Positions 1 to 64,000 of a DNA stretch of 64,000 nucleotides are shown here, in pieces. The position numbers were made by a program, and so were the translations under genes. The notes under the pieces are model-generated. The model did no database searches. It saw nothing but the letters and a program-made list of their open reading frames with translations, and was not told the DNA's origin. Positions within the stretch are counted from its first letter, which is position 1, and each line of letters begins with the position of its first letter. This stretch comes from Desulfurococcales archaeon (GTDB lineage: Archaea > Thermoproteota > Thermoprotei_A > Sulfolobales > NBVN01): positions 901 to 64,900 of the forward strand of contig WAOK01000002.1 of assembly GCA_015521325.1 (NCBI GenBank). Reading direction: 5' to 3'.

Positions 1-4
1 GCAG

Positions 5-352
5 ATGATGTTCGTTAGCCTGGGGGAGGCTGCGGCGGCAGGACTCGTTCTCGGCTCGCTCATCATCGCTTACTGGGTGCTTGGTAAGGTCGTTAGTGTT
101 AGGCTTTCGAACCTCGTCCTCTTCGCCCTCTCCCTCGAGCTCATGGCGAGGTTAGCTGACAGGCTATACACGGCGGCAGCGCCTCTACCGCCGCCGGTAG
201 CACCTCAGACGCTGTCTTTGATGGTGTTCGCGGCGTTCCTGTTCCGTGTGATCGTGCAGTACTCGCACACGTACAGGCTAGATGAGTGGTTCGCAGGTAT
301 CGGCGCAGGTTCCGGGGTTGAGGGCGTTACTGGGGGGTCTCCCGAGGAGTAG
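5..352 (+). CDS. hypothetical small membrane protein (uncertain; may continue upstream of window)
   Basis: ORF-track ORF with hydrophobic helices (LVLGSLIIAYWVLG, LVLFALSLEL, LSLMVFAAFLF) and no recognisable motif. Its 3' 75 nt overlap the convergent dehydrogenase gene, which lowers confidence. Confidence 0.3.
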   Translation: MMFVSLGEAAAAGLVLGSLIIAYWVLGKVVSVRLSNLVLFALSLELMARLADRLYTAAAPLPPPVAPQTLSLMVFAAFLFRVIVQYSHTYRLDEWFAGIGAGSGVEGVTGGSPEE

Positions 353-1303
353 GCAGTCCTTTATAGCTTGAGCTGCCTCAACCGCCGCTCCCTCCATCGC
401 CTCCCATGTGTAGCCAGCTATGTGGGGTGTTAGGACAACGTTCTCCAGCCTCGTTAGTGGGTTGTCGGGCCCTATCGGCTCGTTGCTGAAGACGTCGAGG
501 GCGGCGCCTCCCAGCCTGCCCTCCCTTAGGGCTTTCACGAGGGCCCCCTCATCGATCACCTCGCCCCTCGAGACATTGACTATGTAGGCCCCCTCCTTCA
601 TGGCCGAGATGAAGTCCTTGCCCACGAGGCCCCTTGTCTCGGGCGTTAGGGCGAGGGTGATCACCACGGCGTCCGCCTCTCGAGCGACGCAGTGCGGGTT
701 TGGGCAGTACCTCATCTGAGCTAGCTTCTCGGCCTCCGGCTTCCTCCTCCTTGACCAATAAACCAGCCTCGCCCCGAAACCGGCGAGCCTCCTAGCCACT
801 GCCGCACCCACCCTCCCTAGCCCGAGTATCCCTATGGTCAATGAGCTGATCGTTCTCCCTATGAATTCCCTCGGCGCCGCAGTACCGACCCACTCACCAC
901 CCCTGACGTAGGAGTCACCCCTCACGATGCCGCGGACGAGGGCCAGCAGGAGCCCTACAGCGTGATCCGCGACCGCCTCAGCTATTGAGTCTGGGCAGTT
1001 CGCTACGCAAACGCCTCTGGACTCCGCTGCCCGTAGGTCTACCTTGTCATGGCCTGAGCCGTAGATAACGACTAGCTTGAGCGATTTCCCAGCGATGTCG
1101 AGGAGCTCGTCGCTGACTACGTGGTAAGGGGCTACGATAAGTGCTGAGGAACCGGGTAGGTTCTTGCTGACCCATTCAGGCGGTGGTAGGCGCCCACGGA
1201 AGAAGGTGACTTCGAACTCCTCTCCCAGCTCCTCCATGAGGCGCCTGTGGGGCTTGAAAAGGGCTGTTACCCTAGGCCTTTCTCTGGCACTACCTCGCAC
1301 CAA
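278..1303 (-). CDS. D-isomer-specific 2-hydroxyacid dehydrogenase (glyoxylate/hydroxypyruvate reductase-like)
   Basis: Rossmann motif GILGLGRVGAAVARRL, plus VNVSRGEVIDEGAL, LDVFSNEP and LTPHIAG, all typical of this family. TTG/GTG start overlaps the 3' end of the upstream gene. Confidence 0.85.
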   Translation of the reverse strand: MVRGSARERPRVTALFKPHRRLMEELGEEFEVTFFRGRLPPPEWVSKNLPGSSALIVAPYHVVSDELLDIAGKSLKLVVIYGSGHDKVDLRAAESRGVCVANCPDSIAEAVADHAVGLLLALVRGIVRGDSYVRGGEWVGTAAPREFIGRTISSLTIGILGLGRVGAAVARRLAGFGARLVYWSRRRKPEAEKLAQMRYCPNPHCVAREADAVVITLALTPETRGLVGKDFISAMKEGAYIVNVSRGEVIDEGALVKALREGRLGGAALDVFSNEPIGPDNPLTRLENVVLTPHIAGYTWEAMEGAAVEAAQAIKDCLLLGRPPSNALNPGTCADTCEPLI

Positions 1304-2085
1304 CGGAGCCTGACCCGATCACCCTCTTCCTTACCGCAAATAACGCCTACCTTCATTGGCTCGGCTGCGAAGGCCAAGCAAGTCCATTCAAGGTTCGACG
1401 GTCTCTCCGGGAGTTTCGCCTTTAGTAGGAACTCAGTCACCTCCTCCGGCCCCCTCTCGTCGAAGCTGAAGTGGTATTTAGCGCTCGCCCCTAGTTCAGA
1501 CGCCTTCTCTTCTAGGGCATCCGCTACATTCCCGGGCACGACCGCCTCATAACACCTCTTCTCCCCCGTAACCCTCAGCCTCTCGATCGCTGGGACAGCA
1601 CCGGCAGAGCACAGCTCTATGTACATGGTTAGGTACTGCGCTGTCACCCTAGAGAATACGTCGAGGCCCCTCTTCTCGAGAAGAGACTCGGCCTTATTCA
1701 CGAGTGATTCAGCGAGCCTCACCCAGAAAGTCGCCACGCCAATGAGGTGCGTTGTCGCGAGCGATGAGTCAACTATGTGCGGGTTCCTGAAGCTCTGGGC
1801 CGAGAGCCACCTAGCGACCTCGTGATCGTCAGCGAACCAGAACCAGGACTTAAGGCAGTCAACCACATCCTCCCTCCTTATGAGCGTGCGGATCACGTCC
1901 TCTGCATCGCTTATGGCCTCGATCGCTCTTTTCGCTGCGTTACTCGACTGCCTCATGAGCAGATAAATCGCTTCATCGAGTGCTGCCTTGGCCCCGACGA
2001 GGTAGTGTGCAGCCTGAACAAAGTTATCCGTCGCTATGAGCTCATCAATGTTTCCCCTCTTCGCTCCCGCCTCACCTGACGACAT
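1267..2085 (-). CDS. hypothetical protein (helical, no recognised domain)
   Basis: Long ORF. I prefer the internal ATG at 2085 (MSSGEAGAKRGN...) because the TTG at 2142 lies inside a TATA-like TTAAATAG element. No family motif recognised. Confidence 0.45.
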   Translation of the reverse strand: MSSGEAGAKRGNIDELIATDNFVQAAHYLVGAKAALDEAIYLLMRQSSNAAKRAIEAISDAEDVIRTLIRREDVVDCLKSWFWFADDHEVARWLSAQSFRNPHIVDSSLATTHLIGVATFWVRLAESLVNKAESLLEKRGLDVFSRVTAQYLTMYIELCSAGAVPAIERLRVTGEKRCYEAVVPGNVADALEEKASELGASAKYHFSFDERGPEEVTEFLLKAKLPERPSNLEWTCLAFAAEPMKVGVICGKEEGDRVRLRWCEVVPEKGLG

Positions 2086-2220
2086 TACCCACCACCATAC
2101 CTCAATTAAGGATCCGCTACTATTTAATGAGGTAACGACCAATCATCTCGGTGGGGACCGAACCCGTCACCGACGTATAGGATGAGGTGAATGGCCGCTA
2201 CCGACGCAGGGTGATTCTCA

Positions 2221-2958
2221 TTGCCCAAGGCCGTGGTGCTAGGCTATGGTGGGTGGGTGAGCGACCCATTATTCGGTCAGTCGGGCATTGCCCTACTCAC
2301 GGACTCCGGAAGAATCATCCTAATCGATGCCGGCGAGGGCACATGGTACTGGCTAGGTAAGTGCGGACTCACGAAAACCCCCGATGCCGTGCTCCTCAGC
2401 CACGGCCACGGGGACCATGTCCTCGGGGTCCCGACGCTGGTTATGTGGGCTAACTATGCCAAGAAGAGGCTTAGGGTGTGGGGACACCCCTCAGCGATAG
2501 GTGCTGTCGAGGGACTCATGAGGTCTACCCACGTGGGGGAGAGCTTCGATCAGGTTGTTGAGACCCATCCCATGAGGGCGGGGGAGTGGGCTGATGTCGC
2601 TGAGGGGGTTAGGGTGCTGGCAGTTAACGCCGTCCACCCTGTCCCAGCTTACTCTTTCGTGATAGCCGTGGAAGGTAGAACTATTGCCTACAGCGGCGAC
2701 ACAAGGCCCAACCCCTTATTCTTTGAGGAAGCCGAAGGAGCAGACCTCCTCATTCATGAGGTGGGGGTTCCGGCGGGGCAGGAGATGCTCGCTGAGAAAT
2801 TCGGGCATACATCAGAGGCCGAGATATGCGAAGTGCTTAAGGAGGTCTCTCCCAAGCTATTCATGCCCTACCACTACTCCTTAAGAAAGGCGAGGATCCC
2901 ATGCGAAGAGATCACCGAGATCGTGAGGCCCGAGCACTGCCTTTCGATAGAGCTCTAA
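2221..2958 (+). CDS. metallo-beta-lactamase-fold hydrolase (RNase Z-like N-terminus)
   Basis: HxHxDH motif (LLSHGHGDHVLG) and an N-terminal VLGYGGW...LIDAGEGT pattern like RNase Z/MBL hydrolases. It is shorter than canonical RNase Z, so only the fold is called. Confidence 0.7.
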   Translation: MPKAVVLGYGGWVSDPLFGQSGIALLTDSGRIILIDAGEGTWYWLGKCGLTKTPDAVLLSHGHGDHVLGVPTLVMWANYAKKRLRVWGHPSAIGAVEGLMRSTHVGESFDQVVETHPMRAGEWADVAEGVRVLAVNAVHPVPAYSFVIAVEGRTIAYSGDTRPNPLFFEEAEGADLLIHEVGVPAGQEMLAEKFGHTSEAEICEVLKEVSPKLFMPYHYSLRKARIPCEEITEIVRPEHCLSIEL

Positions 2959-2963
2959 AAAAG

Positions 2964-3731
2964 CTAGGTTACCTTAAGCCTCATCTCGCCTAGGTCGACG
3001 ATCTCGTCCTCATCGAGCTCGGCCCAGCAGCCACCATGATACAGGGCGACCGTTGGTGAGGCAGCCACGACCGCGCCCCTCAATCGGATTATCCTGGCCC
3101 TATAGTACCTCTCCAGCCTCGGCTTACCCAGCGGGTAGTGGTTAAGGAACGCCGCGTGAGCGGCACCTTCACCCACAGCGACGGCGGCCACGACCGCGCC
3201 GTGGGCGGTGCCAGCGGCTGAGGCAACCGCTCGGAGCCCTCTCACGAGCCCCTCGCGCGGGCCATCCTCGGCTACGTGCTTAGCTAGGGCTGAGGCTATG
3301 AGGTGTGTGTCGGTGACGTACCCTGCCTCACCTAACCAGCCGAGCCTCTCGAGCGGGATTGTCCCGTTGAACGCCACCCACACCTCGACATACTTGCCTG
3401 TGAGTGAGGTGTGGGGTGCTGGATGGGAGGCCAGTAACCACTTCTTCATTCCCTTGCTGGCTCTCCTGCAGTGGGCTATCACGAACCCTTCCCGAATACC
3501 GCTGATAGTTTTTGTGAGGGATGCGAATCCCTCGCTGTCCTCATCGATCGGTTCCGCGGTTCTGTAGTGCATCATTCGTGTCGGGGTGATTACGAGCCAG
3601 CCCCAACCATCTCTGTGGCTCTTTCTCCTTGGGTGTAGTTCGTCGTGGGCGCAGGCCCTCATGAACGCTTCAATGATTTCCGGGAGCGGCCCGGGGCCGT
3701 TGCTTAGGTGTGCTGCGAGCAACCTGCACAT
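2964..3731 (-). CDS. class II (Ntn-type) glutamine amidotransferase, YafJ-like
   Basis: The internal ATG at 3731 gives N-terminal Met-Cys (MCRLLAAH), the nucleophile arrangement of class II GATases. HRDGWGW and HCRRASKG motifs are present, and a TATA-like ATTATAT lies about 34 nt upstream. Confidence 0.65.
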   Translation of the reverse strand: MCRLLAAHLSNGPGPLPEIIEAFMRACAHDELHPRRKSHRDGWGWLVITPTRMMHYRTAEPIDEDSEGFASLTKTISGIREGFVIAHCRRASKGMKKWLLASHPAPHTSLTGKYVEVWVAFNGTIPLERLGWLGEAGYVTDTHLIASALAKHVAEDGPREGLVRGLRAVASAAGTAHGAVVAAVAVGEGAAHAAFLNHYPLGKPRLERYYRARIIRLRGAVVAASPTVALYHGGCWAELDEDEIVDLGEMRLKVT

Positions 3732-3787
3732 CGCGCCTACCAAGGCACTCACGGGTAAGGCATTATATGGTGTGAGGCCCCACTAAC
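3732..3787. promoter_or_regulatory. short divergent promoter with a single shared TATA-like element
   Basis: CATTATATGG at 3761-3770 lies about 26 nt from ATG 3791 (+ gene) and about 34 nt from ATG 3731 (- gene). This is the only AT-rich element in the 57-bp gap. Confidence 0.4.
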
Positions 3788-4021
3788 TTGATGACCGTCG
3801 ACCCAATCACGCTCGTGTTCATTGGTGCGGCGCTGGTGTTCTTGGGAATAGCGATAATGGTGCTGGCGTCCGGGGGAGGGAGGGCTGAAGGGGGTGCCGT
3901 CATCGTTGTAGGCCCTATCCCCATCGTGGTCGGATCCTCAAGGTCTGCGGCGCTGGCCGCGGCAGTACTTGGTGCGGTCATGATTATTGCGTTGATAATC
4001 CTTAGTCTGGTGGTGAGGTAA
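3788..4021 (+). CDS. small membrane protein, DUF131/TIGR00304-like (GPIPI motif)
   Basis: Two TM helices flank GGAVIVVGPIPIVVGS, which resembles the archaeal DUF131 signature as I recall it. The likely real start is ATG 3791. Confidence 0.5.
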   Translation: MMTVDPITLVFIGAALVFLGIAIMVLASGGGRAEGGAVIVVGPIPIVVGSSRSAALAAAVLGAVMIIALIILSLVVR

Positions 4022-4293
4022 TGCCTGACCTGGTTAGGGCGATCGCTTTACTCGTTGTCTTCATTGGTGTAGCGCTTATAGCGCTCGGCATATCCCTGGC
4101 AGCCATAACCTCTCGGGAAGGCGGTTCATCGGGCGCCGCCTGCGTCGTGATCCTCTTCTTACCGCTCTGCTTCTCGTGGGGGAGTAACGCCGCGGCCGTG
4201 GGTGTGGCAGCCGCCGTGATATCGCTCGCTTTCCTCGTGATTATGGTGCTCCTCCTTAGGAGGTTGCTGGAGGGACTAGCTCCGAGTGAGTGA
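4021..4293 (+). CDS. small membrane protein, paralog-like partner of the preceding DUF131-like gene
   Basis: The ATG overlaps the stop of the previous gene (TAATG). It has the same TM - Gly/Ser-rich loop - TM architecture (GGSSGAACVVILFLPLCFSWGS). Confidence 0.45.
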   Translation: MPDLVRAIALLVVFIGVALIALGISLAAITSREGGSSGAACVVILFLPLCFSWGSNAAAVGVAAAVISLAFLVIMVLLLRRLLEGLAPSE

Positions 4294-4295
4294 TG

Positions 4296-4814
4296 TCATA
4301 TCCTCAGCTCCTTTCCCGCCTTTTCCTTCAGTATCCTGTGAAGCCTCTTGTACCACTCTGGCATCGTAACGCTTTCTATCACCATCCCGGGCTCGTAGGG
4401 CTTTATGTCGAGCACCGGCGTGCCGTCGAAGAGGTCTATACCCTCTACGTGTATATACCTCCCCTCGATCTTCGTGACCCTCGCTATGGTGAGGCCTATG
4501 AGGTTTGGCCTGTGAGGTGAGTCGGTGGCGAAAACTCCTACCTCGGGGAGATCCTCGAGGGGGATCCCGAGCCTCGTGAAGCGCCTGTGCCTGACCTTAA
4601 TCACTCCCCTCGCCTCGGGCGGGGCTTTATGGAGCCACGTTATGAGGATTATGTGGCTGAAGCCCTCCAGACCCTCCAGACCCTCAGCGTACTCCTCGAA
4701 CACCTCTACGATACCGTCGACTCCGCCGGTGAGCCAGGAGGCCTTGACCTCTTCGTCGGTATGGGGTACGTGCACCACGCCTATGGCGCATGCATCGAAG
4801 CACTCACGCCTCAC
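4296..4814 (-). CDS. trmO: tRNA (adenine37-N6)-methyltransferase TrmO/TsaA family (UPF0066)
   Basis: GFSHIILITWLH, GVFATDSPHRPNLIGLT and DGTPVLDIKPY are hallmark TsaA/YaeB motifs. There is a 4-nt overlap with the upstream cupin gene. Confidence 0.8.
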   Translation of the reverse strand: MRRECFDACAIGVVHVPHTDEEVKASWLTGGVDGIVEVFEEYAEGLEGLEGFSHIILITWLHKAPPEARGVIKVRHRRFTRLGIPLEDLPEVGVFATDSPHRPNLIGLTIARVTKIEGRYIHVEGIDLFDGTPVLDIKPYEPGMVIESVTMPEWYKRLHRILKEKAGKELRI

Positions 4815-5185
4815 TTCGGCTCACCCTCGGTAGGTATGACGCATATGAACCTGAACACGTCGTTGCCGGGGTTCTCGTAGGCGTGCGGTACATTGGGCGG
4901 AATATAAATGAAAGTGCCCTCCCCCACGTCGTACCATCTCTCGCCGATCTTTATCTTTCCATTACCAGATAGAACGAATATCTCGTGCTCCCATGGATGT
5001 GAGTGCTCCTTTATCCAGCCGCCTGGCCCGATCTCAAAGACCCTCATCGCGTAATTGGGGGCGCCGTCAGCACTCCTTATGAGCCACCTGATCGTTGTCT
5101 TGGCCGCCATGTCCGGGGGCACTACCTTTGCCTCGACCTCGTCCCACCTACCGAGCTTCTCACCGCTCGGGCCCGTCACGATCAT
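4811..5185 (-). CDS. cupin-domain protein
   Basis: Cupin motif 1 (HSHPWEHEIFVLSGNG) and motif 2 (GTFIYIPPNVPH). Confidence 0.75.
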   Translation of the reverse strand: MIVTGPSGEKLGRWDEVEAKVVPPDMAAKTTIRWLIRSADGAPNYAMRVFEIGPGGWIKEHSHPWEHEIFVLSGNGKIKIGERWYDVGEGTFIYIPPNVPHAYENPGNDVFRFICVIPTEGEPK

Positions 5186-5256
5186 CTTATTCCCCCGACG
5201 GGATCGTTGGGCTCGCCTTAATTAGGGCTGGTGGGTGCTGGTTCTTAGGTGCCCCG

Positions 5257-5676
5257 ATGCCGGTTGATGTGAGTAAGTTAGTCGCATCGTTCGACTCCCT
5301 CGATAACTGGGTCGAGATGCAGAGGAAGGCGAGGGAGCTGTTCGCTGAAGTCAATGAGGGCATAGAGGACGCTGACAGGCTGGCCCTAGTTCTCGCTATC
5401 AGGCAGGCGTTCCAGCACATGATCAAGACCCTCAGAGCTTTCGATAACTGGCTCGAGGACCCTGTCATACTGAACTACGTCACGCGGGAGATGCTCCTGG
5501 AGGTCTGGGAGACGACCTACGAGATCCTTGACAAGCTCCTCGACCTGGACATAAGGCATACGTCAGCCCTTAAGAGGGTTGCTCAGGAGGAGATCAACAA
5601 AGGTAAGCTCCCGCCCCTCATGGACGTGAGAAAGGAGAGCGAAGAGGAACCTAAGGGAACCCTCAGGCCCCTCTAA
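5257..5676 (+). CDS. hypothetical helical protein
   Basis: I chose ATG 5257 (MPVDVSKLV...) because the upstream part of the track ORF overlaps the cupin gene on the opposite strand. Acidic C-terminus; no family recognised. Confidence 0.45.
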   Translation: MPVDVSKLVASFDSLDNWVEMQRKARELFAEVNEGIEDADRLALVLAIRQAFQHMIKTLRAFDNWLEDPVILNYVTREMLLEVWETTYEILDKLLDLDIRHTSALKRVAQEEINKGKLPPLMDVRKESEEEPKGTLRPL

Positions 5677-6947
5677 CCGGGGCAGAACCCGCCGACACAC
5701 CCACCTCCCCATGCACTCCTTTCATGCCCTATAACGCAGAGACCGCCAAGAATACCCCTCTTTACTCCCACCTCAACGACAGGCGAGCCCGAGTAGGCCA
5801 TAACCACGGCGTCACCCTCTATCGGGTAGAGGGAGACCCTTAGCCCGGCTCCGTAGGGAGTGCTTGGGGCTGTGAGGACTCCCGCGTAGAGCCCATCCAC
5901 ATCCTCACCCAGTCTAATGATTGCTTCACCACCGCCAACCCTCATCGGCGCCTCCAGGCACTCCCCGCCCTCGGTGAGCGAGAAGCTAATTCCCTCAACG
6001 GATATCAGGGGCGTAGGTACCCAGTAGAGTAGCGTTGAGTTGATGCTGAGTGGGTATAACAGTGGAATCATCACGGTACCGCTGACCAACGCAGCCAGCG
6101 ACACATTAAGTGATAACGTGGCATTCACCGCTGCCAGAGTCCCTGCATAGGATGCCTTGACGACCCCCGCCACATAGATAGGGAGCCCATCAAGCGTCAG
6201 GATAATCGCGTATAGCCCCTTTCCTAGGTAGATAGAGATCGAGGCTGTGCCTCCATTTGATCTCACCACAGCCGGGGTTCCCGAGGCCTTAACCCATGCC
6301 CTGCCTTCCGAGAGCTTCACGGGCGCCCTCACGTAGGGTGAGTCAGCCGCAACACCCACTCCCGAATCGATCACTATAGGTGACTCGTCGATAGCGGGTA
6401 CGCCGGTCGGCACCACATAACCCCACTTCATGCCCTCAGGTACGTTACTTGGTGAGCCGTAGCCCGGAACAGGGGGCGGCCCTACGTTAATCGCTCTGAA
6501 CTTATCATCAACAATTACCTTCTTCACACCCGGGGAGACAGGCGCCAGTGGTGATTCTGCGTCCGCGACTATCTTGATTGAGTAGGTTATGGCCCGCGAG
6601 GTGTATGCCAGGACAACCACCCCAATTGATGGGATAGCTTCCCCAGCCCCGCTGGCAAGATACCGTCCCCAGGCACCGTATAGCGTGGACGGTAGGCTAA
6701 AGAACGCCTTACTTCCGGGGGAGAAGTAACCTATATCGATGAATGGATCGCCCCCTGGAGGTGTGGGGGCGTAGACTATTATTGCATAGGTCTGGGGGTA
6801 GAGGCACCCAGCCTCTATACAGGCTCTCTCGGGGAGGTCGACAATGAGTACTGGATTGGGCGGCGCCGTCGGTAGGGAGGAGGCCAGCGCTGAGTAAGCT
6901 ATGAGAGCGGCCGCAACCACAGCAGCGAGCTTATATTGGGCCCTCAT
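5673..6947 (-). CDS. secreted/surface protein, unknown function
   Basis: N-terminal signal/TM (KLAAVVAAALIAYSALASS), a long Gly/Pro/Val-rich beta-like body and a Cys-rich C-terminal tail (GGLCVIGHERSAWGGGCVGGFCPG). The start overlaps ribC by 17 nt. Confidence 0.5.
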   Translation of the reverse strand: MRAQYKLAAVVAAALIAYSALASSLPTAPPNPVLIVDLPERACIEAGCLYPQTYAIIVYAPTPPGGDPFIDIGYFSPGSKAFFSLPSTLYGAWGRYLASGAGEAIPSIGVVVLAYTSRAITYSIKIVADAESPLAPVSPGVKKVIVDDKFRAINVGPPPVPGYGSPSNVPEGMKWGYVVPTGVPAIDESPIVIDSGVGVAADSPYVRAPVKLSEGRAWVKASGTPAVVRSNGGTASISIYLGKGLYAIILTLDGLPIYVAGVVKASYAGTLAAVNATLSLNVSLAALVSGTVMIPLLYPLSINSTLLYWVPTPLISVEGISFSLTEGGECLEAPMRVGGGEAIIRLGEDVDGLYAGVLTAPSTPYGAGLRVSLYPIEGDAVVMAYSGSPVVEVGVKRGILGGLCVIGHERSAWGGGCVGGFCPG

Positions 6948-7392
6948 GGATCCTGCCCTGCCTCAGGCCCTTACCAGCGAACCTGCGCAGCGCCTCCCCA
7001 CCGCCCTCGAGGAGCGCGACCAAGTTGAGGGCGTGCTTCCTGGCCCTGTCGGCCGCTATCTCCCTTAACTCTGCCGGGGACTCTGCCTCATCCTCGTGCA
7101 CCGTCACATCGATCACGTGCTTCTTCGTCCTGAGCTGAACGAGCTGGAGCGACATCGAGGCCACGACGTAGGATAGTTTATCGGTTAGGGAGCCCCCCAC
7201 CCACCCTAGGGTGATGACGCCGTCGCATCCCTCATCCTCAAGGAGCTTGAGGGCCGCGACCGGGATGTCCTTTATCCCAGGCACGGTGTACCTGATGATC
7301 TCTGCTCCGGGGACGGCCTCCTTTATCGCCTCTATAGCGTGCCTAGCCATGTCGACCCTGGAGAAGGTTGTGTCCACTACCCCTATCCTCAC
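6931..7392 (-). CDS. ribC: archaeal-type riboflavin synthase
   Basis: MRIGVVDTTFSRVDMA... N-terminus and about 153 aa length match the archaeal (lumazine-synthase-like) riboflavin synthase family. GTG start. Confidence 0.8.
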   Translation of the reverse strand: MRIGVVDTTFSRVDMARHAIEAIKEAVPGAEIIRYTVPGIKDIPVAALKLLEDEGCDGVITLGWVGGSLTDKLSYVVASMSLQLVQLRTKKHVIDVTVHEDEAESPAELREIAADRARKHALNLVALLEGGGEALRRFAGKGLRQGRIHEGPI

Positions 7393-7631
7393 CCGGATCC
7401 CCAGCCTATCTCTGGGGACAGCCTAATACTGTTGCTGTTCCATCTCTATGTTTATACATCTCTGCGCACTGTTTATGCAATATTTGGTAGGCTGTCACCG
7501 CGGATATGAATGAGTGTTTATTTAATTATATAATTAAAGAAACTATGATTGATAACTTTTCTATTTGTTTTGTCTATTTTTAAACCTGTATATAATCTAG
7601 TGCGGTGAGTTTATAACCGAGACCCCGAAGA
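7393..7631. promoter_or_regulatory. AT-rich divergent control region (ribC leftward, mbx-like operon rightward)
   Basis: It contrasts strongly with the GC-rich flanks and carries several TATA-like boxes (GTTTATACATC, TTTATTTAATTATATAATTAAAG, TGTATATAATC, GTTTATAACC). Two small perfect hairpins lie at 7398-7418 and 7621-7643. Confidence 0.5.
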
Positions 7632-9257
7632 ATGGTCGGGGTCGAGGAGGTGATCCAGCCTGATCCGGCGCTTGCCCAGCAGTGCGTCGCCCTAGCCCCG
7701 CTAGTGGCCGTCATCACTGCTTTCCTCATCCCGATAATGCATATGGCGACTAAGAGCCGCTTCGTCTCGTGGCTTATTTCTGAGCTTGGTATGTTATTCG
7801 CCCTCGCCGCGAGCGCCTACGCCGCGTTCGCCGTTTACGCTGGCGGGGGCGTGATCACGTACGAGTTCGCCGCCTTCCCACCACCGCTTGGCATAACGTA
7901 CATCGTCGACCACATCAACGCCTTCATCGGGCTCCTCGTAGCGGCAGTTTTCTTCCTCGTGAACATCTTCGCCTACACCTACATCAAGGGTATTGGCGGG
8001 GACGAGTGGTACTACACAATCACTATGGGTATGGAGGCCGGTCTCCTCGGCATAGCCTACACGGGAGATATCTTCAACCTCTTCGTAATGATGGAGGTGG
8101 CCTCCGTAGCGACCTATGCCGCCATAGCGTTCCGTAGGGAGAGGGGGCACACCCTTGAAGCGAGCACGAAGTACGCATTCATAGGCGCGGTCGCGACGAC
8201 CGTCTACTTCATCGCCGCGGTGATGGCGTACTATTCCTTCGGCACACTGAACATGGCTAACATAGCCGCCATAGTAATGAACTACGGCGGCGCCTTCACC
8301 ACATACTTCGGGGGAGGCTTCGCGGCGAACCCTTACCTCGCCCTCGCCGTATTCTTAGGCCTGGCCGCGTGGGCGCTCATGATAGAGGCAGCACTTTTTC
8401 CGATGCATTTCTGGCTACCCGACGCCTACTCGGCCGCCCCAGCTACTGCATCGGCGTCACTGGCGGCCGTGGCTGAGGGTGTCTACATTTACGCGATAGC
8501 GAGGCTCATGTACACTGTGGGCGGGGCCGAGCACATCGAGTGGCTGAGGTGGGTAATGCTCGTTCTCGGGTCAGCGGCCGTCATCTTCGGCGGGTACGCC
8601 CTAGCTATCCAGAACGGGCTCAAGAAGATGATAGCCTACTCGGCGGTCCTCGACGTGGGCTTCATGTTCATAGGCCTCGGGATAGGCACCCAGGCAGCTC
8701 TTGCCGCCACCCTCTACTACGTCCTCTCCCATGCCGTGGTCAAGCCGCTGCTCTTCATGGTTGCGGGCGCTGCGGAGCACAGCATCGGCACGACATCCTT
8801 AGCCGAGATCGGTGGTAGGCTGAGGGCATCGCCTATACTCGGGTTCGGGCTCCTAGTGGGGGGCCTAGCTGTTGCCGGGGTCGTGCCGCTTAATCTGTTC
8901 TTCGCTAAGCTGGGCCTCGTAATAGCGTCGATTGAGGCAGGCCTCTATCCGCTCATAATCATAATAGCTATAGGTTCCGCCCTGGCGCTTGTGGGCTTCA
9001 TGAGGGCTTTCTACGCAGCATACTTCAACATCTCGAAACACGTGGACGGAATAAGAATCCCGGCCAGCTTCAAGGCAATGATACTCCTCTTCGCAATCGG
9101 CGTAATAGCCACCGGCGTCGCCTACTATTACCTGGCGCCGGCGGTCATAGAGCCGGCAGCGAGATCCCTCCTCGACCCCGCCGCGAGGAGGGCCTACGTA
9201 GACGCGGCGCAGTCTCTCCTTAATCAGGTCGTAACCATTTCTTCATTGGGTGGTTAA
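7632..9257 (+). CDS. mbxH: MrpD/NuoN-type antiporter-like subunit of Mbx/MBS-like complex
   Basis: Polytopic membrane protein with WLPDAYSAAPATASA (compare WLPDAH.EAPTP.SA of NuoL/M/N/MrpD). First gene of a tightly coupled 13-gene operon. Confidence 0.85.
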   Translation: MVGVEEVIQPDPALAQQCVALAPLVAVITAFLIPIMHMATKSRFVSWLISELGMLFALAASAYAAFAVYAGGGVITYEFAAFPPPLGITYIVDHINAFIGLLVAAVFFLVNIFAYTYIKGIGGDEWYYTITMGMEAGLLGIAYTGDIFNLFVMMEVASVATYAAIAFRRERGHTLEASTKYAFIGAVATTVYFIAAVMAYYSFGTLNMANIAAIVMNYGGAFTTYFGGGFAANPYLALAVFLGLAAWALMIEAALFPMHFWLPDAYSAAPATASASLAAVAEGVYIYAIARLMYTVGGAEHIEWLRWVMLVLGSAAVIFGGYALAIQNGLKKMIAYSAVLDVGFMFIGLGIGTQAALAATLYYVLSHAVVKPLLFMVAGAAEHSIGTTSLAEIGGRLRASPILGFGLLVGGLAVAGVVPLNLFFAKLGLVIASIEAGLYPLIIIIAIGSALALVGFMRAFYAAYFNISKHVDGIRIPASFKAMILLFAIGVIATGVAYYYLAPAVIEPAARSLLDPAARRAYVDAAQSLLNQVVTISSLGG

Positions 9258-9259
9258 TC

Positions 9260-9841
9260 ATGAGTGAAGTAAAACAAGAGAAGAAACCCCGCGAGGGGAA
9301 GGAGAAAAAGGGGAAGAAGGCTTGGTTCAGTGGCTGGTTTAGGTCGAAGTCTATCTGGATGATACACTACTGCTCTGCCTGCGGCGCGATCGAGCTCCCA
9401 CCGGTTGTGATGTCACCGCTCGACTTCGAGAGATACGGGTTCATGCCTGCTCCGACACCTAGGCAGTCCGACGTGTTCGTGGTCATGGGTTACGTGAACA
9501 AGAAGACTCTTAAGGTACTCCTCAGGCTGTACGAGCAAATGCCCGAGCCTAAGTACGTGCTCGTGGGCTGTAACTGCCCCGCCACGGGCGGGCTATACTG
9601 GGACTCCTACGCAACAATAAAGGACATCAGTGAGTACATACCCGTCGATGTCTGGGTACCTGGGTGCATGCCCAGATCCTTCGACTGGCTCAAGGGGTTC
9701 CTCGAGCTCGCACGCCTCGTGCGTGAGGGCAAGATACCCCAGACCCCGAGGCCGATAGAGGAGAAGCCCGGAGAGCTTGAGGAGATGATCCTCAAGGAGA
9801 TCCAGGCTAGGGAGGAGCGCTTCAAGAGGGAGAGAGGATGA
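9260..9841 (+). CDS. mbxJ: NuoB / hydrogenase small-subunit-like [4Fe-4S] subunit
   Basis: Cys motifs YCSACGAIE, VGCNCPATGG and VPGCMPRS correspond to the NuoB/MbhJ cluster N2-type ligands. Lys-rich N-terminal extension. Confidence 0.85.
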   Translation: MSEVKQEKKPREGKEKKGKKAWFSGWFRSKSIWMIHYCSACGAIELPPVVMSPLDFERYGFMPAPTPRQSDVFVVMGYVNKKTLKVLLRLYEQMPEPKYVLVGCNCPATGGLYWDSYATIKDISEYIPVDVWVPGCMPRSFDWLKGFLELARLVREGKIPQTPRPIEEKPGELEEMILKEIQAREERFKRERG

Positions 9842-10407
9842 GCACAGTAGAGGGGCACGCCGAGGGGAAGGATGAGATCCTAGAGCTGATCCGGCGGTCT
9901 CTGCCACCGGGTAAGTTCAAGGAAGTAGTCCCCACTAGGTGGCCGAGGAGGTACATTGTCTTCATAGACGCGTGGGCCATAAGGCCGGTCATGGAGGCCT
10001 TGAAGGCCGCGGGCTTCGACCGATTCGTGGCGATTGAGGCCATAGACTGGTACAATATAGAGCCCGTCTTCGAGCTCCTCTACTATGTCGAGTCAGTGAA
10101 GCTCGGCGGGCCCCTCGTTATAGTGAGGACTAAGATACCCAGGAACAACCCGGAGATAGACACTATAAGAGACATCTACCCCTTGGCCCACTGGCAGGAG
10201 ATAGAGAACTACGAGTTCTTCGGCATAAGGTTCAGGGGGCACCCAGACCTCAGGCTCTGGATACTCGAGGACAACTGGGAAGGCCCGCCACCACTGAGGA
10301 AGGACTTCGACACCGTGAAGTACGTGCTCGAGACCTACTACGGCGGCAAGAAGTGGGAGAGGCCCGTGAAGAGGAGGGAGCCACCGCCACCAAGGGGTGA
10401 GGAATGA
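9838..10407 (+). CDS. mbxK: NuoC (30 kDa)-like subunit
   Basis: Position between the NuoB-like and NuoD-like genes. The E..NYEFFGIRFRGHPDLR pattern is typical of NuoC. 4-nt overlaps on both sides. Confidence 0.8.
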   Translation: MSTVEGHAEGKDEILELIRRSLPPGKFKEVVPTRWPRRYIVFIDAWAIRPVMEALKAAGFDRFVAIEAIDWYNIEPVFELLYYVESVKLGGPLVIVRTKIPRNNPEIDTIRDIYPLAHWQEIENYEFFGIRFRGHPDLRLWILEDNWEGPPPLRKDFDTVKYVLETYYGGKKWERPVKRREPPPPRGEE

Positions 10408-11543
10408 TGGCAGAGGGCAAACCAAGGATGATATTCCTCGGGCCCCAGCACCCGGGGGCCCCCGGTAACGTCGCGTTCAAGGTGTGGCTCAAGGGCGAGA
10501 AGGTGGTGAAGGCCGAGCTAGTGCCCGGGTTCCTGCACAGGGGCTTCGAGAAGATGATGGAGAACAGGTGGTGGGAGGTAGACGTAGTTCTTTCGCCCAG
10601 GTATTGCGTCGAGGACCCGGACAACTTCGAGCTCGCGTACGTCCTCGCAGTAGAGGACTTGTTTGGTGTCGAGGCACCCGAGAAGGCCAGGATCGTGAGG
10701 ACTATCGTCGCCGAGATGAGCAGGATCCAGTCCCACCTCTTCTGGCTAATGCACATGGGCGGTGCTACGGGCGCGAGGTACATACCCGCCTGGGCTATGG
10801 CAGCCAGAGAGGAGATACTGAGGTGGTACGACTACGTCACCGGGCACAGGATATACCACCACTACATGACCCCCGGAGGCATCAGGTGGAACGTGCCGAA
10901 GGACTTCAAGGAGGTCACCCTCAAGACACTGAACAGGGTCATGCCGATGGTGAAGGACATCGAGGACGCCTTCGTGAACAACAGAATACTTAGAGCGAGG
11001 ACTGAGGGCATAGGTGTTATCAAGGGCTACGTCGCGGTTCAGCTAAACGCCACAGGCCCAACCCTAAGGGCTGCTGGGATAAAGTATGATGTGAGGAAGG
11101 TCGACCCCTACGAGGCATACGGGGACGTAGACTTCGAGATCCCGACCGGCACAGAGGGCGACGCCCACGACAGGATAGTCGTTAGGATCAGGGAGATTTA
11201 TCAGAGCAAACACATAATCGAGCAACTTGTTGAGAGGGTGAAGCCCGACGACCTCAACTACAGGGTGAAGATGCCCCTCCTACCACCGCCGACCCTTCCA
11301 TGGCCAGCGGTTGCGAGGCACGGCGAGGGCATGAGCAGGGTTGAGGCAGCGAGAGGTGAGGCGATGGTGCACGTTGTCGGCATAAAGGACAGGAAGCCGT
11401 ACAGGGTCAAGCTGATCACCCCCTCAATGCCCCTCCTAACAACAGTAATGGACTACATCATAGAGCACGAGGACGTCACAATAGCTGACCTGCCCATAAT
11501 CGTGATGAGCCTCGACCCATGCCCACCGGACATAGATAGGTGA
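10404..11543 (+). CDS. mbxL: NuoD / [NiFe]-hydrogenase large-subunit-like catalytic subunit lacking 2 of 4 NiFe cysteines (Mbx/MBS type)
   Basis: LGPQHPGAPG and GFLHRGFEK motifs. The N-terminal site reads RYCVED (hydrogenases: RxCGxC) and the C-terminal site reads DPCPPDIDR (hydrogenases: DPCxxC). Confidence 0.85.
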   Translation: MMAEGKPRMIFLGPQHPGAPGNVAFKVWLKGEKVVKAELVPGFLHRGFEKMMENRWWEVDVVLSPRYCVEDPDNFELAYVLAVEDLFGVEAPEKARIVRTIVAEMSRIQSHLFWLMHMGGATGARYIPAWAMAAREEILRWYDYVTGHRIYHHYMTPGGIRWNVPKDFKEVTLKTLNRVMPMVKDIEDAFVNNRILRARTEGIGVIKGYVAVQLNATGPTLRAAGIKYDVRKVDPYEAYGDVDFEIPTGTEGDAHDRIVVRIREIYQSKHIIEQLVERVKPDDLNYRVKMPLLPPPTLPWPAVARHGEGMSRVEAARGEAMVHVVGIKDRKPYRVKLITPSMPLLTTVMDYIIEHEDVTIADLPIIVMSLDPCPPDIDR

Positions 11544-11544
11544 G

Positions 11545-12018
11545 GTGGTAGATATGGCGCTCAAGGCACTCCTGCTCGGGATGAAGTACCTCTTCAAGAG
11601 ACCCTACACCATGCTCGTTCCGGAGAAGGAGCCCCCCATGACGACCGAGAAGACCAGGGGCAGGCACCTCCTAGACATGAGCAAGTGCGTAGGCTGCAGA
11701 ATGTGCCAGATGGTGTGCCCAGCAGACGCTATCAAGATGTACAAGGTAGAGGGCGACTTCAAACAGAACCCAAAGAAGATATTCCCGGGCATAGACTTCA
11801 ACCGCTGTACCTTCTGTGCCCTCTGCGTCGAGGTCTGCCCGACCGGCGCACTCTCCATGACAGACATAACTGGCTGGTACATGACGACGACCGACACGAG
11901 GACCAACCTCAGGTCTCCGTACGACCTCGCCGCCGAGCTGGCTAAGAACGAGAAGCCGGACTTCCGGGTCACGATCACTAAGCAGACCTTCCTTTACCAG
12001 ACCAAGAAGAGAGGGTGA
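11545..12018 (+). CDS. mbxN: NuoI-like 2x[4Fe-4S] ferredoxin subunit
   Basis: Two CxxCxxCxxxCP motifs (CVGCRMCQMVCP, CTFCALCVEVCP). Confidence 0.85.
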   Translation: MVDMALKALLLGMKYLFKRPYTMLVPEKEPPMTTEKTRGRHLLDMSKCVGCRMCQMVCPADAIKMYKVEGDFKQNPKKIFPGIDFNRCTFCALCVEVCPTGALSMTDITGWYMTTTDTRTNLRSPYDLAAELAKNEKPDFRVTITKQTFLYQTKKRG

Positions 12019-12308
12019 TTACCGTGCTCCCGCTTGAGACACAGATGTACATCTTGGCCGGGGCTATCGGGCTCTACATATTTTCCTCACTCATCTACGC
12101 GTACAAACTCGCTACCGAGAAGTCCGTCCCGGACATGGTCATACTGGTCGACTCTCTTACCTATGACTTGGCCGTGTTTATTGTGGCACTCTCGATACTC
12201 ACCCAGAACGCGTATCTGGCCGTGGGGGCTTTGCCCCTCGCGATCTGGGCATACGTATTCGACATATACATGAGTAAGTATCTGGAGGGGAGGGAGCTTG
12301 GTGACTGA
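12015..12308 (+). CDS. MrpF/MnhF-like small membrane subunit
   Basis: Three TM helices with a VPDMVILVDSL segment resembling the MrpF DRxxAxD region. Position in the Mrp module. Confidence 0.6.
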   Translation: MITVLPLETQMYILAGAIGLYIFSSLIYAYKLATEKSVPDMVILVDSLTYDLAVFIVALSILTQNAYLAVGALPLAIWAYVFDIYMSKYLEGRELGD

Positions 12309-12690
12309 CGCACTCACGCTAGTGGGCCAGATCCTGGGATGTCTGGGCCTGGTGCTAGCACTCGTTGGGGCAGTTAACGACTTAATAGCGGCGATAGGGT
12401 TCGTGAGGTTCAAGAACTTCTTCCTGAGGCTCCACGCCCTAACCGTCGGCGTGATAGGGGGGACGTTCTACCCGCTCATCGGGCTCGGGACATACGCCCT
12501 CTTCTGCATATCGCCGCCGCTCGGGTATTACGTGGCGGGCGTGTCCTACGTCACCGCGTTCTTCGTCCTCATAACTGCCCCGGCAGGCTCCCACGCAATA
12601 GCTAGGGGGGCCCACAGGGCTGGGTACAGGCCCGAGCCCGTGAAGGAGGACAAGTTGGCTAAGGACAGGGAGGAGGGGGTGATGGAGTGA
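12298..12690 (+). CDS. MrpG/MnhG-like subunit
   Basis: AIGFVRFKNFFLRLHALTVG matches the MnhG signature (G..RFPD.y.RlHa..k). Confidence 0.75.
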   Translation: MVTDALTLVGQILGCLGLVLALVGAVNDLIAAIGFVRFKNFFLRLHALTVGVIGGTFYPLIGLGTYALFCISPPLGYYVAGVSYVTAFFVLITAPAGSHAIARGAHRAGYRPEPVKEDKLAKDREEGVME

Positions 12691-12980
12691 TGTTCCAGGG
12701 CCCGGTAATATTCGGTCTCACGGTGAACGAGATACTCCTAGCCGTGTTCCTAACTCTAGCACTTGTCTTCACCTACAAGACGCTGGTCGAGAAGGACCTA
12801 GTGAAGGCCGTCGTCTACTCGGGCGGTGAGGCAGTCTCGTACGCCCTGGCGTTCGTTGTCATGTACGCCCCTGACCTCGTGCTAGCCTACGTAGCCGTCG
12901 GCCTCGGGATTTACTCGGCACTCTTCCTATTCGTGATCACTAGGACTGAGAGGTATGAGAAGGAGGTGGTTGAGGCGTGA
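12687..12980 (+). CDS. DUF4040 / MbhD-like (MrpA C-terminal-like) subunit
   Basis: VMYAPDLVLAYVAVG resembles the DUF4040 aPDvAlTe motif. Three TM helices. ATGA overlap with the previous gene. Confidence 0.55.
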   Translation: MMFQGPVIFGLTVNEILLAVFLTLALVFTYKTLVEKDLVKAVVYSGGEAVSYALAFVVMYAPDLVLAYVAVGLGIYSALFLFVITRTERYEKEVVEA

Positions 12981-13804
12981 AGGGTGAGGAGGCACTAGCC
13001 ATAATCGTGTCCTTGGCCGCCGCGGCGCTACTGGCCGTAGTGGCCGTCGGGCAGGGCCTCGTGCCGGTGGCCTCAACAGACCTGACCCCGCTGGCGAGGT
13101 TCTACCTCCTGAACGTGTACAACGGGAGTAGCCAGCTATGGGGCGCCTCGCCCGAGGTCATAACATCGATACTCTGGGATTACAGAGGCCTCGACACGGT
13201 GTACGAGACGGCCGTGTTCTTCCTAGCCATAATAGCTACCCTAACTCTGTTCAGGGATGCGAAGCTCCTGCCAGAGACCGCCGGCGCTGGTAGGGGCATG
13301 ACCGTCATTGTTAAGACAGTGACGAGGATAACATTCGTCACCATACCGATCATAGCTGCCTCGATAGCGCTGCACGGTCACCTAACCCCCGGAGGAGGTT
13401 TCCAGGGCGGCGCGGCGTTCGGTGTCGCCCCGCTGCTCCTCATAACGGCGTTCTCCCTACGCCTAGCGGCTGAGAGGGGGTGGAGTAAGGGCAAGCTCCT
13501 GACGGTGAGAACTGCTGGCCTGCTCGCCATCGGATTAATAGCTGTGTCCACGCCCTACGTCATCGCCGCCTTAGGCGGTAAGGCAGGCATCGGTTACGTC
13601 ATGCAGAACCAGCCGAAGGCCTGGGCAGACGTTGGGTGGCCTTACGCAATAACCTATGCCGGGATGAGGGTGCTGTTCAGCGGCACCCTCTTGTTCCTCA
13701 ACCTGGCCGAGCTATTCGCTGTCTCAGCGGGCCTCGCGCTCGTGTTCACAGTCATAGCCATGCCGACTGAGGTGCTCGAGAAGGGTGGGGGTGTGAGAAA
13801 ATGA
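12977..13804 (+). CDS. MrpB/MnhB-domain subunit
   Basis: SILWDYRGLDTVYETAVFFLAI matches the MnhB signature (DfRgyDTlgE). Polytopic. Confidence 0.7.
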   Translation: MKGEEALAIIVSLAAAALLAVVAVGQGLVPVASTDLTPLARFYLLNVYNGSSQLWGASPEVITSILWDYRGLDTVYETAVFFLAIIATLTLFRDAKLLPETAGAGRGMTVIVKTVTRITFVTIPIIAASIALHGHLTPGGGFQGGAAFGVAPLLLITAFSLRLAAERGWSKGKLLTVRTAGLLAIGLIAVSTPYVIAALGGKAGIGYVMQNQPKAWADVGWPYAITYAGMRVLFSGTLLFLNLAELFAVSAGLALVFTVIAMPTEVLEKGGGVRK

Positions 13805-14229
13805 TGGATGCCGGCACACTGCTCTGGATATACTTTTACTCGGTTCTGCTCGTCACGGTGTTCCTCAGCCTGTACGGGGTGTACAGGAGGCCTAATGTCT
13901 TGAAGAAAATCATAATGCTGTCGATATTCGGCGACGCTGCCAACGTACTCGCGGTGCTCATGGGGTTCAGGAAAAACGCTGCATCACCTCCGGTGTACCC
14001 CGGGCAGACATACACTGAGTGGTCTGTCCCGAACTCGACACAGCTACAGCAGTTCGCCTCAGTAGCTGTTGACCCAGTGCCTCAGGTGCTTGTCGTAACC
14101 GCTATAGTCATAGGTCTCGCTGTGCTCATATTCCTCTCCGCAGCCGCCATACTCCTGTACAGGCACTACGGCACCCTTGACGTGAGGCTCATAAGGCAGA
14201 AAATAGTTGAGGGGGGTGTTGAGGAATGA
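13801..14229 (+). CDS. MrpC/NuoK-like subunit
   Basis: DPVPQVLVVTAIVIGLAV matches the MnhC/NuoK C-terminal signature (dPlpQALvLTaIVIg). Confidence 0.65.
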   Translation: MMDAGTLLWIYFYSVLLVTVFLSLYGVYRRPNVLKKIIMLSIFGDAANVLAVLMGFRKNAASPPVYPGQTYTEWSVPNSTQLQQFASVAVDPVPQVLVVTAIVIGLAVLIFLSAAAILLYRHYGTLDVRLIRQKIVEGGVEE

Positions 14230-14735
14230 GTAAGGCGGGATCGGCTTTCGCGGTATTCCTGTTCCTCCTCGGAATATACCTGGTCTACACAGGAACAGCC
14301 AACCCGGTCGACGTCATAGCTGGGGGCGTGGCCGCTGCCGTAATAGCGGCGCTCTCAGCCGACCTCGTGGTGAGGAAGCCAGGCAAGGTGTTTGACCCGA
14401 GGAGGTGGGTCGCCTTCATTGTCTATGCTGTGAAGTACCTCACCGTCATAGAGGCGAGGGCCCACCTGGACGTGATTAGGAGGATACTAAGCCCGTCGCT
14501 CCCGGTTGACCCGGCCATCGTGAGGGTGCCGTACGCCGTTAGCGACGACTACGCCATAACCACCATAGCTAACTCAATAACCAACACACCCGGCACCGTC
14601 GTCGTGGACATAGACACTGAGAGGAAGTACATGTACGTCCACTGGATAGACGCCAAGGCTACCGAGGATGAAGAAGCCAGGGCCCACGTATCCGAGGAAT
14701 TCGAGAGTTATGCCAAGCTTATTTTCGAGGGGTGA
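14226..14735 (+). CDS. MrpE/MnhE-like subunit
   Basis: ANSITNTPGTVVVDID resembles the MnhE iTLTPGT motif. Two N-terminal TM helices. Confidence 0.7.
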   Translation: MSKAGSAFAVFLFLLGIYLVYTGTANPVDVIAGGVAAAVIAALSADLVVRKPGKVFDPRRWVAFIVYAVKYLTVIEARAHLDVIRRILSPSLPVDPAIVRVPYAVSDDYAITTIANSITNTPGTVVVDIDTERKYMYVHWIDAKATEDEEARAHVSEEFESYAKLIFEG

Positions 14736-15100
14736 TAGGGGTGGCCGCGATAGGTATGGGGCCTGATGTCCTGGTTCTTGTATCCTTCGGCTTCGTCTTC
14801 CTCGTAGCGGGAGTGGTTTGGTTTATGATGTACCATTTGTTCCAAAAAGTTTACGGGAGAAAGCTGAAGTACGAAACACCCGTTAAGAGGGACCTGGTCT
14901 TCTGCGGCATGGAGCCGCCGGAGGAGGACGTCATGATACCGGTGACTGAGGTTATGACCTCTGTCCTGAGCAGGGCTGTGAGGAGGTGGTATAAGGCGAT
15001 TAAGGAGGGAGCAGCTGTGGAGTTCGTGCAGGACTGGTACTTTTACCTAATAGTAATGCTCGTTATACTGCTTAGCATAGGTGTTGCCCTGGGGTGGTGA
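14732..15100 (+). CDS. small two-TM subunit of the complex (possibly MbhI-like)
   Basis: GTGA-coupled to mrpE. It has a TM, an amphipathic linker and a second TM. Assignment rests on position and size only. Confidence 0.4.
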   Translation: MIGVAAIGMGPDVLVLVSFGFVFLVAGVVWFMMYHLFQKVYGRKLKYETPVKRDLVFCGMEPPEEDVMIPVTEVMTSVLSRAVRRWYKAIKEGAAVEFVQDWYFYLIVMLVILLSIGVALGW

Positions 15101-15103
15101 GGG

Positions 15104-16111
15104 ATGGATGCCTGGATAAGTAATGTGGTGACCCTTGTCCTTGAGGCCCTGGTCTTTCCGGGCTTCATGTTCATGATGGCCATGATTATCTTCACTCAGT
15201 GGTGGTGGAGGAAGGCTTCGGCCAGGATGGCGTATAGGAGAGGCCCCACAAGGACGGGGCCTGCGGGAACGCTACAGCCCCTCGCCGACTTCCTGAAGCT
15301 CTTGGCCAAAGAGGATATAACTAACGGGCTCATGCTGCGGCGATTGCCTATACTCATAACATCATTCGCTGCTGGTTCAATAATTACTGTGCTCTTATTC
15401 ACTCCCCTGTCCCCGCTAGCCCTTTGGTCACCCTTCGATATAGTCATTGTCCTGTACCTTCTGCTGTGGGTCGCCGTTTCCATGGCCCTCTACGGGCTCT
15501 CGGCACCCAACCCCTACACCAACCTAGGGGTGGGTAGATACCTCGCCCTGCTAACGGTCAGCGAGCCAGCCCTCTTCGCCGCTTTCCTAGTGCCGCCGAT
15601 AGTGGCTGCAGGGATCAACCCTTCAACGCAGTACAGCCTATACTGGACAATAATGAACGCCGCCAATCTATGGACGAGCAGTGCAGTGAATGCTACAGTC
15701 ATGGCCATAGCAGCTATTGCGGGGTTCTTCGCTATGCTTGGCGTAATGACTGTTAAGCCGTTCGATTTCCCGGAGGCTGAGGGCGAGATATACTGGGGGA
15801 TGTTCACCGAGTATGGCGGCCCTCGGCTAGCCCTGGGGTTCTTCGTCTTGTTCCTGGAGAAGATCATTCTGCCAATGCTATATGTCATGTTGTTCCTAGG
15901 AGGTGCTGCACCCTTTAGCTTCGCAGATAACTACGTAGCGGCCTTCATAATCGTCCTCATGAAATACCTAGCTGTCTACACCCTCATAGCTCTCATAGAT
16001 ACCATGATGCCAAGGTACAGGCCTGACCAAGGCATAAGGTTCATGATAAAGTACGCGATAACGCCAGCAACCATAGCCCTAATATTCGCCGTGGTTGCTA
16101 CCGCCATCTGA
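15104..16111 (+). CDS. mbxM: NuoH-like membrane subunit
   Basis: RRGPTRTGPAGTLQPLADFLKLLAKED matches the NuoH/HycD signature (R.GPn.vGp.GllQp.AD..Kl..KE). Confidence 0.85.
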   Translation: MDAWISNVVTLVLEALVFPGFMFMMAMIIFTQWWWRKASARMAYRRGPTRTGPAGTLQPLADFLKLLAKEDITNGLMLRRLPILITSFAAGSIITVLLFTPLSPLALWSPFDIVIVLYLLLWVAVSMALYGLSAPNPYTNLGVGRYLALLTVSEPALFAAFLVPPIVAAGINPSTQYSLYWTIMNAANLWTSSAVNATVMAIAAIAGFFAMLGVMTVKPFDFPEAEGEIYWGMFTEYGGPRLALGFFVLFLEKIILPMLYVMLFLGGAAPFSFADNYVAAFIIVLMKYLAVYTLIALIDTMMPRYRPDQGIRFMIKYAITPATIALIFAVVATAI

Positions 16112-16149
16112 GGGTGTGAACTTTAATTTCACCACACACCTCTCCTAGT

Positions 16150-16815
16150 GTGAGGTTATGTTTGATGAACGCCTCACACTCATTCGATGAGGTACTAAAT
16201 AACGTAATAAGCTGGTTGAAGCAGGGCGATCCCAACGCGAAGAACCACGTCGACCTCCCGTGGGAGGTTGTTGAAAAGGTTGTTGAGGGAACGAAGTACT
16301 ACATGGCTACATATAAGGAAATACCCTACATAATCTATATTTACCCCTTAAGGGATATCGAGATAATCAGGCTCGTGATAGATCCCCTAATCCCAACCAA
16401 GTTTATGGACAACAACGACAGGCTCAGGCTCTACTACGCCCTGCTGAAGATATCAACAAATCCCAGCCTAGTGAAGGCCGGCTTAGTCGGCGACGACGAC
16501 GGCATAGTTTTCATAGCAGATCTGAGTGCGTACTCCCTCGGTAGGAGAGAGCTAAATCAAGCCCTCGAGGAGCTTCTAATAACAGCGTATGGAGTGATTA
16601 AGGAGCTTGGAGCGGAGGAACACGTGATCGAGGCCTACCTAAAGGGGGTTCTCGCCATTATAGAGACGAAGAAGGAGAAGGGAGCCACTGCCGAGGAAGT
16701 AAGGAAGTTTCTGACGGAGAAGCTCGGACTTAAGGGGGAGTTGGCTGACGCCCTTATCAAGGAGGTGTACGGTGAGGGCGCCGCGGAGAAAGGGCCCTTC
16801 ACGGGTACTATATGA
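16150..16815 (+). CDS. hypothetical protein (weak YbjN/T3SS-chaperone-like pattern)
   Basis: RLRLYYALLKISTNPSLVKAGLVGDDDGIVFIADLSAYSLGRRELNQALEEL resembles the YbjN-type pattern by eye only. The start is ambiguous (GTG 16150 or the ATG a few codons later). Confidence 0.4.
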   Translation: MRLCLMNASHSFDEVLNNVISWLKQGDPNAKNHVDLPWEVVEKVVEGTKYYMATYKEIPYIIYIYPLRDIEIIRLVIDPLIPTKFMDNNDRLRLYYALLKISTNPSLVKAGLVGDDDGIVFIADLSAYSLGRRELNQALEELLITAYGVIKELGAEEHVIEAYLKGVLAIIETKKEKGATAEEVRKFLTEKLGLKGELADALIKEVYGEGAAEKGPFTGTI

Positions 16816-16866
16816 TCTCCCGAACTACCTTTAATCCCTCATCAATAGTTTTTCGAGGGTAGGCCT

Positions 16867-18138
16867 TTGAGGAGGACTTCTAGGCTTCCAGGCTTCCATA
16901 AGCTACCCATCGAGGAAAGAATACACATAGTAAAGGAATTCGCTGGCCTGAGCGATGAGGACGTGAAGATCTTGACCAAAACCGGTGCCTTGAGTCTCGA
17001 GATAGCTGACAGGATGATAGAGAATGTGATAGGTACAGCAGAGCTACCCCTGGGCATAGCCACGAACTTCCTCATCAACGGCAGGGACTACCTCGTTCCG
17101 ATGGCGATCGAGGAGCCCTCCGTAGTGGCGGCTGCGTCGAATGCCGCTAAAATGTGCCGGGCAGGAGGAGGCATAAGGGCTGTTGCCTCGGAGCAGCTCA
17201 TGATAGCTCAGGTACAGCTGGTGAAGGTTCCCAACCCCTATGCCGCGGCCTTCAAGATCATTGAGAGAAAGAAGGAGCTCCTCGACCTAGCCAACTCAAC
17301 CAACCCAATCCTCATAAAGGTCGGGGGAGGCGCTAGGGATGTTGAGGTAAGGGTTCTTGATTCCCCCATGGGTCCTATGGTCATAGTCCACCTTATCGTC
17401 GACGTGAAGGACGCTATGGGCGCTAACACCGTTAACACCATGGCCGAGGCGGTGGCCCCCCTGATAGAGCAGTGGACTGGTGGGAAGGTCTACCTCAGGA
17501 TACTGAGCAACCTCGCCGACAGGAGAATAGTTAGGGCGTGGTGCAGAGTCCCGAAGGAGGCTATCGGAGGCGAGGACGTCGTAGAGGGCGTGCTCTGGGC
17601 GTGGGCCTTCGCCGCCGCCGACCCCTACAGAGCCGCTACACACAACAAGGGCATAATGAACGGCATCATTGCGGTGGCTCTAGCGACAGGGCAGGACACG
17701 AGGGCGCTGGAGGCAGGGGCCCACGCCTACGCCGCGAGGAGGGGGAGGTACGAGCCCCTTACGGTGTGGGAGAAGGACGAGAACGGCGACCTCCACGGCT
17801 ACATAGAAATACCGATAGCCGTCGGCACCGTAGGCGGGGCCGTCAAGGTCAACCCTGTGGCTAGGGTCGCGCTGAAGATACTCGGAGTAAAGACAGCTAA
17901 GGAGCTGTCGGAGGTCATGGCTGCAGTAGGGCTAGCGCAGAACCTCGCCGCCCTAAGGGCCCTGGCCACCGAGGGGATCCAGAGGGGTCACATGAAGCTC
18001 CACGCGAGGCAGATAGCTATATCCGTTGGGGCCAAGCCAGAAGAGGTTGACAGGGTTGTTGAGGAGATGCTGAAGGAGGGCGTCATAAGAATGGATAAGG
18101 CGAAGGAGATACTGGAGAGGATTAGGAGGGGCGGCTGA
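16867..18138 (+). CDS. hmgA: HMG-CoA reductase, class II
   Basis: Class II signatures: ENVIGTAELPLGIATNFLINGRDYLVPMAIEEPSVVAAAS, DAMGANTVNTM, HNKGIMNGI and TEGIQRGHMKLHAR. These parallel the Pseudomonas mevalonii/Staphylococcus enzymes; the class I TTEGxLVAS motif is absent. Confidence 0.9.
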   Translation: MRRTSRLPGFHKLPIEERIHIVKEFAGLSDEDVKILTKTGALSLEIADRMIENVIGTAELPLGIATNFLINGRDYLVPMAIEEPSVVAAASNAAKMCRAGGGIRAVASEQLMIAQVQLVKVPNPYAAAFKIIERKKELLDLANSTNPILIKVGGGARDVEVRVLDSPMGPMVIVHLIVDVKDAMGANTVNTMAEAVAPLIEQWTGGKVYLRILSNLADRRIVRAWCRVPKEAIGGEDVVEGVLWAWAFAAADPYRAATHNKGIMNGIIAVALATGQDTRALEAGAHAYAARRGRYEPLTVWEKDENGDLHGYIEIPIAVGTVGGAVKVNPVARVALKILGVKTAKELSEVMAAVGLAQNLAALRALATEGIQRGHMKLHARQIAISVGAKPEEVDRVVEEMLKEGVIRMDKAKEILERIRRGG

Positions 18139-18938
18139 TGAGCGAGGTGCTCCGCATCGGCATCCTCCAGCTAGAGGGCACCGCGAGCAAGGAGGAGAAC
18201 CTCTCAAAGATATGGAGGGTCCTAAGCGGGGCTAGGGCTGACCTCATTGTCCTCCCAGAGTACAGCATGGCCCCGCTACCCCTCCTCAACAAGGAGGAGC
18301 TTACTAAGGTGGCTGAGCCCCTTAATGGAACATTCGTCAAGGGACTAGCCAGCATAGCGAGAGATAGAGGAACCAGCATCATCGCTGGAATATATGAGAA
18401 AGTAGGTGACGGTGTCTACAACACTGCCGTCATTATCTCCAGCGATGGCGAGTTAGTGGCTTCGTACAGGAAGGTTCACCTATACGACGCTTACGGCGCC
18501 AGGGAGTCCGACTATTTCCTCAAAGGTGGTGAGCCACCGCCCGTAGTTGATATCGAGGGCTGGAGGGTGTCGGTGGCTATATGCTTCGACCTCAGGTTCC
18601 CGGAGCTCTTCCGCACCGCTGCGCTACGGGGAACCGAGCTATTCGCCGTACCTGCTGCGTGGTTCCGCGGTGACGGGAAGGAGGAGATACTGCATGCCCT
18701 AGCGAAGGTGAGGGCCCACGAGAACGTCGCGTGGCTGGCCCTAGCCGTTCAGTACGGGCCCCACTTCACCGGAAGGTCGGCGCTCATCCACCCCATGGGG
18801 TACGTCGCACTCGACCTGGGCTACGGGGAAAAGTATGTTGAGACCGAAATAAGCAAGGAAGAGCTAGGTAAAGCAAGAGAGGTACTGCCCCTCATGAAGC
18901 TCAGGAGGCCAGAAACCTACCGAGGGGTGTGTGACTGA
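18138..18938 (+). CDS. carbon-nitrogen hydrolase (nitrilase superfamily)
   Basis: Glu-Lys-Cys triad contexts: VLPEYSM, YRKVHLYD, VAICFDLRFPE. The start shares one nucleotide with the hmgA stop (TGATG). Confidence 0.85.
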   Translation: MSEVLRIGILQLEGTASKEENLSKIWRVLSGARADLIVLPEYSMAPLPLLNKEELTKVAEPLNGTFVKGLASIARDRGTSIIAGIYEKVGDGVYNTAVIISSDGELVASYRKVHLYDAYGARESDYFLKGGEPPPVVDIEGWRVSVAICFDLRFPELFRTAALRGTELFAVPAAWFRGDGKEEILHALAKVRAHENVAWLALAVQYGPHFTGRSALIHPMGYVALDLGYGEKYVETEISKEELGKAREVLPLMKLRRPETYRGVCD

Positions 18939-19288
18939 GTCCCCGGCACACACTCACCAACCAAGCCAACTACATCAATGCCTTTTCCTCCACAGTCGAC
19001 CGCCTCGAGAACGCGGAATACTACGTTATCCATCCCATCATCCGGAGATACCTCGACAACGTAGTAGTGCGGCGGCACCACCTCGGCACAGAGGAGGGGC
19101 CTACATTCCTCATCACCAGGCCATACCTTCAGCACCCTTACGGTACCGCCGTCACTAACTTCAGCCATGATTTTCTCACACGCCGTCCCCGCCTTAATGA
19201 CTAGGTAGGCACTGTCGCCGCCCAGCCAACACACCAGTCCCACCCCAAAATCCCCTGAATCCGTGGCCTCCTCGATCCTAATCTTCAC
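18917..19288 (-). CDS. small Cys-rich protein, CRPxLC family member A (unknown function)
   Basis: Clear paralog of 20309..20683: GDEECRPLLC...PPHYYVVEV versus GDEHCRPSLC...PPRGIYYVVRI. Divergent from folP. Confidence 0.5.
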   Translation of the reverse strand: MKIRIEEATDSGDFGVGLVCWLGGDSAYLVIKAGTACEKIMAEVSDGGTVRVLKVWPGDEECRPLLCAEVVPPHYYVVEVSPDDGMDNVVFRVLEAVDCGGKGIDVVGLVGECVPGTQSHTPR

Positions 19289-19326
19289 AAGCTCGCCCAG
19301 TAGTGTGTGACACTACATAATTAGGT

Positions 19327-20253
19327 TTGGAGGTGAATACCGTATCGGTGCGTATCTTGAGCAATGTCATTAAGGCCGTGATTGCGGGCGTGTCCGTCGG
19401 TGACGAAGATCCCGTGAGGGTCATGGGCGTGATCAACGCATCGCCGGAGTCCTTCTATAAGGGCTCCGTGATCACGGAGCCCGAGAGGGCGGCGGTCCTG
19501 GCTGAGGAGATGGTTCGGGAGGGGGCATCATTCATTGATGTCGGCGGTATGTCGACGGCGCCTTACCTAGAAACGTACGTAACACCTGAAGAAGAAGTGG
19601 GTAGGGTCGTACCGATCATTAAGGCGATCAAGGAGAACTCCTCCGTCAAGGTGCCGGTATCGATAGACACGACGAGGGCTTACGTGGCTGAGAAGGCCAT
19701 CGAGGCCGGCGCTGACATAGTTAACGACGTAAGGGGGCTTAAGGAGGACCCGAGGATGGCTAAGGTGGTGGCCGAGTACGGGGTTCCGGTCATAGTTGCG
19801 GCTAACCCTGTTGGCCAGAGGATCGAGGGTAATGACCCAGTAAGGGTGGTCTTAACGGCCCTAGAGGAGTCAATCAGGATTGCGGAGAACGCCGGCGTGG
19901 ACACCGGGAAGATCGTGGTTGACCCCGCCATAGGGTTCATCAGGCCGAAGAACCCGCCGTGGTACGTGTGGGACGCCACAGTCATAGCCAATCTGGACAT
20001 ACTTAGGGCGTTCGGTCTCCCAATACTTATCGGCATATCTAGGAAGTCGTTCCTCAAGGCAATAACTGGTAGGGAGAAACCCGAGGAGAGGCTGGCGGGG
20101 TCGCTGGCAGCGACAGCGATAGCTGTGTGGAACGGTGCCCACATAGTGAGGGCCCATGATGTGAGGGAAACGGTTGACGCCGTAAGGGTGGCGAAGTTCA
20201 TTAGGGATAAGTCAGAGCCAGGCTGGAGCTTCAGTTTCCGGCCGTATGGGTGA
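19327..20253 (+). CDS. folP: dihydropteroate synthase-family (pterin-binding) enzyme
   Basis: VMGVINASPESFY, IDVGGMSTAP, VSIDT, VNDV, DPAIGF, ISRKSF and GAHIVRAHDV are the canonical DHPS motifs. TTG start. Confidence 0.85.
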   Translation: MEVNTVSVRILSNVIKAVIAGVSVGDEDPVRVMGVINASPESFYKGSVITEPERAAVLAEEMVREGASFIDVGGMSTAPYLETYVTPEEEVGRVVPIIKAIKENSSVKVPVSIDTTRAYVAEKAIEAGADIVNDVRGLKEDPRMAKVVAEYGVPVIVAANPVGQRIEGNDPVRVVLTALEESIRIAENAGVDTGKIVVDPAIGFIRPKNPPWYVWDATVIANLDILRAFGLPILIGISRKSFLKAITGREKPEERLAGSLAATAIAVWNGAHIVRAHDVRETVDAVRVAKFIRDKSEPGWSFSFRPYG

Positions 20254-20308
20254 TGAGGTGCTCAACGTATATACCCTATAACGCGTTATTAGAGACGTGG
20301 GTGGGTGA

Positions 20309-20683
20309 TTGCTAGTCGGCGAGTACGTGGACGAGCCCCCTAAACCAGCCCCAGGAAATTACGTCGTTGAGGAGGGAGGTAAGAGGTATCTCATCATTAT
20401 AAGGAGGCGAAGGGATCCCTGCACATTCTTTCGGGTGAGATTCAGCGACCTAGACGGGGACATAGTCGTATACATCGACAGGGTCATTAAGGGAGATGAG
20501 CACTGCCGACCGAGCCTCTGTGGCTTTGAGGGGACGCCCCCCAGGGGCATTTACTACGTGGTGAGGATAGGGGTTGGCGAGGGTGTGAGGAGGGTCGTCA
20601 TTGATGAAAGAGACGTTATTAAGTGCCCCTCCCTCATCAGGTCATACCCTGTCAAGAAGGAGGTAATCGAACTTCCTTCCTGA
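20309..20683 (+). CDS. small Cys-rich protein, CRPxLC family member B (unknown function)
   Basis: Paralog of 18917..19288 (see there). Lies directly between folP and nurA on the same strand. Confidence 0.5.
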   Translation: MLVGEYVDEPPKPAPGNYVVEEGGKRYLIIIRRRRDPCTFFRVRFSDLDGDIVVYIDRVIKGDEHCRPSLCGFEGTPPRGIYYVVRIGVGEGVRRVVIDERDVIKCPSLIRSYPVKKEVIELPS

Positions 20684-20728
20684 TTCTTAAAAGGCCCTAA
20701 ACACTTACCCCACGAGGAATTATCTGAC

Positions 20729-21739
20729 ATGATCACGGAAGTACTAGCCCGCGTAGCGAGGGCCCTATCGAGTGGTGAGGGCATAGCCGCTAGGGCAGGT
20801 ACCCCGCTAGAGCCTGAGGAGTGGCCTGAGCCCGTGATAAAGGTTAGGGAGGTTGACCGGGTAAGGGCCGTTCCAGTGATAGGTGTCGACGCAGCGTCGG
20901 CGACACTAATGGTCGCCGGAGGCGAGCTCGGGATAGCGACCTACGCTGTCGTCGGGCCGGAGATATCGATTACTTACCCCCACACCCACACCCCGCCTTC
21001 TGCCGGGCCCCCGTTCGTGGCCGCTACAGCCGGTGAGGACGGGCCAGGCGTCACGACGAGGTACATTAAGCTGGGGAAGAGATTCGCTGAAGACAAAGAC
21101 CTAGTAATGGGTGTGCCGACCGCCGACGTCAGGATAGGGCTCGAGAACGAGGCTCTTAGGAGGGCTATTGAGAGAGCTGAGGAGGGGTGGCTAGTAGTCG
21201 TTGATGGACCACCATCACATTCACCGAGCGTTGAGGACGTAATGTGGGCAGAGGAGGTCAAGGCGCTTTACGCCGATAGGGCAAGCCTCGTGAGGAAGGC
21301 GTGCTCATTTGGTGTCTCGGTGGCGTTCGTTGTGAAGAGGGTTTGGGGTGTTAACCTCCTTGGGCACAGCCTCGCCGACCACGATGTCCTCGCACTCGCC
21401 CTACGGGATACTGCAGAACCAGCGCTCCTCCTAGGTGAGGCCGAGGCCCTAAGGGCAGGTATCAGGTACGTCATAACCTACGTAGCCGTCAGGCACGCAC
21501 CTTACCGTGGGTACTCAGTATTCAGGGTGGAGGTGCCGGAATGTTCCCCCATGAGCTCGGACCACGTTGCTTCGCTGATGGCGAGATCAGCACTCAGTAG
21601 CGGAGTGCCCGTGCCTGCACCGATTCACAGCGCTGACTACGTGAGTAAGGTCATAGCTAGGTACCTCGCCAGGCAGGCTGAGGCCGCCTTAAGGGTTGCT
21701 GGAGCAGCCCTTATTTACGGGGGTGGTGAGGTTGTTTGA
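20729..21739 (+). CDS. nurA: NurA-like 5'-3' nuclease
   Basis: VIGVDAAS (NurA vaAvDGS-type catalytic Asp), LVVVDGPP (second Asp motif) and the C-terminal PVPAPIHSADYVSKV (P.pl..AD/H..a motif). Immediately upstream of, and overlapping, a HerA-like ATPase. Confidence 0.7.
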   Translation: MITEVLARVARALSSGEGIAARAGTPLEPEEWPEPVIKVREVDRVRAVPVIGVDAASATLMVAGGELGIATYAVVGPEISITYPHTHTPPSAGPPFVAATAGEDGPGVTTRYIKLGKRFAEDKDLVMGVPTADVRIGLENEALRRAIERAEEGWLVVVDGPPSHSPSVEDVMWAEEVKALYADRASLVRKACSFGVSVAFVVKRVWGVNLLGHSLADHDVLALALRDTAEPALLLGEAEALRAGIRYVITYVAVRHAPYRGYSVFRVEVPECSPMSSDHVASLMARSALSSGVPVPAPIHSADYVSKVIARYLARQAEAALRVAGAALIYGGGEVV

Positions 21740-23540
21740 CCTAATAAATGATTTAGCAGATAGACTAGAAAAAGCGAGAAGGATAGCCGAAGGCATAGGC
21801 GAGTTAGTGGGCGTTGTCTCAAGGAGGGCACCGTCATCGGTCAGTGAGGGATACTCGAAGGTATTGGTTGATGTCCCACCTAGCAAATACTATGGAACAG
21901 CATCATCCATAGGTGTCGGGGACGTCCTGATAGCCGTTGATGCCCGGACACTCAAACCCGTGGGGCTGAGGGTTATCTCCATGAGGAGAGAGGACGCTGC
22001 CTCCGAGCTCGGCGCTGCTCCCCCGCCTACCCTCGAGCCGGAGCCCCAAGCACTCCTCACCAACGCCGTCATTGAGGCTGTCACGGTTCTGACGGCTGAC
22101 GGAGATCCGTTCCTATCGCCGATTGAGCCTCAATCACCTGTAGTGATTCCCTCAGATCCTGGTGTGGTTGAGAGGGTCCTCGGTCTCCCTGAGGAGGGCG
22201 TGACGCTTGGGTACCTCCACACGGGGTCACATGCAGTGGCGGGTGGTAGGGTGAGGGTCGCGCTGCCGAGGAGGGAGTTCTTTAAGCACATGCTCATCAT
22301 AGGCACGACGGGCTCAGGTAAGACGACCCTGATCAAGAACCTCCTTTATGCCTTATCGACCGAGTGGCCGGAGGTGATGGTCTCTGTCCTTGATGCTGCA
22401 GGCGATTACACACAGACAGTTATACCTGCTGCTAGGGGTGAGGAGGCAGCTGTCTACTCCCCCGACGCCGCCCCCAGGTGGGTGACGGCCCTCGTCCCTA
22501 TTAGGAGGGGTGATGAGGGCCTCGACAGGCTCGCCCACGAGTACGTTATGGAGAGGGTCGCCGCACCGGCGAAGCTCGTATTCGGGGAGGAGCCCAGGGT
22601 CGAGGTCGACGTCGATGCCGGGAGAGACTTCGGGAGCGCTAGGTCAATAATCGTTAGGGTCATGTTCCCAGATGGTTCCGAGTCCGTTGTCGAGTTCCTG
22701 CCCATAGGGCTCACGTACCAGCAGCTGAGGCCTAACCTCTCGATATTCCCGATATTCTCTAGGCAGGCGAAGATCTACCTCGACAACGTGATCGGGTTCA
22801 TAGAGCATGAGTCCGGCGGGGTTGTTTCGTTCACCCACCTCTATGCCCTGCTGAGGGAGATGGGTGAGAGGATCATCAAGACACTGAAGATCCATAAGAG
22901 AACCCTCGAGAACATCGAGAGGGCACTGAACTTCATAGCATCTGCCGAAGAGGTCGATGTAAGGGTCGGAGACAGTTTCATAGGGATGCCCTATGCCATG
23001 GACCTCGCTAGGAACTATAGGGGGCCCGTGATCCTCGACCTCGACTACGCGGCTGTCAGGGGTGCTCACTACCTCATAACAAACATCATAGCGTACGAGT
23101 ACCTGAGGCGCTTATTCGCCTGGAAGAAGTCAGCGAGGGAGGGTGCCAGGCCAGCCATAGTCGTGCTTGACGAGGCCCACAGGTTCTTCCCTGCCGAGGG
23201 CACATCGGAGGAGGAGGTCGAGGTCCTAGCGGACTTCATAGCCAGGATATCGAGGCTCGGGAGGGCCAGAGGCCTGGGCCTTATTTTCTCTACCCACACG
23301 CCTAGGGACGTGCATAGGGTGGTGATCCAGCTCACCAATACCAAGGTCGTACTGAGGAGTGATAGGGAGTACTTAGAGGACCTGGGGGTGCCGAGAGAGT
23401 TCTTAGGTGTCCTCGAGTTAGCGCCTGATAGGGTAGCGATGCTGAAGACTCCGGCAGTGAGGTCGGGCTACGCGTTCATGAGGACACCGCCGCCGCTCCT
23501 GGGCCACGTTGATGTTGGGAGAATAATCGCTGGTGAGTGA
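21696..23540 (+). CDS. herA: HerA-like (FtsK/HerA superfamily) hexameric ATPase/helicase
   Basis: N-terminal HAS-barrel-like segment (GELVGVVS...VGDVLIAVDA), Walker A (IIGTTGSGKTT) and Walker B (AIVVLDEAHRFF). The true start is probably GTG/TTG near 21723-21732, just after a GGGGGTGGTGAGG SD-like run. Confidence 0.8.
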   Translation: MLEQPLFTGVVRLFDLINDLADRLEKARRIAEGIGELVGVVSRRAPSSVSEGYSKVLVDVPPSKYYGTASSIGVGDVLIAVDARTLKPVGLRVISMRREDAASELGAAPPPTLEPEPQALLTNAVIEAVTVLTADGDPFLSPIEPQSPVVIPSDPGVVERVLGLPEEGVTLGYLHTGSHAVAGGRVRVALPRREFFKHMLIIGTTGSGKTTLIKNLLYALSTEWPEVMVSVLDAAGDYTQTVIPAARGEEAAVYSPDAAPRWVTALVPIRRGDEGLDRLAHEYVMERVAAPAKLVFGEEPRVEVDVDAGRDFGSARSIIVRVMFPDGSESVVEFLPIGLTYQQLRPNLSIFPIFSRQAKIYLDNVIGFIEHESGGVVSFTHLYALLREMGERIIKTLKIHKRTLENIERALNFIASAEEVDVRVGDSFIGMPYAMDLARNYRGPVILDLDYAAVRGAHYLITNIIAYEYLRRLFAWKKSAREGARPAIVVLDEAHRFFPAEGTSEEEVEVLADFIARISRLGRARGLGLIFSTHTPRDVHRVVIQLTNTKVVLRSDREYLEDLGVPREFLGVLELAPDRVAMLKTPAVRSGYAFMRTPPPLLGHVDVGRIIAGE

Positions 23541-23545
23541 GGTTC

Positions 23546-24076
23546 TTACCTCATAGTGCTGGCGAGGGAAAGGAAGTCGTCGACGCCGAGCAACCTAATG
23601 AGTCTCTGGTGATTGAGTGACCTTATCCTCTTTCCAGAGACCAAGAAATGGAATCTGGCGTCCTTCCTCCTGATTTCGGCGAGTGCGTAGGCGGGCATCC
23701 ACGTTATCGGCTCCTCATCCAGGCATAGCATCTCCTTTATTTCCCTGAAGTAATAGGCCCAGCTGAGCTTCTTGGCCTCTCTCGCCTTAGCCTCATCAGC
23801 CTCTACAGCAGCCCTCAAGTCCTGGGGCAAGCACCCAGGGTGCTTGAGCATAAGTGCCTCCACCGGAGGAGCTGACCTCGTGACTACGTCATCTCCCGCC
23901 CTCACGATGAGGACCAGCCAGTGATAATGTACCCCACTTATCTTAGGCAATATACAGTCGACGAGATGGAAGTCCTCCCTGCACCCGAACCTCACCAAGG
24001 AGACGGGGTACCAGACAAGGAGCTTCTCCTTAACCTTCGCCCCGGATGGGTCTATGAACACGGGTTCAGTAATCAT
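23546..24076 (-). CDS. hypothetical protein (orphan)
   Basis: Long ORF that overlaps the upstream orphan by 11 nt and is convergent on herA (6-nt gap). No recognised motif. Confidence 0.45.
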   Translation of the reverse strand: MITEPVFIDPSGAKVKEKLLVWYPVSLVRFGCREDFHLVDCILPKISGVHYHWLVLIVRAGDDVVTRSAPPVEALMLKHPGCLPQDLRAAVEADEAKAREAKKLSWAYYFREIKEMLCLDEEPITWMPAYALAEIRRKDARFHFLVSGKRIRSLNHQRLIRLLGVDDFLSLASTMR

Positions 24077-24854
24077 TGTCGCAACCCTCCGTGAGGGTTA
24101 TGAACAAGGGACGTGTTAAGTCGGCAGGGTCGAGGAACATTACCTTATCACCTTTTCGCTGGGTCAATACATCAATTACTATCTCGGAGTATATACCCAC
24201 ACGGAAGAGCCCGGTGCTGATGGAGTACACAACATCCCCGTCTCTCTCAAGTCTAGCAACAATATCTCTACCCCGAAAAGCATGGGGTTCGAAGAACCAT
24301 AGCCAGAGCCTCTGAACACATACTCTACCCACCCTGACGGGTTCACCGACCATCAATGACCGTGACCTCGTCGAGCCAGGCGCAGGACTCATCCTAGGCT
24401 TACCGCTTGGCTTAGCCCCAGAGATGAGCAACCCTCCCTCGACGGGTACGAGACCAACACATACCTCTAGCTCGAAACCAGGCGTTTCATCAAGGAGCTC
24501 AACGTCCAGTAAGTACTTCCCAGGATTCAGCGATATTACCTTAGCATACTTACTAGTTGAGCACGCGTCCTTACCAATAACGCACTGCTCACCTTCCCAA
24601 ACAATACCATCAGGTGATCTAACAAATACGCGTAGGGCAAGCGCTCTTTCAAGACCCTCTACGCGATCTACTGAAGATGCACCAATAACATAAGCCCCAT
24701 CGAGACGTAGATTACTTGCCTTCTTTGTAATGATTTTCCCACTCTTAATCAGTGCTTGTGTTCCCTCGCACCCCTTCTTCCTCAAGCGGGGGTTATGTAT
24801 GTGATCATCCAATAACTGCACCGATGAAGAAGAGGGGTTTCGAGAAAAAGGCAT
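24066..24854 (-). CDS. hypothetical protein (orphan)
   Basis: Long ORF in a stretch that looks less GC-rich than its neighbours. Ser-rich N-terminus and a beta-rich body. No recognised motif. Confidence 0.45.
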   Translation of the reverse strand: MPFSRNPSSSSVQLLDDHIHNPRLRKKGCEGTQALIKSGKIITKKASNLRLDGAYVIGASSVDRVEGLERALALRVFVRSPDGIVWEGEQCVIGKDACSTSKYAKVISLNPGKYLLDVELLDETPGFELEVCVGLVPVEGGLLISGAKPSGKPRMSPAPGSTRSRSLMVGEPVRVGRVCVQRLWLWFFEPHAFRGRDIVARLERDGDVVYSISTGLFRVGIYSEIVIDVLTQRKGDKVMFLDPADLTRPLFITLTEGCDNDY

Positions 24855-24873
24855 TACGTGAAAATATAGTTTC

Positions 24874-25317
24874 TCACTCCTTTATTACCTCAACCTTGAC
24901 CGGCGTTGGCGACTGGATAGTGTCCTCGATTGGGCAGTGCTTCCTCACGAACTCTATCAGCCTCTTCACGGCCTCCTCAGGTGCGTCGCTCTTAACCTTA
25001 ATGGTAGCGGATACCTCGGTGAAGCCCGGCTTAACGTCCTCGCCCATAAACCCTCTAACGTCTATTAGGCCTGAGACCTCTATCTCCATAGACTTTATGT
25101 CAACGCCAAACCTATTCTTATGTATAGCTGAGACTATGCCTAAGCACCCGGCGAGTGAAGCGAGAAGGAGCTCGGTCGGGGTCGGGCCCTCTCCCGTCCC
25201 GCCTATTGCCTTGGGGAGATCCTGGATGAGCTTTATTCCGCCAACCTCGGCAATGACCTTGGTTGGCGGCTCGTAATGAGCCTTAATAATCATCTTCTTA
25301 GGTTTTAGGGTTGGCAT
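24874..25317 (-). CDS. OsmC/Ohr-family peroxiredoxin-like protein
   Basis: GGTGEGPTPTELLLASLAGCL and a second Cys context (RKHCPI) fit OsmC. I chose ATG 25317 because TTAAATATAT sits about 30 nt upstream on the coding strand. Confidence 0.8.
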   Translation of the reverse strand: MPTLKPKKMIIKAHYEPPTKVIAEVGGIKLIQDLPKAIGGTGEGPTPTELLLASLAGCLGIVSAIHKNRFGVDIKSMEIEVSGLIDVRGFMGEDVKPGFTEVSATIKVKSDAPEEAVKRLIEFVRKHCPIEDTIQSPTPVKVEVIKE

Positions 25318-25450
25318 GTTTATACCCATCATGTATATCGCTTCGATATATTTAAGCATGTAATTACAGTTTCGTGCCTGTTTAAACACATGAAAGCGTC
25401 GAGGGGTAGCTCACACATTAATCCCCCTACGTAGTCCTCTAACGGCGCTG

Positions 25451-26953
25451 ATGATGGGGAAGAACGACAGGATCGTCCTCCCCGAGAGGGTCTACCGCGT
25501 ATTCGAGGTACTTCTCGGGCTCGGGGGACGGGCTCCCACAGAGGAACTAGCCCGCTCCCTGGGAAGGAAGGTAAGTGATATACAGAGGGACCTAGCAGAA
25601 CTAGAGAGGCTCGGCCTCATTAAGGTGATCAAGGAGGTGTCAAAGAGGCCCGAGCTAACCCCGGAAGGTGTGGAAGCCCTAGAGAACGGGCTGCCCGAGG
25701 TTAGGGTGCTTAACGCCCTCGACGCGCTGGGCGGGGAGGCACCGATCAGCGAGCTGGTGAGGGAGTCAGGAATCGATGACAAGGAGCTAAAAGCAGCACT
25801 GGGTAGGTTGAGGAGGGCTGGACTAGTAGAGATCCGGGGTGGTGTTGTCAGGCTGATTGAGACTGATCGAACCCACTTCCTTGAGTCAGTTTCAGAGATT
25901 ATCAAAGGGCTGAAGGAGGTTGCCGAGGGGAGGTACCCGCCCATATTCGGAGAGCTAAAGAAGAGGAGGCTGGTAAGGGAGGTCGTCAGCAAGACTCAGG
26001 TCGTTGAGGTTACCGAGAAGGGTGCCTTGGCGTGGAAGGAAAACAGAGTTATGATGGCTAGGGTCATCACTGCCCTCACCCCAGAAATAATTAAGTCGGG
26101 TGAGTGGAAGGGGGCGGAGTTCAAGGAGTTCGATCTCAGCATCGATGTACCGACCATATACCCCGTAAGAAAGCACCCCTATGTCTACTTCCTCCAGCGT
26201 GTTAGGGAGATACTCGTTGGGATGGGGTTCGTGGAGGTCAAGGGCCCGCACATAGAGTCGGAGCTCCTCAACTTCGACGCTCTCTTCGTGCCCCAGTACC
26301 ACCCAGCGAGGAGGGGAACCGACGTCTACTTTGTTAAGGGGTTGCCGAGGCTCGAGGGCGTGAGCCGTGAACTAATCGAGAGGGTGAGAGAGGTTCATGA
26401 GAGGGGCTGGAGGTACAGGTGGTCCCCGGAGAGGGCGCTGAGGCTCGTTCTCAGGACACATACAACGCCTGTATCCGTGAGGACAATGATGGAGCGGGGG
26501 GAGGGCGAGTACAGAGTATTCTCGCTTGATAGGGTCTTCAGGCCTGACACTCCTGACCCAACGCACCTCATGGAGTTCCACCAGCTCGAGGGCATAATCG
26601 TTGGGAGAAGGGTCACGTTCAGGCACCTCCTAGGGTTCTTCACGGAGCTAGCTAAGGAGCTAGAGCTTGGGGATGTGATGTTCAGGCCTGCGTATTTCCC
26701 GTTCACCGAGCCCTCAGTCGAGGGCTACATAAAGCACCCTAAGCTCGGCTGGATAGAGGTCTTCCCGGGAGGCATGTTCAGGCCTGAGGTCATCAAGGCG
26801 GCCGGCTTAAGCGGCGTGAACGTCGCTGCCTGGGGCATCGGGATCGATCGCATTGCAATGCTTGTCCTCGGGATCAACGACATACGCGATCTCTACACGA
26901 ATAATATCATTAAGATAAGGTCCGTACCCTACCCAAAGGAGGTGATGAGGTAG
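25451..26953 (+). CDS. pheS: phenylalanine--tRNA ligase alpha subunit (archaeal type)
   Basis: Class II aaRS motifs in a PheS context (FVPQYHPARR, RTHTTPVS, FRPD..DPTHL.EFHQLEG, GIGIDRIAML). Winged-helix repeats at the N-terminus. Confidence 0.9.
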   Translation: MMGKNDRIVLPERVYRVFEVLLGLGGRAPTEELARSLGRKVSDIQRDLAELERLGLIKVIKEVSKRPELTPEGVEALENGLPEVRVLNALDALGGEAPISELVRESGIDDKELKAALGRLRRAGLVEIRGGVVRLIETDRTHFLESVSEIIKGLKEVAEGRYPPIFGELKKRRLVREVVSKTQVVEVTEKGALAWKENRVMMARVITALTPEIIKSGEWKGAEFKEFDLSIDVPTIYPVRKHPYVYFLQRVREILVGMGFVEVKGPHIESELLNFDALFVPQYHPARRGTDVYFVKGLPRLEGVSRELIERVREVHERGWRYRWSPERALRLVLRTHTTPVSVRTMMERGEGEYRVFSLDRVFRPDTPDPTHLMEFHQLEGIIVGRRVTFRHLLGFFTELAKELELGDVMFRPAYFPFTEPSVEGYIKHPKLGWIEVFPGGMFRPEVIKAAGLSGVNVAAWGIGIDRIAMLVLGINDIRDLYTNNIIKIRSVPYPKEVMR

Positions 26954-28632
26954 TGCCCGTAGTCGAGGTGCAGCTCTGGGACGTGGCCAGAGTAGCTGAC
27001 ACGGACATGTCGCTGGATGAGATCGAGCAAGTGCTGACCGTGCTGAAGGCTGAGGTGGAGGAGGTAAGCGATGACACCCTCACCTACGAGGCGAGTCATG
27101 ACAGGCCCGACCTCTACTCCGCTGAAGGCCTCGGCAGGGCTGCAGCCATTTATTTAGGGAAGAGGAGGAGGCAGGGACGCTATGATGTAAGAGGGCCCGT
27201 AACCGAGCTGGATATTTCTTCGGCCCCTAAGTACAGACCATACGCTTTCCTAGCGATTGTTAGGGGCGTGAGGCTCGACGACGAAGCGATAAGGCAGCTC
27301 TTCCAGCTACAGGAGAAGCTCCATCTCAGCCACTGCGGCGACAGGGCACTCGTCTCCATAGGTCTTTACGACCTCGACAAGCTGAGGCCACCGTTCAGGT
27401 ATGTGGCTGTTGAGGATGCCGAGTTCGTGCCACTGGGCTACGACACCCCGATGAGCCTCAGTGAGGTACTTGAGAAAACTGAGAAAGGTGTCAAGTACGC
27501 TCACTTAGTGAAGAGGGGTGAGTACCCGCTCCTCGTGGACTCCTCGGGCGAGGTCATGTCTTTCCCGCCCATACTGAACTCGGAGGAGAACAAGGTTACT
27601 GAGGAGACGAGGAACGTACTCATAGACGTAACTGGTACGGAACCCTGGCTCATGCTGAAGGTACTCAACATAGTCACTACCTCAGTGCTGGAGAGGGGGT
27701 ACGGGGAGGCTGTTGTTGAGTCCGTGAAGATCGTGGGCGCTGAAGGAGCACCCGAAGTAACGCCTGACCTTAGGGGGACGGTCTTGAGGGTAGGGCTGAG
27801 CGACGTTAACGACCTGATCGGATGGGTTGGGAGCACTGATGACGTAAGGGTTGTGTTGGAGAGGATGGGTTACTCCGTGGAAGAGGTAACTAGGGACGTC
27901 GTGGTTGTGTGGGCGCCGCCGTGGAGGGCGGACGTGCTCTCATGGGTTGATGTCGCTGAAGACATAGCTGCTGGGTATGGGTACGGGAGGCTCAGGCCGG
28001 AGGCCCTGCCGCCCACCCACTGGGGTAGGGAACACCTGCTCGAGCGGGTGTCGTCGGTGTTACGGGACATCATGCTTGGCCTAGGGTTCAATGAGGTCGT
28101 CAACTACATGCTCATCGACGCCGGCCTCCTTAGGGAGCTTGGGTACGAGAGGTTCGTTGAGATAGAGAACCCCAAGATGGTAACGTATTCGGCGGTCAGG
28201 CCATCCCTCCTGCCCTCAATGATCTTGACCGTGAAGGAGAACACAGAGCTTACCCCTCCCCTGAAGGTGTTCGAGATCGGTGACGCCGTAGCGTTAGAAG
28301 ATAAGGAACCAATAACCTACAGGGGGTTGGGGTTTGCGATAGCGAACACGAAGCTAAGCTTGACTGACGGGCTCGTCATCGTGAAGGCTCTCTTCCGTGC
28401 TTTAGGTGCGGATGTCTCCCTCAGGCCTGGTGATGCACCACCAACCATAGCTGGTAGGACGGCCTCAATAATCGTTAACGATAAAGTTGTTGGGGCGGTC
28501 GGCGAGGTACACCCGAGAGTGCTGAACACTCTAGGAATTGAGTACCCCGTGGTCGCGGGGGAGTTAGTGCTCAATGATGTGGCGGAGGCCCTAGGCATTG
28601 GGGAGGCTCCAAAACTTAGCCCTAAGCCATAG
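26953..28632 (+). CDS. pheT: phenylalanine--tRNA ligase beta subunit (archaeal type)
   Basis: Starts on the pheS stop codon. B3/4 and B5-like layout (HDRPDLYSAEGLGRA, WRADVLSWVDVAEDIA). Confidence 0.9.
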   Translation: MPVVEVQLWDVARVADTDMSLDEIEQVLTVLKAEVEEVSDDTLTYEASHDRPDLYSAEGLGRAAAIYLGKRRRQGRYDVRGPVTELDISSAPKYRPYAFLAIVRGVRLDDEAIRQLFQLQEKLHLSHCGDRALVSIGLYDLDKLRPPFRYVAVEDAEFVPLGYDTPMSLSEVLEKTEKGVKYAHLVKRGEYPLLVDSSGEVMSFPPILNSEENKVTEETRNVLIDVTGTEPWLMLKVLNIVTTSVLERGYGEAVVESVKIVGAEGAPEVTPDLRGTVLRVGLSDVNDLIGWVGSTDDVRVVLERMGYSVEEVTRDVVVVWAPPWRADVLSWVDVAEDIAAGYGYGRLRPEALPPTHWGREHLLERVSSVLRDIMLGLGFNEVVNYMLIDAGLLRELGYERFVEIENPKMVTYSAVRPSLLPSMILTVKENTELTPPLKVFEIGDAVALEDKEPITYRGLGFAIANTKLSLTDGLVIVKALFRALGADVSLRPGDAPPTIAGRTASIIVNDKVVGAVGEVHPRVLNTLGIEYPVVAGELVLNDVAEALGIGEAPKLSPKP

Positions 28633-29668
28633 GTGCGTCTATGACCCCTCTCTCTTTTTCCGCTAGGCTAGCCACCTTCCTAAGAGATAAGCCCAGCGCC
28701 ATCGTCGAGGCAACAAAGATTGGGTACTCACCAACGATGAAGAGGGCCCTCGTCATTATGGCGAGGGCCGCCGAAGTATCCGGCGTTATCCCTAGCCACG
28801 TTGCCAGGAGAGTCTGCATGAGCTCATAGATACCGACACCGCCCGGGGTTATGGCTGGGAGCAGCCAGATTATTGTCTGTAGGGAATCGAAGACTATAAC
28901 AGCCTCCCATATCGGAATCCTAAGCCCGAGTATATCCGCAGTCGCAACACCGAATACTGCGTTGGAGAGCCTCTCCCCAAACGCCATTGCCAACGCGAGG
29001 ATCAGGTACTTCTTCGCGTTAAGAAGCCTCCGGAAGACCTCCCTATACCTAGTGGAGAATCCCTGGAGGTCGTGGCCGAACCTCTTACTCAAGCTGACGA
29101 TAAAGTGTTCTATTCTTGGGGAGGTGGGGGCTAGGAGTATAGCTGTGTTCGCGGCTAAGAGCCCTAAGGCCGGAATAACGAGTACCACCCACATGAGGGG
29201 TGGGGCACGGAGGATATACAGTGAGGCCACCGTCGCCGTCGTCACCGAACATGTGAGGAGGATCCTATGCATCGCGACCGCAGCGTAGGCCTCCTCAACG
29301 CTGGCGACACCGAACTCCTTAAGGAAATATATCTTCGCTACTTCAGTGATGCCCCCGACCGGCGCTATGAACTCAACGAATATAGACGCTGAGGTTATTT
29401 GTATAATTTTAATTAACCTCATTTCCCTCGAGAGAGCATAAAGAAGTACGAAGAAAGTGACCCCATGCATTATGAGTGCTGAGGCACGGAAGACCGCTGC
29501 AAAGGCTGCCGCTAGTGGATCACCTCGTGACACGATCTCCAAGAACTTACTTACTGAGCCTCGATAGATTACGAGGAATATCAGGGAATAGGACAGGAGC
29601 CCCGCCACGATAGCTGCGAGGATGTACTTCCTAACCCTACCCGGCAACCTATTCACCGCCGCCCTCAT
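28622..29668 (-). CDS. UPF0104 / lysylphosphatidylglycerol-synthase-TM-like (flippase-like) membrane protein
   Basis: Polytopic membrane protein with ITPGGVGIYE, the family's tPGGlGv.E motif. Confidence 0.6.
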   Translation of the reverse strand: MRAAVNRLPGRVRKYILAAIVAGLLSYSLIFLVIYRGSVSKFLEIVSRGDPLAAAFAAVFRASALIMHGVTFFVLLYALSREMRLIKIIQITSASIFVEFIAPVGGITEVAKIYFLKEFGVASVEEAYAAVAMHRILLTCSVTTATVASLYILRAPPLMWVVLVIPALGLLAANTAILLAPTSPRIEHFIVSLSKRFGHDLQGFSTRYREVFRRLLNAKKYLILALAMAFGERLSNAVFGVATADILGLRIPIWEAVIVFDSLQTIIWLLPAITPGGVGIYELMQTLLATWLGITPDTSAALAIMTRALFIVGEYPIFVASTMALGLSLRKVASLAEKERGVIDAPMA

Positions 29669-30869
29669 AGGTGAGGTCTAGAAGACTGGCTAAGAAGCGT
29701 AGGGAAGGTGTTACATCACCGTAAACTAGAACATAGTGGTTACCTATGGGCTTCCTCACTATCGTGGTGGGGTCGCCGTCAACCTTCACAATTACCTGCG
29801 TCCTGCATGCGTGCCTGCTGAACTGGTCTCCTTTGGCTATCCTTCCTCGGAAAGCCCTCACAACCTTCTTATTATGGTCGTACCTCGCCAGGGTGACCTC
29901 GAGGCCTACGGGGAGCTCACCCTGAACAGCAACCCCGTGCCCTGTCTCGTAGTGCGTGGTAAGGGAGTAGTTCGAGGTCATGGCCAGAGGAACTGTACAG
30001 TGTGCAAGCCACACATACTGGCCCTCAACTTTTAGTACGTTGCCCATGAACGCCGGCCTCTCACTCAGTAGCTTAAGGATGAGCATCGTGACGGTAGCCG
30101 GGAGATCGGCCTCGCACCCAGCCACGATTCCCTCGCTATTCAGTATCGCCAGCGGCAGGCAGGGTGTTACACCAAGATCCCTTATTACGTCGAAGCACCT
30201 AATAGTGAGGGCTGACCACCCACGTTCCTCAGCCATCGCTGACAGGGTCGCGTAAAGCCTCGATGCCTTGTCTATGTCGTGAGGCTTCACCGCCACCCCG
30301 GACGCACTCTTTACGATAGAATCTATCTTCGCTGGGACCGCGCCGCGGAACCTATCGTAAAGTTTCTCGAGGCCCACGACCTCGAGCTTCAGCCCTAGCT
30401 GCTTCTCGATCTGCTTGATGTTTCTCCCAGAGTAGACTAGCCAAGGAGATGGCTCGCCGAGAACGCCTATCTTGGCGCCTCTTAGGGTAGCGGCAGCTGT
30501 GACTGCAGCGACAGCGGCCTCAGCTACCGCCCGCGCCTTGCCGAGCATTGCGATGGATGCGACAACACCCTCGTCCTTCAAGTAGGAAAATGCCTCTAAG
30601 GCGGCTGGAAAGGAATTCATGGCATCATGGGCTATAAGAACCGCCGAGCCAGCCTCTCTTGCGATATCCACGACTACCCTCTCTGACCCGCCAGTAGCGA
30701 CTAATATCAGTGCCAGATCGCCCCCTATCCCGGAGCCGGGAGCTGTCACTTTCCCGACGTACTTTGTGTAGAGGCCTGAGACTTCTTTTAGGAACTCCGT
30801 AGCTACTTCCTCCACGGCTCTCTCGTCATGGATCGGTGAAGCCGCTGTGACAGCCACCACCTCGACCAA
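29649..30869 (-). CDS. hypothetical protein (weak resemblance to L-fucose/arabinose-isomerase-like COG2407 proteins)
   Basis: 406-aa ORF overlapping the downstream membrane gene by 20 nt. The family call is a by-eye impression of the C-terminal HCTVPL...TTHYETGHGVAVQGEL region only. Confidence 0.45.
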   Translation of the reverse strand: MVEVVAVTAASPIHDERAVEEVATEFLKEVSGLYTKYVGKVTAPGSGIGGDLALILVATGGSERVVVDIAREAGSAVLIAHDAMNSFPAALEAFSYLKDEGVVASIAMLGKARAVAEAAVAAVTAAATLRGAKIGVLGEPSPWLVYSGRNIKQIEKQLGLKLEVVGLEKLYDRFRGAVPAKIDSIVKSASGVAVKPHDIDKASRLYATLSAMAEERGWSALTIRCFDVIRDLGVTPCLPLAILNSEGIVAGCEADLPATVTMLILKLLSERPAFMGNVLKVEGQYVWLAHCTVPLAMTSNYSLTTHYETGHGVAVQGELPVGLEVTLARYDHNKKVVRAFRGRIAKGDQFSRHACRTQVIVKVDGDPTTIVRKPIGNHYVLVYGDVTPSLRFLASLLDLTYEGGGE

Positions 30870-30957
30870 AACAACAACCCTCTATGATTAGGGAGGCCCA
30901 TGTCTTAATTATCTAAGCCTAAGGCGTTACCGTATTATACGGTTCCCCTAAACTGAT

Positions 30958-31620
30958 TTGGTGCCCGAAGCCGTGATGCTCCGTAAAATAATGCATCACC
31001 CAAGAGGGGGTGATCCCCTCACGATCCTTAGTTCCCTCCTTAACTACTTGGGCGAGCCAGGTCAGACACTCATAATAGCCCAGGATAGTTCCCTCGACCC
31101 ACTCCCTGCGCTGTGGGGGAGCGGTATCAAGCACTTCCTCAGTTTGGAGGATCCGGTAAAGGCTGTTGAGCTAACTGGGCTCATCAACAACCCCGCCCTG
31201 GTCATCTTGGGTAATCAGTTCAGCGCACTCTTCAGCGGGGGACTGGATGGCGTGGATGCCGTATTCATTGAGAAGCTGTTCACCGGGTCATCGCCGGAGT
31301 ATCTGGAACTACTAGAGGACGTCTTCCCATCAATGCTTTCTGAATCCATCGCGAGGGTAGGTATAGACGCTGCATCCATTGAGTGCGTGGCGGCATCCCT
31401 CCCGAGTCAGAGGATTGCTCGGAGGCTCCCAAGATACCTCAAGAGCACTCCTCCCGAGGCGTTCACGTATGTTGAGGAGGCCAGGAAGTTGGGGCTTGGG
31501 TTAATGGACATGACTGCATACACCTTAGGTAAGTGCCTGGACAAGAACTCGGATAAGATACTGTTCATAGGCCTCAGTGAGTGGGGTCTCCTAATATCTC
31601 TTCCGAGGTGGTCGCGGTGA
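30958..31620 (+). CDS. hypothetical protein translationally coupled to thiolase (possible degenerate thiolase-fold half-domain)
   Basis: The stop overlaps the thiolase GTG (GTGA). The likely start is ATG 30976, downstream of GTATTATACGG. The C-terminal DKILFIGLSEWGLLISL is reminiscent of the ends of condensing enzymes. No catalytic Cys motif seen. Confidence 0.45.
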   Translation: MVPEAVMLRKIMHHPRGGDPLTILSSLLNYLGEPGQTLIIAQDSSLDPLPALWGSGIKHFLSLEDPVKAVELTGLINNPALVILGNQFSALFSGGLDGVDAVFIEKLFTGSSPEYLELLEDVFPSMLSESIARVGIDAASIECVAASLPSQRIARRLPRYLKSTPPEAFTYVEEARKLGLGLMDMTAYTLGKCLDKNSDKILFIGLSEWGLLISLPRWSR

Positions 31621-32756
31621 GGGTGGCGGTAGTAGGTGTCGGGATGACGAGGGTTGGGCGACTGGTCGGTAAGAGTATCCGTGACCTCGCTGCTGAGGCA
31701 GGGCTGAAGGCAGTGGAGGAGGTGGGATGGGAGCCGCCGGAGGCTATAGTAGTCGGTAACATGCTGTCATCTCTGTCGGAGCAGGAGAACCTCGGGGCCC
31801 TATTAGCTGACTACCTTGGATATAGGGGTGTGCCTGCATTCAAGGTTGAGGCCGCGTGCGGTTCCGGCGGCGCCGCCATCGCTGTGGGGTACTCACTCGT
31901 CAGGGCTGGGTTGAGGAGGGTTCTCGTGATCGGTGTTGAGAAGCTCACTGAGGCCCCGACCCCCGTAACGACTAGGAGGCTTGCTTGGGCGTCCGACGCT
32001 GACTACGAGCTCGTTCACGGCCCGAGCTTCGCGGGGCTCAACGCCCTGCTCATGAGGCACTACATGAGTAAGTACGGCGTGAGTAGGGAGGAGATGGGTT
32101 CGTGGGCTGTGCTGATGCACGAGAACGGGTATAGGAACCCGTACGCTCACATAAGGAAGAGGGTCGACCTCCAGACAGTGATTAATTCGCCTGTGATTGC
32201 TGACCCGATAAGGCTCTTCGATGCCTGCCCCATAAGCGACGGCGCCGCTGCCGTGTACCTTGCCGCGGAGGGAGAGGCTAGGAGGCTCAGCGACACACCC
32301 GTGTGGGTTGAGGCCGTAGCTAATGCCACTGACGCTGTGGATATTCTATCGAGGAAGTACCTCGACAGGTTGGAGGCGGCTATCAGGTCTGCGAGAGAGG
32401 CGTATAAACTGGCCGGAATCAAGCCAAAAGACGTTGATGTTGCTGAAGTACATGATGCCTACAGCATAACCGGCGTACTTGGTGTGGAGGCGATGGGCTT
32501 CGCTGAGATAGGTAGGGCGGCGAAGCTTGTTCACGAAGGGAGGTTCGCACCGGGCGATAAGCCGACAATTAACCCGTCAGGCGGGCTGAAGTCGAGGGGT
32601 CATCCCGTAGGGGCGACCGGTGTGTATCAGGTGGCCGAGGTGGTCATGCAGCTGAGGGGTGACTTCCCCGGCGTTAGGGTTGATGCCGAGGTGGGGGCTG
32701 CTCAGAACGTTGGTGGGGTCGGGTCTAATGTCACGACAACTATACTTAGGAGGTGA
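31617..32756 (+). CDS. acetyl-CoA C-acetyltransferase (archaeal SCP-x-type thiolase)
   Basis: The GTG start gives MRVAVVGVGMTRVG. Catalytic Cys context EAACGSGGAAI, and C-terminal GHPVGATG and NVGGVGSN motifs. Confidence 0.85.
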   Translation: MRVAVVGVGMTRVGRLVGKSIRDLAAEAGLKAVEEVGWEPPEAIVVGNMLSSLSEQENLGALLADYLGYRGVPAFKVEAACGSGGAAIAVGYSLVRAGLRRVLVIGVEKLTEAPTPVTTRRLAWASDADYELVHGPSFAGLNALLMRHYMSKYGVSREEMGSWAVLMHENGYRNPYAHIRKRVDLQTVINSPVIADPIRLFDACPISDGAAAVYLAAEGEARRLSDTPVWVEAVANATDAVDILSRKYLDRLEAAIRSAREAYKLAGIKPKDVDVAEVHDAYSITGVLGVEAMGFAEIGRAAKLVHEGRFAPGDKPTINPSGGLKSRGHPVGATGVYQVAEVVMQLRGDFPGVRVDAEVGAAQNVGGVGSNVTTTILRR

Positions 32757-32762
32757 TGTTGT

Positions 32763-33173
32763 GTGACATCGGTTCAGAGGCTATGGAGGAGGTCCCGTGA
32801 GTATCTGAGCCTTAAGGCCTTTAGGTGCCGAAGGTGCGGGGAGGTCATATACCCGCCTAAGAGGGCGTGCCCGTACTGCGGCTCCAGAGATCTCGTAGAG
32901 ATTACCTTACCAAGGAAGGGGAGGATCATTACTTACACCGTAATCAACGTACCTATAGAGGGCTTCTCAAAACCGACTATCATCGCCGTAGCTGAGCTGG
33001 GAGGAGCTAAGGTGATGGCTCAGGTGGTCGAGGGTGCTGAGCATCTAGTTGAGGATGCTGAGGTAGAGGTCGTGCTCGGTAAGGTCGGCAGAACCGTGGA
33101 GGGGCTGGAATACTATATGCCGGCTTTCAGGGTGGTGTCAGGCAAAGACCTTAAGGAGGGCGACACCGACTAG
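32763..33173 (+). CDS. DUF35 OB-fold/zinc-ribbon protein (thiolase/HMGCS scaffold)
   Basis: CRRCGEVIYPPKRACPYCGS rubredoxin-like ribbon followed by an OB-fold-length tail. Immediately downstream of the thiolase. Confidence 0.8.
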   Translation: MTSVQRLWRRSREYLSLKAFRCRRCGEVIYPPKRACPYCGSRDLVEITLPRKGRIITYTVINVPIEGFSKPTIIAVAELGGAKVMAQVVEGAEHLVEDAEVEVVLGKVGRTVEGLEYYMPAFRVVSGKDLKEGDTD

Positions 33174-33869
33174 GCCGACCGCGCTGACAAGCACGTTGTC
33201 GTCTATTGGGCCGAACTCGAAATGCTCTATTATGGATGCGGCGGCTGCGATGGGAATGCCCCAAGTCCCTATTAGGGCGTAGGCGGCTGGAGCGCTGACA
33301 GCGAACATTGCTATGTTCCCTATCCAGGATTTTGTCCTCCTTCGGAAGAGGAGGTTCCTAGTGAACCCGGTGGCGGCGTCCCCAAACGCCATGAAGGCTA
33401 TCGGTACCAGGGCATACACTGGGTCGCCGAGGAGTATCCAGGCCGTCGTGACCGATACTCCCCACATAATGCAGAAGTTCACCTCGTACATGTTTTCCGG
33501 AACCTGGAACCATTCCATAAGCCTCCCTGTCCTGTGCGGTAAATATGTCGTGATGGCTAGGATAGCTGCCATGGCGGCCGGTACGATCGGTGAGGTAAAG
33601 AACCTGGGCACGAGAAGAGCAACGGCTCCGCCGGCAAGTACATGTATTATTTTCCTGTTGTAGTAGACCGCTACGTTGTGGGGGTAACCCTTTGACCTCA
33701 TCACTCCGTAGATCGGTTTTGTGAGGTAGACAATCCCGAATACGTAGGCAAGAAAGACGGCGCCTATCAGGGCCTCCTTAGCCAGGACCGCAGTGTCCGG
33801 AATGAGCAAGTCTGGCACCGATAATTCTTCGATTGCATGGGTTATTGAGTTCTGTGACAGGTTTTTCAT
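33138..33869 (-). CDS. polyprenol/dolichol-kinase-like (CdsA-superfamily) membrane protein
   Basis: Polytopic membrane protein with a FGDAATGFTRN motif resembling the CTP-dependent kinase/cytidylyltransferase signature. Confidence 0.45.
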   Translation of the reverse strand: MKNLSQNSITHAIEELSVPDLLIPDTAVLAKEALIGAVFLAYVFGIVYLTKPIYGVMRSKGYPHNVAVYYNRKIIHVLAGGAVALLVPRFFTSPIVPAAMAAILAITTYLPHRTGRLMEWFQVPENMYEVNFCIMWGVSVTTAWILLGDPVYALVPIAFMAFGDAATGFTRNLLFRRRTKSWIGNIAMFAVSAPAAYALIGTWGIPIAAAASIIEHFEFGPIDDNVLVSAVGLVGVALLKVFA

Positions 33870-34339
33870 TGACCGGGACGAATAATAATTCAGGTGACCT
33901 TTTGAGTGCCGATCTGAGGGAGAGGCTCTCCCGCATTGTCTCGGAGCTTGAGGAGATAGCGCTTGATGAGGCGAGCGAGGTACACGCGTATAGGGAGATC
34001 TATGAGGTTCTGGAGGATGAGGAGGCTAGAGAAAAGATATTCACCATACTTTTTGACTCAATACTTCATAGAGAGATAGCTTGGGGCATTATCAGGGCTC
34101 TCAAGTGCGTGTCTTACCTACTCAATAAGCCAGTACCTACGAAAAAAGATAATGTAAAGGAGCTCCTTACGGAGGCCTCCAGCCTCGAAGACATTGCAGC
34201 GGCGAGATATCAGGACCTCGCAGACCTAGCTCCTCCAGGCACTACCCTTAGCCGACTCCTCAGGCTCCTTTCAGAGGAGGAGAGGAAACACGCTTCACTG
34301 GCTCTCGCTGTCTCGAAGAAGCTTGGAGGTAGTAACTGA
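33833..34339 (+). CDS. hypothetical helical protein (ferritin/rubrerythrin-like impression only)
   Basis: Acidic helical repeats (EEIALDEASEVHAYREIYE, LSEEERKHASLA). The real start is probably the TTG at 33902, avoiding the overlap with the divergent membrane gene. Confidence 0.4.
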   Translation: MHGLLSSVTGFSLTGTNNNSGDLLSADLRERLSRIVSELEEIALDEASEVHAYREIYEVLEDEEAREKIFTILFDSILHREIAWGIIRALKCVSYLLNKPVPTKKDNVKELLTEASSLEDIAAARYQDLADLAPPGTTLSRLLRLLSEEERKHASLALAVSKKLGGSN

Positions 34340-34407
34340 GTTTCTTCAGTGAGTGAGGCGATGGTAGAGAATATTATCCAGGCCTCGAAACCATGAAGGT
34401 GCGGTAG

Positions 34408-35808
34408 ATGATACCCGACGAGCTGTTCTCACCAAGGTCCGTGGCGGTCGTCGGCGCGTCAGAGCGGGAGGGCTCAGTGGGGAGGGCGATAATGGAGAAC
34501 CTTATCGAGAGGTTCAAGGGAACAATATATCCCGTCAACATCCGGAGGAAGACTGTACTTGGTCTGAGGGCCTACCAGAGGCTCAGCGAGCTCCCAGAAG
34601 CACCCGACCTTGTAGTTGTAGCTATACCCGCTAAGTTCGTGCCGGAAGTAATTAAGGAGGCTGGCAAGGTCGGGGCTAAGGCAGCCATAGTTATTAGTGC
34701 TGGCTTCAAGGAGGTAGGGCCAAAAGGCGCCAAGCTCGAGGAGGAACTCGTTAGGGCCGCTAGGGAGGCGGGGCTGAGGGTCCTCGGCCCTAACTGCCTT
34801 GGAGTTTACGATGCCCACACAGGCCTTGACACGATCTTTAACCCAAGCGATAGGCAGGGGAAGCCAGGCCCCGGTAATGTAGCGTTCATTTCTCAGTCAG
34901 GGGCTCTTGGTGCAGCAATACTTGACTGGCTGCATGAGTCCGGGATTGGGATGAGCAAGTTCATCAGCTACGGGAATGCTGCCGACATAAAGGAGTGGGA
35001 ACTCATAGAGTACCTGGCCCACGACCCGAAGACAGGCGTAATAGGTGCCTACATTGAGGGTGTAGAGGACGGGAGGGCGTTCATGCATGCCATAAAGGAG
35101 GCCGTTAAAGCAAGGAAGCCTGTAGTTGTTCTGAAGGCAGGAAAGTCAGAGAGGGGGGCGAGGGCCGTATCATCACACACAGGCTCTCTCGCAGGGTCAT
35201 ACAGGGTCTATGAAGCCGCCCTCAAACAGGCCGGCGCAATAATAGTTAATGAGCTTAACGACCTCATCGTGGCCTTGAAGACCCTCTCATGGCTTCCTGC
35301 AGCGAAGGGCGACAGAATAGGTATAGTAACTAATGGAGGCGGTGCTGGGGTTCTCGCCACCGATGCCATAGAGCTAAGTGGGCTGAGGATGGCGGACCTG
35401 TCGAGCGACACGATCCGCTACTTAAGGGAGAGGCTCCCGCCAGCAGCTGCTGTCGGCAACCCCGTTGATGTGCTGGGGGACGCGCCACCAGAGAGGTACG
35501 AGGTCGCTGTCGACGCTGTTATGGCCGATCCGGGCGTTGATGCAGTGCTGGTGATAGGGATTATGCAGTCCCCTGCCTTCAAGCCTAGGGAGACAATGGA
35601 GGCTGTGAGGTCTGCGGTAAGGAGGCACGGGAAGCCTGTTGTGTTTGTTGGGCCAGGCGGCGAGTACACAACTAATAACCTGAAAATGATCGAGAGAGAG
35701 GCGGGGATACCGGCTTTTAAGACACCGGAGGAGGGTGTGAGGGCTCTGGGCTACCTCGTCACTTGGGGGAAGGTGCTGAGGGCCCATGGCGTGGGTGGGG
35801 AGAGGTAA
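34408..35808 (+). CDS. acdA: ADP-forming acetyl-CoA synthetase (NDP-forming acyl-CoA synthetase) alpha subunit
   Basis: CoA-binding N-terminus (SVAVVGASEREGSVG), LGPNCLG, and the phosphohistidine loop SHTGSLAG. Confidence 0.85.
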   Translation: MIPDELFSPRSVAVVGASEREGSVGRAIMENLIERFKGTIYPVNIRRKTVLGLRAYQRLSELPEAPDLVVVAIPAKFVPEVIKEAGKVGAKAAIVISAGFKEVGPKGAKLEEELVRAAREAGLRVLGPNCLGVYDAHTGLDTIFNPSDRQGKPGPGNVAFISQSGALGAAILDWLHESGIGMSKFISYGNAADIKEWELIEYLAHDPKTGVIGAYIEGVEDGRAFMHAIKEAVKARKPVVVLKAGKSERGARAVSSHTGSLAGSYRVYEAALKQAGAIIVNELNDLIVALKTLSWLPAAKGDRIGIVTNGGGAGVLATDAIELSGLRMADLSSDTIRYLRERLPPAAAVGNPVDVLGDAPPERYEVAVDAVMADPGVDAVLVIGIMQSPAFKPRETMEAVRSAVRRHGKPVVFVGPGGEYTTNNLKMIEREAGIPAFKTPEEGVRALGYLVTWGKVLRAHGVGGER

Positions 35809-36481
35809 GCAGGACGTCTCCGAGGTCGTGTATGACGAGGGTAGGTGGGAGCTCCTTCGTAGGCTGAGGGAGAAGGCCGCTAAGGTGATGGAGGCTCTGG
35901 CTAGGTGCGGGATCCCCTCAATAACTCACGGGTCTATAGCGAGGGGTGATGTGAGGCCCGGAAGCGATATCGATGTGGTTGTGCCGTTCCCCGTAGTACC
36001 GTCGAGGCTGGTCTCGTGCCTCGAGCTCATGGGTTTCCGTATCTACAGAGCCTGCGTCGTTAAGGCGACGCCAGCCCATACACCTAAGGTCTACTACGAC
36101 CTTGACTATGAAGGAAAAACCGTTGTCTCACACCCCCTAAGGGAGCTGAGCCCTAGGGAGAGGGAGTTCTACAAGTTCGGTGGCGAGATCGAACTTGAGG
36201 ATCTCGTGAGGGGGGTTCGGGTGCCTGGTGTCAATAAGGAGCTCAAGCTCATAGTGCCTACAGAGTATGGGCACCTCGAGTACCCCGTAATTGGCAACGA
36301 GCATTACGTTGCGGAGGTTGTTGGGGTGAGCCCGGAGACTGTGAGGGAGAGGGTGAGGATCCTGAGGAGGAGGGCGGAGATCGGGAGAACAGGTGTATTT
36401 CTTGAGGAGTGTGTAGGGCCTGAAGAAACTGTTGAGGGACTCGTGGCGAGGTTAGTTAAGTCGGGTAGGCTCAGCCTCTAG
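35786..36481 (+). CDS. nucleotidyltransferase-domain (Pol-beta superfamily) protein
   Basis: HGSIARGDVRPGSDIDVVV is the GSxxRGxxxxxSDxD minimal-NTase motif. A C-terminal extension of about 130 aa follows. Confidence 0.7.
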   Translation: MAWVGRGKQDVSEVVYDEGRWELLRRLREKAAKVMEALARCGIPSITHGSIARGDVRPGSDIDVVVPFPVVPSRLVSCLELMGFRIYRACVVKATPAHTPKVYYDLDYEGKTVVSHPLRELSPREREFYKFGGEIELEDLVRGVRVPGVNKELKLIVPTEYGHLEYPVIGNEHYVAEVVGVSPETVRERVRILRRRAEIGRTGVFLEECVGPEETVEGLVARLVKSGRLSL

Positions 36482-36950
36482 AGCGCTTCCTCCTAGCGGC
36501 TGACACCTTTACGAACCTTACTCTCGCAACCCCGTTCTTAACGCTGACCTCGACCGGTTTGGGTACGACGGGCTGCTCAGTAAATATGGTCTTAGTCACT
36601 CTGGAGCCTCTATACTTAAATTCGAGCTCAACATGCGTGAGACCGGAGTAGACAACCTTCAGATCATCCTCCCTCGACCCGGGTGCCTCGAGATAAACAA
36701 CTAGTTCATCCCCTTGATCCTCCACCTCGGCCGCTGGTTCAGCATCCTCGTATTCCTCGTAAACGATTGGGGCGTCAACTACCTCGCCAGATGATGCCAT
36801 GTCATAGACGCTGTCGCCGTGCCAGCTAGGCGCAGCCACTTCGTCATCTGGCCACTCGTCCCCTGGATCCCTACCCTTCCTCCTGCTCCTCCTCATACAC
36901 TCACACACTATTGTTTTGGGTACCGACGCTATAAATGTTGTAACTTTCAC
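36471..36950 (-). CDS. Hsp20/alpha-crystallin-like small protein with basic and acidic N-terminal extension
   Basis: ELVVYLEAPGSREDDLKVV...VSVKNGVARVRFVKV resembles the alpha-crystallin domain (ACD) pattern (vdlPG..kedi.v / nGvL.i...K). The start is uncertain (internal ATG near 36896 possible). Confidence 0.4.
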   Translation of the reverse strand: MKVTTFIASVPKTIVCECMRRSRRKGRDPGDEWPDDEVAAPSWHGDSVYDMASSGEVVDAPIVYEEYEDAEPAAEVEDQGDELVVYLEAPGSREDDLKVVYSGLTHVELEFKYRGSRVTKTIFTEQPVVPKPVEVSVKNGVARVRFVKVSAARRKRSRG

Positions 36951-37086
36951 CTAACTCCCCGTCTCTCCATAAAAAATCATGGATCAAAGAATCTCTTTAA
37001 ATAGGCTATTTACATAAGGTTACAACTACCAGCGATATCTCGCTCACGCTTAATTGCCTAAGAAACCGTCATAATGCGGTGGATGG

Positions 37087-37914
37087 GTGATGGTAACCAA
37101 GATTACTGAGGCACTCATAAGGGCTGTGGATGAAGCCCTAAACTACCTAAGGAGCGGGTCAGTCAGCAAAGAGATCGTAGGTAAGGGCGCTTTCGGGGAT
37201 GTGAGTAAGGGCTTCGACGTCGAATCAGAGAGGATAATCGCTGAAGGTGTGGCTAATTACCTGGGTAGTGCGATACTGTTTATTGGGGAGGAGCTCGGTA
37301 GGAGGATCATCGGCGAGGGAGAGCCGGAATGGGTTGTTATCGCCGACCCTGTTGACGGTAGTACGAACTACGACGTGGGCATACCGTGGGCATCAGTTGC
37401 TGTGGCAGCCGCACCATATAGAGGGGGCGCTACTGTTGGCGACGTGACCTCCGCCGTTGTGGCCGAGGTGTTCAGGGATTTGAAGTATGTCTTTGACTCC
37501 GGCAATGTCACAGTCAATGAGTCACCGCCCCAGCGGAGGTATCCGCCAAAAGCTATGCTCCTCGGGTACTTTGAGGTACCTGAGGCATACAAGCCCGTAC
37601 CAGTTTATTGGAGGATAAGAGGTGGGAGGGCTGCCTTAAGATCCCTTGGCTCCGCCGCGCTGGACATAATATATGTTGGGTTAGGCCGCGCTGAAGGCTT
37701 CATAGACGCTCGTGCTAAGCTGAGAAACGTCGATATAGCGGCCTCAGTCTCGATAGCGACGGCTCTCGGGAGTGATGCACTAGCATGTGATGGTTCACCT
37801 ATTTCTGATGTTAGGATAGATACCCTCGTTAGAGTTCCGTGTATAGTGGTCGGCTACGACAAGAAGAGGGCCGAGGCCCTGTTAAAGGCCGTGCACGAGG
37901 CCTTAGGTACATAA
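37087..37914 (+). CDS. suhB: inositol monophosphatase / fructose-1,6-bisphosphatase family protein
   Basis: FIGEE, VIADPVDGSTNY (DPxDGT motif) and the LGSAALD segment. Confidence 0.8.
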   Translation: MMVTKITEALIRAVDEALNYLRSGSVSKEIVGKGAFGDVSKGFDVESERIIAEGVANYLGSAILFIGEELGRRIIGEGEPEWVVIADPVDGSTNYDVGIPWASVAVAAAPYRGGATVGDVTSAVVAEVFRDLKYVFDSGNVTVNESPPQRRYPPKAMLLGYFEVPEAYKPVPVYWRIRGGRAALRSLGSAALDIIYVGLGRAEGFIDARAKLRNVDIAASVSIATALGSDALACDGSPISDVRIDTLVRVPCIVVGYDKKRAEALLKAVHEALGT

Positions 37915-37931
37915 AAAGGGATCGTGAATTT

Positions 37932-38675
37932 TCAGGTTGTTTGGAAGAATAGCTTCTCAACGCCCTCCTCGAGAAGGGTCTTGGGCTCCGCCTCACGTAC
38001 TATCCTCCCACTAACTAGGACATAGGCCCTGTCAGCTACCTCCAAGGCCTTGTGTACGTTCTGCTCGACCACAAGTATCGTCACGCCCTTGTCCCTAATC
38101 TCAGCGATCTTCTTCATTAGTATGGACGCTGCTTTAGGGGCCAGGCCCGTCGTGGGTTCGTCGAGCAGCAATATCTTTGGCCTGGACATCAGTGCCCTGG
38201 CAACGGCGAGCATCTGCCTTTCGCCGCCGGACAGTGTCCTAGCTTTCTGGTGCTTCCTCCTAGCTATTTCCGGGAAGAGCTGGAACACTTCCTCAATATC
38301 TTTCTCAACGTCTGGGTCGCTCCCTCGGAGGTACGCCCCCATCTGGAGGTTCTCCAGTACTGTCATGTTAGGGAAGACGTTGTTGAGCTGTGGAGCATAC
38401 CCTAGCCCGAGCCTCACTATCCTGTAGGGCTTCAGTCCGACAATGCTCTGCCCCCTGAACCTTATTTCCCCAGCATGGATCGTTGTGAGGCCGAAGATCG
38501 TGTTGAGCAGGGTCGTCTTTCCGGCCCCGTTCGGGCCCAGCACCGCCACTATTTCCCCCTCATTCACATCCAGGTCTATGCCGTGAAGTATCTCCATCTT
38601 CCCGTAACCGGAACGGAGCCCGCTTATCTCGAGTATTCTCCCGTCTACCATCTCAACCACCCAGGTAGGCCTCAA
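37932..38675 (-). CDS. livF: branched-chain amino acid ABC transporter ATP-binding protein (LivF type)
   Basis: Walker A GPNGAGKTT, signature LSGGERQML, Walker B LLLDEPT. Last gene of the liv-like operon. Confidence 0.9.
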   Translation of the reverse strand: MRPTWVVEMVDGRILEISGLRSGYGKMEILHGIDLDVNEGEIVAVLGPNGAGKTTLLNTIFGLTTIHAGEIRFRGQSIVGLKPYRIVRLGLGYAPQLNNVFPNMTVLENLQMGAYLRGSDPDVEKDIEEVFQLFPEIARRKHQKARTLSGGERQMLAVARALMSRPKILLLDEPTTGLAPKAASILMKKIAEIRDKGVTILVVEQNVHKALEVADRAYVLVSGRIVREAEPKTLLEEGVEKLFFQTT

Positions 38676-39414
38676 TGACTGCCTTGTTCTGGACTACCTC
38701 GTCGGGCTTACCCTCAGCCAGGAGCTTCCCGTTGTGGAGGACGTACACGTAGTCAACGAACTCCATCAGTACCTCAAGCCTGTGCTCGATTATGAAGAAG
38801 GTTAGGCCTTCCTCGTCCCTTAGTCTCCTTACGAATGAGAACATCTCTTTGGCCATGTCGTAGGCGACGCCAGCGGCTGGTTCGTCGAGGAGGTAGAGCT
38901 TGGCGTCTGTCATGAGCCCTCTTATAGTCTCTAGAAGCTTGATGTGAGCGGCCGATAGCTCGCTCACGCTCGCGTGTATATAGTCGCCTAGGCCGAACCT
39001 CTTCAGGAGTCTCACCGCTTTCCTAGCCAGCTCCCTTTCCTGCTTCTCCCACTTACTCCTTATGGGTGCGTAAAGGGGCCTCTCACCTATCTGGTTAGGG
39101 GGTGTGAGCAGCACGTTCTCCAGCACAGTCAACGACGGGAACAGCCTCGGTATCTGGAACGTCCTGACTATCCCCTTCAGGTAGACCTCGTTCGGGTTAA
39201 GGCCGTCTATGCGCTCGCCCTCGAACCATACCTCGCCCCTGGTCGGCACGTAGAACCCGGTGATGACGTTGAACAGTGTTGTTTTCCCGGAGCCGTTCGG
39301 CCCTATCAACCCTATCATCCCCCCTCTCGGCACTGAGAGGGTGACGCCGTCGAGGGCCTTAACCCCGCCGAAGTACTTAGCCACGTCCTTTACCTCGAGT
39401 ATCGGGTCAGCCAT
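38653..39414 (-). CDS. livG: branched-chain amino acid ABC transporter ATP-binding protein (LivG type)
   Basis: Walker A GPNGSGKTT, Walker B LYLLDEPAAG, and a LivG-like C-terminal segment (VIEAYLG). Confidence 0.9.
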   Translation of the reverse strand: MADPILEVKDVAKYFGGVKALDGVTLSVPRGGMIGLIGPNGSGKTTLFNVITGFYVPTRGEVWFEGERIDGLNPNEVYLKGIVRTFQIPRLFPSLTVLENVLLTPPNQIGERPLYAPIRSKWEKQERELARKAVRLLKRFGLGDYIHASVSELSAAHIKLLETIRGLMTDAKLYLLDEPAAGVAYDMAKEMFSFVRRLRDEEGLTFFIIEHRLEVLMEFVDYVYVLHNGKLLAEGKPDEVVQNKAVIEAYLGG

Positions 39415-40453
39415 CCTTACCCACCTCCTCCTTCACCGCTTCCCAGGCAGGTGTCTTGATCGGTCTAGCGGGCTTGATGCCCTCAGGCCTGAACATCAGG
39501 ACCAGCACTATCACCAGGCCCACGATCATCCACCTGAGGTAATTCGGCGGTATGATCAGGCTCGGGCCCATCATGCCCGCGGCGAACGTCAGTGCCCTAT
39601 CCACTAGAGTGAACACTGCCGCACCCAACAACGCGCCGAGGTTGTTGCCCATGCCGCCAAGGATCACCATCGCCCAGACGTAGAACGTGAGTATCGGGAC
39701 GAACGTGTCTGGCTGGACTGACCCCTGATAGAATGTCCACAACACACCAGCGACGCCGGCCATGCCCGAAGCGATGAAGAAGACTGTCGCCTTCACCCTA
39801 GGCACGTGCTTGCCTAGGCAGAGGGCGGCAACCTCATCATCCTTTATGGCCCTCAAGGTCCTCCCGAGGGGTGAGTTCACGAAACGCTCAGCATATACGT
39901 AGACTGCCAGCAGGAGTCCAAGGGCTACTAAGGCAAAGAGCCCCTGGGATAGCAAGGAGTTACCCAGCCACACGAAGGGGTTGTTTAGTCCGAACAACCC
40001 CTTCGTGCTTCCTAAGGGCTCGTAGTTCCTCATGAACACCCTGAACATCTCGCCGAACGCCAGCACCGTGATGCCGAGGAAAGCTGGGCCAACCCTTAGG
40101 GTGGGGTATGTTATGAGATATCCCACAGCACCCGCCACCAGGAACGCCAGCACTAGGGACAGTACGAATAGCCCTACCAGAGCCGCTGGGTGGGTGTATA
40201 GGGCGCCGGTGCCCTCGGTACTCAGTGCCTGCACCGCTTCTATGGAGTAAAGCGGGACGTTCTTCCCGACCAGCGACAGCATCACCGATATCGTGAGTGC
40301 TGCGGAAAGGTAGGCACCTATGGCATAAAACGCTACCTTGCCGAAGTTGGCCATTCCTGTGTACCCTATCTCCAGGTTGAGGGATATCGAGAGTATCCCG
40401 TATATAGCGAATATGGGGAGCCAGGAGATCAGGAAGCCTATTATGGACTCCAT
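39407..40453 (-). CDS. livM: branched-chain amino acid ABC transporter permease (LivM type)
   Basis: Polytopic membrane protein. GYTGMANFGKVAFYAIGAY matches the LivM G.aG..slG.aaF..iGAY motif. Confidence 0.85.
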   Translation of the reverse strand: MESIIGFLISWLPIFAIYGILSISLNLEIGYTGMANFGKVAFYAIGAYLSAALTISVMLSLVGKNVPLYSIEAVQALSTEGTGALYTHPAALVGLFVLSLVLAFLVAGAVGYLITYPTLRVGPAFLGITVLAFGEMFRVFMRNYEPLGSTKGLFGLNNPFVWLGNSLLSQGLFALVALGLLLAVYVYAERFVNSPLGRTLRAIKDDEVAALCLGKHVPRVKATVFFIASGMAGVAGVLWTFYQGSVQPDTFVPILTFYVWAMVILGGMGNNLGALLGAAVFTLVDRALTFAAGMMGPSLIIPPNYLRWMIVGLVIVLVLMFRPEGIKPARPIKTPAWEAVKEEVGKDG

Positions 40454-40459
40454 ACCGAC

Positions 40460-41407
40460 TCACCTCCTAGACCTGTGCCTTACCCGGAACCTGTAGGGCA
40501 GGCCTCCGCCAGCGCCTAGCGGGGGCCATATCAGTATCACCACCAACAGGACCAAGAACACTAGGAATGGCCTGAAGCTTAGGGGCAGGCCGAAGGCGTC
40601 GTGTAGCACAGCTATCACTATGTTCTCAGTGCCCGACACGATGAACGCACCGATCGCTGTCTTCGTCAGTGAGTAGAGGCCGCCGATGACGGCTATTGAG
40701 AACACCTGAAGGATTATCTGATCGCCGATCTCCGGCGTTACAGTGGTCTGGAAGAGTGCCCAGAGCACGCCACCTACAGCTGCTATCCCGCCTGACAGGA
40801 ACCACATGAAGTTGAGTACTCTTCCCCTAGGTATTCCCGAGATCTCCGCGAGCACCTGGTTGTCGGCTATGGCTCTTATAGCCTTGCCTATCCTGGTCCT
40901 CATGAGGATGAGGTAAAGGGCTAGAGATACTATTACTGAGGCGACGACTGTGTCTATGAGGTAGCCGTCGATTGTTATGCCCCCCAAAGACACGCTCGGG
41001 AAACCCTCAGTGTGTACTAGGACTGAGAGCGTGTTAGTCCTGAGGACTATGAAGAGCTTGTCGAGTACTGCGTAGATGAGGTACTTGTAGAATATCCAGA
41101 GCCCGAGGGAAGCGACCATGATGATCAGTACGTCACTCCCCCTGCGCCAGAGGGGCTCGAACACCGCCACGTTATCCAGCACTGCGAGGGCGCCGCCCAA
41201 TAGGAACGCGGCGCCCATGGCTATCCAGACGTTCGTGAGGCCGACTAGTCCCAATAAAGCTACAGTGTATGCCCCTAGAGTGATGAAGATAATGTGGACG
41301 AAGTTAATGACTTGAGTGACCCTGTAGCTGAGGGTCAAGGGAAGAGCTATCACCATGTATGCTAGGCCCATCTGCACTGTGTTGAGTATTTCGGACACGC
41401 CTACCAT
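40460..41407 (-). CDS. livH: branched-chain amino acid ABC transporter permease (LivH type)
   Basis: Polytopic membrane protein. RTRIGKAIRAIADNQVLAEISGI matches the LivH conserved loop. Confidence 0.85.
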   Translation of the reverse strand: MVGVSEILNTVQMGLAYMVIALPLTLSYRVTQVINFVHIIFITLGAYTVALLGLVGLTNVWIAMGAAFLLGGALAVLDNVAVFEPLWRRGSDVLIIMVASLGLWIFYKYLIYAVLDKLFIVLRTNTLSVLVHTEGFPSVSLGGITIDGYLIDTVVASVIVSLALYLILMRTRIGKAIRAIADNQVLAEISGIPRGRVLNFMWFLSGGIAAVGGVLWALFQTTVTPEIGDQIILQVFSIAVIGGLYSLTKTAIGAFIVSGTENIVIAVLHDAFGLPLSFRPFLVFLVLLVVILIWPPLGAGGGLPYRFRVRHRSRR

Positions 41408-41485
41408 GATATATCACCCGATTTCCCTTCGTGCGTGGTCGGTGGGTTACGGATTAGGGAGATACTGAGTTCTTGGTCTAATGAC

Positions 41486-41516
41486 AATAAAAATGTGATT
41501 CGGAATTCGGTGTTTT
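41486..41516 (-). terminator. possible intra-operon terminator/attenuator after the binding-protein gene
   Basis: On the coding (-) strand the livK-like stop is followed by the CCGAATTCCGAAT repeat and then a T5 run (plus-strand A5 at 41489-41493) inside a 115-bp gap. Oligo-T is the known archaeal termination signal. Confidence 0.3.
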
Positions 41517-41522
41517 GGCCCG

Positions 41523-42773
41523 TCACGGGTTCTCCGTAAACGTCAGGGAGCCGCCTGAGTAGGTCCCTATGTCGACGTACTTGTACTCGCCATCTACTTG
41601 CTTTATGGTCCAGATAGAGTAGTCCTGGAAGGCCCTGTCGCCGTTCTCGTCAAGGATGCACCAGCCGCTGGCCCCATAGAAGTGCTTAGCGACCTCTGGT
41701 AGTGCATTCTTTATTGCTTCACCGTCGTAGGTGCCCGCCCTAACTATCGCCCAGCCAGCCAGGAAGACAGCGTCGTAGAGCTTCTCAGAGAAGACCGGTG
41801 GGTCAGTGCCGGTCAGTTCCTCGAACTTCTTCTTGAACTCCTCGTACAGCGGGTTAGATATGAAGACCGGCCTAGTACCCATGAAGTCTATGCTGTCAAG
41901 CCACTCAGCCAGCGACGGCTGGAGAAGTTCTGAGGCGCCGTGGATACCCTCGCCGCTGAACCACCTAATCTGCGAGAGAACCGGGTCATCCTTAGCGTGT
42001 GAGAGGATGTTCGCTCCGTCGGTGTCGAACGAGATCAGGACGACGGCCTCAGCACCCTCGCTCTGAACCTTGGAGGAGAGCGACGCTACCTCAGAGGCGA
42101 AGTCCGCTAGGTTGCTGGCGTAGGAGAGGAGCACCGCCTGGCCGCCCAGGGCCTCGAACTCCCTCTTGAAGAAGTCGGCGAAGGCGGTGCCGTATTCGTC
42201 GTCTCTGTAGAAGACGACGACCTTCTTTATGCCCTCGTGATTCACCAGGGCCGCAAGGGCCTTAGCCTGAAGGGCGTCGCTGCCGGTGTTCCTGAATATG
42301 TAGTCGTTCGGGATCGCCAGTGTAGGTGCGGTCGATGATGGCGAGATTATGACTATGTGGTTGGAGTCCGCGAAGGACTTAACCGCCTTGACCTGTGAGC
42401 TGGCGGCCGGGCCTATCACCACCTTGATCCCCTGCTGAGCAAACGTCTGCACGTTCTGGAGGGCCTTTTCCTCGGTTGTGCCGTCATCTAGAACCACGGC
42501 CTCGAACCTGTAGGGGAGGTGGTAGGACTCCATCATCTTGTTGAGGTCGTCGACCGCCATGTACGCTACCTTCTCCCAGAGCTTACCGATCGATGAGAGC
42601 TGCCCTGACAGCGGGAGGCTGAAACCTATCTTGTACGTCACTGTCTTCTGCTCCTCTTCTTGAGTGGTGGCCTGTCCCCCGCCTGTGAAGGCTGTAGCTC
42701 CGTACCCGATGGCTGCCCCTATGATCAGGCCGAGGATTAGTAGGCCTATTGCTTTCGTATCCAGCGCCATCAT
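41523..42773 (-). CDS. livK: branched-chain/general amino acid ABC transporter substrate-binding protein
   Basis: N-terminal TM/signal anchor, then a type I periplasmic-binding-protein pattern (YKIGFSLPLSGQLSSIGK, VIGPAASS). GGTGAT SD just upstream of the ATGATG start. Confidence 0.85.
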   Translation of the reverse strand: MMALDTKAIGLLILGLIIGAAIGYGATAFTGGGQATTQEEEQKTVTYKIGFSLPLSGQLSSIGKLWEKVAYMAVDDLNKMMESYHLPYRFEAVVLDDGTTEEKALQNVQTFAQQGIKVVIGPAASSQVKAVKSFADSNHIVIISPSSTAPTLAIPNDYIFRNTGSDALQAKALAALVNHEGIKKVVVFYRDDEYGTAFADFFKREFEALGGQAVLLSYASNLADFASEVASLSSKVQSEGAEAVVLISFDTDGANILSHAKDDPVLSQIRWFSGEGIHGASELLQPSLAEWLDSIDFMGTRPVFISNPLYEEFKKKFEELTGTDPPVFSEKLYDAVFLAGWAIVRAGTYDGEAIKNALPEVAKHFYGASGWCILDENGDRAFQDYSIWTIKQVDGEYKYVDIGTYSGGSLTFTENP

Positions 42774-43011
42774 ACATCACCTTATGAGTTCTTGATATAT
42801 TGGCTCGGGGAATCATTATATAAGTTTTATTAACTGACCCAGGTTAACCACTAATTATTAGATAGGTCAAGAATGGGATGAAATAGACGTTTCTGGCATA
42901 AAGCCTGTTGGATCGATATCGTTTATTCTTAAATATTCCCTATTTATTAATTCCTCATGAAAACCCGAGATAATGCTATTGAACAAAAATTCTAAATCCT
43001 TCGCTGAAGAA
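42774..43011. promoter_or_regulatory. AT-rich promoter region of the liv-like operon
   Basis: A 238-bp AT-rich island. The coding-strand CTTATATAATG lies about 40 nt upstream of the start. Confidence 0.4.
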
Positions 43012-43371
43012 TTAATGTCCTTTTTCTGCGGCTAACCTTTCTTCGAAGTACTTACGAAGTCCCTCTTCGCCCAATTTTTTAAATTCTTCTGCAAGGACGT
43101 CCCTCTCCTCTGGGTGTTTTATGAAATAATAGACCGAGTATGAGCATATCGGCACTACTTTTAGACCTTTCTGTCTCGCGTCCTGAACTGCCTTCCTAAC
43201 TAGGGCTTTGGCTATACCCTTACCTCTGTGTTGTGGCGGCGTATATGTCTCGACCAGCTCCATCACTCCTTTCGCGGGATCTTCCCTAATGGCTAGGTAT
43301 GCTTTAGAACCGTCCTCGAACCTTACGAAGTAGACACTTCCTTTTCTCTCGACGACGATCTCGTTGCTCAT
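43012..43371 (-). CDS. small GNAT-family N-acetyltransferase (YjdJ-like)
   Basis: TYTPPQHRGKGIAKALV...KVVPICSYSVYYFIKHPE matches the Acetyltransf_CG pattern. Confidence 0.75.
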   Translation of the reverse strand: MSNEIVVERKGSVYFVRFEDGSKAYLAIREDPAKGVMELVETYTPPQHRGKGIAKALVRKAVQDARQKGLKVVPICSYSVYYFIKHPEERDVLAEEFKKLGEEGLRKYFEERLAAEKGH

Positions 43372-43419
43372 ATTGCTGTCCCTTACTCCTTTAACGGGGT
43401 TAAATAAAAAGGGTGGTAC

Positions 43420-44703
43420 TTAAGCAAGCTCGATAACGTCCCCGTTGTTCGGTGTGATTGCCTCGATCCCCGCCTCCTCATTTATCTTCTGAGCTAGCAC
43501 CTCCCTAACACCAACATCGGAGTGTACCACAACGACTCTCTTCAACCCCTTCACACTCTTGACTATTTCCAGAAGCCCGTCCGCACCTGCATGGGAGCTG
43601 AAGTCGAACCACTGTACTCTGGCCTTCACTAGACCAAGGTCAAGGAACCTGCCTGTCTCTATTAGTTCCCGGCCAGGCGATGTCTCCGCCTGGTAAGAGA
43701 CCAGGAAGACAGCATTGGTTGGGTCATCCATCCACCTCTTCAGGTAGTACTGAGCTGGTCCACCCTTCAGCATGCCTGCCGTCGCAACTACCACGTTCTC
43801 GCTGCCCTTGCTTATCCTCCTCCTGTCACTGGATGACCTAACCATCCTGAACTGCTGCACAGCATTAGCTAGGAGGTCGTACCTGTTGAGGTACTCTGGG
43901 TAGGAGAGGATTATCCCGTTTATGACCCTCGTCATGCCGTCGAACCAGACGTGTGCCCAATCTAACCTTTCGTAGAGCAAAGCGAGGATCTCCTGCGACC
44001 TGCCGAGGCTGAACGCTGGTATAAGGACGTTCCCGCCCTCCTCGATCACCTCCTCGACAGCCTTCACGAACTCCTCCTCGATCTCTTTCCTGTCGGGGTG
44101 TGTGCTGGCACCGTATGTGCCCTCCGTTATCAGGTAGTCCGCCTCTATATCGGCCAGGTCAGGGGCTGTGACGAGCCTCGTGTCTATGGTGTTTACGTCG
44201 CCCGTATATAGTATTCTCGTGCCGCCGACGTCGACCAGGGTCATGGCGGAGCCGGGTATGTGCCCCGCGTTAAGGAGCTTAACCTTGAAGTCGCCCAGCT
44301 TAACATCTTTTCCGTAGTCCACCGCTATGGTGTTCTCTATCATAGATCGGACGTCCGATTGCTCGTACGGTGCGTAGTACCCGCTTATGTGGAGGAAGTC
44401 CTTCAGCATCACCCTAATGAGGTCCCTCGTCACCCTCGTCATCACGGCGGGGACCTTGTAGGTTGTGTAGAGGAAAGGAGCGGCGGCAGTGTGGTCTAGA
44501 TGAGCATGAGATAGCACTATGCCCTCAAGGTCTGTTGGGCGCACGTGCAGGGGGAACTGCGGCTTGTCCTCCTCGTCGAAGTTCACGCCGTAGTCAAGGA
44601 GGAGGCCCCTGCCTCGGTACCTGAGGAGGAGCGCGGCGCGCCCTACCTCTCCGCCGCTTCCCAGCACCTCTAGCTTTATTCCGTTTTCTTGCATCTTCCA
44701 CAC
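43420..44703 (-). CDS. beta-CASP metallo-beta-lactamase ribonuclease (aCPSF2-like)
   Basis: LSHAHLDH motif, beta-CASP-length insertion, C-terminal SSHAG motif. About 427 aa, as for the short archaeal CPSF group. Confidence 0.8.
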   Translation of the reverse strand: MWKMQENGIKLEVLGSGGEVGRAALLLRYRGRGLLLDYGVNFDEEDKPQFPLHVRPTDLEGIVLSHAHLDHTAAAPFLYTTYKVPAVMTRVTRDLIRVMLKDFLHISGYYAPYEQSDVRSMIENTIAVDYGKDVKLGDFKVKLLNAGHIPGSAMTLVDVGGTRILYTGDVNTIDTRLVTAPDLADIEADYLITEGTYGASTHPDRKEIEEEFVKAVEEVIEEGGNVLIPAFSLGRSQEILALLYERLDWAHVWFDGMTRVINGIILSYPEYLNRYDLLANAVQQFRMVRSSSDRRRISKGSENVVVATAGMLKGGPAQYYLKRWMDDPTNAVFLVSYQAETSPGRELIETGRFLDLGLVKARVQWFDFSSHAGADGLLEIVKSVKGLKRVVVVHSDVGVREVLAQKINEEAGIEAITPNNGDVIELA

Positions 44704-44795
44704 CTAGGCATTCAGGTACTGGAGAGCTAATAACGTTCTTTCATCTTTCCCCAGAACATAGGAAACGTTTATACATTCCTAGCACCCCATATCTA

Positions 44796-45206
44796 TTGGT
44801 GCAAATTTTGGCGAAGTCCCACGTCATCGTGGCCCGCTCCCCAGCCAAGTTCGAGGATGTTGTCAACGGGCTCCGCCAGATAGGTGAGGCATCATCAGTT
44901 CACGTGGAGTACTTCACCGGGCCTAAGAGGGCAGCGATCTTCATCGGTGAGAAGCTTTTCCTAAGAACAAGCTCCTGGGCATCATCAGTAACGATAGTTA
45001 AGGAGACAGACTCGGGGGTCATCGTAAGGGTCATAGCCACGGCTGGCGGCGGCGGTCTCCTCAATATTGGCTACGGCGCCAACAAGGCATACGCCAGAGA
45101 CATTATCAAGAACCTGAAAAGGTTCGTCCCGCTCGAGGTGGTTAGGGAGGTAGACGAGTACAACCTCAGTAAGTGGGGCCAGGTCTTCCTGCCAGGTGAG
45201 GTCTAA
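44796..45206 (+). CDS. hypothetical protein
   Basis: ORF with a TTG start about 30 nt downstream of GTTTATACATTCC. No motif recognised. Confidence 0.4.
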   Translation: MVQILAKSHVIVARSPAKFEDVVNGLRQIGEASSVHVEYFTGPKRAAIFIGEKLFLRTSSWASSVTIVKETDSGVIVRVIATAGGGGLLNIGYGANKAYARDIIKNLKRFVPLEVVREVDEYNLSKWGQVFLPGEV

Positions 45207-45256
45207 GGGATCAACAGTTTTAGTTGAAGCCCCGAACATCTTTTTGGGTTCCTTAA

Positions 45257-46765
45257 ATGAGCGGTAACGAGGTGTTCGTGACCCCAATAATTAAAGACAT
45301 CCTCCAGAAGTACCGCGTTATCTGGGCCATAGGTCATGCCACAGCGCTGATGGGGTGGGACCTCGAGGTCTACATGCCGCCCGCAGGTGTTAAGGAGAGA
45401 AGTGCTGCCTCAGCCGAGCTCGGCGTGCTTAGCCAGAAGCTCCTACTAGACCCGGAGTTCGTGTCCCTCGTCGAGAAGGCATCTGAGGCCGAGCTAGCGA
45501 ACGACTACGAGAGGGGCCTAGTGAGGGTGCTGAAGAGGGAGATCGATAAGATGAAGAAGATACCGCCGGAGATCCTCCGCGAACTTATTAAGACAACCGG
45601 TGAGGCCCAGGTTGTTTGGAGAGAGGCTAAGCAGAGGAGCGACTTCGGCATGTTCAAGCCATACCTCGAGAAAATCGTTGAGCTCGAGAGGAAAATAGCT
45701 GAGTACCTCGGGTACGAGGAACACCCATACGACGCACTCCTAGACTTCTATGAGGAGGGTGTGAGGGTCAGGGACCTCGACCCAGTCTTTCAGCAGCTTG
45801 AGTCGGAGCTGAGGAAGATCATTGAGAAGGTGCTGTCGGAGGGGCGCTTCCCCCAGTGGCACCCACTCGAGGACCTAGCGTATAGAAAGGAGGACCTGAA
45901 GGAGCTTAACCTAGCGACCCTCAAGTTGCTTGGGTACCCGCTCGGTGAGAGGGCCAGGCTCGATGAGTCAGCCCACCCCTTCACTCAGTCGATAGGAATA
46001 AACGACGTGAGGATAACCACGAGGTATGAGGGAAAGGACTTTAAGCGCTCCTACCTAGCGGTTATCCACGAGTTCGGGCACGCCCTCTACGAGCTGCAGA
46101 TTGATGAGAGGCTCGCCATGACGCCGCTGGCCAGCGGGGTGAGCCTCGGGATCCATGAGAGCCAGTCGAGGTTCTGGGAGAACATCATCGGAAGGAGTAT
46201 GGCGTTCGTGACCACGGTCTACCCGCTGATTGAGAAGTACCTCCCGTTCGTGAGCGGGTACGGGCCGGATGAGGTGTTCCTGTACTTCAATGTCGTCAGG
46301 CCGAGCCTCATACGTGTTGAGGCTGACGAGGTCACGTACAATATGCACATAGTGCTGAGGTACAGGCTGGAGAAGGCCCTCATAGAGGGGAGCATGGACG
46401 TCTCCGACCTCCCGAGCGCCTGGAATGACCTCATGGACAAGCTCCTCGGTGTCAGGCCCAGAAACGATGCTGAGGGCGTCCTCCAAGACATTCATTGGAG
46501 CATGGGGAGCATAGGTTACTTCCCAACCTATACCCTAGGCACGCTAGCGGCAGCGCAGATAGCTGAAGCCGCTGAAAGAGAGTTAGGCAGTTTAGAGGAT
46601 CTGATCAGGGAGAAGGAGTTCGGCAGGCTGAGAGATTGGCTTAGGGAGAAGATTCATAGATGGGGTGCCACCTACCCACCAAAGGAGCTACTACGGCGGG
46701 CTGTGGGCTCTGAGTACAGTGCTGAGCCATTCATAAGGTATATTAAGAATAAGTACCTATACTGA
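45257..46765 (+). CDS. M32 carboxypeptidase (Taq-type thermostable carboxypeptidase)
   Basis: HEFGHALYE zinc site, IHESQSRFWEN, and the DIHWS...GYFPTYTLG motifs. Confidence 0.9.
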   Translation: MSGNEVFVTPIIKDILQKYRVIWAIGHATALMGWDLEVYMPPAGVKERSAASAELGVLSQKLLLDPEFVSLVEKASEAELANDYERGLVRVLKREIDKMKKIPPEILRELIKTTGEAQVVWREAKQRSDFGMFKPYLEKIVELERKIAEYLGYEEHPYDALLDFYEEGVRVRDLDPVFQQLESELRKIIEKVLSEGRFPQWHPLEDLAYRKEDLKELNLATLKLLGYPLGERARLDESAHPFTQSIGINDVRITTRYEGKDFKRSYLAVIHEFGHALYELQIDERLAMTPLASGVSLGIHESQSRFWENIIGRSMAFVTTVYPLIEKYLPFVSGYGPDEVFLYFNVVRPSLIRVEADEVTYNMHIVLRYRLEKALIEGSMDVSDLPSAWNDLMDKLLGVRPRNDAEGVLQDIHWSMGSIGYFPTYTLGTLAAAQIAEAAERELGSLEDLIREKEFGRLRDWLREKIHRWGATYPPKELLRRAVGSEYSAEPFIRYIKNKYLY

Positions 46766-46781
46766 TTTTTCGGCTTGACCC

Positions 46782-47279
46782 CTAAGGTATAAGGTCGAGG
46801 AAGTAGTCCTTCAGCAACTCCTCAACGACATGAGTTATTCTATAGGCCTTGACCTCCATTCCCGCTAACCTTCCTGTCTCAAGGCTCTCCTTCAGCATCA
46901 AGGCCATATAGGTGTATATTGATATTCTCTCGTCCCCTAGATACCTCAGTAAGTACCTAGCGCCCTTTTCCATGTTCTCCCTAACGATCTGCTCGACATT
47001 ATTAACTATCCACATAACGTCCTTCACTTCCTCAACCTTCAGCTTCTTCTTTCTCGTGAGTTGCCTCATTCTCTCCTCTGCTACGTACCTTATGATGAGC
47101 ATTTCGAGCATAACCTGCCAGAGCTCTATAGCTTTCTGGACAGCATCCTCTATGAAGCCGTCTTCTATATCCGCCCTAACCTCATCAATGAGCTCCAGCG
47201 CCCTCTCGACCTTGTTAACTAATTTGTTCTCGATAAGCCACTTGAGCTCTTCCAGTGCCCTCTCGACCTCCTCCTTCAA
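46782..47279 (-). CDS. hypothetical all-helical protein (PaREP1/HEPN-like impression only)
   Basis: TTG start. Internal repeat VERALEEL / VERALELI. Helical, charged. No firm family call. Confidence 0.4.
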   Translation of the reverse strand: MKEEVERALEELKWLIENKLVNKVERALELIDEVRADIEDGFIEDAVQKAIELWQVMLEMLIIRYVAEERMRQLTRKKKLKVEEVKDVMWIVNNVEQIVRENMEKGARYLLRYLGDERISIYTYMALMLKESLETGRLAGMEVKAYRITHVVEELLKDYFLDLIP

Positions 47280-47404
47280 CCTGATCCCTCCAGAGCCACA
47301 AAACCCGCCTACTTAGAATGTGCGTGGAAGCAGAAAAGAAGTTAACTCGGCGCTCGATCGCAATGGGCTAGGGAGCGAATGAAAGCGTGCAGCGAGTATA
47401 GGTA

Positions 47405-47428
47405 AGGAAAAATCGGGGTTAGGATTCG
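47405..47428 (-). terminator. probable oligo-T terminator of gdhA
   Basis: On the coding strand, CCCCGATTTTTCC follows directly after the gdhA stop (plus-strand A5 at 47408-47412). Confidence 0.35.
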
Positions 47429-48700
47429 TTAGAGCCAGCCCCTCAGCTTCATAGCTGTGTAGACCCTCTCGACAGCGAGGACGAAGGCCGCGTCCCTCAT
47501 CGTCACTATGAAGTCCTTCTCCGACTTCAGCTTCTCCCACCTGTCGGCTGTGCGGTGGAAGTTCCTCTTCATGATGGCGGCGAGCTTGTTCCTGGTCTCC
47601 TCCTCGTCCCAGAAGTACCACTGGAGGTTCTCGACCCACTCTAGGTAGGACATTATGACGCCGCCGGCGTTAGCGAGGATGTCCGGCACGACGGCCACGA
47701 AGTCCTTCCTCTCGTACAGTTTCTTCTCGGCGTCCGGGGTGGTCGGGCCGTTCGCTGCCTCGACGATGAGCTTGGCCTTGACCTTGTCGACGTTCTCGGC
47801 GGTGATGACGTTCTCGATAGCGGCCGGGATGAGTATGTCGGCGTCTACGTAGAGCGGGACGTCGCTGTCGCCTGGGAACTTCTGGCCCTTCGGGTAGTTG
47901 ATGACCTTCCTGGTCTCGTTCTTGACCTTCATCGCTAGCTCGACATCGATGCCCTCGGGGTCGTAGACCGAGCCAGAGGTGTCGCTGATGGCCACTACCT
48001 TAGCGCCCCACTTGGTGGCCCAGAGTGCGGCGTACTGGCCTGCGTTGCCGAAGCCGTGGATGGCTATGGTCTTGCCCTCGAAGCCGCCTAGCCACCTCTC
48101 AGCAGCCTCCTTGGCAGCGACGACCGCGCCGAAGCCGGTGGAGTAGATCCTCACGGGGTTGCCCCAGAGCTCCGGTGGCTTGGCGGTGAAGACGCCGGGC
48201 ACGTTGTAGCCCTTGAGCTTGCTGTACTCGTCAACCATCCAGGCCATGATCTGTGGGTTGGTGTTCACGTCGGGGGCGGGTATGTCGATCTGGTCGCCGA
48301 TGAGTGGGGCGATCGCCCTAGCGTAGCCCCTTGAGAGCTGCTCGAGCTCCCTCTTGGAGAGCTTCTTCGGGTCAACCCTTACGGCGCCCTTACCGCCGCC
48401 GTAGGGTATGCCAGCGAGGGAGTTCTTGAGGGTCATGCCGAGGGCGAGCGCCATGTCGGTCTCGAGGGTGACCTCGGGGTGGAACCTGATGCCGCCCTTG
48501 TATGGGCCGAGGGCGTTGTTGTGCTGAACCCTGTAGCCCTCGAAGATCTCTAGCCTGCCGTCGTCCATCCTGACGGGGATCTTCACAATGAGGATCCTGT
48601 CGGGCTTGCTGAGGTACTTGTAGACTTCCTCGGGGAAGCCGCCGAGTTCGACAGCCTCTTTTAGTACCTTAAGCATCCACTCAAGGTAGGACTCTGCCAT
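47429..48700 (-). CDS. gdhA: glutamate dehydrogenase
   Basis: [18 protein letters not shown], and dinucleotide fold [10 protein letters not shown]. Confidence 0.92.
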
Positions 48701-48880
48701 GTTGTTTACCCGTTTATATAGGGGGGCGGGGTTATTTAAAAGTGCGTTAACATCGTATTAACCCATAATTACATGAAGACGTATTGTTTAAACAAACATA
48801 AGCATGCTAAAGAGAGCATCAAGACACATATGAAACACTAAGAAATTAAGGGCGAACCAATTAACACTGGGCCAGCGGGG
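48701..48880. promoter_or_regulatory. AT-rich divergent promoter region (gdhA leftward, hel308 rightward)
   Basis: TATA-like CTATATAAAC and CTTTTAAATAAC on the gdhA strand. A perfect 12-bp palindrome TTGTTTAAACAA lies at 48784-48795. Confidence 0.45.
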
Positions 48881-51013
48881 TTGAGGAACGACTTAACGCC
48901 GTTAAAGGATACGGGGCTGCCTGGGCACATAGCGGCGATGCTTGAGAGAATGGGCTATAAGGCCCTAACACCGCCGCAAGTCGACGCTGTGAGGGCTGGT
49001 GTGGCTGAAGGTGCCGACGTTGTGGTGGCGGCCCCGACCGCCTCGGGTAAGACCCTCATAGGTTACATAGCCATGCTTAAGGCCGTGTCCGAGGGAGGGA
49101 AGGCCGTCTACGCCACACCACTGAAGGCGCTGGCCGAGGAGAAGTTCGAGGACCTTAAGCAGTGGGGTGACAGGCTCGGTTTCCGTGTCGGCATAACAAC
49201 AGGAGACTATGACTCTCCCGGGGAGTGGCTGAGGAGTTATGACGTGATCGTCGCTACCTACGAGAGGCTCGACTCCCTCTTCAGGCTCAGGCCATCATGG
49301 CTATCCAGCGTCTCTACATTAGTAGTAGACGAGTTCCACATGATAGGTGACCAGAAGAGGGGTCCCGTCGTCGAGCTGGTTACGGTGAGGGCCAAGGATT
49401 ACGGGATGCAGGTTGTCGGACTATCAGCGACGATAGGTAATCCCGAGGAGCTGGCTGAATGGTTGGGGGCTGAGGCCGTCGTAAGTGGGTGGAGACCCGT
49501 CGACCTTGTTGAGGGATGGTATAGGAGGAGGGCGCCGGGGAGGGGCGAGATAATCTTCACAACCGGGCATAGGGAGCCCGTGAAGGGCGACCTCTACGCG
49601 TTCACAGCCCATAAGGCAAGGGCTGAGGGCTGGCAAGCCCTTGCATTCATACACTCGAGATCGAGGGTCGAGTCAACTGCTGTGAGAGTGGCCAAGACAA
49701 TGCCACAAGTATGGGGGAGGGCAGCGGAATTCCTTGAGGAGCACGGAGCCACGAAGACTGAGGTGAAGTCCCTCGCACCCCTCATGGAGAGGGGGGTCGC
49801 ATACCACCACGCAGGTCTCTCACAGGGTGCTAGGAAGGCCGTTGAGGAGGCGTTCAGGGAGGGCAGGATATACTTCGTCGTCGCTACCCCGACGCTTGCG
49901 GCCGGCGTCAACATGCCTGCGAGAAGGGTGCTGGTGAGCGTGAGGAGGTACTCCGCAGGGTACGGCATGGTCTACATATCAGTTGCCGAGTACAAGCAGA
50001 TGGCGGGAAGGGCCGGTAGGCCGCAGTACGACCCAATAGGTGAGGCCGTCATAGTCGATGCACGCGGGGAGGACAGCGCCCACACCTACATATACGGTTA
50101 CCCCGAGCCAGTAACCTCATCCCTTACGAGCAGGAGGAACCTCAGGATACATGTCCTGGCCACGGTTGCCTCTGGGTATGCAAAGGATACTACCGAACTA
50201 TACAGGTTCTTCTCAAGGACGTTCGCCGCCCACAAAGTCGGCGATGCACTGGAGGATCATGTTAAGTGGACCATTGATTGGCTAATTGAGGAAGGCTTCA
50301 TGAACGTGAGAGGGAGGGCGCTCGAACCCACGCCTCTCGGGTCCGCCGTAGCAAGGCTGTATATAGACCCGTTCACGGCGTTTGCCCTGAGGGACTTGCT
50401 TAAGGACGCGCCTTTCCCGGCAGGGGATCTGTACTACCTTCATGCGGCCGCCATGACCCCTGACTTCTCGGACGTCCGCGTAATCAAGTACAGCGCCCTC
50501 GAGGAGGACGCGTTCGCTGCACTTGATTCTGGGGCCATACCCGACCAACCTGACTGGCTCAGCTTCAATGAGTGGTTAAGGGCGTACAAGCTTGCCCTAA
50601 TTCTGAAGTCCTGGATAGAGGAGGCGCCGATAGACGAGATCGTGACTAGGTACGGAATTGGGGCCGGAGACCTGAGGGTATACGTGGACACAGCGTCCTG
50701 GATCGTGACGGCTATGTCAAAGATCATTAGGTACCTAAATCCCGAGAGTGTAAGAAAACATGGAACGCCTCTGGCCAAGCTCGCTATGAGAATAGAGCAC
50801 GGCGTGAAGGAAGAGTTACTCGACCTTGTCCGTATACGCTATGTTGGCAGAGTTAGGGCTAGGGCGCTTTACAGAGCTGGCTTCCGAAACGTCGCTGATG
50901 TTGCCTCCGCTGATCCGGGGACTATTGCGAGGATCGCCGGTATTGGGCCCAAACTCGCGAGCGAGATAGTGGCATCTGCTAAGGAAATACTCACTCAAGG
51001 AGGAGGGGCTTAA
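48881..51013 (+). CDS. hel308: Hel308/Hjm-type Ski2-like DNA helicase
   Basis: Walker A AAPTASGKT, DEFH box, SAT motif, HHAGL, QMAGRAGR. About 710 aa with a C-terminal HhH-like domain. Confidence 0.88.
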   Translation: MRNDLTPLKDTGLPGHIAAMLERMGYKALTPPQVDAVRAGVAEGADVVVAAPTASGKTLIGYIAMLKAVSEGGKAVYATPLKALAEEKFEDLKQWGDRLGFRVGITTGDYDSPGEWLRSYDVIVATYERLDSLFRLRPSWLSSVSTLVVDEFHMIGDQKRGPVVELVTVRAKDYGMQVVGLSATIGNPEELAEWLGAEAVVSGWRPVDLVEGWYRRRAPGRGEIIFTTGHREPVKGDLYAFTAHKARAEGWQALAFIHSRSRVESTAVRVAKTMPQVWGRAAEFLEEHGATKTEVKSLAPLMERGVAYHHAGLSQGARKAVEEAFREGRIYFVVATPTLAAGVNMPARRVLVSVRRYSAGYGMVYISVAEYKQMAGRAGRPQYDPIGEAVIVDARGEDSAHTYIYGYPEPVTSSLTSRRNLRIHVLATVASGYAKDTTELYRFFSRTFAAHKVGDALEDHVKWTIDWLIEEGFMNVRGRALEPTPLGSAVARLYIDPFTAFALRDLLKDAPFPAGDLYYLHAAAMTPDFSDVRVIKYSALEEDAFAALDSGAIPDQPDWLSFNEWLRAYKLALILKSWIEEAPIDEIVTRYGIGAGDLRVYVDTASWIVTAMSKIIRYLNPESVRKHGTPLAKLAMRIEHGVKEELLDLVRIRYVGRVRARALYRAGFRNVADVASADPGTIARIAGIGPKLASEIVASAKEILTQGGGA

Positions 51014-51866
51014 CACCTCTCTCGTCAACTAGGGCGACTGACGTGGGGTAACCGTAGTACCTGCACGTGAATATGTTGAGGATTAGGCCCCCGTGATAGT
51101 ATGCGAATCCCTTCGGGGCTGGTTCGTGCGACCTGATTATGCCCTTTAGTGAGTTCTCCTCAATGAACGCCTTAGTGACGTCGGGCCCGAAGAGATATGA
51201 GCCCGGCCCCCTGTGCCCCGGTATGAACCCCTTTATTTGGTCGCTCGGGTCGTTCCACAGGATCTGATACTCGACCTCGTTCCCTTCGGGAAGAGGCTCC
51301 ACCAACCCCTTCCTCAGGCCCATGAAGTCAGCGAGTCTCGAAGCACCCTTGGGTAGGCCGCCATGAATTCCGAGGTAGCCCCCTATTAGCGCCGCGTAAG
51401 GGAGGCCTGCAAACATGCGTAAGAACCTGTCGTAGATAGTGCCCCAGGCATTGGGGTATATCCTGGCAAGCGTCTTACGGAACCCGTACCTAAATGATAT
51501 TGACCAAGTTTCATGGTTGCCCCTTATCATGAAGTACTTGTCGGGGTCACTAAGCCTCAGTCTCATAAGCTCCACGATCACCTCATGCTGATGCGGTCCC
51601 CTATCAACGTAGTCACCAAGGAAGACGACCCTACATTCAGGTCCACAGTACTTACCAGCAGCTGAGAGGGCTTTGAGGAGCGACAAGTAATCACCGTGGA
51701 GGTCGCCAACAACAAGTGCCGGGGGCTCCACGACTATGAGTGGGGGGAGGGGCGCTATTGATTCTATCATTTCGTCTATTAATTCAAGTAACTCGTTTTC
51801 ACCTACCAAGCTCGGGGGCAGGACAGGCTTGTGCACGGCGTCATCATATGACGCTCTCATAACCAT
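50991..51866 (-). CDS. PPP-family Ser/Thr protein phosphatase (PP1-arch type)
   Basis: GDLHGD, GDYVDRG, RGNHE motifs. Confidence 0.85.
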   Translation of the reverse strand: MVMRASYDDAVHKPVLPPSLVGENELLELIDEMIESIAPLPPLIVVEPPALVVGDLHGDYLSLLKALSAAGKYCGPECRVVFLGDYVDRGPHQHEVIVELMRLRLSDPDKYFMIRGNHETWSISFRYGFRKTLARIYPNAWGTIYDRFLRMFAGLPYAALIGGYLGIHGGLPKGASRLADFMGLRKGLVEPLPEGNEVEYQILWNDPSDQIKGFIPGHRGPGSYLFGPDVTKAFIEENSLKGIIRSHEPAPKGFAYYHGGLILNIFTCRYYGYPTSVALVDERGVKPLLLE

Positions 51867-51881
51867 TATTCACTCACCTCA

Positions 51882-52472
51882 TCACCACCGTGCACCTAAG
51901 ACCTCTCTCAACTTTCTTAATAGGTCCTCCGGGGTTTTACCAACCCTATCATCTCCTGATATTCTTATAAACCGGAGACCCAATCCCTTCGCCGCCTCAG
52001 CATCCCACGGCGTGTCACCAAAGAAGATCGCGTGGCTTGGCCCTACTTGGAGCAACCTAAGAACAATGGCCAGTTGCTCGTCCCGTCTTGGTGTATGATC
52101 CCTGGTCACGAGCACATCGACGATATCCTTAACACCGAGACGCTCGAGAACCTTAGAAGCAGTTCCACCGCCTCTTAGTGAAACGACAGCGACTATGTAT
52201 CCGAATTGCTTAGCCCTCATGAGTAGATGCTTCAGTTCAGGATCTACCCCTATGCTCGCGAGGCTCGATTCCTCAGCATCCCTGACGATGTCCTCGAGCA
52301 TCTCCCTTGTTTCCTTTGGGAGAATTGAGAGCACCTCCGCTAATGGCTTACCGTCAACTTCAACACCGGCGAACCTCGTGAACAGCTCCCGGATCCTTCT
52401 CCAGTCTATCCCCGAGTTCACCAGTGTCCCGTCTATGTCGAATATCAGCACTTTCCTAGTCCTCAACATCAT
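51882..52472 (-). CDS. HAD-superfamily hydrolase
   Basis: Motif I IFDIDGTLV and motif IV FFGDTPWD. Confidence 0.75.
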   Translation of the reverse strand: MMLRTRKVLIFDIDGTLVNSGIDWRRIRELFTRFAGVEVDGKPLAEVLSILPKETREMLEDIVRDAEESSLASIGVDPELKHLLMRAKQFGYIVAVVSLRGGGTASKVLERLGVKDIVDVLVTRDHTPRRDEQLAIVLRLLQVGPSHAIFFGDTPWDAEAAKGLGLRFIRISGDDRVGKTPEDLLRKLREVLGARW

Positions 52473-52538
52473 CAGCGCTAGACCTCATCATGGATGCGGT
52501 TTTAAACTATATTTTGGTCTTTCAGACACCTTAAGACG

Positions 52539-53576
52539 GTGTGGTGTTTGTATAAGAGCACGGCCCCGTCCACCCCACTACCCCAGCCGCCAACGCCTCC
52601 ACCACCACCTCCTGAGGAGGAGATAGTTGAGCACTTCGAGTGCCCGAATTGTGGGGCACCGATAGAGATAACCCCGGACACGCTCGTAATTGTTTGCAAG
52701 TACTGCGGGTACACAGAATTCAGAGATCCCGGGTATGAGGTCTACGTGCTCAAGGCGCTGGATAAGGCAGAGATCGAGCGCAGATTCTGGGAGAGGATGA
52801 AGAAAGACCCCGATATGGCTCCGCATGTAGGGGACATACAGATAGTAGATACCACATTTATCTACACACCGTTTTACTTAGCGGACTACGATGCAGAATG
52901 GTATTACATAGGCGAGAAAACAAAGACCGAGGTACACGGCAGCGGAAAAAACGCTAGGGTAGTAACCAAGGTGATTAAGGTTCGGGGCAGTGGGAGCGAG
53001 TCCGGCAGGATAGCCATACCGGGGAGGAGGTACGTTGAGGAACTCGGCATGAAGGAGCTCGGCGATGCTATAGAGCAGGTCGACGAAAAAACCCTCATCC
53101 CGGCCAAGGAATACAACTGGGAGAAATACATAGAGGCGGTACTGGGCTTCGATTACGAACCTAGGGAGATACCTCAGATGGTCAAAGACATTGTTGCGGA
53201 GGAGATTAAGAGAAGGATCTATAAGGAGAAAAACCTAACGAAAATGTTGGCTTTCCTTTGTAGAGTCAAGACAAAGTCTGTTAGAGCAATACTTGCGCCG
53301 ATTTATGTGATAACATACAAACTCAAGGGAGGCATTTACGGAATAGCATTCTCAGGATTCGATGGTAGGCAGCTGGTGGCTATGGAGCCAGTCTTCACGA
53401 AACACATGATTGAATACACTGCAGGTGCCGCAGCGCTTGCATCTCTAGGTGCAGCTGCTGCTGCGCTGGCGGCCGCCGTCCAGGAGGTACACATACTGAT
53501 CGTTCCTATTCTAAGCCTTCTTGGGGGGTTCTACTTAATGCATAAGGCCGTCGGGGGTGTGAGGTTTGAGCGCTGA
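52539..53576 (+). CDS. zinc-ribbon protein with Pro-rich N-terminus and C-terminal Ala/Gly-rich TM anchor (unknown function), paralog 1
   Basis: CPNCG...CKYCG ribbon, then a central region of about 230 aa, then IYVITYKLKGGIYGIAFSGFDGRQLV, then TM helices. GTG start about 25-30 nt after GTTTTAAACTATATTTTGG. Confidence 0.55.
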   Translation: MWCLYKSTAPSTPLPQPPTPPPPPPEEEIVEHFECPNCGAPIEITPDTLVIVCKYCGYTEFRDPGYEVYVLKALDKAEIERRFWERMKKDPDMAPHVGDIQIVDTTFIYTPFYLADYDAEWYYIGEKTKTEVHGSGKNARVVTKVIKVRGSGSESGRIAIPGRRYVEELGMKELGDAIEQVDEKTLIPAKEYNWEKYIEAVLGFDYEPREIPQMVKDIVAEEIKRRIYKEKNLTKMLAFLCRVKTKSVRAILAPIYVITYKLKGGIYGIAFSGFDGRQLVAMEPVFTKHMIEYTAGAAALASLGAAAAALAAAVQEVHILIVPILSLLGGFYLMHKAVGGVRFER

Positions 53577-54675
53577 GTTCGGCACCGAGACCGTGGAGTG
53601 CCCCTACTGCGGCGCATCTAATACAGTGAGCAAGGATGCAAAATCAGCTAAGTGCTCGAGGTGCGGCAGGGAGTTCGCTGTGCTGAGGTGCCCCTATTGC
53701 GGTGCTGTCTTCGGAGCCCCGCACATGGTCAACGCAGCCACGTGCCCCTACTGCGGTTACTACTTCTACGTGAAGTCCGGAAAGGACGTAGGTGAGCACT
53801 ACTACTTCAAGGTGGTGTTCTCCTCCGGTAGGGCGTTCCAGAGAATGCTCTCGTTCATTGCAAGAAACTTCGGCGCGCCGGAGGACTTCACCTCCTCAAC
53901 AAGCCTCAGGTCGGCGACCCTACACTATGTCCCGATACACGCTGTCCATGCCGAGGCTGAAGGAGAATGCGAGTACCACGAGGGGCTGTGGTTCTGGAAG
54001 AAGTCATACACAGGGGACTTCGTGGAGGTTAGGGACATATTCCTCCCCGCAACCAAGAAATTCCCGTACCTCGAGGATCTGAAGGGCTACCGTTTCAGTC
54101 TAAGAGGTAGAGAATACTTCAAGCCCAGAGTGATGAGGATAGGTAAATACTACCCAATAGAGTCGGACAAGGAGACAGCCCTAAAGGCAGCTGATGCCGC
54201 GATTAGGAGGTCACTTATGAAGGACCTGGAAAGCGGGTGCGCTGGAAAGAAAACAATAACTAGCGTGAGGCTCGAGTACTTAGGGGTCACCCACTACCCG
54301 CTCTGGGAGCTGAGATACGAGTACAAAGGCGCCCTCCTCACCGGGCTTGTTGACGCGTCATCAGGTAGGGTAGTGTTCGCTGAGCACCCAATCGCCTGGA
54401 AGGCAAAGGAGAAGGCCAGCATCATGAGCGCTGCCACAATACTGTCACCGACCGTAGTGGGTTCGGCAGTGGGAGGCGCCCTAGGGGGAGGAAGCATGGC
54501 AGCCGTAGGCAGTGTTGCCGGACTAGTTATCGGGCTAATAGTTGCTATTCCTGCCCTTGCAAAAGTGATTAAGAAAGTCGAGAAGTCAAAGGAGTCGCTC
54601 AGTGATTGGGGGCTCTTCAAGGAAAGGGATATTCTGGAAAATATGTCGAGGTTCTTGCTCGGCGGCCTCACTTAG
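53566..54675 (+). CDS. double zinc-ribbon protein with C-terminal Gly-rich TM anchor (unknown function), paralog 2
   Basis: CPYCG...CSRCG and CPYCG...CPYCG ribbons, with the same overall architecture as the upstream gene (LWELRYEYKGALLTGLVDASSGRVV, then TM). 11-nt overlap with paralog 1. Confidence 0.55.
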   Translation: MSAEFGTETVECPYCGASNTVSKDAKSAKCSRCGREFAVLRCPYCGAVFGAPHMVNAATCPYCGYYFYVKSGKDVGEHYYFKVVFSSGRAFQRMLSFIARNFGAPEDFTSSTSLRSATLHYVPIHAVHAEAEGECEYHEGLWFWKKSYTGDFVEVRDIFLPATKKFPYLEDLKGYRFSLRGREYFKPRVMRIGKYYPIESDKETALKAADAAIRRSLMKDLESGCAGKKTITSVRLEYLGVTHYPLWELRYEYKGALLTGLVDASSGRVVFAEHPIAWKAKEKASIMSAATILSPTVVGSAVGGALGGGSMAAVGSVAGLVIGLIVAIPALAKVIKKVEKSKESLSDWGLFKERDILENMSRFLLGGLT

Positions 54676-55811
54676 CCAAAGATCGCCTTTTCTTCCAAGA
54701 GCTCTCCTCTCTCGTACCTTTCCGGCACCAGCTTCCTGGTCTCGGGTAGGCCTGGCTTACCCTTCATTACGTAGTTGGCCAGCTCCTTACCAACTATCGG
54801 CGCCATCATGAAGCCGTGGCCGGAATAGCCTGTGGCAAGATATATGTTGCTGTATCCCGGCACCCTGCCGATTATTGGATGATGGTCAGGTGTCTTTATG
54901 TAGTACCCTGTCCATACGCGGAGGAGGTTCGCATCGAGGATTTGAGGGAAGTACCTGCTCATGTACCTCACGGCCCTCCCTATGAAGCCGAGGTGTATGC
55001 TGAGGTCATTCTCAGGTACTGGGTACTCTGTCCCTAGTATCACCCCTCCAGAACCGACCTGCACGATGTAGGAGCCGCTCGCCTTATGGATGACGAGGGG
55101 CTCAAGGAAGGGAGCGTACTTCTCGGTTATCATGAGGTGGTGTGGGTCACCCTTTAGCGGTGGCTCGTAGCCTAAGGGCCTCAGCAACTCCTTGCTCCAG
55201 TACCCGGCCGCGACTATCACGCTGTCCTCGATGTCCACCTCCCCGCCGCCCGAGAGCTTCAGGGTGACGGCCTCGCCCTCCTTCGTCACTATCCCCTCGA
55301 CCCCCACGTACTCGAGGATCTTAACGCCTAACTTGAGGAGGTTCCTCCTCATTATCCACACGGTCTTGAGCGGGGATATCTTGCCAGCTGTTGGGTCATG
55401 AAGCGCCGCTATCACGTCGCCGAGCTTCATCGAGGGGACAACGCTCAGTACCTCCTCACCGTACAGCATCCTGGTGGGGACGCCGAGCCTGTTATGGAGT
55501 CTCTGAAGGGCCTCATGCTGCTTAACCAGCTCCTCGGTTGTGAGTAACCATAGGTACCCGGACTGCCTGAACGGCAGGCCTGCCTCATTCCTCAGCCTTA
55601 GCCACTCCTTTATTGACTCCCTCATTAGGGCTACGTGCACCTCTGAGGTGAATGACGCCCTTATCCCGCCTGCGCACCTACCGGTCGATCCCGAGCCTAG
55701 GTAGCTCCTGTCAAGGATGATTACCTCGCCCTCGTACCCGAGCCTGCGGAGATAATACGCTGTGAACAAGCCTGTTGAGCCACCACCGATTATCGCTACC
55801 CCTGCCCTCAC
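54672..55811 (-). CDS. FAD-dependent oxidoreductase, beta subunit of PDH1-type L-proline dehydrogenase / sarcosine-oxidase-like complex
   Basis: N-terminal dinucleotide fold VAIIGGGSTGLFTAYYL. DAO-family layout, about 42 kDa. Last gene of a 4-gene overlapping operon. Confidence 0.8.
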   Translation of the reverse strand: MRAGVAIIGGGSTGLFTAYYLRRLGYEGEVIILDRSYLGSGSTGRCAGGIRASFTSEVHVALMRESIKEWLRLRNEAGLPFRQSGYLWLLTTEELVKQHEALQRLHNRLGVPTRMLYGEEVLSVVPSMKLGDVIAALHDPTAGKISPLKTVWIMRRNLLKLGVKILEYVGVEGIVTKEGEAVTLKLSGGGEVDIEDSVIVAAGYWSKELLRPLGYEPPLKGDPHHLMITEKYAPFLEPLVIHKASGSYIVQVGSGGVILGTEYPVPENDLSIHLGFIGRAVRYMSRYFPQILDANLLRVWTGYYIKTPDHHPIIGRVPGYSNIYLATGYSGHGFMMAPIVGKELANYVMKGKPGLPETRKLVPERYERGELLEEKAIFG

Positions 55812-56101
55812 TCCTCCCTCACCCCCAGGAACTCCCTCAGCTTCGTCGGCTTAGTGGGAGGCCTCGCTAGGGGCACGTGGAGCTCATCCTCAGTCTTCCA
55901 CCTCTGTGGTTCCCCGAATATGCTGGGATAGAGGCGAAGGAGGAGGTTGAGGCAGTACCTCCCACCGCAATTGCCCATGCCAACCCTGAGCCTCCTCTTC
56001 AGCGTCTCGAGATCCTTGATACCCTCCTCCTCAACGACCTTCTTTATCTCCTCGAGCGTGACCTCCTCGCACAGGCATATATACTTAGGCACCGTCACCA
56101 C
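55808..56101 (-). CDS. small BFD-like [2Fe-2S]-binding subunit (delta-like)
   Basis: CLCEEVTLEEI ... GNCGGRYC cysteine pattern as in BFD-like domains. Confidence 0.65.
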   Translation of the reverse strand: MVTVPKYICLCEEVTLEEIKKVVEEEGIKDLETLKRRLRVGMGNCGGRYCLNLLLRLYPSIFGEPQRWKTEDELHVPLARPPTKPTKLREFLGVREE

Positions 56102-56594
56102 CCCTCACGGGCCTGACGGCCCTCACCTCCATCACTAGCTCCGGTGAGGGCACCTCGACGGTGACGACATAGGTCAGGTTGTCCTTAAAGAACTTCACAA
56201 CGCGTCCCCTCCCAACTGGCTCGCCGACCCTGTTGAGGAGCTCGACCTCCACACCCTTTGCTGGTGCCTCCCCCATCTCGTAAGGGACGGTGACTTGGGG
56301 CGGGTCCTTGCTCAGGTCTACGACGAATATCGCCTGCCCGGGGCATCGGCCCACGCAGATACCGCACCCTATGCACTTGTTGAAGTCTATCACTGGCTTC
56401 TCGGTTATCTCCCCCATACTCACTGCCTTAAGCGGGCACGCCCACACGCAGACATCGCAGGGAATGGGCTCAACGCACTCGAATATAGCTACGGGACCCT
56501 TCCTCAGCCTCTCCTCGTTCGGTACGTAGCCCAGCTCCTTAATGAGGTCAGGGGAAGCTATACCGTCTGGTGAGGGCTCACGCAACCTCCTCAC
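56085..56594 (-). CDS. ferredoxin-type iron-sulfur subunit (gamma-like)
   Basis: CDVCVWACP and CIGCGICVGRCP motifs. About 19 kDa. Confidence 0.7.
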   Translation of the reverse strand: MRRLREPSPDGIASPDLIKELGYVPNEERLRKGPVAIFECVEPIPCDVCVWACPLKAVSMGEITEKPVIDFNKCIGCGICVGRCPGQAIFVVDLSKDPPQVTVPYEMGEAPAKGVEVELLNRVGEPVGRGRVVKFFKDNLTYVVTVEVPSPELVMEVRAVRPVRGGDGA

Positions 56595-58014
56595 CCCCGA
56601 TAATCACCTTCTCCAGCCCGGCCCTCACCCTCGCACTAACGGGTGAGGACCTGTAGGTCTTGAGTAGCTTGAGGAGCCTCTCCCTCTCCTTCATCCACTC
56701 GTCCCTCTCCCCGCGGAGCTTCATGAGCATCGAGTAACCGGCTATCCACCCCTCTATTATTGCGGTGGTCGCTTCCTCAACCCCCGCGACGTCACCGGCT
56801 ACGTACACGCCCGGCACGGTCGTCTCCAGGTACTCCGTCCTCAGGGCCGTGAGGCCGCCGAGCTCTGGCACGTACTTTGTCTTGGCACCGAACTGCCTCA
56901 GTAAGTCGACATTCGGGGTGAGCCCGACGGCTAGGAGCACAGCGTCACATTCTATAGTTTTCTCTGTTCCGGGTATGGGCCTCCACCGCTCATCGACCTC
57001 TGCTATTGTGGCTGCCTCAACCCCCTCTTCTCCGTGGGCCGCCACTATCGTGTGCCTCACGTATATCGGGACGCCGTACCTCCTCACCTTAGCTGCGTGG
57101 ACGAACCATCCCCCAATCCTCGGCGCGGCCTCAACAATCGCCGCCGGCTTCGCCCCAGCCTGAAGGAGCTGATAAGCAACTATTAGGCCAACATTACCCG
57201 CACCTACGATGAGCGGTCTCTTTCCCGGGAGCACGCCCCACACGTTCATGAGTGTCTGGGCAGCCCCGGCACCCATTACCCCGGGGAGGTCGTTGTTCTC
57301 GAAGGGGAGGTAGTTCTCAACGGCGCCAGTCGCGACTAGATAAGTGCCCGCCCTAAGCACGTAGTTTCTCTCCTCCCCTACGGCGAACACGCCCTCTTTG
57401 AAGACACCGATTGCGGTCGTCCGGAGAAGCACGTCCACGCTTTCAAACGACCTAATCTTTTCCTCATATTTTTCTGCTATCTGGAACCCCCTAAGCCCAG
57501 CGAATAGTTCCCTGGACCCGAAGAATCTGTGAGTCTGTTTGATGAGTTGCCCTCCCAGCCTGTGCGAGTCATCGACTATGAGTGTCCTCACTCCATGAGT
57601 ACCGAGTACCTCGGCAGCGGCTAGGCCTGCCGGGCCCCCGCCAATAATTAGGGCCTCCGCCTCGACCTCCTCAACAGGCTTCGCCCCTCCTCCTGCCTCC
57701 TTGAGGACTGGGTAGCCCTTGATCCTCCTAACCCTCATCCCATCGCGCACGAGCTCCTGACAAGCCCTCTTCGCTATCCCGTCGACCTCGACTATGCACG
57801 AACCGCACTTACCTATCATGCAGAAAACTGAGCGCGGCCTGCCATGCTTTGGGGAGTATCTCAGTATTTTGTGACCGGCAGCATAAAGAGCGGCTGCTAG
57901 GGCCTCGCCCTCGAATGCCTTGATGGGCTCGCCCTCGAAGTATATCGTCACTTCCCTACCTCTTCGAAATGTGAGTACTGGGTGATGGTGAATCCTTAGG
58001 CCAGTATACCCCAA
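56578..58014 (-). CDS. pyridine-nucleotide-disulfide-type FAD/NAD oxidoreductase with N-terminal 2Fe-2S-like domain (alpha subunit; SoxA/HcnB/OoxA-like)
   Basis: N-terminal IYFEGEPIKAFEGEALAAAL...CMIGKCGSC domain, ALIIGGGPAGLAAA and PLIVGAGNVGL dinucleotide folds. TTG 58014 fits a leaderless start after CTTTATATCT; GTG 57951 is an alternative. Confidence 0.8.
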   Translation of the reverse strand: MGYTGLRIHHHPVLTFRRGREVTIYFEGEPIKAFEGEALAAALYAAGHKILRYSPKHGRPRSVFCMIGKCGSCIVEVDGIAKRACQELVRDGMRVRRIKGYPVLKEAGGGAKPVEEVEAEALIIGGGPAGLAAAEVLGTHGVRTLIVDDSHRLGGQLIKQTHRFFGSRELFAGLRGFQIAEKYEEKIRSFESVDVLLRTTAIGVFKEGVFAVGEERNYVLRAGTYLVATGAVENYLPFENNDLPGVMGAGAAQTLMNVWGVLPGKRPLIVGAGNVGLIVAYQLLQAGAKPAAIVEAAPRIGGWFVHAAKVRRYGVPIYVRHTIVAAHGEEGVEAATIAEVDERWRPIPGTEKTIECDAVLLAVGLTPNVDLLRQFGAKTKYVPELGGLTALRTEYLETTVPGVYVAGDVAGVEEATTAIIEGWIAGYSMLMKLRGERDEWMKERERLLKLLKTYRSSPVSARVRAGLEKVIIGGEEVA

Positions 58015-58126
58015 AAACCTCGCCCGAAAGATCTTGATGCAGATATAAAGAAATATTTGTACCTAACTGAAAAATGTTCGTCAGGCAGAAGGTAAGGATA
58101 ATTTTAGGTGGCGACACCATCACACG
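58015..58126. promoter_or_regulatory. divergent promoter region (PDH-like operon leftward, mvk rightward)
   Basis: AT-rich. AGATATAAAGAAATATTTG and GGATAATTTTAGG each lie about 25-30 nt from the respective start codon. Confidence 0.45.
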
Positions 58127-59143
58127 GTGAACTCGTTGCCGACAGTTGTGGCCTCCGCCCCCGGTAAGGTAACGCTCTTCGGCGAGCACGCAGTTGTTTA
58201 CGGTTACCCAGCAATAGTAGCTGCTATATCGAAGAGACTCCACACCAAGGTCACGCCTCGGCGAGACCACGTCATCCAGGTCGTGGCGAAGGACATCAAG
58301 GTCCCCGGAATAGTCCTCACGTACTTCTCGGAGGAGGAGGTGGTCGTTGAGACAGACTACAAGTCAAGTATGAGCGCTCTCTCCTACGTACGCACCGCGG
58401 TGGATGTTGTTAGGGAGTACCTCGGGATAAATAGGGGCGCCGCGATCGAGATAACCTCCGAGATGCCTGTCGGGGCAGGCCTCGGCACCTCCGCCGCGGT
58501 GTCAGTGACGACCATCGCCGGTTACGCGGCGGCCCACGGCTACACCTTGAAGAAGGAGGAGATAAGAGATCTGGCGTGGGAGGTCGAGAAGAGGGTTCAG
58601 GGTAGGGCGTCCCCGATGGACACCACCATAGCCACCTTCGGCGGGGTACTCAAGATAGTTCCGAGTGAGGGCGAGCCCAAGATAGAGGCCCTGGAGGCGC
58701 CGGAGGACCTCCCGTTCGTGATAGGCTACGTTGAGAGGGAGGCGGGGACTAAGGAGATGGTCGCTAAGGTTGCTAGGCTGAGGGAGAGGTTCCCCGATGT
58801 CGTGGAGGGCGTGATGAGGCTTATTGGTCAGGTAACTGAGGAGGCTGAGAAGGCGTTGAAGAACAGGGACCTCGTCACGCTGGGCACCTTAATGAACATA
58901 AACAACGGGCTCCTCGATGCCCTAGGGGTCTCAAACAAGAGGCTCAGCGAGCTAGTCTACGCTGCTAGGTGGGCCGGCGCCCTCGGCTCTAAACTCACCG
59001 GTGCAGGTGGAGGAGGTGCTGTCATAGCCTTATCGCCGGGCAGGGAAGAGCAGGTCGAGGTCGCGATGAAGCTGCACGGCGCCCTAACCCTCAGGGCTGA
59101 CGTAGGTGTTGTCGGGCTTGTTGTGAGGAAGGTGAAGGAGTGA
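58127..59143 (+). CDS. mvk: mevalonate kinase
   Basis: GHMP-kinase motifs: APGKVTLFGEHAVVYG, PVGAGLGTSAA, KLTGAGGGG. Confidence 0.9.
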   Translation: MNSLPTVVASAPGKVTLFGEHAVVYGYPAIVAAISKRLHTKVTPRRDHVIQVVAKDIKVPGIVLTYFSEEEVVVETDYKSSMSALSYVRTAVDVVREYLGINRGAAIEITSEMPVGAGLGTSAAVSVTTIAGYAAAHGYTLKKEEIRDLAWEVEKRVQGRASPMDTTIATFGGVLKIVPSEGEPKIEALEAPEDLPFVIGYVEREAGTKEMVAKVARLRERFPDVVEGVMRLIGQVTEEAEKALKNRDLVTLGTLMNINNGLLDALGVSNKRLSELVYAARWAGALGSKLTGAGGGGAVIALSPGREEQVEVAMKLHGALTLRADVGVVGLVVRKVKE

Positions 59144-59493
59144 GGAAGGGTAGGTGCAAGAGGCTCCTCAGGGCCGTAGTGAGGGCTGAGTCGGAGTGGG
59201 GCGAGGTAAGGGAGCTGGAGGCTAGGATATGGCTTCACCTCGGAGGTTGCGGGGGAGCTAGGGAGACGCACCTCGATGTTGAGGGTATTGAGCAGGAGAT
59301 GGCCCAGCTCTTCGTTGGGAGAAACCCCGTTAAGTGCGAGGGAAGCTTTGTCGTCGTGGGATCCAAGAATGTCAGGGGCTGGAGGCTCGTCATCGTTTTT
59401 GGCGAGGACCTGAGGTGCCACGGGTCAGGGGTGAGGAGGGTGTACTTCAGTAGGGGGAAGCTCGTCGTTAGGTTGCCTTGCCGACGGTGTTGA
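59140..59493 (+). CDS. possible RNase P protein subunit Pop5-like (low confidence) / hypothetical basic protein
   Basis: GTGA-coupled to the mvk stop. By-eye similarity to my recollection of archaeal Pop5 (KRLL.AVV, ELEARIW..LGGCGGA, LFVGRNPV, GSGVRRV) with similar length. It could still be a GC-driven shadow ORF. Confidence 0.35.
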   Translation: MRKGRCKRLLRAVVRAESEWGEVRELEARIWLHLGGCGGARETHLDVEGIEQEMAQLFVGRNPVKCEGSFVVVGSKNVRGWRLVIVFGEDLRCHGSGVRRVYFSRGKLVVRLPCRRC

Positions 59494-60205
59494 CTATGCA
59501 CCTGCTGAAGTCGGGGGCTACTTCCTTGACTATGACGCCGTCCCTGATGATCAGTATTCTCTGAGCACAATTAGCGACTTCGGGGTCGTGCGTCACCATC
59601 ACGATTGTCTGGCCTGACTTGTTGAGCGAGAGGAATGTTGAGAGAACCTTCGCGGCGGACGCCCTGTCAAGGTTCCCTGTTGGCTCATCAGCCAGGAGTA
59701 TGGGCGGCTCGGTGACCACGGCCCTCGCTATCGCGACCCTCTGCTGCTGCCCACCGCTAAGCTGTGTGGGTTTCTTGGGGAACCAGGACTTGTCCCCACC
59801 TGCCCGGAGGAGGGCTCTCTCGACGAGCACTCTCCTCTCCTTCCTGGGTAGGCCCCGAGGTATGAGTGGTAGCTCTATGTTCTCGTATACTGTGAGTCTG
59901 GATATGAGGTTAAATTGCTGGAACACGAAACCTATTTTCTGGTTCCTTAGTCTCGCCATTTCCTTTGGCTTGAGCTTCGATATATCAACGCCGTCTATCA
60001 GCACCCTCCCGGATGTGGGTACGTCCAGAGAGCCGATCATGTTGAGAAGGGTTGTCTTACCTGATCCCGATGGTCCCATGATCGCTACGAACTCTCCTCT
60101 CTTAACCGCCAGATTCACTCCTCTTAAGGCGTGGGTCTCCACTTCACCGACTCGGTATATCTTCCTAACGTTCTCAAGCACCAGTACGTAGTCGCCCATC
60201 CTCAC
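59468..60205 (-). CDS. ABC transporter ATP-binding protein, MacB/LolD/FtsE-like
   Basis: Walker A GPSGSGKTT, Q-loop, signature LSGGQQQRVAIARA, Walker B ILLADEPTGNLD, H-loop VTHD. Confidence 0.9.
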   Translation of the reverse strand: MRMGDYVLVLENVRKIYRVGEVETHALRGVNLAVKRGEFVAIMGPSGSGKTTLLNMIGSLDVPTSGRVLIDGVDISKLKPKEMARLRNQKIGFVFQQFNLISRLTVYENIELPLIPRGLPRKERRVLVERALLRAGGDKSWFPKKPTQLSGGQQQRVAIARAVVTEPPILLADEPTGNLDRASAAKVLSTFLSLNKSGQTIVMVTHDPEVANCAQRILIIRDGVIVKEVAPDFSRCIVNTVGKAT

Positions 60206-61179
60206 CTCCTCCTGCGCCTAATTGATACACCGATCAGTACACCTACTGCGAGCGAGGCAGCGCCGACGGGTATGAGGTAGTTCCAGAGCGGTGAAGGTGT
60301 GGGAGGGGGCTCTGTCTTAGCTCCTGGCACCGCTACGCCGAGTATGCTGAGGTACTTGGAGGGGGTCTCATTGCCCGGTAACCTCACCATTACCCGCACC
60401 GTGAGTGTGTACCCGCCTTTCAGGAGGGTATCGCCTGCGAGGAATACTGCCGTGGAGTCTTTCCCGGGATCCATGCTAGCCCCTCCAAGCTGGCTCAGGG
60501 CAACGCTCGCTGCTCCGGGGTCGTTGTGTGCTGAATAATTGAAGAACCTGAATAGGCTAAGGTACCACGTTCCGTTCATGAGGCACCCGTATCCTGTTGT
60601 GTTACACGGGGGCAGGCCAAGGAGAGGTGTCACAGATGTTGCTGGTGGATACTTTGTGAGTTGGTAGGCGTTTGGGGAGAGCTGGCTCTTGCCTAGTTCC
60701 GCCCCCGGTGTAAGGAGAACGATCTTCTTGTCAGGCCTCGTTATGGAGGCGAAGAACCCCACTCCTATCGTGAAGTAGACAGGCATCTCTTTTATCATGA
60801 GGATCGCCTGAAAATCCGTCGGCGTGCCACCAACTACGTACACTGTCGCATTTACTCCCTCAACGATTACCCACCTGTAATTAAGCGTTGACCTTAGGTT
60901 GGCCAGTATCTGAGGGTTGGTCGCGGCTGCTGACGCTATCTGCGGATCCATTGCCTTAAGGTACGTTAGGAGGTCACTGTCCTTGTTGAGGTCGAGTACT
61001 ATCCTCCACTGCGTGACCAGTGCCGTCACAGGCTGTCCCGGGGTAGGGCTTTCGGTGGTCGAATTCATCTGAGCCGTGGTTGCTGCGATAGTTGCTGTGT
61101 CGGCCAAGGCTAAAGTGGGCGCTGTGAGGATCATTACTGTGATTAGAGCGATGAGTGCCCTGTTAGGCATTAGCTGCAC
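60202..61179 (-). CDS. bitopic surface (glyco)protein, unknown function
   Basis: N-terminal signal/TM (ALIALITVMILTAPTLALA), several NxS/T sequons (NST, NAT, NTT, NGT, NYS, NET), a Pro/Thr linker and a C-terminal TM followed by RRRRR. 4-nt overlap with the ABC ATPase. Confidence 0.5.
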   Translation of the reverse strand: MQLMPNRALIALITVMILTAPTLALADTATIAATTAQMNSTTESPTPGQPVTALVTQWRIVLDLNKDSDLLTYLKAMDPQIASAAATNPQILANLRSTLNYRWVIVEGVNATVYVVGGTPTDFQAILMIKEMPVYFTIGVGFFASITRPDKKIVLLTPGAELGKSQLSPNAYQLTKYPPATSVTPLLGLPPCNTTGYGCLMNGTWYLSLFRFFNYSAHNDPGAASVALSQLGGASMDPGKDSTAVFLAGDTLLKGGYTLTVRVMVRLPGNETPSKYLSILGVAVPGAKTEPPPTPSPLWNYLIPVGAASLAVGVLIGVSIRRRRR

Positions 61180-61250
61180 CTAAGGGGAGTAAGTGATCTG
61201 GGGTAATAACTGAGTTCTCTAAAGTGCGAAAAAGCGGGGATGTGTTATTT

Positions 61251-61970
61251 TTACTTCTTGGGCTGGAGGGCCTGCTTGGGCTCGGAGGCCCTCTGGAGGA
61301 ACTTTCTGGCCTCCTCGACCTCCTCCTTCGGGACCTCCTTGTAGCAGAGCCACCAGTCGAAGCACTTGTACTGCTTCAACCTCTCCTCAGCCTCCTGCTC
61401 GGTGGCGGCCGGCGGCACGATAACGTTCTCGCCCACGACCTCGTTGTTCGGCCAGTTCGCCGGGGTCGCTACGCCGTACTTGTCGACGACCTGGAGGGCC
61501 TTGAGGAGCCTCAGTATCTCGTCGATGTTCCTGCCGGCCTCCGGCGGGTAGTAGAGTATCGCCCTTATCACGCCGTTGGGGTCGACGATGAAGACCGCCC
61601 TGACGGTGTGGGTCGGGAGCGCCGGGTGAAGCATGCCAAGCTTCCTCGCCACGTCACCGGTCGGGTCAGCAATTATTGGGAACGGCACCTTGACGCCGAG
61701 GTTCTCCTTTATCCACTCAACCCACTTGATGTGGCTGAAGGTGCTGTCCACGCTTAGCCCGAGTAGGTCGGCGTTGAGCTTCTTGAAGTCCTCATACCTG
61801 ACACTGAAAGCGTAGAACTCGGTCGTACAGACCGGCGTGAAGTCGGCTGGGTGGCTGAAGATCACGAGCCACTTCCCTTTGTAGGCGTCGGGGAGCTTTA
61901 TCTTGCCCCTAGTAGTCATTACCTCCATCTCGGGTAGCTTCTCGCCTATAAGCGGGATCTGTCCGGGCAT
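61251..61970 (-). CDS. peroxiredoxin (archaeal ApTPx/Prx6-like)
   Basis: [14 protein letters not shown] peroxidatic site and the C-terminal CFDWWLC Cys pair typical of the Aeropyrum-type enzyme. Confidence 0.92.
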
Positions 61971-62090
61971 ATTCGTTCACCAAATATACTGTATAGTTAG
62001 CTTATTTAACCTTTTCCTTAACAAGTTCGATGATATGCCGAAATTAATTGAGTCACAATTCGGATATAAATTAACCAAGCTTAAACAGCG

Positions 62091-62756
62091 TTAATGAATA
62101 GAGCCAGAAGCCCTCCTATAAATTCCGTAGAGGGATGGAAGAACGCCGTACCTGACAGCCGGAGCGACCAGCTCCGGCCTATCCGTAGTAATGAAGTCAG
62201 CACCGGCTTCAACGAGCCTCATTGCGGTGGCTGCGTCGTTAATGGTCCAGACCATGATGCCCAGTCCTCTTTCCTTGAACTCACGGATCAGTTCCTCATC
62301 CACGAAGGAGTAGTGTATGGAAGCACCCTTACCCCCGGCCTCCTCGACGACTTCCCAGGGCCTCACAGGTCTCGAGTGTATTGTTGGGTAAACAACATGT
62401 CCCCACTCCACCGCTAGCTGGCGGAGAAGGAGGTGGTTCTTCGAAGTGAATATGACGTCACCAACGCCCTCGAATGCCTGTGGCGGGGCCGTCTTTATGT
62501 CGAGCACGACGACCTTAGCCCCCATTTCCCTTGCCGCATCAAGGACCTCCGCCACTCTATACCTCCTAAGCCTCGTCGTGAATGCCTGAAGAACCCACCT
62601 AGCGACCGCGCCGCTGAGCCTTTTGGGCTGGTTCTCGGGCGGGTGAGCTATATCGGGCCAAAAAACATCTATCTCCACCCCGTCAGCCCCCGAGCTAAGA
62701 TATCGGGCCACCTTGCTTGGCGTGTTAGCAGCGTGACCCACTACCAGCGCGCTCAT
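62091..62756 (-). CDS. glycerophosphodiester phosphodiesterase-family protein
   Basis: GADGVEIDV and MVWTINDA motifs of the GDPD TIM barrel. 4-nt overlap with iorB. Confidence 0.7.
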   Translation of the reverse strand: MSALVVGHAANTPSKVARYLSSGADGVEIDVFWPDIAHPPENQPKRLSGAVARWVLQAFTTRLRRYRVAEVLDAAREMGAKVVVLDIKTAPPQAFEGVGDVIFTSKNHLLLRQLAVEWGHVVYPTIHSRPVRPWEVVEEAGGKGASIHYSFVDEELIREFKERGLGIMVWTINDAATAMRLVEAGADFITTDRPELVAPAVRYGVLPSLYGIYRRASGSIH

Positions 62757-63358
62757 TCCTTGGCCAGCTCCTTACCCCTATAGTACGCCCGTATTGATGT
62801 CTCCACTGCCTTAGGCCTAAGTATCGCCGATATGCCGGCCTCAACAGACTCGTCCTTTAGGATACCTACGAGGCCATTCACGTAACCGAGGAGAACCATG
62901 TTTGCGGCCCTGTAGTTGCCTAGCTTCCTAGCCTCTCCCACGGCGTCCACGAAACGGATTGAGGGGAATGCCTCCCTCAGCTCCTCAACCAGCTCCTCCT
63001 TACTGGGCCTCGGCGCTATGCCCAGTGAGGAACTGACAGGCGGCTTGAGCGTTAAGGCCGCGACGGCCACACCCCCTTTCCTCACGTAGTGGATCCTCCT
63101 AAGGGCCTCGACTAGCTCCATCCCAATGAAGACGTCAGCCTCTCCAGGGCCGAATAGAGGCGAGGTAACATCCTCCCCTATCCGTACAAAGCTCATGACA
63201 GAGCCGAAGCGCTGCGCCATCCCCAGGGTCTCACCGGTGCGGACGCTCAGGCCCTCAGCAACCGCTGCCGCCGCTATTACCCTCGAGAGTGTGAGGCCTC
63301 CCTGCCCCCCAACGGAGGCAATCAATATGTTTAGGATCCTCTCAGCCATCGTGATCAC
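62753..63358 (-). CDS. iorB: indolepyruvate:ferredoxin oxidoreductase beta subunit (2-oxoacid:Fd oxidoreductase gamma-domain)
   Basis: ILIASVGGQGGLTLSRVIA motif, about 200 aa, immediately after the iorA-like gene. Confidence 0.8.
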   Translation of the reverse strand: MITMAERILNILIASVGGQGGLTLSRVIAAAAVAEGLSVRTGETLGMAQRFGSVMSFVRIGEDVTSPLFGPGEADVFIGMELVEALRRIHYVRKGGVAVAALTLKPPVSSSLGIAPRPSKEELVEELREAFPSIRFVDAVGEARKLGNYRAANMVLLGYVNGLVGILKDESVEAGISAILRPKAVETSIRAYYRGKELAKE

Positions 63359-64000
63359 CTCCTCTCAACTCTAATGATCGCGTCGTACGGGCAGTACCTG
63401 GCACACAGGCCACAGCCGGTGCAGTCCTCCTCCATTATCCTCACCTTCCCGTCCTCGGCCACGTAGAGCGCTGGACAGCCAGTTACCCTGACGCAGGCCA
63501 TGCACGATGTGCACTTCTCTGGCAAGACCCTGTAGACAGCCTTCACACCCTTTACCCTCGCCTCCCACAGGGCACACGGGTGCTTCATGATCACTACCTT
63601 GACGCCGGGCTTCTTCACAGCCTCCTTAACGACCTCTATAGCCTTGTCTATGTCATACGGGTCCACGATATAGACATGCTCTACGCCGATCGCCTTAACG
63701 ACCTCCTCTATCTTAACAGGCCTTGCCTCCCTCCCCGTCTCTGTCCTCGCCCAAGCCGGAGTGGACTGGTGGCCTGTCATCGCTATTATGTCGTTGTCGA
63801 GGATCATCACAAGGAGGTCGATTCTTTTATGAACAGCCTCGATAAGTGACTGAAGGCCCGCATGGTAGAAGGTCGAGTCACCTATGACGGCGACCACAGG
63901 TCCCTCAAAGCCCCCGATCTTGAGGCCAGCGGCCATCGAGATCGATGCTCCCATGCTGTGCTCCGTCCATATGGCCTCAAGCGGCGGGCTTACGCCTAGT
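63355..64000 (-). CDS. iorA: indolepyruvate:ferredoxin oxidoreductase alpha subunit, C-terminal part (gene continues beyond window)
   Basis: TPP-binding region (MGASISMAAG, GDSTFYHAG) and two C-terminal ferredoxin motifs (CTSCMACVRVTGCP, CTGCGLCARYCP). The reading frame stays open upstream of the track's Met to position 64000. Confidence 0.8.
   Translation of the reverse strand, partial: LGVSPPLEAIWTEHSMGASISMAAGLKIGGFEGPVVAVIGDSTFYHAGLQSLIEAVHKRIDLLVMILDNDIIAMTGHQSTPAWARTETGREARPVKIEEVVKAIGVEHVYIVDPYDIDKAIEVVKEAVKKPGVKVVIMKHPCALWEARVKGVKAVYRVLPEKCTSCMACVRVTGCPALYVAEDGKVRIMEEDCTGCGLCARYCPYDAIIRVERR

Follow-up and report, generated by a model that had tools for sequence, protein, structure and literature searches.

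The closest described relatives of the two archaeal proteins considered here are YdjG/SamG proteins. In Bacillus subtilis, YdjG is a membrane protein with zinc ribbons that holds PspA and an SPFH/flotillin-like protein at the membrane; its molecular function is, to our knowledge, poorly defined even there. Genetics and two-hybrid assays have shown that YdjG and YdjH of B. subtilis interact and that YdjI and PspA need both of them to be recruited to the membrane, and ydjG and ydjH mutants mislocalize cell-wall synthesis under alkali stress (PMC8581546). SamGH has been proposed to sense membrane stress and to be held in check by SamI (bioRxiv 10.64898/2026.02.06.704340). YdjG has been described as having two ZnRs, a TM segment, and an NTF2-like domain related to YpeB, and the band-7, TPM, and CesT proteins that partner PspA have been argued to play a chaperone-like assembly role (Ravi et al., PMC11237479). 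The PspB and PspC proteins of Escherichia coli offer a functional analogy only, as small membrane sensors of envelope stress that recruit, or else regulate, a peripheral protein protecting the membrane; in sequence and architecture they are unlike the archaeal pair, and PspBC and SamGH are not homologous according to the authors of the SamGHI preprint (10.64898/2026.02.06.704340).

A tandem gene pair on the plus strand

Two genes related to ydjG lie in tandem within the 64-kb stretch of archaeal DNA analyzed here (the window). ORF coordinates confirm the first-pass annotation, which had described plus-strand ORFs of 345 aa (gene 1, 52539..53576) and 369 aa (gene 2, 53566..54675) that overlap by 11 nt and are set between minus-strand operons; the flanking genes are a HAD hydrolase (51882..52472) and a metallophosphatase (50991..51866) on the 5′ side and a DAO/BFD/Fer4/Pyr_redox_2 cluster (54672..58014) on the 3′ side. 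Because orthologues exist at 44-91% identity for gene 1 and 30-88% for gene 2, both are, on sequence grounds, real genes. The extent of gene 1 was revised: its ORF is open from GTG 52539, as first reported, but the start codon is most likely TTG 52548, giving 342 aa, since the counterpart of the GTG in the closest relative, L004, is followed by an in-frame stop codon and gene 1 orthologues begin MYKS.

The TATA-like box noticed upstream of gene 1 recurs as a 23-mer, GGTTTTAAACTATATTTTGGTCT, that is identical in L004 amid diverged flanks, and the element TTTAAACTATATTTT may act as a promoter (Table 1). Inside gene 1, the Shine-Dalgarno-like run GGGGGTGTGAGG just 5′ of the gene 2 start fits coupled translation, in which it may have a role. 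The segment had also been judged by eye to be less GC-rich than its flanks; its GC content is mildly low (0.532 versus a window mean of 0.562) but not an outlier, and horizontal transfer, suspected from the low GC, was rejected as the pair lies only at the 12th percentile of 2.1-kb windows.

Table 1. Coordinates of the gene pair, its putative expression signals, and the parts of the two encoded proteins.
Feature	Position	Strand	Basis or remark
TATA-like promoter element (putative) TTTAAACTATATTTT	52503..52517	+	Sequence; ~31-45 nt 5′ of the likely start codon
Gene 1, upstream-type YdjG/SamG-like, 342 aa from TTG	52548..53576	+	ORF open from GTG 52539 (345 aa); 100% identity to annotated P0001
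Gene 1 Pro-rich/acidic low-complexity N-terminal tract (PLPQPPTPPPPPPEEE)	52572..52625	+	Translation; pLDDT <50
Gene 1 Cys4 zinc ribbon CPNCG...CKYCG	52641..52709	+	Sub-threshold Zn_ribbon_3 match
Gene 1 alpha+beta body	52734..53390	+	DSSP of AF2 model: helix, long beta-hairpin, helix, 3-4-strand sheet
Gene 1 Ala/Gly-rich C-terminal hydrophobic span, ~47 aa	53415..53555	+	Kyte-Doolittle; two predicted helices
Shine-Dalgarno-like run GGGGGTGTGAGG, inside gene 1	53553..53564	+	Sequence; 2-13 nt 5′ of gene 2 start
Gene 2, downstream-type YdjG/SamG-like, 369 aa, TTG start	53566..54675	+	ORF; orthologues found
Gene 2 first zinc ribbon CPYCG...CSRCG	53599..53667	+	Extra, lineage-specific
Gene 2 core family zinc ribbon CPYCG...CPYCG	53689..53757	+	Alignment of family members
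Gene 2 alpha+beta body, C-terminal motif HYPLWELRYEYKG...VDASSGRVVFAEHP	53794..54390	+	DSSP of AF2 model
Gene 2 Gly/Ala-rich C-terminal hydrophobic span, ~56 aa	54415..54582	+	Hydropathy; two predicted helices
Gene 2 charged tail after hairpin	54583..54672	+	Translation; low pLDDT

Architecture of the two proteins

The motifs quoted in the first pass are all present: gene 1 has its ribbon and Pro tract, and gene 2 its pair of ribbons and charged tail. Both proteins have a C-terminal hydrophobic span of two predicted helices and no N-terminal signal or TM segment. In gene 1, the Pro-rich tract is confined to close orthologues, and 98% of 59 upstream-type proteins keep the four ribbon cysteines. 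The C-terminal end of the body is the family motif P..Y...Y.......G..G.......P, and P111, P254, Y260, G273, and P284 are 94-100% conserved in the same 59 proteins. The AF2 model (pLDDT 76.5) places the C-terminal helices at residues 288-314 and 317-338, and the hydrophobic span is followed by a conserved tail, K-x-x-GGVRFE-R/H, of which K336, G340, and V341-E344 are invariant in eight orthologues.

Of the two ribbons of gene 2, the first (aa 1-39) is shared by none but the closest orthologues, P0010-P0012, and is absent from P0013-P0017; by this comparison it was added within the lineage and is lacking in more distant orthologues. The core ribbon is that of the family at large, its C42, C45, C60, and C63 being invariant in 78 family members and aligning to C56/C59/C74/C77 of YdjG. 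Within the body, P123, F185, P245, D263, and G267 are conserved in 100%, and W247, Y251, Y253, and P275 in 98%, of 59 downstream-type proteins. The C-terminal helices span residues 278-307 and 309-335 in the AF2 model (pLDDT 74), and the tail beyond them, probably amphipathic, is partly conserved among orthologues (K.V.K..E.L.DW).

Paralogy and homology to YdjG/SamG

Profile-profile comparison (hhalign) joins gene 1 and gene 2 at 97% and E 6.9e-11 over 239 columns, by which measure they are true paralogs, as had been proposed; secondary-structure elements follow one another in identical order in the two AF2 models. The beta segments and juxtamembrane elements that had been paired by eye are mutually aligned by hhalign, and the positions outside the ribbons that the family conserves most strongly lie among them.

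Comparison with B. subtilis used the sequence of its pspA-ydjGHI operon, recovered from a metagenome contig via a published primer. The family profile centered on the downstream type aligned with YdjG residues 48-319 (hhalign, 99.2%, E 1.8e-19, 246 columns). The gene 1 profile also aligned with YdjG (96.4%, E 1.3e-9, 267 columns), and hmmsearch scored YdjG at 110.8 bits with the downstream-type-centered profile and at 42.7 and 21.5 bits with two others. The gene 1 body aligns to both the gene 2 body and the YdjG body, and the gene 2 motif HYPLWELRYEYKG...VDASSGRVVFAEHP aligns to VLLPVWMVSYDYERAEHIFAMNGQTGKVVGKPP of YdjG. By these profile comparisons, gene 1 and gene 2 are homologous to YdjG/SamG over their whole bodies. 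The first-pass annotation could name no family and ranked the pair as a candidate undescribed module; profile comparison now assigns both proteins to YdjG/SamG, and the label fails because such searches put both genes in a family that has a member studied by experiment (PMC8581546; bioRxiv 10.64898/2026.02.06.704340), the domain make-up of which has been described (PMC11237479). Its suggestion of a comparison with bacterial zinc-ribbon membrane proteins associated with PspA was well placed, as both proteins are YdjG/SamG homologues with relatives linked to YdjI/SamI-like SPFH proteins. Judged by homology, then, the pair does not represent an unknown family but an archaeal form of a membrane-stress module that has been studied in part.

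Common to the archaeal pair and YdjG are one or more N-terminal Cys4 zinc ribbons, a homologous alpha+beta body with the motif P.W...Y.Y...G..G.....P, and a C-terminal hydrophobic span, in the archaeal pair a putative membrane anchor, although identity is only ~20%. Archaea have two ancient paralogs in fixed order, whereas B. subtilis has a single ydjG, and the archaeal hydrophobic span is a predicted hairpin of ~45 aa (median 44-48 aa in all 118 archaeal pair members) in contrast to the one 20-aa TM segment of YdjG.

No entry in Pfam, NCBIfam, PADLOC, or the PDB covers the body domain. In gene 1, gene 2, 78 relatives, and YdjG, the body has no Pfam, NCBIfam, or PADLOC match, matches being limited to the ribbons, and profile searches of the PDB by sequence returned ribbon noise alone. 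In the proposed Foldseek comparison of the AF2 models, nothing in the PDB fell below E 0.03 for either model. The only significant structural match was in BFVD, to a giant-virus protein annotated as DnaJ-like (A0A5K0UBJ7, E 1.3e-6, 337 columns, TM-score 0.33). Weak Foldseek matches to aerolysin, secretin, and TldD-like folds were attributed to the long beta-hairpins and discarded as artefacts. PepSY domains, which are typically extracytoplasmic, resemble the C-terminal helix and 3-4-strand unit of the body with its '..D..tG.v' turn; one of the 78 family members has a PepSY match in Pfam (E 4.8e-5). The window proteins differ from PepSY/YpeB-like domains in that neither matches PepSY (PF03413) at E<=1 and neither has a significant PDB fold match.

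Distribution and age of the duplication

Word-indexed homologue searches returned 8-9 homologues per protein and badly understated the family, an exhaustive profile search of which gave 823 clusters and a genome scan 68 loci. Co-occurrence of the two genes in other genomes, which the first pass had left to be checked, is extensive: in 59 loci from at least eight lineages, an upstream-type gene lies directly 5′ of a downstream-type gene, and the two share a strand and either abut or overlap. These lineages include Desulfurococcales, Ignisphaera, Thermococcus, Methanomethylicota, Thor/Promethearchaeota, and Pyrobaculum, with one Anaerolineae MAG. The duplication behind the pair is ancient by the evidence of an NJ tree, since all 59 downstream copies fall in one pure clade; between-type distance within a genome (0.95) also exceeds within-type distance (0.71-0.77).

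Genomic neighborhood and candidate partners

A protein with Band_7_1 and a ZnR is encoded within 4 kb of the pair in 32 of 63 loci, as is a helical protein of 170 aa (likewise 32/63), and the linked loci show two different gene orders. The SPFH neighbor matches YdjI along its entire length (BLASTP E 1e-18, 119 bits) and has the identical full-length layout of YdjI/SamI, with an SPFH domain (Band_7_1, PF13421), a low-complexity linker, and a ZnR. It is always accompanied by the uncharacterized coiled-coil protein of ~170 aa, which is not PspA-like in sequence: hhalign against PspA gave a probability of 0.07%, and no member matched the Pfam families PspA_IM30 or Snf7. Against the PDB this protein found generic coiled coils only, and a structural analogy to PspA/ESCRT-III is still compatible with that result. 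PspA (PF04012) and the TPM protein YdjH had no match among all ORFs of 72 sequences (the window and L001-L071) at the sensitivity of single-sequence phmmer, so the bacterial effector and the key partner appear to be missing there.

The window itself has no SPFH gene in its 64 kb, and neither an SPFH nor a coiled-coil gene lies near the pair in any of six window-clade loci with adequate flanks or in any of seven Thor/Promethearchaeota loci. The Thor loci have a different conserved neighbor, a small TM+ZnR protein, for which a gelsolin-like reading by eye was dropped for want of Pfam support. Elsewhere, some neighbors are of a stress type, which favors a role in membrane stress: an HSP20 gene lies upstream of a pair (L073) and an M48 peptidase gene adjoins a single family member (L072).

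Across open-access papers and bioRxiv, no description of the archaeal pair or module was found. Within that literature, the archaeal two-paralog arrangement and the four-gene module with the new coiled-coil protein are apparently undescribed, and the lack of a domain model for the YdjG-like body has apparently not been described either.

Proposed role and alternatives

The first pass had proposed a ribbon and globular body held by a C-terminal anchor, in a membrane scaffold or sensor and not an enzyme, and this has held up, the cytoplasmic placement being the likely one. We consider it moderately probable, by analogy with B. subtilis, that the pair is a tail-anchored receptor or sensor, heteromeric and facing the cytoplasm, which serves an SPFH-based system of membrane maintenance. 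The two genes would be co-transcribed from one promoter, with translational coupling probable. The Cys4 zinc ribbon and ~220-aa alpha+beta body of each protein would lie in the cytoplasm, the Gly/Ala-rich C-terminal hairpin would keep it on the membrane, and the paralogs would pair as a putative heterodimer. Such a receptor may dock a soluble YdjI/SamI-type SPFH protein (Band_7_1 plus C-terminal ZnR) on the inner membrane face, together with the ~170-aa coiled-coil partner, and would thereby be part of a system for membrane maintenance or envelope stress, in the way that YdjG/YdjH serve YdjI and PspA. In the window lineage, the pair would have become unlinked from the SPFH gene. A broader version is possible but doubtful: the coiled-coil protein, the YdjI-like SPFH+ZnR protein, and the two YdjG-like paralogs might together form an ancient undescribed machine for membrane repair or remodeling, spanning Thermoproteota and Thermococci to Asgard lineages, with the pair as receptor/sensor, the coiled-coil protein as a PspA/ESCRT-III-like polymerizing effector, and the window lineage keeping the pair as a separately transcribed unit.

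The missing linkage in the window clade and Thorarchaeota would also suit a pair that has no SPFH partner in the window clade and works as a stand-alone membrane-stress sensor or transducer, sensing the bilayer via its Gly/Ala-rich hairpins and signaling through ribbons and body to another cytoplasmic target such as a regulator or protease. The proposal that SamGH is itself the signaling unit, merely restrained by SamI (bioRxiv 10.64898/2026.02.06.704340), points the same way, as do the different neighbor at the Thor loci and the clade-invariant GGVRFE tail of gene 1 in the window clade. However, conserved neighbors of the pair include no output partner (a kinase, transcription factor, or protease, for example), and an unlinked SPFH gene need not be absent, YdjI-like proteins being very common in archaea (2384 matches); this explanation is judged unlikely.

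Docking of an SPFH protein is also preferred over two readings outside stress sensing. The first, an assembly factor or chaperone adaptor that is tethered to the membrane and serves complexes of the envelope or of membrane proteins, perhaps positioning cell-envelope synthesis or recruiting Hsp70/J-domain chaperones, would accord with the mislocalized wall synthesis of ydjG and ydjH mutants (PMC8581546), the chaperone-like role argued for the partners of PspA (PMC11237479), and the DnaJ-like annotation of the BFVD match. That match is, however, a single viral protein with a low TM-score, a DnaJ domain is found in none of 78 family members, and no conserved envelope-synthesis neighbors were found at the loci, which leaves the idea improbable. 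Least credible, and strongly disfavored, is a pore-forming or membrane-disrupting effector pair acting in abortive infection or defense: although the AF2 models contain very long beta-hairpins and aerolysin-type toxins and secretins are among the weak top matches in Foldseek, those matches are not significant (best E 0.03-0.16, TM-scores <=0.1), PADLOC assigns neither protein to any family, and the vertical conservation, stable chromosomal context, and ordinary GC of the pair are unlike those of defense islands.

Implications for the family

To date, YdjG/SamG has been regarded chiefly as an accessory of PspA in Firmicutes, with a body that has no Pfam or NCBIfam model. The family is widespread in archaea, Asgard lineages included, as a fixed pair of ancient paralogs. 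This spread, the fixed pair, the YdjI-like and coiled-coil neighbors, and the lack of a sequence-detectable PspA suggest a system in which the SPFH-receptor core predates the connection to PspA and is the more general of the two. For annotation, two 'hypothetical proteins' become members of a named family, and a new coiled-coil family is flagged as a possible analogue of PspA/ESCRT-III. The pair itself is a concrete candidate for the docking of soluble SPFH proteins on archaeal membranes.

Relationship to the YdjG/SamG family

The two overlapping genes of the window, gene 1 (upstream) and gene 2 (downstream), very probably encode members of the YdjG/SamG family of Bacillus subtilis. A comparison with PspA-associated bacterial zinc-ribbon membrane proteins had been proposed in the first-pass annotation, and it was run with a pspA-ydjG-ydjH-ydjI operon obtained from a metagenome contig via the ydjG primer printed in PMC8581546. 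The domain content of that operon was, in order, PspA_IM30, Zn_Ribbon_TF only (YdjG), TPM_phosphatase, and Band_7_1 plus zinc ribbon. The family profile aligned with YdjG residues 48-319 (99.2% probability, E 1.8e-19), the gene 1 profile alone gave 96.4% (E 1.3e-9), and hmmsearch of three profiles against YdjG returned 110.8, 42.7, and 21.5 bits. The four ribbon cysteines of gene 1, gene 2, and YdjG align, as do P111/P123/P139 and a C-terminal motif comprising P254/P245/P280, Y260/Y251/Y286, G276/G267/G302, and P284/P275/P309. An SPFH protein encoded beside many of the archaeal pairs shares the Band_7_1 plus zinc-ribbon architecture of YdjI and aligns with it end to end (BLASTP E 1e-18; 119 bits).

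In B. subtilis strains deleted for ydjG or ydjH, YdjI and PspA are no longer recruited to the membrane and form no foci; YdjG and YdjH interact, and cell-wall synthesis is mislocalised in ydjG/ydjH mutants upon alkali shock (PMC8581546). A 2026 preprint, in which ydjGHI are renamed samGHI, puts forward SamG-SamH as a complex that senses membrane stress and is held in check by the SPFH protein SamI (10.64898/2026.02.06.704340). The archaeal system differs in carrying two ancient paralogs where B. subtilis has one gene, and in a C-terminal hydrophobic span with a median of 44-48 aa in all 118 archaeal pair members, compared with one 20-aa transmembrane segment in YdjG. The longer span is enough for a predicted hairpin that would bring the 22-26 aa tail back to the same side.

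Gene structure and protein architecture

The overlapping reading frames, their isolation on the plus strand, where they are the only genes of that orientation between minus-strand neighbours, and every motif quoted in the first-pass annotation were found in the window as described. The frame of gene 1 is indeed open from GTG 52539, but translation most likely begins at TTG 52548, yielding a 342-aa product with 100% identity to annotated protein P0001; the orthologues begin with MYKS, and in L004, the closest relative, the equivalent of GTG 52539 is followed by an in-frame stop. The proposed TATA-like box lies inside a 23-mer identical in the window and L004, with divergent flanks. The lower GC content judged by eye is real and mild (0.532 against 0.562 for the window, the 12th percentile among 2.1-kb windows), and does not amount to an anomaly. 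A GGGGGTGTGAGG run lies within gene 1 directly 5′ of the gene 2 start, and the pair is probably co-transcribed and translationally coupled. Gene 2 ends in a TAG codon (54673-54675) that overlaps the stop codon of the convergent DAO-family oxidoreductase gene (54672-54674), the two genes having 4 nt in common (54672-54675) with no intergenic space for a terminator.

Features of the window and of related loci (L numbers) in other genomes
Feature	Coordinates	Strand	Remarks
Gene 1 ORF	52539-53576	+	345 aa, open from GTG 52539
Gene 2 ORF	53566-54675	+	369 aa; 11-nt overlap with gene 1
HAD-family hydrolase	51882-52472	-	5′ of pair
Metallophosphatase		-	5′ of pair
Four-gene oxidoreductase cluster	54672-58014	-	3′ of pair; DAO, BFD-like [2Fe-2S]/SO_alpha_A3, 4Fe-4S ferredoxin, Fer2_4+Pyr_redox_2
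GHMP kinase	58127-59143	+	Next after oxidoreductase cluster
Coiled-coil family (~170 aa)	L013:5443-5973, L047:5185-5688, L027:8907-9398		And 25 other loci; alignment A4
Thorarchaeota small protein	L055:9064-9450, L057:3817-4224, L062:9040-9399, L064:4068-4436, L065:9054-9431		3′ of pair

The oxidoreductase cluster, which resembles archaeal proline or sarcosine dehydrogenase complexes, and the GHMP kinase are unrelated to the pair. HAD hydrolase genes make up neighbour cluster 3, present at 14 loci: in all of the window clade the gene is divergent from the pair, and at five Thermococcus loci a homologue lies a few genes 5′ of it; this proximity may reflect chance or a weak conserved association.

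The anatomy proposed earlier for both proteins, namely ribbons, body, and C-terminal hydrophobic helices, was recovered. Both ribbons claimed for gene 2 are present, with the first (aa 1-39) confined to the closest orthologues. By hydropathy the sole hydrophobic stretch is C-terminal, with ∼47 residues in the gene 1 product and 56 in that of gene 2. BLASTP aligns only the ribbons of the two proteins; comparison of profiles from their orthologue alignments spans 239 columns (97% probability, E 6.9e-11) and matches exactly the segments that had been paired by eye. AlphaFold2 models (pLDDT 76.5 for gene 1, 74 for gene 2) share one order of elements: ribbon strands, helix, very long beta-hairpin, variable insert, long helix, 3-4-stranded sheet, and two C-terminal helices. 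The bodies had no match in Pfam, NCBIfam, or PADLOC, sequence-profile searches of the PDB gave ribbon noise only, and Foldseek against the PDB gave a best E of 0.03 with TM-scores of ∼0.1. The one significant structural match was that of the gene 2 model to BFVD A0A5K0UBJ7 from Yasminevirus (Foldseek E 1.3e-6, 337 columns, TMq 0.33), a 493-aa giant-virus protein annotated as "DnaJ-like subfamily C member 3", and it hints at J-domain fusions of the modelled fold.

Distribution and antiquity of the pair

Word-indexed searches found only nine (gene 1) and eight (gene 2) homologues; exhaustive profile searching found 823 clusters at E≤1e-3, including 126 at ≤1e-10. When a single genome was scanned for each species, 68 loci were recovered, in Desulfurococcales, Acidilobaceae, Ignisphaera, Zestosphaera, Pyrobaculum, Geoarchaeota, Methanomethylicota (Culexmicrobium), Thermococcus, Thor/Promethearchaeota, Bathyarchaeota, and one or two Anaerolineae MAGs. 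Among 78 diverse members, Pfam matches were limited to zinc-ribbon families. More distant members with stress-type neighbours include a pair (285 and 334 aa) directly 3′ of an HSP20 gene (L073:1402-4280) and a single 268-aa protein divergent from an M48 (HtpX-like) peptidase gene (L072:4838-6807).

All loci were translated in six frames and their ORFs screened with gene 1- and gene 2-type profiles; wherever the contig permits, the gene 2-type ORF is directly preceded on its own strand by one of gene 1 type, and the two either abut or share a few bases. One Desulfurococcaceae MAG carries a tandem duplication of the pair (G1-G2-G1-G2, L037:5063-9539), with coiled-coil and SPFH genes ∼1.4 kb upstream. 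In a neighbour-joining tree of 59+59 proteins rooted with YdjG, all 59 downstream copies form one pure clade and 49 of the 59 upstream copies another, and the mean distance between the two types in one genome (0.95) exceeds that within either type across phyla (0.71-0.77). The tree and distances indicate that the duplication is older than the divergence of these archaeal lineages, with gene order fixed ever since, as would be expected for two subunits of one complex.

Association with SPFH and coiled-coil proteins

When the ORFs around the pair were clustered, two families each occurred at 31 loci, one of ∼345 aa with Band_7_1 (PF13421, E 5e-23) and C-terminal zinc ribbons, the other a helical protein of ∼170 aa. 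The order is helical-SPFH-G1-G2 in Ignisphaera, Desulfurococcaceae, Zestosphaera, and Methanomethylicota, and G1-G2-helical-SPFH in Thermococcus; at L011, L022, and L037 it is rearranged, still close to the pair. The SPFH gene lies ≤4 kb from the pair at 6/6 Methanomethylicota-type, 6/6 Ignisphaera, 6/8 Thermococcus, and 11/18 other Desulfurococcales loci. It is missing near the pair at all adequately flanked loci of the window clade (6/6) and Thor/Promethearchaeota (7/7), and neither gene was found in the 64-kb window. A 136-aa ORF at 32763-33173 (+) weakly matches the archaeal SPFH+ZnR profile (E 0.002), probably through its zinc ribbon only. In Thorarchaeota, a small conserved protein stands in place of both genes; it has a transmembrane segment at the N-terminus, a Cys4 zinc ribbon at the C-terminus, and no Pfam or NCBIfam match.

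The YdjI-like protein is very abundant in archaea and unusually well conserved, far better than the pair, with 2384 clusters at E≤1e-20 (query L011:12206-13231) and, among the matches listed, 60-69% identity across Bathyarchaeia, Nitrososphaerota, Aigarchaeota, and Nezhaarchaeota. The coiled-coil gene nearly always adjoins it where found in archaea, and is its steady companion in place of the PspA and YdjH of B. subtilis; single-sequence phmmer found no TPM (YdjH) or PspA homologues in the 72 sequences searched (the window and L001-L071). The coiled-coil family has invariant PGF.GY...E..REDD and GY motifs, no Pfam family or Snf7 similarity, no similarity to PspA (hhalign 0.07%), and only generic coiled-coil matches in the PDB. 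It is possibly a functional analogue of PspA.

The description of the pair as an undescribed module holds only in part because the family includes a studied bacterial member. No account was found in the open literature searched of its archaeal distribution, the obligate two-paralog arrangement, or the four-gene module in which a novel coiled-coil protein replaces PspA and YdjH.

Proposed role

The earlier suggestion of a membrane sensor- or scaffold-type pair is judged right. A docking and stress function, argued from homology, from the gene linkage that other lineages show, and from genetics in Bacillus, is slightly favoured over an even chance. A sensor acting independently of SPFH proteins in the window clade, where no SPFH gene lies near the pair, is rather unlikely. 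A membrane-tethered assembly or chaperone adaptor, toward which the "DnaJ-like" Yasminevirus match points, is less probable again, and a pore-forming or defence effector is very improbable given fold matches short of significance, no hit in PADLOC, and a genomic context conserved by vertical descent.

Under the docking and stress reading, the two proteins would assemble into a heteromer that faces the cytoplasm, is anchored by hairpins, and acts as receptor or sensor for the YdjI-like SPFH protein and the coiled-coil protein. Together these would belong to a system for membrane maintenance or stress, from whose SPFH gene the receptor genes would have become unlinked in the lineage of the window.
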